Source: Malacoraja senta
Taxonomy: Eukaryota
DNA: 64,000 bases
Direction of reading: 5' to 3'
Assembly (NCBI GenBank): GCA_038087875.1
Contig: JAXLNO010000844.1
Span: forward strand, 1 to 64,000
Shown in pieces: positions 1-64,000 of this stretch (position 1 is the stretch's first letter; every line of letters begins with the position of its first letter). The notes under the pieces were generated by a model. The model worked only from the letters and a program-made list of their open reading frames with translations, searched no databases and was not told the DNA's origin. Position numbers and translations under genes: made by a program.

Positions 1-30
1 GTTAAATAGTGCTGTGGGCGGCTGTTAAAC

Positions 31-82
31 ATGCTTCTTTTTACCTTACTGAACACTTACGGTGTGGCCACTGTCTCCTCTG
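31..82 (+). CDS. MHC class I exon 1, signal peptide (MLLFTLLNTYGVATVSS)
   Basis: ATG at 31, 17 mostly hydrophobic/small codons plus 1 nt, then strong donor G|GTAAGC at 83. The phase-1 junction joins exon 2 in frame (G+AT = Asp). Confidence 0.8.
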
Positions 83-385
83 GTAAGCAATACTGCTTCA
101 ACCTGTGAACTTTGAGGAAACAACAAAACTGATTATATTTACTGTTGCACAGTGCCTGTGTTTGCCCTGGGTTCATTGTCTTGGATGTATTAATTGAATG
201 ATTGAATTGAATGTATTAATAATTTTGGGTAACGGTCTTTCCTTAGTTGTAAAGGCTCCTGTGGGAAGTTATATATACTATGGTTACCTTGGCAATCCAT
301 TGAACAGAAGAACTGAATACATGTAAATAATGAACATAGAACATAGTACAATACAGCACAGGAGCAGGTCCTTCAGTCCTTCAGT

Positions 386-413
386 CTGAAGAAGGGTCTC
401 GACCCGAAACGTC
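386..413 (+). ncRNA. Minimal hammerhead-ribozyme motif of a Penelope-like element end
   Basis: CTGAAGA-A-GGGT(CTCG)ACCC-GAAA-C-GTC: CUGANGA core, 4-bp stem II, GAAA, palindromic ACGT stem III, GUC triplet. Confidence 0.7.
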
Positions 414-2362
414 ACCCGTTCCTTTTCTCCAGAGATGCTGCCTGACCCGCTGTTACCTCAGCATTTTGTCTACCTTCGGCCCACAATGTCTGTGCCGAAC
501 AAACTAAACTAATCTCCTCTACCTGTATGTGATCTGTATCCGGCCATTCCCTGCCTATCTATGTACCTATCTAAAAGCCTCTGAAATGTAACTGTTATAT
601 CTGCCACCATCACCACAACCACCACTGGCAGCGCGTTACAGATGTCCACCACCCTCCACATAAAACAACTTGCTCCGCTCATCTCCTTTGAACATTGCTT
701 CTCCAACCTTAAAGTGATGTTCTCTGGTCTTCAACATTTCCACCCTGGGAAAAAGGTTCTGGCTGTCCACTCTGTCTGTGCCTCTCACCATGTTGTGCAC
801 TTTCATCAGGTCTCCCTTCAACCTCCAGTATACAAGAGAAAACAATCCATGTTTGTCCAATCTGTCCTTGCACTAATGCCTCAGACAGAATTCAGGTGAT
901 GTGCACTTTCAATAAAGAAGTGACTTCTGCATTAGTAGGTGTTCCACCTCTCCAAGATTTCCTCAGCTGGTGTTAGACACCCACATGATGGTAAAATTCA
1001 GCCTGCATTAAATGACCAATCAATGTTGTGTTAATGTTGTTGCCATCTTGTTGTTTGTTGCATGCTTCCTGTCCTGCAGACCCTATCCATTACCCCATCA
1101 CCACTTCCCCAGAAGACGATAATGAGATTTAAGAAGCTTGAGGATAGGCACGTAGATATGCAGGGAATTGAGGGATATAAATCATCTACAAGCATGAAGA
1201 GTTTAGTTGAACTTGACATCATGTTCGGCACAGACATTGTGGCCGAACTCCAGCCCATTACACCCTTAATGAACAAAAATCTATCAATCTCAATCTGGAA
1301 ATTTTCAAGTGGGCAACATATTCAACAGATTACAGAATCGAGAACCAGAGGACATAGGTTTAAATTGAGGGGGGAAAGATTTAATGGGAATCTGATGAGC
1401 AATTTCTTCCCACACAATGGTACCTTTCTAACTATTCTGACATTCGTCAAGGCTTGGAGATTACAAACCTACTCGTCCTGAAAGTTTAATCCCATTGTTA
1501 TCAAATGAAAGTAAATATAATGGTGTTAAAGAAGGAACTGCAGATGCTGGAAAATCGAAGGTACACAAAAATGCTGGAGAAACTCAGCGGGTGCAGCAGC
1601 ATCTATGGAGCGAAGGAAATAGGCAACGTTTCGGGCCGAAACCATATAATGGTGATGGCCATGTTGAAATAATAACATATAAAACAAAAATCCTCGGCTG
1701 TGGAGTGTTTTGGGAAGCCACATGGATTTTATCGTTACTGTATTCCACTCTTAGCCATCTTATGTTTCTCCTGGTAACACTGAAACAGACACTTCTAACT
1801 CTGCCCTCGGGGCCCCTTCTCACTTCACTTAAACACATGAACTTTGACACTGTCTGGTGTGCTGCATGTAATCTTTATCACAGAACAAATACTGCTTATG
1901 CATGTGGAAACAAGAAACTGCACATGCTGGTTAATACACATAAAATACTGGAGTAATTCAGCAGGTCAGGCAGTATGTCTGGAGAACATGGTTAGGTGAT
2001 GTTTCAGTTGACACAAGTGTAGGAAGGAAGTGCAGATGTGTAAGAAGGAACTGCAGAAGCTGATTTAAACCGAAGATAGACAATAAAGCTGGAGTAACTC
2101 AGCGGCACAGGCAGCATCCCTAGAGAGAAGGTATGGGTGACGTTTCGGGTCGAGACCCTTCTTCTGACTGCTGATGCAGATGCTGGTTTACACCGAAGAT
2201 AGATACAAAAGGCTGGAGTAACTCAGCAAGTCAGGCAGCATCGCTGGAGAAAAGGAATAGGTGGAGTTTCAGGTCAAGACACTGCATCAGACAGAGTCGG
2301 GGGTGCATATATTTCATTGTACTTTGTCATATCTCTCGGTTCTCTGTCCCCTGACTCTCATT

Positions 2363-2390
2363 CTGAAGAAGGGTCTCGACACGAAACGTC
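2363..2390 (+). ncRNA. Minimal hammerhead motif, one stem II mismatch
   Basis: CTGAAGAAGGGTCTCGACACGAAACGTC. Confidence 0.55.
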
Positions 2391-3520
2391 ACCTTTTCCT
2401 TTTCTCCGGAGATGCTGCCTGACCCACTGAGTTACTCCAGTATTTTGTGTCGAGTTTCAATTTAGGCCCTGTTTATCTCAGTCTCCACCACCCCCCCCCC
2501 CCCCCCCATCTCTATGAGCTGTGTTGCAGCTGCCTATGAGGACCTGGACTCAATCCTGATCTCTTACAACCTGGCTTTTTTTCCCCCCTGCAAACGTGTG
2601 TTTGCTATGGTTATTCCAGTTTCCCCGCACGTCCCCAAAATGCCGGGCTGAAAGGTAAATTGGCCAGTGTGAATTGGTCATGCATATGTATTAGAATTGG
2701 TGGAGGGGATGAGGGAGGTGTTAATGGGAGATTGGCAAATATTAAAAGGGTTAGCGTACCACAGGTATAAATAGGTGTTTGATGGTCACCACGAACTTGG
2801 TGGGCTAAAGGGCCTTTTATGTGCTGTACCCAGTGGACATAAGTTTAAGATGAGGGGGGAATGATTTAATAGGAACCTGAGGCATAGCATTGTTACACAA
2901 AGGGTGGTGGGTGTACTGAATGAACTGCCGGAGAAGGTAGTTCAGGCGCGTACTATCACGACATTTAAGAATCATTTAATCAGGTACATGGATAGGATAG
3001 GCTTATAAGGATATGGGCCTCAGTCAGCTGTAGAGCCCACATCAATGGATATTTCTCAGGTGGAGATTAACAGATTCTTGATCAGTATGGGTTTCAAGGG
3101 TTATGGGGTGCAGGCAGGAGAATGAGGTTGATAGGGAGAGATAGCTCAGCCATGATTGAATGGCCGATGGGCTGAATGGCCTAATTATTCTCCTAGAACT
3201 TATGTACTGATGAAATACAGGCAGTGTAGATGAGGCATGTTGGTTGGTGTGGCAAGTTGAGCCATAGGCCCTGATTCCCTGCTGTATGACTCTTTGACTT
3301 TACCTCTCTATGATTCTATAAAGTCTCCTTGACATTGTCCAGTTTCTTAATATAATAAAATATTCTTCAAATTTTGGAATATTGTAACTAGTAGAACCTA
3401 TCGACATGATAGACAATAATAGATCTTTGAAGATGGGAAACAATCCAGTAGGATCATTCAATACCTCGACCATAATTGGTGGAGTAGGTATCAGAGCCCA
3501 TCATGCCAACTCTTGAAGAA

Positions 3521-3829
3521 GGCTCAGTGGTGCAGCGGTAGACTTACTCGATTACAGCACCATAGACCCAGGTTGGATCCTGATTACGGATGCTGTCTGT
3601 ACGGAGTTTGTCCATTCTCCCCATTACCGTGTGGGTTTTTCCCGAGATGTTCGGATTCTTCCCACATTCCAAAGACGTATAGGTTTGTAGGTTAATTGGC
3701 TTGGTCTAGAATGTAAATTGTCCCTAGTGTGTGTAGGATAGTGTTATTGTGTGGGGGTTGCTGGTCAGTGTGGACTCGCACGAAGGGCCTGTTTCCATGC
3801 TGTATCTCTAAGCTAAAAACTAAACTAAA
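3521..3829 (+). mobile_element. HE1-type elasmobranch SINE
   Basis: tRNA-like head (GGCTCAGTGGTGCAGCGG...GGTTGGATCC), conserved core, CR1-type tail GAAGGGCCTGTTTCCATGCTGTATCTCTAA(ACTAA)n. Confidence 0.8.
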
Positions 3830-4019
3830 GGCTCCTGACCCAAATTGTCACCTGATTATTGATGCTGCCTGCCCCACTGAGTTCATCCAGCACTTGCATC
3901 TGCAGGTCCTTGTGACTCCCTTATTCAAAGTTATTGTATTGTTATCAGTTTTAGCATTAATAACTTAGTTATTTTCAGTGAATGATACAATCATACTTAT
4001 TTTTGTTTATGCATTGCAG

Positions 4020-4280
4020 ATTTACACCATCTTGCATTTTACTACCTGTTGAACCATGGATTGAATGAGCTGCCTGAGTACAGTATGGTAGCAATGCTGG
4101 ATGACGTCCAGATAGCATATTTTGACAGCACACTAGAGCGGGCTGTTCCCAGACAGCGATGGATGGCCCAGTCTTTCCCGCAGGATCACTGGGATTCAAT
4201 GGCCATCACAGTTGCAGGTTTTCATGGGATTGTCAGAGGAAATGCTGAGATAGTCTACCAACAGCAACATGGTATCTCAA
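4020..4280 (+). CDS. MHC class I exon 2, alpha1 domain (DLHHLAFYYLLNHGLNELPEYSMVAMLDDVQIAYFDSTLERAVPRQRWMAQSFPQDHWDSMAITVAGFHGIVRGNAEIVYQQQHGIS)
   Basis: Acceptor tttatgcattgcAG at 4018-4019, donor GTAAGT at 4281. 261 bp, open frame, class I alpha1 motifs (PEY, LDD.QIAYFDS, PRQRWM, HW). Confidence 0.93.
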
Positions 4281-6025
4281 GTAAGTGTCGTGAGCGGACC
4301 TGGGGTAGACACTCAGTGATGACACAGATGGATTTTGTTTTACTTTTATTGTTGACACATGATTCTCTGATACACTTTTTTTGCATTAGTCAATCACATC
4401 AAAGAAAACTATTCATAAATACAATCAAACCAAACTCGTACAATAGGTAGAGCAAAGAGTGCAGAATGTAGTTCTCAGCATTGTAATGTACCAGTGCCAG
4501 AGACAAAGTCCAGTGTCTACAATGGGGTTGAGGTGAACCCTAGCATAAGGGAGGACTGTTCAGAAACCTGATAACATAGGGGAGGAAACAGTTACTGAGT
4601 CTGGTGGTGCACGCTTTAATGCTTACGTACCTTCTGCAGGAAGAAGGAGTGACCAGAACGGGACAAATCTTTGATTATGTTGTCTGCTTTCCTGAACCAG
4701 TTGAAATACAGATGGATTCACTGGTGGGGAATCATGTTTGTGTGATCGATTGTGCTACATCTCCACCTCTCTGCAATTTCCAGCGGTCTTGGGCAGAACT
4801 CTTTCCAAACTAAGTTGTGATGCAACCTGTCAGTATGCTTTCTATGGCACATTTATAGAAGTTTGTAAGAGTCATTGGAGATGCCGCATTTCCTTAGTCT
4901 CCTGAGGCAGTAGGGGAACCAGAAACTCTCAACCTTTTTCACTTCAGCACCATTGATGCTGTTTCAGACATTTACTCCATAACATTTTGATAGAGACACG
5001 GCCCATCGTCTATATTTAATGTGTCCTAACTGCTGAACACACAGTCATAACAGTTGGCTGGTGATAGTCTCTTTATGGGTTAAGCATTTGATATTCAACA
5101 CCAGTAATAAGTGGATGGATTGGATCATCTGTTTTGTTGGGCTGGAATGAGGGAGAAACCATTAGTTTATTTATAGCCTGATCATCTAGAGATGGGATCT
5201 TGATTTAAGCTGGTTGATGGTGACTATGAGGTATTCCCTCAGTAATAATATTGTGTTAATCCAGCATCCCCTCAATATTGGCAACAATCCTCAGAGGGTG
5301 TAGCAATCCCACACAGTGCAACAGCCTTGATGTACTTCCCATCTGCATTGCCTTAACCTTCAGACTGACCTGTTGGCTCTGTAGCATTGCCCATCTGACA
5401 ATGCACTTCTTCCTCTGTTCTTTATGTACGACAGTGCAGAATCTGAGTTCCACCCTTCTGACACAGCAGAACTCCTTTAGTGTTACATCCGCAACAGTAA
5501 AGCTCCCCCCCCATAACACTTGAGGTTAGTCCATGCCCTCAGTATATAGACCATGGGTCATTGAGTCACACATCATGGAAACCGGCCCTTCTGCTCACTG
5601 AATCCACATTGATCATCCATTGTGCTAAGATGGAGTCACAGCAAACTGCAGATGCTGCCAATCTGAATTTAAAACAAACAGGAGGAACTCAACGAGTCAG
5701 GCAGCATGCTGTGGAAAAATGGACAGAAAACATATGAGACCAGGACCATTTAGAGTGATGGGGTAGAGTGGAGAAAGCTGGAAAAGAAAAGTAGTCTGTG
5801 TAGGATAGTGTTAATATGCGGGGACCACTGGTCGGTGCGGACTCGGTGGGCCGAAGGGCCTGTTTCCGCGCTGTATCTCTGAGCTAAACCTGCTCCTGTG
5901 CTGTACAGCTCCATGTTGTGTTCTGTTATGCCTGTTTGTACCATGCTGAGAACTGATTTGTAAATTGCCTCTCCCTTCCATCCACTCTCCCCAACACAAA
6001 TCCTCCACCCCTACCTCAGCCCCAG

Positions 6026-6301
6026 CTGTTTGCTTTGTGCAGGGTTTCTGCGGCTGTGAAGTGGACAGTGACAATTCCACTGATGGGTTTGTCAGACTGG
6101 GTTATGATGGGGAGGATGCCTGTGCTTTTGACAAGGACAGAATGCACTGGATTGCACTACGTCCAGATTTCCAGATGCTAGCAGATCGGTGGAACGTCAA
6201 CACCTTCATGAACAAGTATTTTAAAGATCTCCTGGAGAAGGACTGTGTGAAGTGGCTGCGGATATATCTGGAGTGTGGACAAGAAGCACTACAGAGGAGA
6301 G
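6026..6301 (+). CDS. MHC class I exon 3, alpha2 domain (TVCFVQGFCGCEVDSDNSTDGFVRLGYDGEDACAFDKDRMHWIALRPDFQMLADRWNVNTFMNKYFKDLLEKDCVKWLRIYLECGQEALQRR)
   Basis: Pyrimidine tract and AG at 6024-6025 (alternative in-frame AG at 6018-6019), donor GTACAC at 6302. 276 bp; canonical C101/C164, GYDGED, W133, W147, W167. Confidence 0.93.
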
Positions 6302-6403
6302 GTACACGACGTAGGCACTCTGACTGATGGGCCAGAGGATATCCTCTGGATAGATCAGGTGGGAAATATCATGCACTTCAGGCTGTCACTTGAGTAATTA
6401 TTT

Positions 6404-6693
6404 AGTTTAGTTTAGAGATACAGCGCGGAAACCCACCGAGACCGCACCGAGCAGCCATGCCCGCACACTAACACTATCCTACACACACTAGGGACAATTT
6501 GCATTTATACCAATCCAATTAACCTACAAATTTGTACGTCTTTCGAGTGTGAGGGGAAACCGAAGATCTCGGATAAAACCCATGCAGGTCACAGGGAGAA
6601 CGTACAAACTCTGTAAAGACAAGCACCCGTAGTTAGTAACAAACCCAGGTCTCTGGCGCTGTAAGGCAGTAGCTCGACCGCTTCGCCACCCTG
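6404..6693 (-). mobile_element. HE1-type SINE (MHC intron 3)
   Basis: Reverse complement of the 3521-3829 family with (TTTAG)n tail. Confidence 0.8.
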
Positions 6694-7505
6694 TTCTACA
6701 ACGTGGGTATCAGTAAATTGTCTGGCAACGTGCCTCTTAGATGGAACCAGTGGGTAGGAAGTGCAAGTGAAAGATAAATATTGTACCAGTGTCCTTTATC
6801 CACAGTCATATAGATATTCAGGAAATGGAGGAATATGTATCTTGGTCTTATGTTTAGCACCGACCTTGTGGCCTGAAGGGTCTGTTGCTGAACTGATCAG
6901 AAACCCAATCAGATTCTCTATTTGCCTCTATTACTCCTTGGGATGGTGACATTCAATTTCCAACAGTTCTCTATTTGAAGAACTTCTTCCTCCCATTCCC
7001 TCTTGGAATATTTAGTGTTATTATTCAGCAGAGATTCATGAACAGGTAGAAGCAATCATGTCTACAGTATCAATCCCAATGGTGAGTTATACTCCTCCAT
7101 TGGGCCTGCATTCCCCTTTCATCTGTGCTGTCAGTTAAAGTCTGGAGCTAAGATAAGGAGCATGTCAGTGATATTAAAGCTAAATGTTTTGTTGTTTTGC
7201 CAGAAATGCAAAATGAAAAGAGAAAAGGCTGTAAACTTTGTGCAAGATAGAACTGCAGATGATGGTTTACACTGAAGATAGAAGATGTTGGTGTAACTCA
7301 GTGGGTCAGATAGCATCTCTGGGCATTCCTTCTCTCCAGAATGCTGCCTGACCTGCTGAGTTATTCCAGCATTTTGGGTCTAGGCTGAAAACTTAGTTCA
7401 GCCAGAGAAAAAACTCTGATTGGGAAAGTGGTGAGTTGCAGTGATCTTACAATTGAAGGCTTTTGTTCATGTCTTCACTGATTCTGACTCTTCTTACACT
7501 TGCAG

Positions 7506-7778
7506 AAACCCCTGAGGTGTTTATTGGGATTAAACGTGATGGGTCGCAATCACTGAGACTCTCCTGCCTTGTCACAGGCTTCTAGCCACGGGCCATCGAT
7601 GTAACGTGGCTGAGAGATGGTGAGGGGGTCCATGAGTCTGAATCCAGTGATCTGTTGCCCAATTGGGATGGGACTTACCAGCTGAAGAATACAATTCAAC
7701 TGAATAGAGAAGATGTGGCAAAATTCTCCTGTTACATCGAACATGCAACTCTGCTGCAGGGAGTCAATGTTCCACAGG
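7506..7778 (+). pseudogene. MHC class I exon 4, alpha3 Ig-C1 domain with in-frame TAG at 7583-7585 (ETPEVFIGIKRDGSQSLRLSCLVTGF*PRAIDVTWLRDG...DGTYQLKNTIQL...FSCYIEHATLLQGVNVPQ)
   Basis: Acceptor ttcttacacttgcAG at 7504-7505, donor GTAAGT at 7779. Both Ig cysteines present; GGC TTC TAG CCA replaces the conserved GFYP motif. Confidence 0.9.
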
Positions 7779-7861
7779 GTAAGTGGCAAGTCAATGAGGC
7801 TGATCACTTGAGACCATAAACCTCCTGGACTGAGATAACAGTCTCAACTCACACTCTTAAC

Positions 7862-8510
7862 TAAGCTGTGGATTTAGACTTTAGGCTTTAGAGATATGCT
7901 GCAGATACAGGCCCCTCAGCTCACTGAGTCCTCGCTGAATAGTGATCAACCCATACATTTACACTAACCTACACAGTACGGACAATTTACAATTTTACCT
8001 AAGCCAAGTAACCTACAAACCTGTATGTCTTTGTAGTGTGGGAGGAAACCCACGCAGTCACAGGGAGAACATACAATGTCCTTGCAGACAGCACCTGTAG
8101 TCAGGATCAAACCCAGGTCTCTGGTGCAGTAAGGCAGCAGCTCTACCGCTACGCCACTGTGCCACCCATTATTAATTTGTGGTTATCTAATTGCTCATAA
8201 TTATTGATAGTCAATGGAATGTGGTTTTAGTTTAAGAGATACAGCGCAGAAACCGGCCCTTCAGCCCACCGAGTCTGCGTCAACCAGCGATCCCTGCACA
8301 CTTACATTATCTTACTTATTAGGGGACAATTTACAATTATACCAAGCCAATTAACCTACAAACCTGTATGTCTTTGGACTGAGTGAGGAAACCGGAGATC
8401 CAGGCAAAACCCACGCAAGTCCCGGGGAGAAGGTACAAAACTCTGTACAGACGGGACCCGTAGTCAGAATTGAACCGGGTCTCTGGCGCTATAAGGCAGC
8501 AGTTCCACCG
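7862..8510 (-). mobile_element. Two adjacent HE1-type SINEs (~7862-8167, ~8226-8510)
   Basis: Same core (ccaattaacctacaaacctgta) and tail as the other copies. Confidence 0.8.
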
Positions 8511-9649
8511 AGTGGGCAAAGCAGAGCCAAATGGAATACAGTGTAGCAAGTGTCTGGTTTTACATTTTGGCAGTCGGAATAAAGACATAGACTATTTTCT
8601 AAATGGGGAGAGAATTGAGAAACCTGAGCTACAAAGTGGGAGTACTAGTGCAGGATTCCCAAATAGTTCATTTGCAGATTGAGTCAGTGGTAAGTAAGGC
8701 AAATGCAATGCCAGCATTCATTTCGGGGGGCGTAGAATATAAAAACAATAATATAATGCTGAGGATTTATCGGGCACTGGTGAAGACACATTTGGAATAT
8801 TGTGAGCAGTTTTGGGCTCCATATTAGAAAGGATGTGCTGGCTTTGGAGAGGGTCGAGAGGATGTATGTCCTGGGGATGATTGATTTAACGTATGAGGAG
8901 TGTTTGAAGTCTCTGTGCCTGTGCTCATGGGATTTAGAAGGATGAGGTGGGAATCTCATTGAAACCTACCAGCAGGGCCGGATTTAGATGAAGAGAGGCC
9001 CTAAGCTGTTCCACTTGTGAGGCCCCCCCCCAATCCCCCACCCCCACGACCAGAGGAAGATGGTCCACCAGATTGACACCGATTTGCAGCCGAGCGTGGC
9101 CAATGAGATAAGGGGCTGGAAAGCTGGGCTTTATTTATTTATTTATTGCCACTGCTAGTGTCGAGTTATTGGCTTAAAACACTATTATTCTGAAATGGAG
9201 GGCAAGGAAAATTACTGAAGTGTTGTTTAGAGACTACAGTGCGTTGTGACAGCATATGTAAGAAAGGCCTATGACAGTGTCAAAAATATTATACACCTTG
9301 CAGGGCTCTCACTTAATTTTTTTTCTCTGTTGTCAGCCGGGCAACCTTGGTAGCTTTTTAAGTTGCCAAATGACAGTTTAGGTGGTTATTTAAGATGGCT
9401 TGCATGACACGTGCGATAATGTGCTCGGACGACCAGTCAGAATTATGCTCAATGAAGCATTCACATATTATTTCTGCTTCAAATAAAGCCACAAACTAAA
9501 CATATTCACCAATCAGGACATGATATATACCACAATGACATGCAGCACAATTATAATACTGTATCTTAACTCTTTTTACACGTTGCAATGAATGCAATTT
9601 CTATTATTTCTTTCCACTTCCAAAAAAAAATGTGGTTGGATTATTCAGC

Positions 9650-10270
9650 GTATGATCAACCTCGGTGAGAACAAGTGCAGGCTTGGCGATTGCTTCGCAC
9701 AACACCTCCACTCAGTTCGCAATAACCAACCTGATCTCCCGGTGGCTCAGCACTTCAACTCCCCCTCCCATTCCGAATCTGACCTTTCTGTCCTGGGCCT
9801 CCTCCATGGCCAGAGTGAGGCCCACCGCATATTGGAGGGGCAGCACCTCATATTTGCTTGGGTAGTTTACACCCCAGCGCTATGCACATAGGCTTCTCTA
9901 ATTTCAGGTAGTCCTTGCTTTCTCCCTCCTTCCCCTCCCATTCCCAGCTCTCCCACAGCCTACTGTCTCCGTCTCTTCCTTTATTTTTCATGTCATTCCC
10001 CCCCCCCCGACATCAATCTGAAGAAGGGTCTCGACCCGAAACATCGTCTATTCCTTCGCTCCACAGGTGCTGCCTCACCCGCTGATTTTCTACAGCTTTT
10101 TTGTCTACCAATGGGATCCCACAACTGGCCACATCTTCCCATCTCCTCCCCTGTTGGCTTTCCATAGAGACCGCTCCCTCCGTAACTCCCTGGTCAATTC
10201 GTCCCTTCCCACCCAAACCACCCCCTCTCCTGGCACTTTCCATTGCAACTGCAGGAAATGCTACACTTGG
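9650..10270 (+). mobile_element. Penelope-like retroelement fragment: GIY-YIG C-terminus, 3' UTR with hammerhead, then an RT-EN linker fragment
   Basis: GENKCRLGDCFAQHLHSVRNNQPDLPVAQHFNSPSHSESDLSVLGL...EGQHLIF, TAG at 9909-9911. After the tail: DPTTGHIFPSPPLLAFHRDRSLRNSLV...CNCRKCYT. Confidence 0.85.
10018..10045 (+). ncRNA. Minimal hammerhead motif in the 3' UTR of a Penelope GIY-YIG fragment
   Basis: CTGAAGAAGGGTCTCGACCCGAAACATC, about 110 bp after the endonuclease stop codon. AUC triplet; palindrome broken. Confidence 0.6.
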
Positions 10271-13200
10271 CGTTTTAATTAAGTTCAAGACAATGGGGCT
10301 GTACATTGGCCATAAGGTTGCTGCCTAAAAGTGCCAGAGACCTGGAATTGATCCTGAATATGGGTGTTGTCTGTTTGGAGTTTGCTCCTTTTCACTTTGA
10401 TCGCATGGGTTTTCTTCGGGTGCTCTTGTTTCCTTCCACATTCCAAAGGTGTGCAGGAACCTATTTCAGAACCAACCCTAAACGTAATATTTCCCTTTTG
10501 TCCAGAGATTCTGTCTGACCTGTTGAGTTACTCCAGCTTTGTGTGTCTATCTTCAGTTTAAACCAGCATCTGCAGTTCCTTCCTACACACACGATACTAT
10601 ACGATAGAACTTTATTAATCCCAGGAGGGAAATTGTGTGTGTGTGCGTGTGGGTATATATACTATGCACACACACACACACACATATATATATATACAAT
10701 ACAATTACAATACAATTTTATTTGTCTTTTGGACAAATTTGTCATTTGGACCCCGTTGAGGTCCAAACTAAATGTCGTTTCTGCAGCCATACATTACAAA
10801 ACGAAGAAGACCCGAGACACAACACAATTTACACATACATCCATCACAGCGCTGTGATGGAAGGCAAAAAAACGTATCTCTCCACTGCACTCCCCCCCCC
10901 CCCCACCCCCCCGATGTCAGAGTCAAAGTCAAAGCCCCCGGCGGGCGATGGTGATTATCCCGCGGCCATTAAAGCCACGCCGGTTAATGCAGGGTCGCGC
11001 ACCGCGTCTTGGTGTTAGAGCCCCGGCGCGCGCTCGCAAAGTCCGGCGGCCATTCCAAGCCGCGCGGGGCGGTGATGTAAAGCCCCCCTCCAGGTGCTCT
11101 TCAACCCCGCAACTCGGGCGGGAGAAGTCGCCGCTGCGGATGCCCCGAAAAGCGGTGTCCCACCAGGGGACCCACGGGCTTCCGGTGTTGCCGTCCGCCA
11201 GACCCGCGGTTGTAGCCTCCGAATCTCCGGGGGTCGGGTAGCAGCAGCGATTGTCTCCACCACAGCTATAAATATACACCGTTTTGTTTTCTCGTTTATA
11301 ACATTGTTTACAGAGTACTATGTTTACATATTCTGTTGTGCTGCTGCAAGTAAGGATTTCATTGTTCTAACTGGGACGTGAGAGAATAAACTCTTGACTC
11401 TTGACTTACTTCGCTAATGTGTGGGAAAGAACTAGTGTACGGGTGATCAATAGTTGGCGTGGACTCGGAGGGCTGAAGGGCCTGTTTCCACGCTGTATCT
11501 TCAAATTAAGCTAAAGACACTAAAACCAGAGGGAGTCTAAAGAAGTGTTTCTACCCGAAACGTCACCCAATTTCTTCTATCCTGAGTTGCTGGCTGCTCC
11601 ATGGAGTTCCCCCGCACAATTAAAGCATGGAATAGTCTTCACCCTACCATAGTTACCCAACCAGACGCAACTAAATTTAAGGTACCTCTTTTTTCCCCAA
11701 GAACCCTTTTTTGCTTAAGTCCAAGTCAAGAGTCAAGAGAGTTTTATTGTCATGTGTCCCAGATAGGACAATGAAATTCTTGCTTGCTGCAGCACAACAT
11801 AATATGTGAACATAATACAGAACAGGAGATAAAAGTTCAGTGTGTTTATATACCATAGACCATATATATACACAATAAATAAACAAATAAAATGCAATAG
11901 GCTGTTATTGTTCAGCCCTCTACCACCTCCAGTTTAAATTCCTTTTAGAATATTTATGGAGGATCAGGAAACCAGAAGCGAGAGTTACTCCAGGGAGATA
12001 CTCCTGATCCAGGGTCAGGGAGTGATTCTGTGTTAGTTTTCAGCGGTTGCGGCGAGGCAGCAATGGCGGCCAAATCTCCCACAATTCAAAGCGAGGGAGA
12101 AAGTGCCCAGCGCCGACCAGTTGCCGTGGCAGTGCGCATGCGCAGGGCGGCCGATGACGTGCGGGCTGTGGTTGTGCGCATGTGCAGGGGAGGACGTGCT
12201 GGCCGTAGCAGTGTGCATGTGCAAGGCGGCCGGCCGTGCCGGCGGATGAGGAGCGAGCGGAGAACGGAGACCCGGACACGGAGAGTGACAGACGGAGATA
12301 GAGATAGAGAGGGGGGCCGCCCCGCCCAGAGTTGAACGGCTGGTGTCCTGCCTTGGCCGGAGGCCCCCTATATTTCAGGGCCCCAGGCTTCAGCCTATGA
12401 AGCCTAGTGGTAAATCCGGCTCTGCGAGCCCCTCCTAGATCTCCAGGCCCTAAACTGAAGCTTGTCCATCTTATATGTAAATCCGGCCCTGCCTACCAGA
12501 TAATGAAATGCCTGGTTAGTTGATGGGAAAGGAAGTTTTCAGTAATGGGAGAGTCTAGCACAGCCTCACAATAAAAATACCTACCTTCAATATGGAGATG
12601 AGGAGGAATCTCTTTAGTCACAGGGTGGTGAATCTGTGGAATTCATTGATACAAACAGCTGTGTGGGTCAAGTCATTGCATATTTTTCAAGCAGAGATTG
12701 ATAGGTTCTTGATGAGTACGGGTGACAAAGGTTACAGGGAGAAGGCTAGAGAATGGGATTTAGCGGTAAAAAATAGATCTGCTATGACTGAATGGTGGAG
12801 TAGACTCAATGGACTTGAAAGGCATAATTCCGCTCCAATATCTTATGGTCAAAATTATTCTTATGTCACCCTTAACTCACCCATCCAAATGTAGGAACAG
12901 TGGAAGCAAGATAGGCTGATCCTGGACAAGGTCTCTTATCTTCTTCCTTGGGCATCTAGCTAATTTTCTGATAGTAGCTAGTTACACAAAAGACCAATAG
13001 TGGTGCCATATTATCAGGCTGAAGTAGCAGCACCTGTTCTGTAGCTGACTTATTTGTTCCAGACAAGACCTCTGCAAAGATCTTCACACCAGGGCCAAGC
13101 TGACATGGTTAAGATTGCTGGTCAGTACAAATAGACAGTAGTGTTAATGTCTGTGTGTGCCTATGTGTGTGTGTGTGGGCTCATGTGTGTGAGACAGTGA

Positions 13201-13854
13201 GGGGGAGAGAGAGAGAAAGAGAGAGCATGTGTATGTGAGAAAATTAAACTCAGATATCATTGAAATATCAGCAAAGATTAAAACCTTTGAAGTTTTATCA
13301 ACTATAAATGGGTTCACTTTTATTTGCTATAATAACAATCATCAACATAAGAAAATGGCCTTGTTGACCTCTACACTGTAAATAGTCATCTATTTCTGAC
13401 GTACTTGATTCTTTAAATTCTTAATTAAATGCTGCAGATAAAATCTCAATACCTCAATGCTAATATGAACTTAATGATTTTTCATTGATCATTTTAAGCA
13501 CATCCATCCTCTGTATAAATACTTAAATCTAAAACGTTATTACTTTTTAATTAGATATGAACAGTGCTACTTTAATTTAGATAATAAAATCATTACAATG
13601 TTGTTATTGATCACTAAATGTTTAAAATGCACTATACAGTGGCTTGCAAAAGTTTTCATACCCCTTGAACTTTTCCACATTTTGTCACGTTACAACCACA
13701 AACGTAAATGTATTTTATTGGGATTTTATGTGATAGACCAACACAAAGTGGTGCATAATTGTGAAGTGGAAGGAAAATGATACATGGTTTTCAAATTTTG
13801 TTACAAATAAAAAACTGAAAAGTGTCGCGTGCAAAAGTATTCAGCCCCCCTGAG

Positions 13855-14876
13855 TCAATACTTTGTAGAACCACCTTTCGCTGCAATTACAGCTGCAAGT
13901 CTTTTGGGGTATATCTCTACCAGCTTTGCACATCTAGAGACTGACATTTTTGCCCATTCTTCTTTGCAAAATAGGTCAAGCTCAGTCAGATTGGATGGAG
14001 AGCATCTGTGAACAGCAATTTTCAAGTCTTGCCAGAGATTCTCAATTGGATTTAGGTCTGGACTTTGACTGGGCCATTCTAACACATGAATACGCTTTGA
14101 TCTAAACCATTCCATTGTAGCTCTGGCTGTATGTTTAGGGTCGTTGTCCTGCTGGAAGGTGAACTTCCGCCCCGGTCTCAAGTCTTTTGCAGACTCTAAC
14201 AGGTTTTCTTCCAAAATTGCCCTGTATTTGGCTCCATCCATCTTCCCCCATCAACTCTGACCAGCTTCCCTGTCCCTGCTGAAGAAAAGCATCCCCACAG
14301 CATAATGCTGCCACCACCATGTTTCACAGTGGGGATGGTGTGTTCAGGGTGATGTGCAGTGTTAGGTTTCCGCCACACATAGCGTTTTGCATTTAAGCCA
14401 AAAACTTCAATTTTGGTCTCATCTGACCAGAGCACCTTCCTCCACATGTTTGCTGTGTCCCCCACATGGCTTGTGGCAAACTGCAAATGGGACTTCTTAT
14501 GGGCTTTTTTCAACAATGGCTTTCTTCTTGCCACTCTTCCATAAAGGCCCGATTTGTGGAGTGCACGACTAATAGTTTTCCTGTGGACAGATTCTCCCAC
14601 CTGAGCTGTGGATCTCTGCAGCTCCTGCAGAGTTACCATGGGCCTCTTGGCTGCTTCTCTGATCAATGCTCTCCTTGCCCGGCCTGTCAGTTTAGGTGGA
14701 CGGCCATGTCTTGGTAGGTTTGCAGTTGTGCCATACTCTTTCCATTTTCGGATGATGGATTGAACAGTGCTCCGTGAGATGTTCAAAGCTTGGGATATTT
14801 ATTTATAACCTAACCCTGTTTTAAACTTCTCCACAACTTTATCCCTGACCTGTCTGGTGTGTTCCTTTGGCTTCAT
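13855..14876 (-). pseudogene. Tc1 DD34E transposase, disrupted by one stop and one +1 frameshift
   Basis: ATG at 14876 (MKPKEHTRQVRDK...), TAA at 14799-14801 in YK*ISQALN, extra G near 14245. Motifs GRPPKL, WSDETK, QQDNDPKH, WPSQSPDLNPIENLW, ending AAKGGSTKY*. Confidence 0.95.
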
Positions 14877-14957
14877 GATGTTGTTTGTTCACTAATGTTC
14901 TCTAACAAACCTCTGAGGCCTTCACAGAACAGCTGTATTTATACTGAGATTAGATTA

Positions 14958-15310
14958 ATAATAATAATAATAATAATGGATGGGATTTATATAGCGCCTT
15001 TCTAATACTCGGCGCTTTACATCGCATTATTCATTCACTCCTCAGTCACACTCGGTGGTGGTGAGCTACTTCTGTAGCCACAGCTGCCCTGGGGCAGACT
15101 GACGGAAGCATGGCTGCTAATCTGCGCCTACGGCCCCTCCGACCACCACCAATCACTCACACACATTCACACACATTCACACGCAGGCAAAGGTGGGTGA
15201 AGTGTCTTGCCCAAGGACACAACGACAGTATGCACTCCAAGCGGGATTCGAACCGGCTACCTTCCGGTTGCCAGCCGAACACTTAGCCCATTGCGCCATC
15301 TGTCGTCCCG
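14958..15310 (-). mobile_element. tRNA-derived SINE with L2-type tail, nested in the Tc1 5' UTR
   Basis: On the minus strand: A box TGGCGCAATGG, perfect B box GGTTCGAATCC, tail ...GGCGCTATATAAATCCCATCC(ATT)n. AGATTA duplicated at 14952-14957 and 15311-15316. Confidence 0.85.
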
Positions 15311-15627
15311 AGATTACACACAAGTGGACTCTATTTACTAATAAGGTGACTTCTGAAGGCAATTGGTTGCACTGGATTTTATTTAGGGGTATCAGAGTAA
15401 AGGGGGCTGAATATTTTCGCACGCGACACTTTTCAGTTTTTTATTTGTAAAAAAATTTGAAAACCATGTATAATTTTCCTTCCACTTCACAATTATGTGC
15501 CACTTTATGTTGGTCTATCACATAAAATCCCAATAAAATACATTTACGCTTGTGGTTGTAACGTGACAAAATGTGGAAAAGTTCAAGGGGTATGAATACT
15601 TTTGCAAGCCACTGTATATGCCAACAG

Positions 15628-15761
15628 AGAGGGCAGTGAAAGAAGATATGAAGATTAGGATCGTGACTGGAGCTGTAATTGTTCCTCTCATTCTCCTGGG
15701 GATCATCCTTGGAATTGGTTGCTGGAAGAAGAGGAAAAAGAGAAAACCTTTCAATGAACAG
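15628..15761 (+). CDS. MHC class I exon 5, connecting peptide/transmembrane/basic tail (ERAVKEDMKIRIVTGAVIVPLILLGIILGIGCWKKRKKRKPFNEQ)
   Basis: AG at 15626-15627 gives a phase-1 in-frame join. About 21 hydrophobic residues followed by WKKRKKRK. Possible donor CAG|GTACCA at 15762; otherwise the frame reads on to TGA at 15846-15848. 3' end uncertain. Confidence 0.75.
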
Positions 15762-16376
15762 GTACCAGCTGACAACAGCAGAGACCAGGAGAGGACCATG
15801 AAGCACAATCAGCTTCCTTTGGGATGCAGAGGAGGTCTACCGGAATGATGCCTGGATTAGTGGGGTATTAGCCACAGGGAGAAGTTGGACAGACTGGACA
15901 GTTGGATTGTTTTCTCTGGAATGTCGGGGATTGAGGGGAGACCTGACAGTAATATATCAAACTGGGAGGAGTAGAGATAGGGTAGACCATCAGACTTTTT
16001 ACCCAGGAAGGAAATATCAAATAAGAGCAGGTATTGCTTTACAATGAGTGGCAAAGTTAAAAAAAGATGTGCAGGACAAGTGTTTTACGCCAAGGGTGGT
16101 GAGTGACTGGAATATGCTGCTGGAGGTGGTGGTGGAAGCAGATATGATAGTGGCATTTAAGAGACTTTTAGATAGGCACATGTATATGCAGGGAATGGAT
16201 GGATATGGATTATGTGCAAGCAGATAACAATTGGTCTTGGCATCATGTTCGGCACAAACATTGTGGGTCAAAGGGCCTGTTCTTGTGCTGTACTGTTCTA
16301 TGCTCTTTATTGTATCAATGCTGACTGATGACTTTACATTCAGCCATTAATTTTTCAAATGCTGTCTTCACTGCAG

Positions 16377-16439
16377 TTACCCTGTGATTCCAAAGTCATA
16401 CATTGCGCCACATTTTGGAATAAAAGGTCGCCTATTTGA
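16377..16439 (+). CDS. Possible terminal cytoplasmic exon (LPCDSKVIHCATFWNKRSPI*)
   Basis: Good acceptor ttttcaaatgctgtcttcactgcAG; phase 0 is compatible with the 15762 donor; short open frame to TGA. No homology support. Confidence 0.3.
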   Translation, partial: LPCDSKVIHCATFWNKRSPI

Positions 16440-19400
16440 TTGATTGATACTTTATTATCACATGTGACATGTCACAGTGAAATTCTTTGCTTTGCATAAC
16501 ATACACAAGGTATACATACACAAGTCACCATGTATAGGGTGTCGACACAGTTACAAAGTAATCATTACAGTCCCCAATGGTCCCTCTTTGTTCTCGGCAG
16601 CCCCTCCATGTTGGGTTCACCTGTGTTATCCGCGCCCCCTCCCCCCCCAACCCCGGGACCCTCTTTGTTATCTTTGTTCTCGGCAGTCCTCCCATGTTGG
16701 GTCCCTCTTTAAAATAGTTACGAAGAAGATTTATTTTCCAGGAGGTGTATGATTTGCCTGAACTTTCTATTCCAGCTGTGAAGACAAGGTGAATGAATAT
16801 TTTCTAGGTTGAGATATAGAGAATTTTAGATCAGAAATGAATCAAAAATTGCAGGAATTATGCAGTAAACTGATCAAAATCAGATTGGACATAATGTTAT
16901 TGAATGATGCAGTCTGTTCAAGGGGACTTACAGCTGATTACTAATCTTATTTTATATAAAACATAAAAATGTTCATCTCAGGAAGAGGCCCTTTGGCCCA
17001 CAATGTCTGTGGTGAACATGATGAGATGCTAAACTGATCCCATCCAACTGCAACATGATCCATATCCCTCTATTTCCTGCAGATCAGTTTGTCGATCTAA
17101 AAGCCTCTCAAACATCATATACATATCTTGCCAGAGATAGACACAAAAAGTTGGAGAAACTCACCGGGTCAGTCAGCATCTCTGGATACAAGGCATAGGT
17201 GACATTTCGGGATGAGACCCTTGTTCAGACTCCAGAAATGCTGTTTGACCCGCTGAGTCACTCCAGCTTTTTGAGCCTATCTTCGGGTTAAACCTGCATC
17301 TGCAGTTCGTTCCTAGTTATTTTGCCACTTCTCTTTGTCACATACTGTAACCTGCATTCCTTGTTCACATACCTGATGGTCTAGTGGAGAAGTAATTGCC
17401 TTTGCATTTAATGCTTCACTCAGTGCTTCAAGTATTTGATGGGCCAGTCAACAAGGATCTTTGTTTTCAATACGAACCACGCTCTACACCACAGCTTAGA
17501 TAATATTGCTTAGTTTAGTTGAGTGATACAGCATGGATGCAGAGCCTTCAGCTCATCGAGTTGATACCAACCATCCAACACACCAGTTCTGTTATCCCTC
17601 TTTCACATCCTCTTTCCATACACTAGGGCAATTTTACAAAGGCCAACTCACCTACAAACCTGTACATCACTGAGATGTGCGAGGAAACCGGAGCACCGGG
17701 AGAAATCCCACGTGGTCACAGGGAGAACATGCAAACTCCACATAGACAACATCCCAGTACCATGTCATGTGAATATTTATGGAACATGGTAACGTATGGG
17801 GGCTGTGTTTTGTTGACCTGACAGATCACAGGTAACAATACTCATTATCAAAGCTGTGGTGTAATAGCTGTGGAAGTGTTTTATGTGCAACAGACTGAGA
17901 ATTTCATTGTATATCCACCAGTGTCATTTCTGAATTATGAGCATTTAATAAAATACTTTTGAATGAGTTTTACCAAGACGTTAGCATGCTACACTGACCT
18001 ATATACTTGTTTTGTCATTGTTAATACTACAGACAGCTATTTACTCAATCATAAGATCATAAGATCATAAGTGATAGGAACAGAATTAGGCCATTCGTCC
18101 CATCAATCATGGCTGATCTATCCTATCCTCCAAACCACATTTTCCTACCTTCTCCCCATAACCCCCGACACCCGTTCTATTCAAGAATCTATCTATCTCT
18201 GCCATAAAAAAATATCCATTGACGGCCTCCACAGCCTTCTGTGGCAGAATTCCACAGATTCACCACCCTCTGAATAAAGAAATTCCTCCTCATCTCCTTC
18301 CTAAAGGAGTGTACTTTAATTGTGAGGCTTTGCCCTCTGGTGAGATGCTGACACTAGTGGAAACATCCTCTCAACATCCACTCTATCCAGGCCTTTCACT
18401 ATCAGGTAAGTTTCAATGAGGTTTCCCTCATCCTTCTAAACTCCAGCGAGTAGAGGCCTAGTGCCGTCAAATGCTCATTTGAACAGAATAACAACAACTT
18501 TACTCTTCATATAACCAATTGTCAAAACTCACACCTCCACATTCAGGGACAGTCTCTTCCCAATTGTTATCAGGTAACTGAAACCATCCTACCAACAACC
18601 AGGGTGCAGTCTTGAACTACTGTCTCCTGCATTGGAGATCCTTGGACAATCTTTGATCGGACTTTACTGCCTTTATCTTGCACCAAACGTTATTGACGTT
18701 ATTCCCTTTATCATATATCTGTACACTATGGATGGCTCGATTGTAATCATGTATTGTCTTTCCACTGACTGGTTAGCACATTTAGTTTAGTTTAGTTTAG
18801 AGATACAGGGCAGAAACAGGGTCCGCACCAATTCCCGCACACTAACACTATCCTACACACACTTGGAACAGGTTTACATTTATACCAACCCAATTAACCT
18901 ACATACCCATAGTCAAGATCAAACCCGGCTGTGTGGCACATAAGGCAGCAACTCCAGTGTTGCATCACCATGTTGCCCTTATTGTTGTAGGATGTGCAGG
19001 GAATGGAGGTATATTATGTGCCGGCAGATAGGAGTTGGTCTTGGCATCATGTTCAACACAGACATTGTGGGCCAAAGGGCCTGTTCCTGTGTTGTACTGA
19101 TCTATTGTGGTGATTGTGAAAACACATAATAATTACTTGATTGCTGATATCTTAAGTGTATTTACTAGGTACATTAAATATTCAGACAAAACTAAATTCC
19201 ATTCCCGAGTCATCTAATTCCCACACCCTAGTCAGCATGAAACATCAACTTTCTTGATGTACTGATATTTATTTTCTGTTAATATTTAACTGTGAGTTTA
19301 ATGTTACACCAAATGATAATTGGCTTGTTTCCATCAGTGTTTGCAATCTGGACGACCCTGAATTTATTGCTTAGGTGTGAGATTCATCGCAAGGACTGAG

Positions 19401-19625
19401 ATGAGGCAGAAACCTGACTGTTACAGACTTTTTGGAGGGGTTTGCAAGATTTTGACCCAACACCTCTGAAGGCAAGACAATATATTTACAAGCAGCCTCA
19501 ACCGCACCTCAGACAGTGCCATCCAGGCACTCGTCACTGTCTGTGAAAAAACATGCCCTGCACATTTCCTTTAAACATTCATCTTAAAACTATGCCCTCT
19601 TGTATTTAATGTTTCCATCCATGTT

Positions 19626-19945
19626 GAGTTTAGTTTATTTTAGTTTAGAGATACAGCGTGGAAACAGGCCCTTCGGCCCACCGAGTCCGCACCGACTAGT
19701 GATCCCTGGGCATTAGCACTATCCTACACACACTCGGGACGATTTACACATACACCAAGCCAATTAATCTACATACCTGTACATCTTTGGAGTGTGGGAG
19801 GAAACCGAAGATCTCTGAGAAAACCCATGCTGTCATGGAGAGAATGTACAAACTCCACACGTACAGCACCCATGGTCGGGATCGAACCTGGGTCTCCCAC
19901 GCTGCAAGCGCTGTAAAGCAGCAACTCTACCACTGCGCCACAGTG
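19626..19945 (-). mobile_element. HE1-type SINE
   Basis: Tail-to-head match to the family. Confidence 0.8.
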
Positions 19946-20663
19946 ACTGCCCCTGTTCTGACTATCTATCCTATCTATACCTCTCATAGTTTTATGTACT
20001 TCTATCCGGTGTCCCATCAAACTCCGGCATTGTAGCGGAAGCAATCCATGTCTGTCCATATGTTTCATGTAGCCAACACACCCTAGTTGAGGCATCATTC
20101 TTGTAAACCTCTGCACCCTTTCCAATGCCTCTACATCCTTTATGTAATGGGTCAACAAAAACTACACATAATACTCCAAATGTGGACTATCCAGCCCTAT
20201 AAAACTGTATTATGACTTCCTGTCTCTAGAAACCCAAGATTCAACCCCAAGATCTCTCTGTAGATTAATGCTGTTAAGGGTCTTGCCAATAACTGTATAC
20301 TTTTCCTTTACATTCGACCACTCAAAGTGTAACATACTTGCTCAAAATGAACTCCATTTGCAATTTTCTGCCCATTTCTGTATCTGATGTATTTCCCATT
20401 GTACACTTGGGCAGCCTTCTTCACTGTTCGCAACTCCATCAATGTTGGTGGCGCCTGCAAACTAACTAACCAACCCAACCACTGGGTGGCGCCAGCAATG
20501 GCTGTCTCGCCAACAGTCTGTCTGTCCCTTCCTTCTTTGTGTTTTAACAGTTTGTGTTAAATCAGGGGTTGGCAACCTACGGCCCAGATCCGGTCTGTAA
20601 CTCGAAATCATCCGGCACGCAGGCGTAACACAAAACACACACAACACTTATCCGAGAGTAGTT

Positions 20664-20698
<35 letters not shown>

Positions 20699-20729
20699 CC
20701 AATTCCATATCACAATACCTGTCGACTCA

Positions 20730-21045
20730 AGGGCCTGTCCCACTGTACGAGCTAATTCAAGAGTTCTCCCGAGTTTCCCATGATTCGAACTCGGAGAATT
20801 ACAGTAATAGCCGCTCGTAGGTACTCGGGGCTCTCGTGGACATTTTTCAACACGTTTAAAAATCTTCACGAGTCTTCACGAGCTTACCGCGTTTCCTGAG
20901 TACATGCCGTTAGCATTACGAGCCACTAAGAGACGTCCCGAGCTCCGACGTACCCGCTACGTACATTCTACGTACTTACCACGAGTTTGATTTTTTTTAA
21001 ACTCGGGAGAGCTCTTGAATTACCTCGTACAGTGGGACAGGCCCT
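20730..21045. mobile_element. MITE, probably PIF/Harbinger
   Basis: TIRs AGGGCCTGTCCCACTGTACGAG / CTCGTACAGTGGGACAGGCCCT, TWA-like flanks (tca/taa), ~315 bp, non-coding. Confidence 0.75.
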
Positions 21046-23794
21046 TAAATCTTTCTCCCCGTCCCTACCCTTCCACCCCCTCTTCCATCCTCCCGACCAC
21101 CCGAAGTGAAAGCGCCCCCCCCCCACCTCGGTGCTGCGGCTTGTGTGAAACTGCAGCGGGATGAGAGCGACTTCGACAACGCTGTGCTGGAGCGGTTTCT
21201 TCGGGAGCCCAGCGGTGGACGGGCTGGAGGAAAACAAAGCATCAGCGAGGTCGGTGAGCAATTCCGCTCCGGCCACAGTGTTGCACTTTAGTCATATTTG
21301 TCCCGGGGGTAATTGTCTTTTTGTTACGATTTTTTAAAACTATAATTAATTAATTATTAACTATGGTGACAGATGTGGCCCTCCATCCACTCACAGACAT
21401 GGGTCCTGGCTCCTATGCAGAACAAGGATGCTGACCCATGTGTTAAATGTATGTTTTTAGTGTTCTTTAGCTTGTTTTACGTGGGGTGGGGTGTGGGGTT
21501 GGGGGAAACCTTTTCTAATATCTTACCTCGATGGAGATGCGATTTTTTTCTGTATCGTATCTCGGTCCGCACTGCAGCCTAACATCCAGGAGTAGCCGTC
21601 CTTTGGTGGAGGCCGACTTTTGACAGCTCCACCACGGGAGCCTGCGGAGTTACCATCACGCAGCTCACAATCTCTTTGCCAGGGATCGACCTCGGAGCTC
21701 CAACTGTGGGTGCTTGCGGACTTAACATCACGGAGCTCGCGGTCTCTGGTCAGAGACCGACCTCGGGAGCTCCAAGCCGCAGGTGCTTTGACCACCCCAA
21801 CACAGGAGCTTCTATCGCCCTGACACAGGTGCTTCAACTGCCCCGACCGCGGGAGAATAAAAAGAAAGAAGATTGGACTTTTTTGCCTTCCATCACAGTG
21901 AGTAATGTGGGAATCTGCCGTGGTGGATGTTTATGTTAACTTTTATGTCATTGTGTCTTGTTGCTTGTCTTGGGCCAGGGGTGGGATCCAGTACAGGCAA
22001 CGCCAACAACTTTAATGACAATCAAAATAAGAATGCAAGGAAACAACAAGAGATCCAATCAGAACATAGACACAACATGCTGGAGTAACTCGTCGGGAAG
22101 AGAAGGAATGGGTGACATTTTGGGTCGAGACCCTTCTTCAGGCTGATGTCAGGGGAATGGGAGGTCGATAGATAAGGAAGTGTATAGATAAGGACGTGTA
22201 AGATGTGAAAACAGGACAAAGGGAATGGAGATCAAGGAAAATGTAGCAGCAAAGGAAAGAGATAAAGAAGGGAGACTCTCGGAAAAGATTGACAAGGGGG
22301 GAGATCTGCTACATAGTGAGAAGCTGTGGTAAATATATCACCTTTATTTAACAGCAAGCTGCTTCGATAAACAAATAAGTAACAAGCCAACAGATGGTTA
22401 CACTGATAAAGTTATACCAACAAGGGTGTTTGCAGGTTCAAGTGCAACATAAACTCTGGCCTTGAAGTATGATACTGTTTGGTTGGTTTCTGTGTGCGTA
22501 CACAATGAGATTCTTTACAATGTAAATCAGAATATGAAAAACGGAGAAAAAAGTAAAATATATAGATTCATTCTTGTAAAACCTTTCACAACATTTTAAA
22601 AACATTTAGAACCACTGAGTATTTCTTGAAATGTAAACACTATTGAATGAATAAACAGAGAACATTGAGCAGGATCACACAGGGATAAGCCCTAGCATCA
22701 CAACGTCTGTGCTGGCTATGTTGCCTTTACAAACTAATCCCATCTTCCTGCACATTGTCTATCCAGACTGAAGAAGGGCATCGATCCAAAACATCACCCA
22801 GTCCTTCTCTCCTGAGATGCTGCCTTTCCCGCTGAGTTACTCAAGATTTTTGTGTCTACCTTTGGTTTAAACCGGCATCTGCTGTTCCTTTCCACACACC
22901 CCTTCATTTCCTCTCTGTTCACATGTCACGACCCAAGAGAGACAAGAGAAAGCTTCTTTAATGAAATGTCTAATTAAATGTTCCAACAACAGAACAATTA
23001 CATTATTACATGCAGCAGCCTAACAGGCCCATAAACAGAGTATAAATAGATAAACAAGATAATAATAAAAATAAAAAATAAAAGAGCCACTGTGTGGCGC
23101 GACAGTCAAAATCAATTTATTAGTTAACATAAAACATAGAGCAGTACCACATACATGCCTGTTTAAATGCCTTTAAACATTGCTATCATATCTGTTTCCA
23201 CTACTTCCTCTGACAGCAGGCTCCAAGCACCCACCACTCTCTGTGTAAAAAATCATTTAAGATTTTCTCCTCTCTACTCTGTGTCTCTCATAATTATATA
23301 TACTTCCATCAGGTGTCCCCCACCCCCCTCATATTCCAACTCCACAAGAGCAAATGATCTAAGTTTGTCCAACCTGTCCTCACAGCTGACACTCTCAAAC
23401 ACTGCTTTCAATTTTCATTCAAAGGGAAATGTGATGAGCGACAGATGATCTGTGTTCTTCGGTGGCATCAACTGCAAGATAAATATCAATGAGGATTCTG
23501 GGATTAACCTGTATTCCTTAAATAACGTTTTGGGATTATTTTTTAGAGGGCTGAAATATATATCAGTCCATTCAGCCCAGCGAATCCACACCAGTCATTG
23601 ACCATCCGTTCACACCAGTTCAGAGTTATCACATTTATGCATCACATTTTGACTTCACGGAGGCCAATTAAGCAACAAGCCAGCATGTGGTGTACGAGGA
23701 AGCTGGACCACCTGGAGGTAGCCAGCGCAGTCACAGGGGGAAGGTGCAAACTCCACACGGACAGTACTTGAGGGCAGGATCAAGGCCAGGTCAT

Positions 23795-24335
23795 AAGGAA
23801 TGGGTGTAGAATTAGGCCATTCGGCCCATCTAGTTCACTCCACCATTCAATCATTACTGATCTATCTCTCCCTCCTCACCCCAATTCTCCTGCCTTCTCC
23901 CCATAACCTCGGACACTTGTACCAATCAAGAATCTATCTATCTTCGACTTAAAAATATCCAGACGGCCTCCACAGCCTTCTGTGGCAACAAATTCCATGG
24001 ATTTGCCACCCTCTGCCTTAAGAAATTTCTCATCATCTTCCTAAAAGAACGTCCTTTAAATCTGAGGCTATGGCCTCCAGTCCTAGACTCTCTCACTAGT
24101 GGATACATCCTCTCCACATCCACTCTATCCAAACCATTCACTATTCTGTAGGTTTTAATGAGGTCCCCCCTCATTCTTCTAAACTCCAGAGAGTACAGAC
24201 CCAGTGCTAACAAATGTTCATGATAGGTTAATCTACTCATTTCTGGGATCATTGTTGTAAACCTCCTCTGGACCCTCTCCAGAGCCAGGACATCCTTTCT
24301 CAGATATAGTGCCCAAAATTGCTCACAATATTCTC
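23795..24335 (-). mobile_element. CR1/HER1 LINE 3' fragment
   Basis: EYCEQFWALYLRKDVLALERVQRRFT...LYSLEFRRMRGDLI...RTGGHSL. Confidence 0.85.
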
Positions 24336-25809
24336 TAGCACTGAGGGAGCAGCTCTGCCAGTTGTGCCATTGTGCCGGCCTGGTAGTATTTTGTTTTAAC
24401 ATGTGGTTGTAAAATTGCATCACAAACTCTGCAGAACGTCCCGTATAGCACTAGATTCCACTGGTGTTTCTTTGGTGGGATATTGACCCGTGGCTCTCTG
24501 ACTGAGAATGGAGATATGCTGTGGCTGACACCGCATGAAAAAAATGTTTTGCACACAACTCACAGTTACTTCTTGCCTGGGTGGATGGAGCCCGCAGCGG
24601 GGGCTTGGGTCAGTGCCACAAAGGTGTCCGGAGAGGACCCGGCAGCGTTAATGAAAAGGCCAGTGTGGCGGTCGATGATGGCGCCGACCAATGGACGAGA
24701 ACGGACTCGTGGAATTGAGGACGCCGCTGCTGAGGGAAGGAGCAAAGGAGGACCCGGCGTGGGGGACGGAGATTTGTAACTTTGTAAACGCCCTTTATGA
24801 GCAAATATTTCCATACCTTGTGTGTGCAAGCAAAGAATGTCACTGAGACTTGTCACATGTGAGAATAAAGTATTCAATTCAATTCAATCAACAGCCACCT
24901 CTCATAATCTATTGATAACAGGCCTTTTGTTACAAGATGGCATTCTCTGGAAAGGCGTAGGTTATTTAAAAATGTTTTAATCAATTTCTCTGATACAAGT
25001 GCACTGACCTCTTGTTCTGCTTTAGCTGTAAGTAGACACACTCTCTACAATACCTTTCTCACACGACCGAACTTTGAGGATCAGTTTGCACATGGTATGT
25101 TTGAGAGCTATTTCCATTTACCGGGAGACATCACAGCCTAGCCTGAACTAGACTGCATGCTACTCTATAGTTAATGGTGAGATCAAGGCTTTTTGTCTGT
25201 CAGTCTGATATTGATTAGAGTTGAATTCAGGAAACCCAATACCAAACAGCCTTTCACAAGGAAAAGCAAACAAATTGTGGCATTTACTTCAAGAAATACT
25301 CACACTCCCTATTGGACAATGTTAATGAATTCTGCTTTCAAACAATGAGTTCAAACCATGCTAAACAAGTCCAAGGAATTCTTAATGTAAACAAAGGAAC
25401 TGCAGATGCTGGTTTAAGCTGAAGATAGACACAAAATGTTGTAGTAACTCACAGGCACAGGTAGCATCTCTGGATAGAAGGAATGGGTGATGTTTTGGGT
25501 TGAGATCCTTTGGGGAAAAAATCATCATGGCCTATGTGTAAATCGCATGTCAATGAGAATGGAGATGTTGATTGAAATGTGAGTCAGTGGGATTTGGATG
25601 GAAATGTGAATGAACAGAATTTAAAAGTAGTCTATTGGATCTGAACACATCTTGGTCTGAAGTGGGGTCTCGACCCACAATTTCACCCATTCCTTCTCTC
25701 CAGAGATGCTGCCTGTGAGTTACTCCAGCATTTTGTGTCTGTCTTCCGTGTAAACTGGCATCGGCAGTTCCTTCCTACACATTTGGTATGTGAATCAGTA
25801 TTGTCTGAA

Positions 25810-25940
25810 TGGATAATTTTTTGAATGGGTATAAGCTTCAGAATGGTGTTGGTGGGTGCATTTTTGAATGGGGTATGTGATTCAGAATGGTGTGAATGGA
25901 GGAATTTTTGAACGGGGCATGTGATTCAAAATGGTGTGAT
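25810..25940. repeat. Three degenerate ~44-bp tandem units
   Basis: TTTTTGAAYGGG...TTCA(G/A)AATGGTGT repeated three times. Confidence 0.7.
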
Positions 25941-26494
25941 CAAGTTTATCAATGACAGATACATTTATGCAATTAATCTATATTTATCATATTTAATTTT
26001 ATAACATAAATATGAACTTCAAATTGAATTAATTACGTTCCACCCTGTTACTTTATCTTTTAGATAGTTGAGAAGGTATTGAAAGAGTGCCTTGTTCACT
26101 CAAGAACCCAGGCAATAGTGGACAGTTTATCAGCAAACACTTGGCCCAGTGCCTGAGGTGCTCCAGTCACTAAGTGATGGAAATGTATTTGTCATTCCAC
26201 AAGTCTCACATTGTGTAAGAGGTTGGGGCTGGAGCTTCAGCCCAACAGATCAGACAGAAGAGGTACAGGAACAGAGGCAGGGTGAATGTGTGCTTTGTAG
26301 ACTATCAGATACAGAATATTACAGGTCAGGAACTCACCCTTTGGCCCACAATGTATATGCCAAATGTAATGCCAAGATAAACTGACCTAGTCGAATGCAA
26401 ACAGAAATTTTACATTCGATGAACACTTTCACATCATACAACCCATCTCCAATGAAAATTATCTCCTTCCTTCCATGACTTTTAAACATAGAAA

Positions 26495-28110
26495 CATAGA
26501 AACATAGAAAATAGGTGCAGGAGGAGGCCATTCGGCCCTTCGAGCCAGCACCGCCATTCATTATGATCATGGCTGATCGTCCCCTATCAATAACCCATGC
26601 CTGCCTTCTCCCCATATCCCTTGAATCCACTTGCCCCTGGAGCTCTATCTAACTCTCTGTTAAATCCATCCAGTGATTTGGCCTCCACTGCCCTCTGTGG
26701 CAGGGAATTCCATAAATTCACAACTCTCTGGGTGAAAAAGATTTTTCTCACCCGAGTCTTAAATGACCTCCCCTTTATTCTAAGACTGTGGCCCCTGGTT
26801 TAGTTATGGAGTCATAGAGTGATACAGTTTGGGAACAGACCCTTCGGCCCAACTTGTCCACACCGGCCAACGTCCCAGCTACACTAGTCCCACCTGCCTG
26901 CCTTTTGTCCATATCCCTCCAAACCTGTCATATTAATGTACATGTCTAACTGTTTCTTAAACGAGGGGATAGTCCCAGCCTCAATTACCTCCTCTGGGAG
27001 CTTGTTCCATACACCCACCACACTTTGTGTGAAAAAGTTACCCTTCGGATTCCTATTAAATCTTTTCCCATTGACCTTGAAACTATGTCATCTGGTCCTC
27101 GATTCCCCTACTCTGGGCAAAAGACTCTGTGCATCTACCCGAACTATTCCTCTCATGGTTTTGTATACTTCTTACAAGATCACCCCTCATCCTCCTGCGC
27201 TCCAAGGAATAGAGACCCAGCCTACTCAACCTCTCCCTATAACTCACACCCTCTAGTCCTGGCAACATCCTTGTAAATATTTTCTGACCAGTTTCAAGCT
27301 TGACAACATATTTCCTATAACATGGTGCCCAGAACTGAACACAATATTCTAAATGCGGTCTCACCAATGTCTTATACGACTGCAACATGACCTCCCAACT
27401 TCTGTACTCATTATTCTGACTGATGAAGGACAATGTGCCAAAAGCCTTTTTGACCACCTTATCTACCTGTGACTCGACATTTAAGGAACCATATAACCAT
27501 ATAACCATAACAGCACGGAAACAGGCCATCTCGGCCCTTCAAGTCCGTGCCGAACATTAAAAAAAATATATATATTTTTTAAATTTTTATTTATTTATAT
27601 TTAAGTACAACCTTGCACTTGTACTCCTAGATCCCTCTCCTCTCAGCACTCCCCAGAGACAGACCATTTACTGTGTTAGACGTCCCAAAGAGCAACACCT
27701 CACACTTCTCTGTATTAAATTCCATCAACCATTCCTCGGCCCACTGGCCAATCGATCCAGATCCTGCTGCAATCGTTCACAACCATCGTCTACCTGCAAT
27801 TGTTCACAACCATCTTCACTATCTGCAAAACCACTCACTTGTGTATCATCAGCAAACTCGCTAATCTTGGATAATTATATCATCCAAATCAATTATGTAG
27901 ATGACAAACAGTAACGGGCCCAGCACCGAACCCTGAGTCACACCACTAGTCACATGCCTCCAATCAGTGAAGCAACCTTCCACCATCATCCTCTGCTTCC
28001 TTCCATGGAGCCATTTGCTATCCATTCAGCTATCTCTCCTTGGATCTCATGTGATCAAATCTTCCAGAGCAGCCTACCATGCTACCTTTTCAAATACCTT
28101 TCTGAAATCC
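26495..28110 (-). mobile_element. Stacked CR1/HER1 LINE fragments
   Basis: KTLVRPHLEYCVQFWAP...LYSLERRRMRGDL, (GAAACATA)n and (CTATGACT)n tails, and RT-core remnants at 27640-28110. Confidence 0.8.
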
Positions 28111-29269
28111 ATGTACACAACATCTACAGCTCTGTAGAGCTTCCACAGCTCCAGTTGTGCAAAGTCATGGAGAACACATCTCCGGTCAGTCAGCTAATTT
28201 CCATTGTGTTCAGTGTGTTGGACTGAGGGGAAAAAATGGGATTAAAGGATGAGATTCGTTCTCCAGTTGCTGTGATACATTGTAAATGGATCGATTGTAA
28301 TGTGTACGAAGGAACTGCAGATACTGGTTTAAACTGAAGGTAGACATAAAAAAGCTGGAGTAACTCAGCGGGGCAGGCAGCATCTCTGGAGAGAAGAATT
28401 GAAGAAGGGTCTCAACCCGAAACGTCACCCATTCCTTCTCTCCAGAGATGCTGCCTGTCCTGCTGAGTTACTCCAGCTTTTTGTGTCTATCTTCAGATCG
28501 ATTACAATCATGTATTGACTTTCTGCTGACTGGTTAGCACACAACAAAAGCTTTTCACTGTAAACAGCTTTCACTGTTTCACAATAAACTAAACTGAACT
28601 GAGACTATTAATACGTCATACCTGTGCATAAACCTGGGCAAATGAATTTTAAAATCATTCTTGACTATAACCTGCTTATGTATTCAAGTGACAGTGGGTG
28701 CATTGATTCAATGGTTCAATGGTACTTTATTGTCGCATATACCTGGGTTCAGTGAAATTCCTTTTTGCATACAGTTCTGTCAAACATTTACAATACACAA
28801 GGACAATCATACTTTAGTACAAGACCACAGGAAATATAGATTACATTGAGACAATACAAGAGTTACCACATTTCCACTAACATTTTGCATAAATCAAAAC
28901 TCCAAAGTTGTAAACAATGTAGGGATTTAACTTGACCTTATAACCTATTGCTTTGGTGCCAGCACTGGTTTGGAGCTGCAGGGTTTAGCCCACATTATTT
29001 GGTATTAGTGTAAAGTTCACAATATCAGGATTAATCTTGCATGGAACAGACACTGGTCCACGGCCCTAACTTGAATCTGACTTTATGAAATAATTGAGCA
29101 TTGTACACTTGGCCAGACATTCCTTATCAAGATTACTAGAAGCGACAACCTGCCCAGCCAATGTTACCTCAAAGTGACTATGAGTGTGGTGAACATGGAT
29201 TGACTTGCAACGTTTCCTGAAAGATCAGCACACATTGAAATGATAACGCAATCAACTGTTATTCAATGC

Positions 29270-29600
29270 ATAGATTACTTTGCCCAGAGTAGGGGAATCG
29301 AGGACCAGAGGACATAGGTTCACGGTGAAGGCGAAAAGATTTAATAGGTATCCGAGGGGTAACTTTTTCACACAAAGGGTGGTGGGTTTATGGAACAAGC
29401 TGCCAGAGGAGGGAGTTGAGGCTGGGACTATGCTATTGTTTAAGAAACAGTTGGACAGGTACATGGATAGGACAGGTTTGGGTGGATATGGACCAATCGC
29501 AGGCAAGTGGGACCAGTGTAGCTGGGACATTGTTGGCCGGTGTGGGCGAGTTGGGCCGAAGGACCTGTTTCCAAACTGTATCACTCTATGACTCTATGAT
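29270..29600 (+). mobile_element. CR1/HER1 LINE 3' end
   Basis: ESRTRGHRFTVK...FFTQRVVGLWNKLP, tail ctctatgactctatg. Confidence 0.85.
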
Positions 29601-29989
29601 ATTATTAATAAAATTAATTAACGACAATCAAGTAGATTGTTTGAAGCTGTTCCCATTCCTTATGCAGATACCAAGTAACCCAATCAAGGTAAATCAATGT
29701 TAGGTGCCTGGAAAATGTAGAGTACTCACTAATCAAGATCTGGGACTTTAGTGACCTTCCTTCCATTATAAAGTCAAAAGTGATTGTCTGTTGTTGATTG
29801 CACAATGCTCAATTTCATTTCCTCATTTATTCACTGCACCACAAGCTTCAACCAGCGACAAAACACACTGCAGATACGTGTCGTCTAGCCCATCAGAACA
29901 TTCCAAACTCAACATCTCAAGCACAAGAACAACAAGGTCAGCAGATGTGTGAGAACCTGACCTGGGATCCATCCTGACTTAGAATTGAA

Positions 29990-30600
29990 TCACCATTTGT
30001 TCATAATTGAGTTTGGTTTAGAGATATGTCATGCCGGCAGTTCGAAATAAACAGGTCAGGAGAGGGTAGAAGGCCGGCACAGGGGGTCAAAGAGGAGGGG
30101 GAATGTTGGATACGGAGGACGGTATTTTCACTGGGACGTGAGGACTCCTTCCCGTAGAAAAAGGCTCGGAAGCGGAGGCAACTGAAGAAGAGCTCTACAT
30201 CATGGTAAGCCCTGAACTTGTTGAAGTGGGGGGTGTAGGGGTACAAAGGTAAGGCCTCTGTTCAAGACTGACTGGTCTGTATCAGAAGGAAGTCGCGCGG
30301 GGGGGGGGGGGGGGGGAGAAGGATCGCAGAGAGCTCTACCATACATTGTAGGGGCCAACAGTCAATGGCCGAAAACTGGGACTGCAAACCATGTGAGTTG
30401 ATGTATTTGGCCGGCTGGTGGCCGGTGACGAGGCGAGGAGCGGCGGAGTCAATGGGCCCACGAGTGGCTAGAGTACAGGTGAAGGTTGGAGGCAAACATG
30501 GCCTGGAAGCTTTGTGGGCCGATGGTGGCATCGGCAACAGTGTCAGTAGGTCAGGCCTGGAAGCTCCATTAACCATTCTTCAGCCCACTTGTCTCACTGA
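29990..30600 (-). mobile_element. Penelope-like element N-terminal ORF relic
   Basis: PHFNKFRAYHDVELFFSCLRFRAFF...DLFISNCRHDI resembles the PLE N-terminal region. Confidence 0.65.
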
Positions 30601-30649
30601 TCACGATCCAGCTGTAATTTTTGATAACTATGTTCACTGTTTATGATAC

Positions 30650-31450
30650 CAACTATGGCAATGTCATCTGCAAAGTTTCTAATCATGCCGCACATTTTCA
30701 TCTAAGTTGCTCATATAAACCACAATCAGCAATGGGCCGAGCACTGATCCCTGAGGGACACCTCTAGTCACAGGCCTCCTGTGTGAAAAGCAAACTTCCA
30801 CTATCACCCTATGCTTCCTTCCATGAACCTAATTCATTGGTTAGGCAGCTAGTTCTCCCTGAATGCCATGAGCTCTAATCATCAAGGACAGCCTACCATG
30901 CAGAAACTTATCAAAGGCCTTGCTGAAGACCATATGTACAATGTCTATGACCTTATCATCATCAACCTTCTTGGTTACTTTTTCCAAAAAGTACCAGATT
31001 GGTGAGGCATGATCTCCCACGTCCAAAACCACGCTGACCAGCCCCTGTCTCTTCAAATGCATATTTATCTTCTCTCTCTGAATCCTGTCCAGTAACTTAC
31101 CTACCGCAGATTGTAGGCCCACTGATTTATAGTTTCTAGGTTTTGCCCTGTAGTCCTTCTTAAATAGATGCACAACATTTGCCACCCTCCAGTTATCCGG
31201 CACCTCACCCATGTCTAACAATGATTCATATCTCTCAGTCAGGGCGCTTGCAATTTCTTCTCTAGCTCCCCACAATGTCCTCAGATATATGTGATCAGGT
31301 CTGGGTGAATTATCTACTTTCATATTTCTTAGGATGTCCAGCACATCATCGGCCATAACACGGACTGTCCTCCAGACATCTCCATTTCCTGTTGCAAGCT
31401 CCCTCATCTTCAAATCTTTCTCCACAGTAAAAACAGGGGAGAAATACTCA
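30650..31450 (-). mobile_element. CR1 LINE RT N-terminal fragment
   Basis: PDNWRVANVVHLFKK...PRNYKSVGL.SAVGKLL...DFSKAFDK-like motifs. Confidence 0.8.
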
Positions 31451-31549
31451 TTGAAGATCTTGCTTATCTCATGCAGAGATGACAGCTTTTATTTTCTGAG
31501 TGGATTTATTCTTTATCAAGTTACCCTCATCATTTAATATAGGAGTGAA

Positions 31550-31800
31550 GAAGACTGTAAAAACTTGTGAACACTGCCCAGTCCATCACGGGTTCTGACC
31601 TTCCTACCATCGAAGGAAGCTCAAAAAGGCAGCAAGCATCACCAGAGACCCACACCACCCTGGCCACACACTTATTTCACCCCTGCCATAGGGTAGAAGG
31701 TACAGGAGCGTTAAAACTGTAACATCAGGTTCAGCAATAACTTCTACCCTACAGCCTTTAGGCTATTAAACACTACAGCCTTAAACAAGCTCTTAACTAC
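31550..31800 (+). mobile_element. Rex1/Babar LINE 3' fragment
   Basis: VNTAQSITGSDLPTIEG...RDPHHPGH...PCHRVEG; homologous to 47530-47900. Confidence 0.7.
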
Positions 31801-32039
31801 ATAGACTATTATTGTTATTGTTGCACCATTATTGTTTGTTTTTTGTGTGTACATATGAGTGTGTGTGTGTGTGTATATATATATACGAATATGATCTGTA
31901 TATATGTGTATTTGTGAGTATGTGTATATATACACACAGATATTTTTATTTCTTGTTTCTTATATTGTTTACAGTGTACTATGTTTACATATTCTGTTGT
32001 GCTGCTGCAAGTAAGAATGTCATTGTTCTATCTAGGACA

Positions 32040-32580
32040 TCTCTATATAACTAAAAGTCTTTGGCTTGTTTGTGCCCACGATGTGTCTCTGTGTGTGTCA
32101 ATCTGGTTAATTGCTATCTTCTTCCTAATGCTAGGCCACAGCTTTCTCATTTTCACACGTCGTACTCACATTTTTCCCGTGGTGGCGATAAACATCTTCC
32201 CGTCACATTTCCACCTATATTTCCGAAGTTATTAATCGTAAAAAAAATGTAAACAGTCTGATTTCTTCAAACTCTTCCATTTTGGAAACAAAATCCGAGT
32301 GACTTCACAATGCACTCGCAAGGCAGGACAGGGCCACTCCAGGAGGGATGGGCACTCCAGTGCTCCAACCCTCCCTCCCCCCTCCCCACCCCCCTCCAGT
32401 GCACCAATCACGATGGGCTCTCAAGCTGCCGAGTGCCACACCCCCTGCCCCCTGCCCCCTCCCCCCACCGGGTTATTCATGATTAAAGTGTTTTTTTAAG
32501 CCAAACGGGTTGCGTTGGGGGAACGGGTGAGTGCTGGAATATTTCGTTGGGGGAGCAGACCCGATCTGCACTTGGTCTAG
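32040..32580 (+). mobile_element. Non-autonomous Helitron
   Basis: A|TCTCTATATAACTAAAAG 5' end; 3' hairpin GCAGA-cccga-TCTGC then CTAG|T; inserted in an AT dinucleotide with no TSD. Confidence 0.65.
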
Positions 32581-33899
32581 TATGACAATAAAACAATATT
32601 GACTCTTGAATGTACATAAAGTATCTTTGGATTCTTCTTTGCCAGAGTTGACAACAAAATTGATAAGTATATTAGGTAATGATAATTGTTGTCTAAGATT
32701 ACAAAATAATGTTGATCAACCGGAAAGGTATGGAGGTGAGGGGATGGGAGGTGAGGGAGGGAAGGAATGCCAGTTGAAATCTAACTCAAACAAGTGTGAT
32801 TTGATGCATTTTGGGAAGTCAAATCATGACTGGCCAAATCTATTGCAGGATTGTAAATGGAGCTGTACCTTGGTGTACAATTACATAGTTCCCTGAAAAT
32901 GGCATCATAGTTTGATAGGGAAGTGAAGGGAATATATGTCTGAAGAATCGCCTCGACCCAAAACGTCACCCATTCCTTCTCTCCAGAAATATTGCCGCTG
33001 AGTCTCTCTAGCTTTTTGTGTCTATCTTCGGTTTAAATTAGCATCTGCTGTTCATTCCTACGCAGAGTATATGTTATGCCTTGTTTCCTCAGCCATGGTA
33101 CTGAGGACTAGGGTTGGGGTGTCATGTTACAGTTGTACAGAATGTTGAACAGGCAACCATTAATCTGTCCAGGGGCTCAGCTGATTTGTTGCACAATAGA
33201 CTCTAATCCAAGGTCTGAACTCTGAAAAGAAAATCAAGAAATTCAAGTTGCCACTCATCCATGGACTGAATAACAAAACACATCTTTGTTTTGCTTATCT
33301 GGCTTGAGAACTCTTAACATTGATCTATTTTCCTTCATAGTGTAGTCCATTTATAAACTGGCCATCCCCAGACATCCTGTGTCCACACTGTTTCCCAAGG
33401 GCACCTCACCTATTTTCAGCTCTGCTCTCAACAAGTATCAATCACATTATCCCTCTCTCTATCTATCATCTCTCTCCATCTCACTATATATATCTCTCTC
33501 TATCTCCCTACCTCTCTCCATCTATTTATCTCTCCATCTCTCATCCCTCAGCTCTATCTCTCTTTCCTTCATCTCTTTCATTTCTGCAAATTGAAATCAT
33601 TAATCAGTCTGAGAGCACTGTGTGTGACTGAATGACATCAGAGCATCAGTCCCTGAGGCATACCACTGGTCACAGGCTTCCTATGTAAAAAAACAACCCT
33701 GCACTACCATTCTCTGACTCCTACCACCAAGCCAACTTTGTGTCCAATTGACTAGCTCACCCTGGATCCCATGTTTTCCAACCTAATGGACCAGCCACCC
33801 ATGTGGGACCTTGCAGAAGGATGGCATGGTGGCATAGTCGTAAGGCTACTGCTTTACAGTGCCAGAGATCTGGGTTCAATCCTGACTACAAGTGCTTTT

Positions 33900-35255
33900 C
33901 TGGCATCCTCCTGGCAAACGACTCAGGTAATTATGTGGTTCTTGTCTTGCTGGACCTATCTGCCGCCTTCGATACAGTGGACCATGGAATATTCATTTCC
34001 AGACTACAGCACCAAGTGGGCATTTGTGGCAGTGCCCTGGAATGGTTCAGGTCCTATCTGGCAGATAGAACCATGCGTGTAAGCCTTGCTGGCTTTGAAT
34101 CCTCCTCCACTCCCTTGGTATATGGGGTTCCACAGGGCTCAATTTTAGGGCCCCTGCTCTTCTCCTTATACCTACTTCCTCTGGGCTCAATTTTAAGAAG
34201 GCATGGCATCTCCTTTCACTTTTATGCAGATGATAGCCAGTTATATATGCCACTCAGGAAAGAAGAAGACTATTCTCTAAAATCACTTCTGTCTTGTCTT
34301 GAGGACATTAAGTCCTGGATGGCCTTAAACTTTCTGGGACTTAATGAAGAGAAGACAGAGGTGATTTTGTTTGGCCCCAATGGCTGCCGTGAACCTCCCT
34401 TTGTTGATTTGGGTCCACTGGCATTGTCTGTAAAGCCAACCGTCTTGAACCTGGGTTTTAGGATGGACGGTGATTTTAAACTAGACAAACAAATAGGCGC
34501 GGTGGTTAAGTCCAGCTTCTTTCACCTAAGGAAGCTGGCAAAGGTGAAGCCCATTCTCGAGCGGGAGCATTTTGAAACAGTAATCCATGCCTTTATTACA
34601 TCTAGGCTGGATTACTGTAACGCATTGGAGTCGCACGAGCTTCATTGGCTCGCCTCCAGCTTGTTCAAAATGCTGCCGCTCGCCTTTTGACTGGAACTCG
34701 AAAGAGGGAGCACATTACGCCAATTTTGGCCTCCCTACACTGGCTCCCAGTGCACTTTCGAGTTCATTTCAAAATTATTTTATTTGTTTTTAAATCCTTG
34801 AATGGGCTCGCCCCGCCTTACCTCTCTGAGCTGCTCCACCTATATGCTCCTGCCCGGTGCCTCAGGTCAGCTGATCAGCTGCTCCTTGAGGTACCAAGGT
34901 CTAAGCGGAAGCTCAGAGGGGATAGAGCTTTTTCTGTTGCTGCTCCGGCACTCTGGAACACCTTGCCGCTGCACATCAGACAGGCCCCCTCACTGTCCAT
35001 CTTCAAATCCTCCCTAAAAACATATTTTTATTCTTTGGCTTTCGACACTGGCTGAGGCATTGCCCCTGTTTTTAGTGCTTTTAATGTCTTTTAATTTTTA
35101 GTGTGTTTTTTATAGTCCTTCGTTTTACGGTTTGTAATGGTTTTTAATTGTTTGTAATAGCTTTTTGTTCGTGATTTCTCATGTACAGCACTTTGTGGCA
35201 ACTGTGGTTGTTTAAAGTGCTTTATAAATAAAGTTATTATAAAGTTATTATTATT
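33900..35255 (+). mobile_element. 5'-truncated L2 LINE (RT C-half plus 3' UTR) inserted into an HE1 SINE (head 33826-33899, body 35256-35490)
   Basis: LDLSAAFDTVDH, GVPQGSILGP, YADDSQLY, SRLDYCN, LQLVQNAAARLL, LHWLPV. One frameshift near 34625; (TTA)n tail. Confidence 0.92.
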
Positions 35256-35730
35256 CTATATGGAGTTTGTACGTTCTCCCCTTGACCTGCGTAGGTTTTT
35301 TCCAAGATCTTCGGTTTCCTCCCACACTCCAAAGACGTACAGGTTTGTACGTTAATTGGCTTGGTATAAAAGGTAAAATTACCCCTAATGTGTGTAGGGT
35401 AGCGTTAAAATGCGGGGATCGCTGGTCGGTGCAGACACGGTGAACTATAGGGTCTGTTTCCTCACTGTATCTCTAAACTAAACTAAACATAGACAACATC
35501 TGTCATCCAATCACACACTGGGCAATTTACAAAATGCAATTAACCAACCAACTCGCATGCCTTTGAGATATAGGAGGAACGGAGCATTTGGTGGAGATCC
35601 ACTTGTCATCGGGAGAACAAGAAAATGATACACGTTATACCCGAGATCAGGATTGAATCCAAGTTGCTGTAGCAGAGGGGCACCAAATCTGCCAGTTGCC
35701 TCAATGTACTGCCTTTTAAAAAGAAAATTC

Positions 35731-36045
35731 AAAGCCTGTCCCACTGTACGAGGTAATTCAAGAGCTCTCCCGAGTTAAAAAAATTAAACTCATGGTAAGC
35801 ACGTAGAATGTACGTAGCGGGTACGTCGGAGCTCGGGAAGTCTCCTAGCGGCTCGTAACGCTAACGGCAGGTACTCGGGGAAACGCGGTAAGCTCGTGAA
35901 GACTCGTGAAGATTTTTCAACATGTTGAAAAAAGTCCACGAGACCCCAAGTACCTACGAGCAGCTATTACCGTAATTCTACGAGTTCGAATCAGGGGAAA
36001 CTCGGGAGAACTCTTGAATTAGCTCGTACAGTGCGACAGGGCCTT
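35731..36045. mobile_element. Second copy of the same MITE, opposite orientation
   Basis: Near-complete reverse complement of 20730-21045. Confidence 0.75.
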
Positions 36046-36090
36046 TAAGCTGTGTCTGCGTTGTCCATGCACACACTCTCAGGGCAGAAT

Positions 36091-36390
36091 TAGTTTAGTT
36101 TAGTTTAGAGATACAGCTTGGAAACAGGCCTTTCGGCCTACCAAGTTTGCGAAGACCAATGATCCCTTTACATTGGCACTATCCTACACACACTAGGTAC
36201 AAATTACAATTTACAAACCAATTAACCTACAAACCTGTACGTCTTTGGAGTGTGGGAGGAAACTGGAGCACCCAGAGAAAACCCATGCGTTCACCCAACA
36301 TACAAACTCCGTGCAGACCGCACCCATAGTCAGGATCGAACCCTGGTGTCTGGTGCTATAAGGCAGCAACTCTACCGCTGCGCCACCCTG
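36091..36390 (-). mobile_element. HE1-type SINE
   Basis: Tail-to-head match to the family. Confidence 0.8.
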
Positions 36391-37019
36391 CCGCCCCTAA
36401 GTATAGATATAGGGAAAGATACAGCAGCCTGAAAACCGTGACAACCAGATTCAAGAATAGCCTCTTCTCAGCAAACATCAGGCTCTTCAACACCACACAA
36501 AACTAACTTCAGCATCTATGATCATCTACGGACTGTCTTTGAATGTAATATGAATTTAGTTTTTTGCACTATTATGATAGTCCAGTATTACAGTTATTAA
36601 TTTATTGTTTTATTGGTTGTTTTATATTATCTCTGTGTTATTGCATTTACATGCAGGTGAAGCTGCAGCAAGTCAGAATTTTGTTGTTCTATTGTTGATA
36701 CATATGACAATTAAACGACTCTTACCTCACATTTGATTTTGGGTAAAGCTCACTCCATATTACCCCCACCATACACTCAGGAAAAGTACAAGGAACAAGT
36801 ACATGTTTAAGAAAGAACTGCAGATGCTGGAAAAATCCAAGGTAGACAACTTGATGTTTGAATTATGTTCTTCAACCAGTTTAGACCAGTTTAGTTTAGA
36901 GATACAGCACGGAAACAGGCCCTTCGGCCCCACCGAGTCTGTGCTGACCAGCGATCCCCGCACACTAACACTATCCTACACACACACAGGGGGACAATTT
37001 ACAATCTTTACCAGAAACC

Positions 37020-37184
37020 NNNNNNNNNNNNNNNNNNNNNNNNNNNNNNNNNNNNNNNNNNNNNNNNNNNNNNNNNNNNNNNNNNNNNNNNNNNNNNNNN
37101 NNNNNNNNNNNNNNNNNNNNNNNNNNNNNNNNNNNNNNNNNNNNNNNNNNNNNNNNNNNNNNNNNNNNNNNNNNNNNNNNNNNN
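37020..37184. other. Assembly gap (165 N)
   Basis: N run. Confidence 1.
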
Positions 37185-37444
37185 TCTCCATCCCACCCTC
37201 AAAACACCAAAAAACAACAAAAACCCACTCCTAAACCGTCCCGTCCCCCCTCCCCTGCCGCCGGAAGCGCCTTTGTGGACAACAAAGATACTCGAGGACA
37301 AAGTGTTGAAGAAGGAACTGCAGATCAAAGATTATATAGCGGATCCTCTAGTATCTTTGCTGCAGATGCTGGAAAATGGAAGGTAACCAAATGCTGGAGA
37401 AACTCAGCGGGTGCAGCAGCATCTATGGAGCGAAGGAAATAGGC

Positions 37445-37472
37445 AACGTTTCGGGCCTAAACCCTTCTTCAG
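37445..37472 (-). ncRNA. Minimal hammerhead motif (GUU variant) in the loop of an inverted repeat
   Basis: Minus strand CTGAAGAAGGGTTTAGGCCCGAAACGTT; stem II GGGT/GCCC keeps pairing through a U-G wobble. Confidence 0.6.
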
Positions 37473-38728
37473 ACTGAAACGTTGCCTATTTCCTCCGCTC
37501 CATAGATGCTGCATTTTTGTTTACCTACTAGAGGAGCGGCTTGGTTGTTATCATAGAAACATAGTCAATAGGGGCAGGAGGAGGCCATTCGGCCCTTTGA
37601 GCCTGCACCGCCATTCATTGTGATCATTGCTGATCGTCCCCAATCAATAACCCGTGCCTGCCTTCTCCTCATATCCCTTGACTCCACTGGCCCACAGAGC
37701 TCTATCTAACTCTCTCTTGAATCCATCCAGTGATTTGGCCTCCACTGCCCTCTGTGGCAGGGAATTCCACAAATTCACAACTCTCTGGGTGAAAACGTTT
37801 GTTCTCACCTCAGTCTTAAATGGCTTCCCCTTTATTCTAAGATGTATGTATTCTAGGATTCATGTATAGCCTTTCCACTGACTGGATAGCCCACACCAAA
37901 AAACCTCTTCACTGTTGGTCCGGCAAAACAGATAATCCAGAAAGGCACTGGAACCAAGGATGCTGGAAAATCAGTAGTGGAGATAACAGATATTGAAGGT
38001 AAATATCCTGTATGCCTTCTTTACCACCTTAAATGTTGCCAATTTCAAGGATCCTCGTACTCCAAAGTCCCCATTCCTCAATACTCCTTAGGAATCCACC
38101 ATTCCCTACGCATTCCCACCGTGAATAGCCCTCACCAAGTACTTCACCTCACACTGGTGAGGAATATATTCTATCTTCCATTGTTCTACCTACGGCATGT
38201 GTGTGCCTTTAAGAAATGTGTTCCGGGCCTCCTCCTTTGCCAGATTGAGGCTGTACATAACATGGAGGAACAACTCACTACCCAGTGATGTAAACATTGG
38301 ATTCTCTGAGTTAAGGTAACTTCTACATATGCTCCCCTTCCTCCTCTCCTCCCCTCCCCCCTCCACTCTCCCACCCCCTTCTTGCACTAAAAGTCAGTTA
38401 ACTAGTTCCACAGTTCACAATATATTCCTCAGATTCACACCATCCCTAGCAGATAATCAGCCTTTCAGTTAGATATAGCTCTAAGAGCTAACAGAATGAA
38501 GGGATATGGGGAGAAAGCAGGAACGGGGTACTGATTCTGGATGATCAGCCATGATCATATTGAATGGCGGTGCTGGCTCAAAGGGCCGTATGGCCTACTC
38601 CTGCACCTATTTTCTATGTTTCTGTACTGTCCTTGCCTGAGGTAATCTGTTGCTGGTCCTGATTTGTCCTGGTCCTTTCTTGCTTCCAATCCACCCCCTC
38701 CCACCCACAATCAGTCCGAAGAAGGGTC

Positions 38729-38915
38729 CATGTTCTCCAGAGATGCTGCCTGACCCGCTGAGTTACTCGAGCACTCTGTGAAATGTCACCTATCCATGTT
38801 CTCCACAGATGCTGCCTGAGCCGCTGAGTTACTCCAGCACTCTGTGAAACGTCACCTATCCATTTTCTCCAGAGATGCTGGCTCACCTGCTGAGTTACTC
38901 CAGCACTTTGTGTCT
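38729..38915 (+). repeat. Tandem triplication (~65 bp) of the Penelope 3' tail
   Basis: Three copies of ttctccagagatgctgcctga...gctgagttactccagcact, joined by ctgtgaaa(c/t)gtcacctatcc. Confidence 0.8.
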
Positions 38916-38934
38916 ATCATTAAGAACCTTTGGT

Positions 38935-39175
38935 GCGACAGACCCTGGTTCGATCCTGACTACGGGTGCTGTCTTTACGGAGTTCGTATGTTCTCCCCGT
39001 GACCGCGTGGGTTTTCTCCGGGTGCTCCGGTTTCCTCCCACATCCCAAAGACATGGAGGTTTGTAGGTTAATTGGCTTCTGTACATTGTCCCTAGTGTGT
39101 AGGATGATCATTGGCTGGAGCGGACTCGGTGGGCCGAAGGACCTGTTTCCACGCTGTATCACTCAACTAAACTAA
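38935..39175 (+). mobile_element. HE1-type SINE. Further partial copies near 5800, 10320, 11420, 17520, 18780, 23560, 36890, 39400, 40672, 41400
   Basis: B box GGTTCGATCC, core and tail. Confidence 0.75.
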
Positions 39176-39847
39176 TTATTTGGTTTTGCAAAGCTTGAAG
39201 ATGTAAGAGAAAATAAGGTGGAGTAATCTCCAAAGTTTAAAAGTTTTAATGTATCTGAGAACCAAGTGAAAATAGAATGTGAACACAGGGAATGTTGATG
39301 TTGGAATCTGTAGCAAAACACAAAGTGCTGGAGTAACTCAGCAGGTCAGGCAGCATCTGTGGAAGGAATGGGCAGGCAAAGTCATTAGAATGGGCATCCA
39401 AAGATGTACAGATTATTGGCTTCTGTAAATTGGCCCTAGTGTGTAGGATACTACTAGTGTACAGGTGATCGCTGGTCGGCATGGACTCGGTGGGCCGAAG
39501 GGCCCGTTTCCACGCTGTATCTCTAAAAGCAAAACTAAAAGGTATGTAGCATGACTTTTGCGACATTTTGCATCAGCATCTTTTGATCATTTCAGTGTTC
39601 ATCAGGATTAAACACTGTTTGACTAGCAGTTTAGAAGCATAATTAGATCACAATATAGGAAGAGTTTACAGACCATACATGAGAAAACCATACATGAGAA
39701 GTTGCACATTCCACGACTAATCATGTTTAAAAGAACGTATTAATCAAAATGCTAAACTGATTTCTGGACTTGTTGTGAATCTCACTTCTCCAATTCATTT
39801 GGATCATTAGACTATTTATGGGAAACATCTGTCTAACCAGAACCAGC

Positions 39848-40225
39848 GACGGCTGGTAGGGTGGAAGGTGAAGACAAGGGGGATTCTGTCCTTGTTACGA
39901 GTAGGGGGATGGGGAGTGAGAGCAGAGCTGCGGGATATAGAGGAGACCCTGGTGAGAGCCTCATCTATAATCGAAGAGGGGAACCCCCGCTCCCTAAAGA
40001 ATGAGGACTTCTCCGATGCCCTGGTCTGGAACACCTCATCCTGGGTGCAGATGCGGTGTAGACGGAGGAATTGGGAGTGGGGGAGGAATGGGTTGAAGGG
40101 AGAATACGAAAACAAAGAACTGCTGATTCTGGACATAAAATGCTGGAGTAACTCAGCAGGTCAGACAGCATCTCTGGATAGAAGGAATGGGTGACGTTTC
40201 GGGTCGAGACCCTTCTTCAGACTGC
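39848..40225 (-). mobile_element. Penelope-like element: 3' end with hammerhead followed by post-RT (thumb) fragment
   Basis: LPHSQFLRLHRICTQDEVF...FRERGFPSSII...RIPLVFTFHPT. Confidence 0.8.
40193..40220 (-). ncRNA. Minimal hammerhead motif, intact copy
   Basis: Minus strand CTGAAGAAGGGTCTCGACCCGAAACGTC, identical to 386-413 and directly 5' of a Penelope coding fragment. Confidence 0.7.
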
Positions 40226-40879
40226 TCCACTGCAGATGCTGGTCTACACAAAATATCTGAGTGGGACAGTATCTCTGGAGAACATGGATAGGCAATGTTT
40301 TGGGTCGGTAATAATGTTAATTGTATCCCTTCATTATAATCTCTTCCCCAGCCAACAATGGGCCATTATGGGCTCCACCCTTCCTTGGTCATCTGTTGCT
40401 GGCCCTGATTTGTTCTATATTGGTCCGTGTGTTTAAGAGAGTTAGATTTAGCTCCTAGGGCTAATGGAATCAAGGGATATGGGGAGAAATCAGGAACAGG
40501 GTACTGATTCTGGATGATCAGCCATGATCATATTAAATGGCGGTGCTGGCTCAAAGGGTCGAATGGCCTACTCCTGCACATATTTTCTATGTTTCTATTC
40601 TATTCTTACCTCCAATTCCCTCCCCTCTATTTTCAGTCTGAAGGAGAGTCCCGACCCGAAACGTCACCCACGTTAGAGCTGCTGCCTTACAGCGCCAGAG
40701 ACCCAGGTTCGATCCACATTATGAGTGCTGTCTGTATGGAGTTTTACGTTCTCCCCGTGACCTTTGTGGGATTTCTCCAGGTGCTCCGGTTTCCTCCCAC
40801 ATGCCAAAGACGCTAGGGTTTTAATTGGCTTCGGTAAAAATTATAAATTACCCCGAATTGGTAAAGCTGCATCAATCTT

Positions 40880-41400
40880 CAGATAAATGCAGCCAATATG
40901 GTCTAGTGGTGGGATATCCAAGATGCTAAAAGTCAAACTCTTCCAGTCCGCAGTCCTCCCTACAGCTCTCTGTGCCACTGACATATGGAAAATCAATGTG
41001 AAGATGAAAAAGAAATTGGATGCATCCCAACAACGCTGCTTGAGGAGGATCCTGAAGACTAGCTACAGAGACCACATCACAAACGAGGAGATCTACCGGG
41101 AAACTGCAACAACGCCTCTCAGCCAGGACATGGAGGGATGCAGGATGAAATCTGCAGGACATGTACTCAGAATGTCAGCAGAACGTGCACCTAAGATAGC
41201 AATGACATGACAAGCTGACGGAAGAAGGAAAAGAGGCCGACCAAAACTCACATGAGGTGAACATTGTGGTAGGATTTGGAAGCCCGGGACGCTAACCTAT
41301 CGAGGGTGGAAGACGTCGCACATAACCGAACAGAATGGCGAAAGCTTGCTGCCCAATGCACTCAACAGTGTGGGAGGAACTAAGTCTAAGTAAGTAAGTG
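40880..41400 (+). mobile_element. RTE-clade LINE 3' fragment
   Basis: KVKLFQSAVLPT...QRCLRRILK.SYRDHITNEEI...GHVLRM...GRRKRGRPK, tail (TAAG)n. Confidence 0.8.
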
Positions 41401-42209
41401 TGTGTAGGATAGCGTTAGTGTGCGGGGATCGCTGATCGGCATGGACTCGGTGGGCTGAAGGGGCCGGTTTCCGTGCTGTATCTCTAAACAAAATAAAAAA
41501 ATTACCCATCGTTTTTCTCCAGATATGTTGCCCGGCCCATTAAGTAACTCCAGCACTTTGTGTCTATCTCGATAATGTTATTGATGGGAGTTACCATAAA
41601 TAGTGCGTGAACAGCTTATTGGGAAATCAGACTTGTGCTTGGATCTGTGATGTTTAAGAGATGGCTGTACTCCCAATACCTAATCCATACCATGGAACCA
41701 AACTCAGAACAAATAAACAACATGCAGAGAGCAGCGGTTAAGGTCAGAGCAGACAAATAACAGCCGCCAAAGCCTAGTGCGTTAAATGTCTCAAAACTTT
41801 ATTTCAAAAAACAAATTGATGCACTGAAATTCATTAATAATAGCTATTTTCTTAAAAACTAATTAAAAACAGGGAATATTCAAAACTATTTACAAAAGTA
41901 TATATACAGAAGGTTTCACTGATACCGCAGGCAATTTGTGTTTAACATCTGTGTCCAATACCGTAGATCCATTTTCTTTTCACATTAGTGCACTCAATGC
42001 TGAGAGAAAGGGCCGAGATTTTGAAACTTTCATGTAGGTGGTGGTTCGGGGCAGTCCGTGTCTGATGAACATATTAGTTACTGGTGTTTCAGCTAAGGTG
42101 GACCGGATGAAGGAAGAGAGGGGAAAAAAAGAGTAGGAACTCCAGATCTTTGTTTGTGAGCTTCTTCGAACACCTGCTCACTGGAGATCATAGGCACATG
42201 GTTACCGAG

Positions 42210-42436
42210 AGGGAGAGAGAGAGAAAGAGATAGAGAGAGAGAAAGAGACAGAGAAAGAGAGACAGAGAGAGAGAGAGAGTGTGACAGTGAGTGAGTGAGT
42301 GTGACAGTGAGAGAGTGAGTGTGAGTGAGTGTGTTAGTGAATGTGAGTGAGTGTGAGTGAGTGAGAGTGAGTGAGCGAGTGTGAGTGAGTGAGTGAGTGT
42401 GAGTAGATGTGAGAGTGTGAGTGAGAGAGTGAGTGT
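42210..42436. repeat. Compound (GA)n/(GAGT)n microsatellite
   Basis: Direct reading. Confidence 0.95.
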
Positions 42437-44339
42437 AGTGGTCGTTTGGCTTAATTTTTTGTGTCATAAATTATGGAATTTGCCTTTAAATGTTGTCTGC
42501 CAGTAATTATGTGGGTGGGATATATTATGTAGTCGGAGGCGTGTTTGCTGCTGGGATTCTTGGAAGAAGCTTATAGGTTTTTATTTAGTTCGGAGTAAGC
42601 ATGGTGGGACAGTATAGCTTTCGACCAATGGTCAGAGCTTTCCAACACCAAAGACGTTTTCTAATGTTTCGGAGCCACATGCTGGAGTTTGACGAAGATT
42701 AAAATGTACTTATCAAGAAGAGGTTTAGATGAATATCTGACTGTTTTACTTTGACAATAAAGAAACTATTAATCAAGAGAGTTTGTTTTGATGATTTATC
42801 TTTCTACGGCTTTGAATGTCTCGTGGAGAGTTCCCATTCGTAAAACGACGCTATCTCCTCACCCCGTGTCTTTTCCTAGTGGCTAGAGGGAGCAAATCCT
42901 TGAACAATATAATAATCTGCCATTATATCGAGTCGAAAGCTACCTTACAGTCAGGAGGTGGTAGAAGAGGGACAGATTGGCCTGGATCTCTGGAGAGAGA
43001 TTACGCCCGAAAATTAGTACCAGAAGAGGAACTGAAGACTGGTTCCTTGGAAGAGGAACTGAAGAAAATAGATCTCGGCCAGCCAGGTTTACTCCTGGAG
43101 CCTTTTCCATGACTGGATATAGCCACAAGGCAGTGGAGGTTTTAAATCAGAGTTTTCCCTCTCCTAGATGGACTGCCTTCCCAGGCTGACGAGCCCCATC
43201 TGCCCGAGACTCGTGGGGACGGGAGCGTCTACCTTCCCGTGCAGGTCTATAGCACCTGCCCACTGCCCAGAATCTTGTGTAGAACAACTATTCTACTATG
43301 TTGAATTCAGAAGCTGGAATGTTTACTTCAGCTTCTGAAGAGTCTGGAGAAATTTAGTTCTGCTAAAGTTTGGAAAGAAGCCAAGAAGCTTGTTCGCTTG
43401 CCAGCCTGGAAAACAGGAAACAAGCCACGCAACAAGGTGCTGGAATGGAAGAGGTGATTACACCACAAGATAATATTTCAAATGTATCTACACAAAGATC
43501 AGGACATAAATCTGGTTCTATAGCCAGTAAAGCATCAAGGGCCTCTGCTCGAATGGAAGTTGAAGTTGATCTAGCTGCACTCTCAATAGAATCAAATACC
43601 TTGGAGAAGAAACATGAGATTGAGCGACAAGAAAAACAGCTGAGAGAAGAGATGAGGCGACAAGAAGAAGAGTAAAGGTAACGAAAAGCACACCTGGAAC
43701 TAGCCACAAAGTTGGCGGTTGCCAAATCGATGATGGAGATAATGAAAAGTGAGGGTTTGTAGATTAACCCTTATTGATCCATGCCATTTATAATCTCCAC
43801 TACACATATGTCCATGCCACCGTTTACATGGTATTACGGTACTACACAGCTTTACATTAGCAAGGTCAGCTTGCTCTCGCTCGCTCTCTCACACAAACCA
43901 CGCTGAGCTGAATGAGAATGGCTGGCAGTTTAAATGTTCCTGTATACTTATGGAATAAAGACTGATCTTTTACCATATGTATTAGTGTGGATTAATCATA
44001 AACATGGTGTCAGAAGTGGGATTGAGCCATGCAACAATTTTAGTTGTTTTTTTACAAGAACCATCGCTCGCTTATTATGGCAGAGTCTTTTCGTAAACCA
44101 GATCCTTTAATGTTCGACAGCGAATTTGCCGAACGTAGGCACATCGTCGAAGTGGAATTTGTAATTTTCATAGATGCTGCCCACCCAGGGACTGCTCCAT
44201 AACTGTCGTAACTGCTGTGGCTCACACCCGAAATTCTGTGAGCAATGCCCCACTTATGACAAAACTTGCCACTACTGTAAAAAGAAAGGCCACTTTATCC
44301 GGTGCTGCCACGCTCGTGGCAACAGGGCCCAGTCACAAC

Positions 44340-47192
44340 CAAAGATTATAGAGCAAGATGCGCCACTCAGCGAAAAACGCGTAGTATGATGTGAGTGATT
44401 GTCGACGCCATTTTATAGGGCATTTTATAGGGCTGCCCGCATACTGTCATGGCGTCCACATCTACAGCTCGGCGTAAATTGCTCTAATCACCGATGTTGA
44501 CAACTCAACCTGTCTTTCTTCAGGTTCCCCAACAACAAAGAAAGGTGAGGAAATATTATTGTTTTCTGTCGACATCATTTTGTCCTGAAAATGTTATTTT
44601 TTGTTCCCCTATCGACACTCATTGGGAAACTAGGGTTGTTGGTACATTAGAAAGATACTAGATTTTTTTTAATAGATCTCAACTTACCACAATAATAAAG
44701 TCAGCAATTTTTGTTCTTCTGTACATTTTTCTTTTGTTTCTGTACGGCAGGAGTCTCCAAAATATGGTCCGTAGGGAGAGGGAGAGAGAGAGAGAAGGGG
44801 CAGAGAGAGATGGGGAGAGAGACACATCAGGCCCATCACAAGATTTTAACCTCAGATTCGAGTCGGGGAGCGCAGCGACCCGGGGCTGCTCTTAGTGTAG
44901 TTACCGATTAGATCCCTCGAATTGTCAGAGCCGAGACATCGCTGGGCCGCCGTGAAGAAGGGTGCAATGGTGCGGTGCGGGGTTCGGCGGCGGTCAAAAT
45001 GGGACGGCTGTGCGTTATAACGTTCCATCGTTCCTCTCTCTCCCCTTCTCTCTCTGCCCCCTCCATCTCTCTCCCTCTCTCCCTGTCTCTCTCTGCCCCT
45101 TCTCTCTCTCTCTCCTCTCCCTGTCTCTCTCTATCTCGGTCTTTGCCCCATCTGCCTTTCTCTCTCTCCCTCCCCTCTCTCTCTGTCTGTCTCTGCCTGA
45201 GAGTTGGTAGTCCTGCTAGTGTCTTAGGTCCAAAAGAAGATAGAAAGAAAATACTTTAAATGGTCTACATTAGAAGTTTTAAATAATCTCTTCTACATTA
45301 GTGGCAAAATGCATCTTCAATATACAGGTCTCTCCCCACAACTGAACAATTGCACTTAAATGATATATCATCCGTTCTGCAGATATGTAGTTATAACTAC
45401 ATTTTTTCCTTCTTAGTTAATCCAATATGAGATTTTCTGTAATTTCAGATGTCGACAGCGGGTCCAGAATACTCGTCGACAAGATCTCCACCACCAAACT
45501 CTGGTGTACTTGTCAACCACCTGCCGTTTTTGTTCTGAACACTGAACTTGACTAGTTTTCCAACAGGCAGACCAATGACAGGCTAAATTGCAATGCAGTT
45601 CCAACGCTATTTGAAATCCCGAACACGCCGAAACGTCTGTTTTCCCAACTCAAGAGGAAGAATGAGAACCTCCCGTTACCCACACAAAATTGTGCAAATG
45701 ACGATTTATTTATTATTGTATATAAGTTGGAAATTTTGTTCTTTGGGGTAAGCAAGGGGTGGGGCTATCATTGTCTGAAATATGTTGAATTTTACATCAC
45801 TTTCAAAACACTGCAACCCCCTGTATATGTCGTGAACAAAATGATGTGAATTATGTAAATATTACCATAAATGACGGAAATAAAAAGTGTTTTCATTGTT
45901 TATAAAGTTCAAGTTAGAGTTATTTGAAATTGTGGAGGTTAGTGCAATATAGGGCTGACCCACAAATGTGTCGTTATGAGACATTCATATTTTAAAAATC
46001 CATGTCTCAAAAAAAAGCAAGAAGTTCCCCATATTATTTGACCTTATCGACTGAATTTAAATATGTAGGTATGTATGCACTACATTGTATGCTAATATAG
46101 AATGAAAGAATGGAAAAATATTTTGACATTGTGTTCATGGATGTAATATNNNNNNNNNNNNNNNNNNNNNNNNNNNNNNNNNNNNNNNNNNNNNNNNNNN
46201 NNNNNNNNNNNNNNNNNNNNNNNNNNNNNNNNNNNNNNNNNNNNNNNNNNNNNNNNNNNNNNNNNNNNNNNNNNNNNNNNNNNNNNNNNNNNNNNNNNNN
46301 NNNNNNNNNNNNNNNNNNNNNNNNNNNNNNNNNNNNNNNNNNNNNNNNNNNNNNNNNNNNNNNNNNNNNNNNNNNNNNNNNNNNNNNNNNNNNNNNNNNN
46401 NNNNNNNNNNNNNNNNNNNNNNNNNNNNNNNNNNNNNNNNNNNNNNNNNNNNGGTTGCTAAAGAAATTAGAGGAAATCTGAAGAAAAACTAGAGAAATAT
46501 GTCAAGTCAAGTCAAGTCACTTTTATTTATATAGCACATTTAAAAAACAACTCTCACACAACGCCACGCGTTAGGCATACGCCGTCAAGATGCCGCGTAC
46601 GATACCAAGACGCTGCGTACGCCCGTCGAGACGCTGGGTACGCCCTCAATGTGCCTGCAGGCCGACAGGCCGTTGTCGCGCGGGATGTTTGGACAGTGCA
46701 AGAATTTTCAAGCGACCACATTTGGTCGCGCTAGACACATGCAATCGCATGCTGGTGGGGACAGGCCCTTAACTTGCCTCTCACACACAGGCACACACAA
46801 ACACACATTCATATAAATATATATATAAGTTAAAATTAATTTTGTGCACAGTGTGTGTTAAAACAATACAAGGGAAGCTGCACAATACAATGCAAGGGAA
46901 ACTAAGCAAAGGTGGCGGCTGGGGAGGAAAGATGGGAGGGAAATGGGGGAACAGGGGGAAAACATTTACAATAAAATTAACTAAAATATGTGAGGTGATA
47001 GATGTGCTACATCAAACACTGTTCCCTACAACACTGATTACACCAAGGATGATAGAGCGAGTGCACAGCGGGAGGCATACCGGAAGTCGCGTTTGACTTA
47101 AACAAATGGCGGCCGTGACGTTACGTTACGTACGACACGTCAGCCCATTGGATTTCGGAGGAGTAGTCTATCTTGCTCCTCTATAATCTTTG
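44340..47192 (+). mobile_element. THAP-domain DNA transposon (P superfamily or THAP-hAT), defective
   Basis: TIRs CAAAGATTATAGA(GGA)GCAAGAT; 8-bp TSD GTCACAAC at 44332-44339 and 47193-47200. Intron-split THAP relic: CS..NCSN...LSFFRFPNNKER|gt...ag|CRQRVQNTRRQDL...FCSEH...AVPTLF (~44450-44545 and 45448-45640). Confidence 0.85.
46150..46452. other. Assembly gap (303 N)
   Basis: N run. Confidence 1.
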
Positions 47193-47529
47193 GTCACAAC
47201 AATCTCTCTATGCGCTCCAGCTCACAATTTGCCATGAGGCACTGACTGAAACAGCCGTTCCAGCAGAACCACGACCTGAGCACCTGCAGGAAGACAGGCA
47301 AATCATACATTCCTGTGTACCCGACTCATCGTCCACAAAGTGAATCCATGACAATGCTCAGTGTCAACAATACCAAAGTTGCTGCAAAGATGTAATGTCA
47401 TGGCTTTATCAGACTTCCAAAGAATTCACAACAACGAAACAGTCATGAAAACAAACTCCAAGTTACATCCATTTATGGGGGGGAGTTGCAACCGGTTGGT
47501 AAGGTCACATTCCAATGCCATCTGCAATC

Positions 47530-47900
47530 TCAGTTTTACAATGTGGATTTCTTTATTGTTGGCTTGGTACGGCAACCTGAGCTTCAAGGAGCTGAAGAGG
47601 CTGCAAAAAGTAGTAAACACTGCCCAGTCCATCATCGGCTCTGACCTCCCCACCATCGAGGGCATCTATCGCAGTCGCTGCCTCAAAAAGGCTGCCAGTA
47701 TCATCAAGGACCCCACACCATCCTGGCCACTCACTCATCTCTCCGCTGCCATCAGGTAGAAGGTACAGGAGCCTGAAATCTGCAACATCCAGGTTCAGGA
47801 ACAGCTACTTCCCCACAGCCATCAGACTATTAAACACAACTTCAAACAGGCTCTGAACTATAACAGCCTATTGCACTTTATCTGTTTATTTATGTGTGAA
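47530..47900 (+). mobile_element. Rex1/Babar LINE 3' fragment inside Gypsy pol
   Basis: AWYGNLS..ELKRLQKVVNTAQSIIGSDLPTIEGIYRSRCLKKAASIIKDP. Confidence 0.8.
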
Positions 47901-49794
47901 TATTCTATGGTATATGGACACACTGATCTGATCTGATCTGCATTTATGCCAACAATATTCTGTTGCGCTGCAACAAGCAAGAATTTCATTGTCCTATCTG
48001 GGTCAGCCCATGATCATATTGAATAGCGTTGCAGGCTCGAAGGGCCGAATGGCCTACTCCTGCACCTATTTTCTATGTTTCTATGACAATAAACTCTCTT
48101 CTTGACTTCTTGTTAGTGGGGAAGTGCCGGTCCTTCTGGGCATTGATGCATGCCGCGTCATGAACTTAGTCTCCTTCGGCAAAACTGTGTACCAGCTGTC
48201 TACCTCTCAAAGTCCCACCCAACAACTATTCAAATAATACAAAGACATTTGTGATAACCAGCTGGGCAAGATTCCCACAGAATACAGCATTGTAACCGAC
48301 AAGGAAGTCATACCTGTCGTTCGTTCTCCTCACTGAATCCCGCACGCAATGAAGGACCGCGTCAAAGCAGAACTTGACAGAATGGAAACACTGGGTGTGA
48401 TAGTCCCTGTCAATGACCCCTCCTCCTGGGTCTCCACCATGGTCACAGCAGTCAAGAAGAACAAAAACGAAATAAGGATTTGTATTAACCCTAAAGACCT
48501 ACACACTGCCATCAAATGACCACACCACGCGATGCGGACGGTGGAAGAGGTCGCAGCCAGCTACAGTTTTCTCTGTCCTAGATGCAAAGAACTCATTTTG
48601 GCAAATACCGCTCGACCATGCATCCTCCATGTTAACCACATTTGCAATGCCCTACGGATGCTGCCGATTCTTACAAATGCCATTTGGCATCAATTTAGCC
48701 AGTGTAGTTTTCCAATGTACTATGGAACAACTCTTTACTGGCTACCCGTGCACCATAATCATGGATGACATCCTGATCGCCGGGCGCAACAGGTCCTGGA
48801 TTGTGCCAGATAAGTCAATCTCAAACTCAACCCCCTCAAGTGCAGGTTTCGGGTCAAGGAAGTGACTTATGTGGGTCACGTGTTTACCAACAACGGACTC
48901 AGGCCAGACCCATCTAAAACCATTGCCATCAACGAAATGGCAGCACCTATGGGTGGGATGTGACTGCTCTACAACGATTTCTAGGCACGGTAAACTACCT
49001 GGGAAAATTAATCCCAAACTTCAGCGAGCTGTCTGCCCCACTGTGACAACTGACCCACAATCATACACACTGGTCCTGGCACCAGCACCTGCACCAGCAT
49101 TTGAAACCTGCAAACAACTAATGTCTTGCGCTCCAACCCTCACATACTTTGATGCCGAGTTACCCGTTACCCTCACGAGTGATGCCTCCCAGTATGGACT
49201 GGGCAGCACTTGCCTACAAGACGACGGGAAGGGTCACAGACCAGTTGCCTATGTCTCCCGCACCATGACCGACACTGAACAGCGCTACGTTCAAACTGGG
49301 AAGGAGCTACTCGCAGCAACTTTTGCCTGCAAGAAATTCAAGGAGTTTATCTTTGGCAACCCGATCACAGTTGAAACCGATCACCAGCCCCGTGTCAGTA
49401 TCCTCAGTAAACGGCACACGGCACCAGCGAGTTTACAACGCATAATGATGGAACTACAGAGGTATGGCATCAGACTAACCTACAAATGCGGTAAGGACAT
49501 GCACTTAGCTGACACCCTCTCATGGGCACCTCACCCAACCTGCGAAAACCACCTGTCTGATGATAAGCAAGAGGGGTACATGGTTATGATGGTCTCTTGC
49601 CTTCCATCTGTGGACTTAGACATCCTAGTGGCACAAACAGCTGCAGACGAAACGCTACAATCGCTGGTCACTACGGCTGGCCAGACAATCAGCACCACCG
49701 GCCGCAGGCTGCCCACCCATTCTACCCTGTCCGCAATGAACTGGTCATTCAAGATGGCATTATAATGAAAGGACATAAGGCAGTTATCCTAAAA

Positions 49795-50865
49795 CTGTGA
49801 CCCCTTGTTCTGGACTTCCCCAACATCGGGAACAATCTTCCTGCATCTAGCCTGTCCAGCCCCTTAAAATTTTGTAAGTTTCTATAAGATCCCCCCTCAA
49901 TCTTCTAAATTCTAGCGAGTACAAGCCAAGTCTATCCAGTCTTTCTTCATATGAAAGTCCTGACATCCCAGGAATCAGTCTGGTGAACCTTCTCTGTACT
50001 CCCTCTATGGCAAGAATGTCTTTCCTCAGATTAGGAGACCAAAACTGTACGCAATACTCCAGGTGTGGTCTCATCAAGACCCTGTACAACTGCAGTAGAA
50101 CCTCCGTGCTCCTATACTCAAATCCTTTTGCTATGAATGCTAACATACCATTCACTTTCTTCACTGCCTGCTGCACCTGCATGCCTACTTTCAATGGTAC
50201 ACAAAAATGCTGGAGAAACTCAGCGGGTGCAGCAGCATCTATGGAGCGAAGGAAATAGGCAACGTTGAGTTTCTACAGCATTTTTGTGTACCAGCGATTT
50301 TCCAGCATCTGCAGTTCCTTCTTAAACACTTTGCCTACTTTCAATGACTGGTGTACCATGACACCCAGGTCTCGTTGCATCTCCCCTTTTCCTAATCGGC
50401 CACCATTCAGATAATAGTCTACTTTCCTGTTTTTGCCACCAAAGTGGATAACCTCACATTTATCCACATTATACTGCATATGCCATGCATTTGCCCACTC
50501 ACCCAACCTATCCAAGTCACCTTGCAGCCTCCTAGCATCCTCCTCACAGCTAACACTGCCCCCCAGCTTCATGTCATCTGCAAACTTGGAGATGTTGCAT
50601 TCAATTCCCTCGTCCAAATCATTAATATATATTGTAAATAGCTGGGGTCCCAGCACCGAGCCTTGTGGTACCCCACTAGTCATTGCCTGCCATTCTGAGA
50701 AGGACCCGTTTACTCCTCTTTGCTTCCTGACTGCCAGCCATTTCTCTATCCACATCAATACTGAACCCCCAATACCGTGTGCTTTAAGTTTGCATACTAA
50801 TCACTTATGTGGGACTTTGTCGAAAGCCTTCTGAAAGTCCCGATATAACACATCCACTGGTTCTC
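49795..50865 (-). mobile_element. CR1 LINE RT fragment (young), with an inverted Penelope-end pair at ~50200-50330
   Basis: SGVPQGSVLGPQLFTIYINDLD...KFADD..LGG...LEYCVQFWSP...LEFRRLRGDLI. Confidence 0.9.
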
Positions 50866-51327
50866 CCGGCACGTCCCTACCCGGACCAGCCTACCGGTCT
50901 TTCCTCACGCTCCGACAACGCCACTCCAGCGATTCCTCTGCCGGTCCCATCACCATCCCTGCCTTCCCCACTGCCCCCATCTCCACATGTGTCTTCTGCT
51001 CTGCTTTCACCCCATAAGGGACTTGCTCCTTCAGAGAAGGATGAGGTGCACGAGGGGTACTACCGTACACGTGCAGGTTGTGTCTGCAAGCCAAACACGC
51101 TGATTGGAACATTCACCGGGTATACTTGAATTGTGCATGGCCCGTCTCATATTATGTGCTCACATATACACAAGCATGTACACGTAAGATGATAAATGCT
51201 CACACCTTATACTGGTGTTTTACAATATGCTCCACTAAGCACTCTATATATGCTTTGCTTCTTTAAGAGGAAGGATGGAGATTAACCCTTATTAATCCAT
51301 GCCATTTATAATCTCCACTACACATAT

Positions 51328-52110
51328 AGAAACATAGAAAATAGGTGCAGGAGTAGGCCATTCGGCCCTTCGAGCCTGCACCGCCATTCAATATGATCAT
51401 GGCTGATCATCCAACTCAGTATCCTGTACCTCCCTTCTCTCCATACCACCTGATCCTTTTAGCCACAAGGGCCACATCTAACTCCCTCTTAAATATAGCC
51501 AATGAACGGGCCTCAACTACCTTCTGTGGCAGAGAATTCCAGAGATTCACCACTCTCTGTGTGAAAAATGTTTTACACATCTCAGTCCTAAAAGATTTCC
51601 CCCTTATCCTTAAACTGTGACCCCTTGTTCTGGACTCCCCCCAACATCGGGAACAATCTTCCTGCATCTAGCCTGTCCAACCCCTTAAGAATTTTCTATA
51701 AGATCTATAAGTTTTCTATAAGTTTCTATAAGATCCCCCCTCAATCTTCTAAATTCTAGCGAGTACAAGCCGGGTCTATCCAGTCCTTCTTCATATGAAA
51801 GTCCTGACAGCCCAGGAATCAGTCTGGTGAACCTTCTCTGTACTCCCTCTATGGCAAGAATGTCTTTCCTCAGATTAGGAGACCAAAACTGTACGCAATA
51901 CTCCAGGTGTGATCTCACCAAGGCCCTGTACAACTGCAGTAGAACCTCCCTGCTCCTATACTCAAATGCTTTTGATATGAATGCTAACATACCATTCGCT
52001 TTCTTCACTGCCTGCTGCACCTGCTTGCCTACTTTCAATGACTGGTGTACCATGCCACCCAGGTCTCATTGCATCTCCCCTTTTCCTAATCGGCCACCAT
52101 TCAGATAATA
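51328..52110 (-). mobile_element. CR1 LINE 3' fragment inserted in the Gypsy 3' LTR
   Basis: ORF 51685-52053, (GAAACATA) tail, ATAT repeated at both junctions. Confidence 0.88.
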
Positions 52111-52954
52111 ATATGTGCATGCCACCCATTACATGGTATTACGGTACTACACAGCTTTACACTAGCAAGGTCAGTTTACGCTCGCTCTCTCTCTCACAAG
52201 CTACGCTGAGCTGAATGAGAATGGCTGGCAGTTTAAATGTTCCTGCTTACTTATGGAATAAAGACTGATCTTTTACCATGTGTGTTAGTGTGGATTATTC
52301 ATAAACAGGGTTCAAGATGCAACTCGAAAGCATCTGATGCGATGAACTCTTATTTGAGAAAAGGAACAGCTCAAAAGGAAACAACAGCTAAATCAAATCT
52401 GCAGCCAGAGTATATCCGACCTCATGACTCAGAACTACGACATGGCCAAACTTCATCTCAGCAACTGGGTGCTAGACCGAAGGAAACTACTTATGGGGCA
52501 TCTGTAGGGGCTTGGGACAAACCAACAGCTCGGTACGCTCGCTATTCCGAGGCCTGATACACAGGCTCGAGCAAGCCAGTAATATTATCAGAGACCTGTC
52601 TATCATTCATTTGCGACAAGCCAAGAATCTCAAGATGGATTACGTGAATTGGCGGAGGAGCAAGTTGAATTCAACAAGCTCATAGCTAAACAAAATCTCT
52701 CTTTCACCCTATCACCAATAGAAATTCCTACATATAATGTTGATTCTTTGCGGTATGAAGCTTTCATAATGGCATTTGAAGAAGTAGTAGAAATGAAAAT
52801 TACTGATGAAAAAGAGCGCTTATGATTTCTGGCATATTACACAAGCGGAAGTGCTAAGGTACTTGTACCATGTTGTCAAGATAAGCCTAACAGCCAAGGC
52901 TATCAAGAGGCAAGAAGGTTACTTGAAGAGCGTTATGGTGATAGACAATAGATA

Positions 52955-53873
52955 ATTGGTGGAGGAATTGACCATTCGACCCCGTGCCAGCACCGCCATT
53001 CAATATGATCATTGCTGATCATCCTCAATCCGTACCCCGTTCCTGCCTTCTCCCCATTTTTCCTGACTACGCTATCTTTAAGAGACCTATCTAGCTCTAT
53101 CTTGAAAGTATCCAGAGAACCGGCCTCCACTGCCCTTTGAGGCAGAGAATTCCACACTCACAACTTTCTGTGAGAAAAAATGTTTACTCATCTCCGTTCT
53201 AAATGGTTTACCCCTTATTCTTAAACTGTGGCCCCTGGTTCTGGACTCCCCCAACATCGGGAACATGTTTCCTGCCTCTAGCATGTCTAAACCGTTAACA
53301 ATCTTATATGTTTCAATAAGATCCCGTCTCATCCTTCTAAACTCCAGAGTATACAAGCCCAGCCGCTCCATTCTCTCAGCATATGACAGTCCCGCCATCC
53401 TTGTAAACCTACGTTGCATTCCCTCGATAGCAAGAATGTCCTTCCACAAATTAGGGGACCAAAACTCTACACAATACTCCAGATGTTGTCTGACTAGGAC
53501 TCTGTACAACTGCAGAAGGACCTCTTTGCTCCTATATTTGACTCCTCTTGTTATAAAGGACAACATGCCATTCGCTTTCTTCACTGCCTGCTGTACCTGC
53601 ATGCTTACTTTCATAGACTGATGAACAAGGACCCCTAGATCCCATTGTACTTCCCCTTTTCCCAACTTGACACCATTTATATAGTTATCTGCGTTCCTGT
53701 TTTTGATACCAAGGTGGATAACCTCACATTTATCCACATTAAACTTCATCTGCCATGCATCTGTCCACTCCCCCAACCTGTCCAAATCATCCTGCATTCT
53801 CATAGCATCCTCCTTACAGTTCACACTGCCATCCAGCTTTGTGTCATCTGCGAATTTGCTAATGTTACTTTGA
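52955..53873 (-). mobile_element. CR1 LINE 3' fragment inside BEL/Pao gag
   Basis: ORF 53087-53824 with CR1 RT C-terminal motifs. Confidence 0.88.
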
Positions 53874-56039
53874 ACAGAGGATTCCTAACGTATACATGGA
53901 GAAGGCCTACGCTTGGAAAGATATCAAGCCAGAAGATGTGGAGGCATTGATTTTGCAAAATTTCTTAAAGGTTGGTGTAGACCGATGAAAAATCTCAACC
54001 ACATGGGGGAGATGAATCTTGTTAGTAATACTAGAGCCATCATTCTAAAACTGCCCAGACGGCTGAGAGAAAAGTGGTGCGATAAAGCAGGCCGAAGCAA
54101 ATAGAACAGGAGAAGCCAGGTACTAGTGATGCTGTCACCTCACCTCAAGTAACTGCTCATATTGGGGCCGGGGTAGAAGCCTGTATCTTCTCTGTCTTAC
54201 CAGTACAGGTAAGGAATAGCAAGACGAATACAGTGTTGCAAACATATGCATTTGTAGATCACGGAAGTTCGGCTACCTTCTGCATAGAAGGCTTGATGAG
54301 AAGGCTGGACATCACAGGAGAGGAGATTAAGATTCGATTGCATACCATGAATGAAGAGAAGGAGTCCGTTAATCATTACATTACAAGTAGGGAAATATCT
54401 AGTCTGGATGAAGATAATTTTATACCAATATCTGAAGTGTTTACACATGAAACCATGCCTATTGGTCATCAAAATATACCCAGACATGAGGACTTGAGAC
54501 AATGGCCTTACTTGAAGGATGTGAAAATATCTAAAATAGATTCTGATATTGACCTACTTATCGGAACGAATGCATTGAAACCGATACAGATTGTGAGGAG
54601 CCAAGGTGATGGACCGTTTGCTGTGAAAACCCTACTAGGATGGGTTATCTATGGCTCCTTGAGAAGGAACAATGAAAGCGGAAACCAGAAGAACTATCCT
54701 GCCGCTGCTGTTAATCAAATATCTACTGGTAAATTAGAAAAGCTATTGATCAAGCAATACAATCATGACCAATGAAAGAACTAGTAAGGAATCTGAAGAA
54801 ATGTCCAGGGAAGAGTTAAAGTTCTTGGATATTATGAACTACTCAGTAAAGATAATGGACGGACACTATTGTTTGGACTTTCCTTTCAAACAATAAAGTG
54901 TTAGTCTGCCAAATAATCGTCATATGGCAGAGCAACGCATCCTAAATTTGAAACGTAAGTTTGGCAAGAATACGAAATTTCATGAGGAATATACATCTTT
55001 CCAAAAGGATATGATTGACAAAGATTATGCCGAACTGGTACCAACAAACCAACTGAATCGAAGTGATGGAGAGCTATGATACATTCCGCACCATGGGGTG
55101 TATCACTCGAAGAAAGGGACTGAGGATGGTCTTTGACTGGGCTGCAGTCTTCAAAGGAACATCACTTAACTGTCAACTACTGTAAGGTCCAGTCCTTACC
55201 AACTCACTCATTGGAGTTCTCATTAAATTCAGATAAGAACCAATTGCTTTGATGGCTGATATCAGAGCGATGTTTCATCGTCAAAGTATCAGATAAACAC
55301 ATTGACTACCTGCGATTCGTATGGTGGCCTGAAGGGGATGTACAGCAAGATCTTGTTGAATACCAGATGAAGGTACATCTCTTTGGAGCAGTGTCATCAC
55401 CAAGTTGTGTGAACTTTGCATCAAAGAAGACCGCAGAGGACCACAAAGTTCATTTTACAGTGGAATGATAACCACTTTGAAGAATCATTTCTATGTGGGT
55501 GATTGTTTAAAATCCATGTCTACTGAGCAGGAAGCAATTCAAATGGTAAAACATCTGACTTCCCTCTGCAATAAGGGAGGATTCATGCTTTCCAAGTGGA
55601 TCAGCATCAGTCGCGTTGTATTGGAAGCATTCTACCAGATGATAGAGCCAAAGAGACCAGAGAGTTAGATTTGGACAAAGACAATTTGGCAATGGAAAGA
55701 GCATTGGGAGCAACTGATGTATCATTAATGGAAATATTTTAACACAAAAGAAAATCCTGCGGATGAAGCTTCCAGAGGACTGACAGCAGACCGCTTCTTA
55801 AGCAATAAGAGATAGATCAATGGACAAGAGTTGCTCTGTAAGCCAGACAGGGAATGGCCAAAACATGAGCTGGGATTTGAAACCTCTGCTAATGATCCAG
55901 AAATTAAACAAAACATCACAGTGAACGTTATTGCTAAAAATCCTATTATTCTCTCGAATGATTTTCACACTTCAACATCATTGTTACAACATATCCATGA
56001 GTTGATTGGACATGGGGGAAAAAGTTTCATGCTGTCAAA

Positions 56040-58780
56040 CTTTGGGCTTTGTGTTTTGGACAATATACGGTATTATGCCTGATGTTATGGGTTTGGTGCA
56101 CACGGTACGACTTCAAACTAAAAACAATGTTTTAATAAGACCAATAACCAAATGATGCTTACTTCTAGAAGATGGAAGAATCTCTGAAGAAGTCTGAATG
56201 CGGATATATCATGGACGGATATAGCAATGGCTTTTGAACAACACTGCTAACCCTTGAGGAACGAGACCATCGACAGGTATTGATTCTTTACAAGGTGCCA
56301 AGAAGAGGGGAAACATTTGTTCTAAACAGAACTGAAGCTCTTGGCAGTTCATTGCAATTTCAGAGAGTTGAAGGATTCACTGATAAGTGATAGCATAATA
56401 TGAGGCATAAGAGATGAAAAGTGTGTGAAGGCATGCCAGGCTTTCCAAAGCCAGAGTTGATGTCCTGTTAGGTGACCAACGACAAGATGTCTGTGCAGTA
56501 AGACAAGAGGGGACAAGATACCAGCCAACCATAGAGTGTAAATACAGCGGACACAAACATGAGAGGAAGAAGGAGAAATGTCCAACATCTGGCCAGGAGT
56601 GTTTCAAATGCCATAAGATAAATCATTTTGCATCACAATGGATGGAAAAGCAGGTGCAACAGAAGAACCAGAAGAAAGAAAAGAAAGGCAACAAATCTGT
56701 GCATGCAGTGGGGGGAGTGGAGAGCTCCAGTGATTAGTATAATGACATTCAAGAGTATGATGAAATTCACACATAGGCTGTGGGCCGAGCTTCAGAAATG
56801 TGTCTAGAATTTAACTTTCATGACCCATGTCTCGGAACTACATGAAATTTTGCACAGATTTAAATAAAATATAATTGAGAAGGAAGTCATAACTCATCAA
56901 TGCCAAAAGTTGCACATTAATTAATTAAACTAATTAGAAAATTAGATTGTAAAAGTAAGCCCCATTTAGTGTCCTATGCCCATATTACACCATGGGGAGC
57001 CTAATTCCGTGCTGTGGTCTATTTAAACCATATATTATTATACTATATATGTGTATATATATGTATATATGTATGTATATGACGTGAACATGACTGTAAT
57101 CGTACATAATATGTATAATTATCTATACTATTACTAAAACTCTCATCTTGACAACTTCCGGTTTGCCTTTCTTTAAATTTGAACAAAAACTGTACCGTTT
57201 ATTGCTAGGATTTTTGTGCCACCTTACTCACTGGTCTCCGCTCCTCCACGTGCACCAAGTTTTGTTCCAATCGGTGGAGGGTTACAAAAGTTATGAAGGT
57301 TTTAAAAATCGCTATATCAGCAGATTGGTCTTCTTTCTTGCCTGTCAGTCACCACTCTCACCACCCACCAGCGGCCCGCCCCAACGTTCACCACCCACCG
57401 GCAGCCCAACAGCCCGACCGATCCTCCACATCATCCATCGGCCTGCAGACAAGCCCGACCGACAGACTGACCGATTGATCGACCGACCGTCTGACTGACT
57501 GAATATCCGACTGACTCACTGATTGACCCTAACTTTATACAGATAAATCAATTGAAAAACAAAATTATCAGCAAGGTTAGTATAACCTTCATTCCTTGGA
57601 AACCTTGTTATTGTTTTGATGTAATGAGGAGGCAGCCATGATCCCAGGGTCATCGCTGCCTAGCGACCATAAAACAAAGCGCGGGATTGGTCAATTTGCG
57701 TCCGACGTCAATGTCAAACGTGCATTGATTGGACAATTACAACTCGGAGCTTTTTCTCATATTTGTAAAAAATGTGCAGGTTTTGGTCTTGACGAGTTTC
57801 AGGTATGATTTATATAATATTTTTACACAATATGTTAAAAATTCAGGTAGTATCGTGAGTTGGGTCACGAACTTGAACGAAAAAGCTCCTTGGCCCACAG
57901 CCTAACAGTGGAACTGCAACCAGAAGCATCAAAAGCAGAGTGTTCACGATGTTGAGGACACTCAATTCCCAAAGAAAATCTTTGCGACCACGATGCTGGA
58001 AGAGAAGGAAGTAGAATTCCAGGTAGACAGTGGAGCCACATGTAACATCATTCCCAAGATGCATGCAAAGGATGTGGATGAAACCAAGCAAGTATTGTCG
58101 ATGTACAACAATACGACAGTGGTGCCTCTTGGAATAAAGCAAGGTGAAACTAGTAAATCTAAAGTATGGAAGGAGATACAAGGTAGAGTTTGTAGTCCTG
58201 GAGGAAGACTGCATTCCAATCCTGGGAAGCAGGGCAGCCCAGCAGATGGGACTCATCTCAGTCTGTACAGAGAACTGAATGGCAGTGAAATCTCTCTGAG
58301 CAAGGAAAGAATGATGGCTGAGTATGCTGATGTGTTTGAAGGGACAGGTAAATTCTAGGGCAAGTACCGTCTGCAGGTAGATGGCAGCGTAACGCTGGTG
58401 ATCCATCCTCCACGAAGAGTCCCTGTAGCCTTACGGAATAAGCTGAAACAGGATAGACAGACTAACAGAAGCTGAAATAATTGCCCCAGTAGAGACCCAC
58501 ACTCCAAGGGTATCCAGCCTTGTGTGTGTAGAAAAGCCCAATGGAAAGTTGAGAATGTGTTTCGACCCGAGGGATCTGAACAAGGGGCTGAAAAGAAGTC
58601 ATTACCCAATGACAACGATTGAAGATGTCCTCACAGACCTGAATGAAACCAATGTCTTCAGCACGTTTGACGTCAAGAATGGGTTTTGGCATGTGGAACT
58701 GGATGATGAGAGTTCTCAGCTTACGACATTTAACACACCGTATGGCAGATATAGATGGAAAGAAGAAGCTCCATTTACGA
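56040..58780 (+). mobile_element. Second Gypsy relic (gag-protease-RT); no LTRs recognised
   Basis: VEFQVDSGATCNII protease; HPPRRVPVAL; EKPNGKLRMCFDPRDLN...FSTFDVKNGFWHVELD...TFNTPYGRYRW. Confidence 0.85.
56776..57902. mobile_element. Non-autonomous TIR element inserted in Gypsy-2; contains a Helitron-like 5' end at ~57122
   Basis: TA|GGCTGTGGGCC...GGCCCACAGCC|TA; the Gypsy sequence resumes after it. Confidence 0.7.
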
Positions 58781-58789
58781 AAAAAGACT

Positions 58790-60120
58790 CCCGACAGACA
58801 CTGAACAGTTTTGGATTGGTGTACTTCAGCATCAGGCATTTAAAGAGCTTGCCACCTTTGCCCTTACTTGCCTAATAACCCCTGTCAGCAATGCTGTCGT
58901 TGAGAGGATATTTGTCTTGTATCCTCTGTAAAAACGAAGGCAAGAAACAGAATGCAGCTGAATCTCCTTGATGCTGTTGTGAAAGTCTATTGCTTTCAAG
59001 CCAATGTTGTAGGTATGTTACAAAACTTACCTTCAGCGACGCTGCAGATCTGTCGCTGTCCGTGTGCGCGACTTTGGCGCCTTTGAGAGATGGGCGGGTT
59101 TAAAATGCCTTGTTTCTCCAGCCTGATCAAATCGATTTCTGTCAGGCTGTTTAGCTGCTAAAGAATAATCGCTTTGATTGCCGTTTTATTAAGTTTCTTT
59201 TAAACTGCACTGAATATTTTACGAACAGGAGTAAAGTAAAAATAATCTTCTAAAGCCGTCAACGGGGACGGATTTCATGTACGGGACAGGTAAAGGAAAG
59301 CCGTTTATTTTATATATAAACTTGCTTCTAAGGATGCCTTTAATCAAAATTTCACATTGCGAAAATGTCATTATGTAAATATACGAACTGGCAGTATTTT
59401 TCCTGCCGATATGAGGTTTAAATTCACCGCAAATGCAACGATCCAAACCAGTGCGTTCCATAAAAACCCACTCGCAAGATTATTAAAATGGCCATTAATT
59501 TACGGGAATTAAACACTAAATTCCTTCCATTTGGCCTATAAATTCATGACCATGAGATTTAAAAATCATGTTATATTGTGAATTATTGTGTGAATATTAT
59601 TTGAACATTTAGGCTATTTAAAAATGTTAACTTTTTCTTAAGAAATGGATAGATGTTTAGATCTAGTAATTGAATTTTGTAATTAGCTACAATTGGGTAA
59701 CTAACTAATTATATACTTTAATTTCATGTCATCCAAGTAAGATTGTTTCATATTTGTTTCAGAATGCTTCAATCTATAATAACTGAACATTTCATTCAGT
59801 TCTCTTAATTTTTAAGAAAGTTATGGACTTTTGACTGTCCTTGATCACAGCTTTTGAGTTAAGTCAATGGAAAAGCAATAGGGAACAAGATGCTAATTTC
59901 AGTATGAAAATGGCCATAACCTTTTTAATACTGAAGATATGAAAGTGAATTAGGTGTCAAATTAAACTTCTTTTTATGCTTTATCTGATGGGATAAATTA
60001 CAGACTTGATTTTTAAAATCTCAAAATTTTGTAACATTGCTAAATGTTTCTAAGACTTCACTGCATATCAATAAATGCTGAAAAACGTCACATCAGACAA
60101 GATTTATGCCGTATGTTCCA
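58790..60120 (+). mobile_element. hAT transposase C-terminal (dimerisation domain) relic
   Basis: FKELATFALTCLITPVSNAVVERIF...VKTKARNRMQLNLLDAVV (frameshifted), split by the 59012-60040 insertion. Confidence 0.7.
59012..60040. mobile_element. Non-autonomous TIR element with TA duplication
   Basis: TA|GGTATGTTACAAAA...TTTTGTAACATTGC|TA; removal restores ttgTAaatg. Confidence 0.65.
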
Positions 60121-60290
60121 CTCATTCCAGTGGGGAGGATAGTAATGATCTGATTCTGGAGCTTTTCATGAGATATCTGTAGAAAAATATATTAAAGATT
60201 GTTTGTTTGATGCTGGAAAATCCAAGGTAGGCAAAAATGCTGGAGAAATTCAGCGGGTGAGGCAGCATCTATGGAGCAAAGGAAACAGGC

Positions 60291-60318
60291 GACATTTCGG
60301 GTCAAGACCCTTCTTCAG
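60291..60318 (-). ncRNA. Minimal hammerhead motif (ATGT stem III variant)
   Basis: Minus strand CTGAAGAAGGGTCTTGACCCGAAATGTC. Confidence 0.55.
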
Positions 60319-60365
60319 GCTGATGTGGTGGTGGAAGGGGGGATAGGAAGAAGAAAGGAAGAGTC

Positions 60366-61337
60366 CAGTGAGGTGGAGAGGTTCGGCGGTCACGTTGAGG
60401 CGGTGAGGTTCGGTGGTCACCTTGAGGCAGCGAGCCCCAGTGAGGCAGAGAGATTCGTCAGTCCCAGTGAGATGGCGAGGCCCGGTGAGGTGGAGAGGTT
60501 CAGCGGTCCCGGTGATTTTATGAGTCCTGGTGAGGCAGAGAGCTTTGGCAGTCCCGGTGAGGCGACGAGGTCCGGAGAGGCGGCGAGGTACGGCGGTCCC
60601 GGTGAGGCGGAGAGGTTCGCCGGTCACGGTGAGGTGGCGAGGCCCGGTGAGACGGAGAGATTCAGCTGTCCCTGTGAGATGGCGAGGGCCAGTGAGGTGG
60701 AGAGGTACGGCGGTCCCGGTGAAGCGGCGAGGTACGGTGGGCCCGGTGAGGCAGCGAGGCCCAGTGAGGTGGAGAGCTTTGGCAGTCCTGGTGAGGCGGA
60801 GCGTTTCGACAGTCCCGGTGAGGCGGCGAGGTACAGTGTGGCGGAGCGATACAGCGGTCACGGTGAGGTGACGATGTCCAGTGAGGCGGCGAGGGTCGGC
60901 GGTCCCGGTGAGGCGAAAATGTTCGGCAATTAGACGGAGAGGTTCGGCGGTGCCGGTGAGGGGGCGAGGCCCAGTGAGGCAGTGAGGCCCGGTGGGTTGG
61001 CGAGGCCTGGTGACGCGAAAATGTTCGGCAATTAGAAAGACAGGTTCGGCTGTCCCGGTGAGGCCCGGTGAGGTGGAGAGTTTTGGTGGTCCTGGTGAGG
61101 CGGCGTGGCCCGGTGAGGCAACGAAGTTTGGCTGTGAGGCGGAGAGATTAGGTGGTCCCATTGAGCTGACGAAGCCCGGTGAGGCGGTGAGCCCCGGTAA
61201 GGCAGAGAGGATCGGCGGTCCTGGTGAGGCAGCAAGGCCCGGTGAGACGGAGAGGCACGGTGAGGCGGAGAGGTTCGGCGGTCCCGGTGAGGCAGCGAGG
61301 CCCGGAGAGGTGGTGAGGTACGGCTGTACTGGTGAGG
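60366..61337. repeat. GC-rich composite minisatellite of 18-bp and 27-bp units
   Basis: Units GGTGAGGCGGCGAGGCCC and GGTGAGGCGGAGAGGTTCGGCGGTCCC, interspersed. Confidence 0.92.
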
Positions 61338-61452
61338 CAGAATTGTTTGGCCTTTTTTTTGTAGTTTTTCTAGTTTGGGTTGATTGGGTTTTTTATGTTT
61401 TTTTCCCCAGTGTTGTTTGGCTTTAAATTACAATTTCAATCTGGCAACCCTG

Positions 61453-61660
61453 GTGAGTGAGAGTGAGTGAAGAGTGTAGAGAGTGAGTGAGAGTGAGTGG
61501 GTGAATGTCAGTGTGTGTGTGAGTGAGAGTGAGTGAGAATGAGTGAAGAATGAGTGAGATTGAATGGATGAATGTGAGTAAGTGAGAGAGAGTGAGTGGG
61601 TGAGTGAGAGAGTTGGTAAGATAGTGGGTGAGTGGGTGAGTGGGTGAGTGTGTGTGTTAG
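61453..61660. repeat. (GAGT/GTGA)n-rich simple repeat
   Basis: Direct reading. Confidence 0.85.
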
Positions 61661-62837
61661 AATTGTGCAGACCATACCAACATATTCCCAGAATAAAAGG
61701 ACAGAAAAGCTATGTCACCTTCCAGATAGTTGAGACTGCCCCTCCATGACACAGATCACAGATCACATGTAGACACAAAATATCCATTCTATATGAAGCT
61801 GACCAGCATTTTGAGACCACTTTTACACAATCACATTTCGGCATCCGTTGGCCGATACGTTTCCTAGCTGACTGCGACTCTCCTTTTTCTTCAGGATAAC
61901 GTGAACGTTGGTAGAGGAGCCCACCGCATAGTATATATTGCCGTCGTCTGGAATGACCACCGCTTGGGACAGAAGAGAAAAAAACACAATCAGTACATTT
62001 CCAAACGTAGACTGGGCGACCGTTTCACTGAACACTAGGCCTACGAGGCTTACGTGATCGCCCGTCTGACAAACATTTCAATGGTCCTTTGTTGTCACGT
62101 GTACCGAGGTACAGTGGCATTTGGTTTATTATATAGTCACACCAAAAAGGCAACAAGATACAAAACTACTTAAAAATTAAACATAAACACCCACCACAGC
62201 GGCGTGTGAGAATCCCCAGGCCACACAGCATAAGCGGAGATCCACAGCCATCAGTTTAATGTTCGGGCCACACACACACTCGCACGCTCCTTCACCGTAA
62301 TGTGACCAGAGTTGTACGGACCGCTACCACTCTCTCTGCAGTCCCTGTCAACCCGAACAGTCAGAAAGCCGTCCACACTCGCACCAGACTCGGGGATGTT
62401 CACATGGCGCCATGACCTGATAAACACCGAGATCACCGCACACACGGCACTCCCTCCGAATCCTCACCAGTGCAGGCAGCACGACCATCTTGTTGTTTAC
62501 GGCAACCCCACGTTCCCCACTGATAGAAGGCAAATAACTTATACCTTCATCCCTGCTTTGAACACCCCTTCAGAATTAAAGGATGTTCTTTTAGGAAGGA
62601 GATGAGACATTTCTTTAGTCAGAGGATGGTGAATCTGTGGAATTCTTTGACACTGAAGGCTGTTGAGGCCAAATCAATGAACAAGGCAGAGATAGATTCT
62701 TGATTAGTACAGGTGTCAGGGGTTATGGGGAGAAGGCAGGGGAATGGGGTTAGGAGGGAGAGGTAGATCAACCATGATTGAATGGCGGAGTATGACTTGA
62801 TGGGCCGAATGGTCTTATCCTACTCCTATTCCTGACC

Positions 62838-62935
62838 CACACTGAGCTTTCTGTCCTGGGTCTCCTCCATTGCCAGAGTGAGGACAAACGCAAGCTGGAG
62901 GAACAGCACCTCATATTTCACTTGGGCAACTTGTA
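62838..62935 (+). mobile_element. Penelope GIY-YIG C-terminal fragment
   Basis: ELSVLGLLHCQSEDKRKLEEQHLIFHLG, homologous to 9780-9870. Confidence 0.7.
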
Positions 62936-63199
62936 CATAGCTTTATGTTACAGTTTAGTTTATTGCCACATGTACCGAGGCAAAGCAAAAAGCTTTTTGT
63001 TGCATGCTAACCAGCAGCAGAAAGACAATACATGATGATCCATTTACAATGTATAGATACATGATAAGGGAATATTGATCGTGCAAGGTAAAGCAAGAAA
63101 GTCCGATCAAGGATAGTCCGAGGGTCACCAATGAGGTAGATAGTTCAGGACTGCTCTATGAACATTGAATTGTCTCATTTTAACTAACTTCATCTTACA

Positions 63200-63545
63200 C
63201 CCACTCCCCCTCCACCCTTGCCCCCCTTCCTCCACCCTACTCATTTTACCACAGTTCTCCACATTGTTTCTCTTGAGATCACACCTTCAGCCAGTCAACA
63301 ATGGACTTACCAGGCACCACCCCATCTGAGCTCATTTGTGGCCGACCCTGATGGCTCCTGATTTTCTCACCTCCAGCTCTTCACCTCTTCCTTCCCCCCA
63401 CCCCACCTACATGCAGTCTGAAGAAGAGTCCCGACCCGAAATGTTACCCATTCATTTTCTCCAGAGATGTTGCCTGAACCGCTGGGTTACTCCAGATCTT
63501 TGTGTCTATCTTTGATATTAAACCAGCATCTGCAGTTCTTTGTTT
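63200..63545 (+). mobile_element. Penelope 3' UTR/end with degenerate hammerhead at 63418-63445
   Basis: C-rich UTR, CTGAAGAAGAGTCCCGACCCGAAATGTT, and the shared ccagagatgttgcctg...ttactccag tail. Confidence 0.65.
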
Positions 63546-64000
63546 TTACATTTATTTACATTGCAGTCTTGCTTTGTGAATAGAAAGCTACATATCCAGT
63601 GAATAAGTTTGTAAATCACAGGAGCAGAATTAGGCCATTCGGCCCATCGGGTTTAATCTGCCCTTCAATAATCGCTAATCTATCTTTCCATCTCAACCCC
63701 ATTCCCCTGCCTTCTCCTCATAACCCCTGACACCTGCACTAATCAAGAATCTGGCAATCTCTGTTTTAAAAATATCCATTGACTTGGCCTTTTCAGTCAT
63801 CTGTGGCAATGAATTCCACAGATTCACCACTTTCTGGCTAAATAAAATCCTCCTCATCTCCTTTCTAAAGGTGTGTACTGTAGAAGTTATAGAATTCTAA
63901 ATGATTCAGAGTGGGGCTTAGTTGCAATACCGTCTCAAATCTTGCAGCACACTACAAAAGGGTTTACCTCACTTGGATTTACACTCAATAATATTATAAT

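Follow-up and report, generated by a model that had tools for sequence, protein, structure and literature searches.

Lipid-type antigen presentation in cartilaginous fishes has emerged only recently, through the non-classical MHC class I molecules UFA and UGA. According to a personal communication in a review, both bind lipids, as judged from crystal structures and mass spectrometry (PMC12562908), and UFA, an elasmobranch MHC-Ib molecule described as CD1-like, is mentioned in a further paper as well (PMC10751288). Their PDB entries are titled 'shark nonclassical MHC class I, UGA' (9ch4) and 'shark nonclassical MHC class I, UFA' (8gm8), and no mention of either entry was found in the literature searched. 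A lipid-binding class I molecule is also represented by chicken YF1*7.1 (3p77, 9eb3), which combines a hydrophobic groove with a backbone like that of classical class I. CD1 pairs with beta-2-microglobulin, accommodates alkyl chains in deep apolar pockets and carries, in most isoforms, a YxxPhi endosomal sorting motif, while the Lys43 residue of MR1 forms a Schiff base with the ligand, and HLA-E-type molecules keep the anchor residues for the peptide termini.

Here we analysed a stretch of 64 kb from the skate Malacoraja senta (contig JAXLNO010000844.1), referred to below as the window. An earlier note on this DNA had described positions 4020-6301 as coding for a divergent non-classical class I molecule with a predicted hydrophobic, CD1-like groove. 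These positions turned out to hold only two exons, those of alpha1 and alpha2, from a complete MHC class I-like gene with five exons in all, which we consider, with reasonable though not high confidence, to be a non-classical sister of UGA with a groove for a hydrophobic ligand, present in the window as a recently disabled skate duplicate. The features of the gene are as follows.

31..82, plus strand: exon 1, start codon and 17-residue signal peptide MLLFTLLNTYGVATVSS, with the phase-1 donor G/gtaagc
4020..4280, plus strand: exon 2, alpha1 domain, 87 codons, phase 1 (Pfam MHC_I, 1.4e-5)
6020..6301, plus strand: exon 3, alpha2 domain, 94 codons, phase 1 (Pfam MHC_I, 1.7e-16)
6073..6081, plus strand: N-S-T glycosylation sequon in alpha2, found in all 13 lineage members (as NTT in Mustelus)
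7506..7778, plus strand: exon 4, alpha3, Ig C1-set domain (Pfam C1-set, 6.9e-9)
7583..7585, plus strand: in-frame TAG in place of the invariant Tyr in GFYP of alpha3
15628..15848, plus strand: exon 5, connecting peptide, transmembrane segment, basic cytoplasmic tail lacking Tyr, and stop codon

All splice sites of the window gene are canonical, including those of the alpha1 exon (tgcattgcag/AT...TCAA/gtaagt) and the alpha2 exon (cctacctcag/CC...AGAG/gtacac). The leader exon, before whose start codon just 30 bases fall inside the window, could be located by a single route, namely with the leader exon of the sawfish locus as the query, whereas a generic scan for an ATG, a hydrophobic core and a phase-1 donor gave no credible match. 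Between the two leader exons, identity is 94% at the protein level and 85% at the DNA level (118 bp), and the sawfish exon itself matches shark leaders. The codon that joins exons 1 and 2 (G+AT) encodes Asp. At the other end of the gene, the translation of exon 5 matches the C-termini of two database proteins, P0151 and the Leucoraja erinacea protein P0001 described below. The presence of MHC_I and C1-set domains, a phase-1 exon for each domain and the canonical Cys101-Cys164 pair of alpha2, which contains an additional Cys at position 99, assign the gene to the MHC class I superfamily, and the best PDB sequence match of alpha1 is UGA (9ch4_A, E 1.2e-22). A tblastn search with the exons of the gene itself and with UGA-like proteins detected no second class I gene in the 64-kb window. 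The remainder of the window is rich in repeats, among them a Tc1/mariner fragment, a LINE reverse transcriptase, an LTR-element RNase H and a minisatellite.

With 92% identity over alpha1-alpha3, XP_055486430.1 (P0001) from Leucoraja erinacea is the closest protein. When full-length P0001 was used as the query, annotated relatives were retrieved from 11 other elasmobranch species, with one gene each in Pristis, Mobula, Hypanus, Heptranchias, Scyliorhinus, Stegostoma, Hemiscyllium, Mustelus, Cetorhinus and Chiloscyllium, and with one full-length protein and a second, partial entry in Pristiophorus. These relatives are 53-72% identical to P0001, the scores fall sharply beyond them, and no Amblyraja protein of the lineage was among the matches. 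The databases thus already contain the lineage, with about one annotated gene in each of 12 elasmobranch species. NCBI names all of the relatives 'MR1-like', the supplement of PMC10751288 labels the genes merely 'MHC-Ib', and no published name for the lineage was found in the literature searched.

An IQ-TREE analysis of 46 sequences united the 13 lineage sequences in one clade (support 100/100), within which the batoids (99/97) are split from the sharks, matching the species tree. Its sister group (98/88) consists of proteins 60-76% identical to 9ch4; the UGA-like proteins had been picked by short 9ch4 stretches taken from the HMMER alignment, and P0164, the best match outside the lineage, was considered as one of them and proved not to be UGA-like. 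The lineage and the 9ch4-like clade also stay together in trees made from alpha1 only and from alpha2 only, while they do not in the alpha3 tree. Separate origins of alpha1 and alpha2, which could be suspected as MR1 is the best PDB match of alpha2, can be rejected for this reason, as alpha2 alone still joins UGA. The UAA clade (100/99), which comprises the polymorphic Triakis class I and its kin, is separate from the lineage, a shark-only multicopy Ib clade is also placed apart, and the MR1 representatives lie far away. The lineage is the sister of UGA and otherwise unnamed, and it is not UAA, UFA, MR1 or CD1. A position outside the described UAA-UEA lineages, as proposed previously, stands in the 46-sequence tree as far as the UAA clade and the multicopy Ib clade are concerned. 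For UDA, which reportedly keeps eight of nine peptide-terminus residues, the comparison is one of residues, and the lineage, with two of eight such anchors kept, does not match that description.

Although the lineage and UGA are closest to each other, they are not orthologous: they form two separate 100/100 sister clades, and both genes occur in Leucoraja and in Pristiophorus. Their coexistence in the same species implies that they are paralogues older than the split between sharks and rays. The UGA orthologues of skates are XP_055521884.1 and XP_032898133.1. On scaffold JAMYXN010000384.1 of Leucoraja erinacea, about 42 kb separate the P0001 gene from a UGA-like gene of the same orientation, and in view of the colinearity of this scaffold with the window (see below), the UGA-like neighbour of the window copy would be expected just past 64 kb.

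For the assignment of groove residues we anchored the numbering on DD29-30, W51, W60, C101, YDG118-120, W133, W147, C164, W167 and Y171, with which a structural alignment to H-2Kd (model residues 1-180 to chain residues 2-182) is consistent. All 23 residues named in the earlier note were reproduced exactly with this numbering. With Y7, Y59, Y/R84, T143, K146, W147, Y159 and Y171 as the classical set of eight terminus anchors, only W147 and Y171 are kept, and the remaining positions read F7, H59, Q84, L143, R146 and L159; as had also been noticed before, position 123 is Ala instead of Tyr, and the sequon at N86 is absent (QQHGIS), with the N-S-T sequon appearing in alpha2. This anchor pattern is uniform in the 13 relatives wherever the column is filled (that of F7 is empty in three truncated gene models), with a single exception, the replacement of W147 by Leu in three orectolobiform sharks. 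Such uniformity across the lineage identifies the pattern as a lineage trait rather than as a product of decay. Triakis UAA (P0100) and its kin, by comparison, carry YYRTKWYY at the eight anchors. The loss of the anchors and the placement outside the UAA clade both support the non-classical status that had been claimed for the gene.

The platform was modelled with AlphaFold (AF2) on residues 1-180 of P0001 (pLDDT 93.8), and the predicted model displays the strands and helices expected of class I. Its top structural match is shark UGA (9ch4; Z 25.1, rmsd 1.7 A, 37% identity), followed by the closest MR1 and classical class I chains (Z 23.5-24.1, rmsd about 1.9 A), whereas the classical representatives of a wide search reach Z 20.7-21.5 and EPCR reaches 18.7. 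UGA is thus the nearest relative both in the tree and in structure, with about 55% identity in alpha1 and with A123 and L159 common to both, although the identity over alpha1-alpha2 amounts to just 37%. In contrast to the lineage, with its F7, H59, R146, missing N86 sequon, Cys99, N-S-T sequon in alpha2 and tail without a Tyr motif, UGA keeps Y7, Y59, K146 and N86 and has Phe at position 99, and the skate UGA tail ends in YQNI. UFA shares the class I fold and the reported lipid-type groove, but at 30% identity and Z 19.9 the gene cannot be identified as UFA: by sequence, 8gm8 is matched by part of alpha1 alone (E 2.7e-12), at a level that a teleost classical gene reaches as well, and it does not appear in the list of the best 60 alpha2 matches, all of which have E values of about 1e-10 or better.

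As regards CD1, the groove-lining positions are comparably apolar and the lineage is likewise class I-like and non-polymorphic, and the pairing of CD1 with beta-2-microglobulin may by inference extend to intact lineage members. Orthology is nevertheless unsupported. The CD1 domain model PF16497 reaches 25-33 bits, short of its 35-bit cut-off, compared with 84-97 bits for PF00129 (MHC_I) and with 236 bits for a CD1b-like protein that served as positive control for PF16497; identity to the CD1 structures (3jvg, 6v7y) is 16-20%; and none of the 13 lineage tails contains a YxxPhi motif. In the structural comparison, chicken CD1-1 (3jvg, Z 22.3) and human CD1d (6v7y, Z 20.0) rank below UGA as well as below the closest MR1 and classical chains, and about level with the classical representatives of the wide search. 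Hence, of the CD1-like groove proposed earlier, the apolar composition stands, equal to that of the CD1b-like protein, while the domain model, the structural rank and the tail motif all speak against a closer likeness to CD1. Chicken YF1*7.1, which matches the model with Z 23.6-23.9, may be a better functional analogy than CD1, although it belongs to an unrelated avian lineage with 26% identity. An MR1 type was rejected as well, as the residue aligned with Lys43 is Ala in the skates and rays, and the sharks have Thr, Ile or Cys there.

The hydrophobicity of the groove was expressed as the mean Kyte-Doolittle value over 43 aligned groove-lining positions in 126 sequences of the class I family. 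Values for the lineage range from 1.08 to 1.44, filling 13 of the top 14 apolarity ranks, although these values score aligned positions and not a cavity, so that identical values would result if bulky apolar side chains filled and closed the groove. The CD1b-like protein scores 1.35, the UGA-like proteins score 0.22-0.66, and where all eight anchors are present the values run from about -0.2 to 0.4; the groove of the lineage is accordingly more apolar (1.1-1.4) than that of UGA (0.2-0.7). Within the lineage, groove positions are also the best conserved, with an identity of 0.84 against 0.72 at the other alpha1-alpha2 positions and 0.65 in alpha3, and between the lineage and UGA the identity is 0.48 at groove positions and 0.35 elsewhere. 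From these residues, and by analogy with UGA and UFA, a lipid-like ligand may be inferred for the lineage.

This ambiguity of the apolarity values bears on the main alternative for the lineage, namely that it binds nothing, its apolar residues closing the groove as in FcRn and HFE, and that it acts as a receptor ligand or in some other non-presenting role. The bulky residues F7, Y9, M63, F70, I73, Y155, F156 and W167 would suit a closed groove, the conservation of groove positions is as compatible with structural packing as with the binding of a ligand, and the model resembles HFE (Z 22.3) and FcRn (Z 21.7) to about the same degree as CD1. Small floor residues (A26, G69, G97, C99, A123), however, would leave room, the groove is the part best conserved between UGA and the lineage, and UGA, the nearest structure, is reported to hold lipid (PMC12562908). 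On balance, we regard a closed groove as unlikely, albeit an explanation to be taken seriously.

With an open groove for a hydrophobic ligand, as we prefer, an intact lineage member would be a membrane glycoprotein held by one transmembrane segment and paired with beta-2-microglobulin. Its groove would accommodate a hydrophobic ligand that is conserved and not a peptide; in line with the reports on UGA and UFA this ligand would be lipid-like, and it might be read out by an innate-like T cell receptor or by an NK-type receptor. As the tail has no tyrosine motif, loading would not rely on tyrosine-based endosomal recycling, and the cell surface or the secretory pathway may be a more probable site for it than the endosomes. 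The window copy, on the other hand, would yield a product missing the tail, the membrane anchor and the greater part of alpha3.

The latter follows from the TAG in exon 4, which reads ...LVTGF*PRAIDVTW. The earlier note had mentioned neither this stop nor the continuation of the gene beyond 4020-6301. The TAG sits 193 nt 5' of the last exon junction, and by the usual rule the transcript would be expected to be a target of nonsense-mediated decay. It is present neither in P0001 nor in P0019, the other two skate copies that we compared, both of which are located on Leucoraja erinacea scaffolds. The P0001 gene, on the unplaced scaffold JAMYXN010000384.1 (GCA_028641065.1), is intact in every exon compared, and NCBI's model of it lacks the leader exon that the window supplies; in this paralogue (L001) the leader lies at 100-153. 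Its locus is colinear with the window and shares with it the alpha2 acceptor site; DNA identity amounts to 97.3% in the alpha1 exon, 96.5% in alpha2 and 94.5% in alpha3, against 88-91% in introns and flanks, and it is this difference that marks the window and P0001 loci as diverged duplicates rather than haplotypes. The third copy, on scaffold JAMYXN010000412.1, is the source of P0019 and matches the window with 92.9% in alpha2 and with 92.3%, including gaps, in alpha3; no alpha1, leader or transmembrane exon was found within 10 kb of it. Judged by these alignments, the window copy is one of at least three skate duplicates about 10% diverged, of which one is intact and one a fragment.

The stop is the sole departure of the window copy from 95 columns that are invariant in its 12 relatives. 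Between the window copy and the intact P0001, where dS is 0.07, dN/dS amounts to 0.38 for alpha1-alpha2 and to 0.78 for alpha3. When the changes are polarised by the sawfish sequence as outgroup, 6 synonymous and 8 non-synonymous ones fall on the window branch, compared with 5 and 10 on the branch of P0001. These counts give no indication of relaxed constraint, implying that the stop is recent or represents a null allele or, less likely, an error. Being a single base change, it could reflect an assembly error or a null allele instead of a fixed pseudogene. We conclude that the window copy is disabled by the TAG and probably dead, unless the base call is wrong, and that the break looks recent, as the remaining coding sequence still appears to be constrained.

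The same observations permit the second alternative, in which the gene is functional in the animal and encodes a normal surface molecule, the TAG being an error of assembly or base calling, or a null allele. That the lesion is the only one, with canonical splice sites and 94 of the 95 invariant columns kept, and that the ratio of non-synonymous to synonymous changes on the window branch is not above that of the intact paralogue, would agree with a functional gene. Against this, substitution errors are uncommon in long-read assemblies, NCBI annotated no protein here yet did so for the two other copies, and the decay of the P0019 locus indicates that birth-and-death turnover is under way in the skate. 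A working gene at this locus therefore seems improbable to us, and a recently disabled duplicate remains the favored reading.

That the lineage presents a restricted range of hydrophobic peptides, as HLA-E and Qa-1 do, is very improbable. The retention of W147 and Y171 and a model whose fold and helix spacing come near those of classical class I and MR1 (Z 23.5-24, rmsd ~1.9 A) could be taken in its favor, but six of the eight anchors are lost lineage-wide, on the N- and C-terminal sides alike, and HLA-E-type molecules retain precisely these. An MR1-type presenter of small metabolites, as the NCBI name implies, or a true CD1 orthologue is hardly credible: MR1 entries are the best PDB sequence matches of the alpha2 exon (E about 1e-16) and the groove composition equals that of the CD1b-like protein, but Lys43 is missing, MR1 is distant in the tree, the alpha2-only tree joins UGA, and the PF16497 scores, the low CD1 identity and the tails are those reported above.

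Another, highly speculative thought concerns Cys99, which lies on the groove floor two residues from Cys101, is unpaired and is invariant in the lineage, whereas this position is Phe in UGA and Tyr or a different residue in classical molecules; the groove around it is the most apolar one of the family. There is a very slight chance that the lineage is a third ancient presenter of lipids or small molecules beside UFA and UGA, in which Cys99 could covalently capture a thiol-reactive hydrophobic ligand, by analogy with the use of Lys43 by MR1.

Taken alone, the window contributes little, as it contains a broken duplicate from a lineage annotated in a dozen species; its use lies in the complete gene model, leader exon included, and in illustrating how a gene that is single-copy elsewhere appears to undergo duplication and decay in the skate. 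Lipid-type presentation in cartilaginous fishes bears on the age of CD1-like presentation, and a conserved sister lineage of UGA, with a groove even more apolar and conserved, would be a natural target for expression, lipidomics and structure determination.

For the intact paralogue in the skate Leucoraja erinacea, the NCBI model (XP_055486430.1) is flagged 'partial'; it lacks the leader exon and includes 12 extra intron-coded residues at the alpha2/alpha3 boundary that result from a shifted donor site. The UGA-like gene of the same scaffold (XP_055486429.1) spans about 55 kb because its introns are very long. A third skate copy of the lineage gene retains only alpha2 and alpha3, and was nevertheless annotated as a protein of 263 aa (XP_055486496.1), the N-terminus of which matches none of the exons of the lineage gene. 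At the DNA level, this copy and the window are about 92% identical, and the alpha3 alignment contains gaps.

Skate loci (L001 and L002, stretches of scaffold JAMYXN010000384.1; L004, of JAMYXN010000412.1)
L001:100-153, leader exon of the intact paralogue, about 9.9 kb upstream of alpha1
L002:10001-64817, UGA-like gene, same strand as the intact paralogue and about 42 kb downstream of it
L004:10001-14232, third skate copy of the lineage gene

In the window, the flanks of the gene consist mainly of mobile-element debris, and a Tc1/mariner-type fragment is located within the 7.8-kb intron that separates the alpha3 exon from the TM exon. A minisatellite explains why GC content peaks locally (0.53) and why GC skew is strong there.

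Mobile elements and repeats in the window
14196-14786, minus strand, Tc1/mariner-type transposase fragment (HTH_Tnp_Tc3_2, 5.6e-24)
33803-34690, plus strand, reverse transcriptase open reading frame (RVT_1, 3.6e-20)
48869-49765, plus strand, LTR-element RNase H open reading frame (9.5e-27)
60365-61317, GC-rich minisatellite, unit about 45 bp, higher-order periods of 72-162 bp

The relatives returned by the full-length search with the intact paralogue included no lineage protein from Amblyraja radiata, the thorny skate, and the lineage gene may be unannotated or lost in this species. A UGA orthologue is annotated there, and the YQNI motif forms the C-terminal end of that protein. Two class I-like proteins from a cyprinid and a loach (P0229 and P0230; Garra and Paramisgurnus), which have lost the anchors and possess apolar grooves (mean Kyte-Doolittle value 0.93-0.95), were weakly grouped with the clade of UGA plus the lineage (67/61). 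This placement may reflect long-branch attraction, or the two proteins may represent a distant teleost counterpart.
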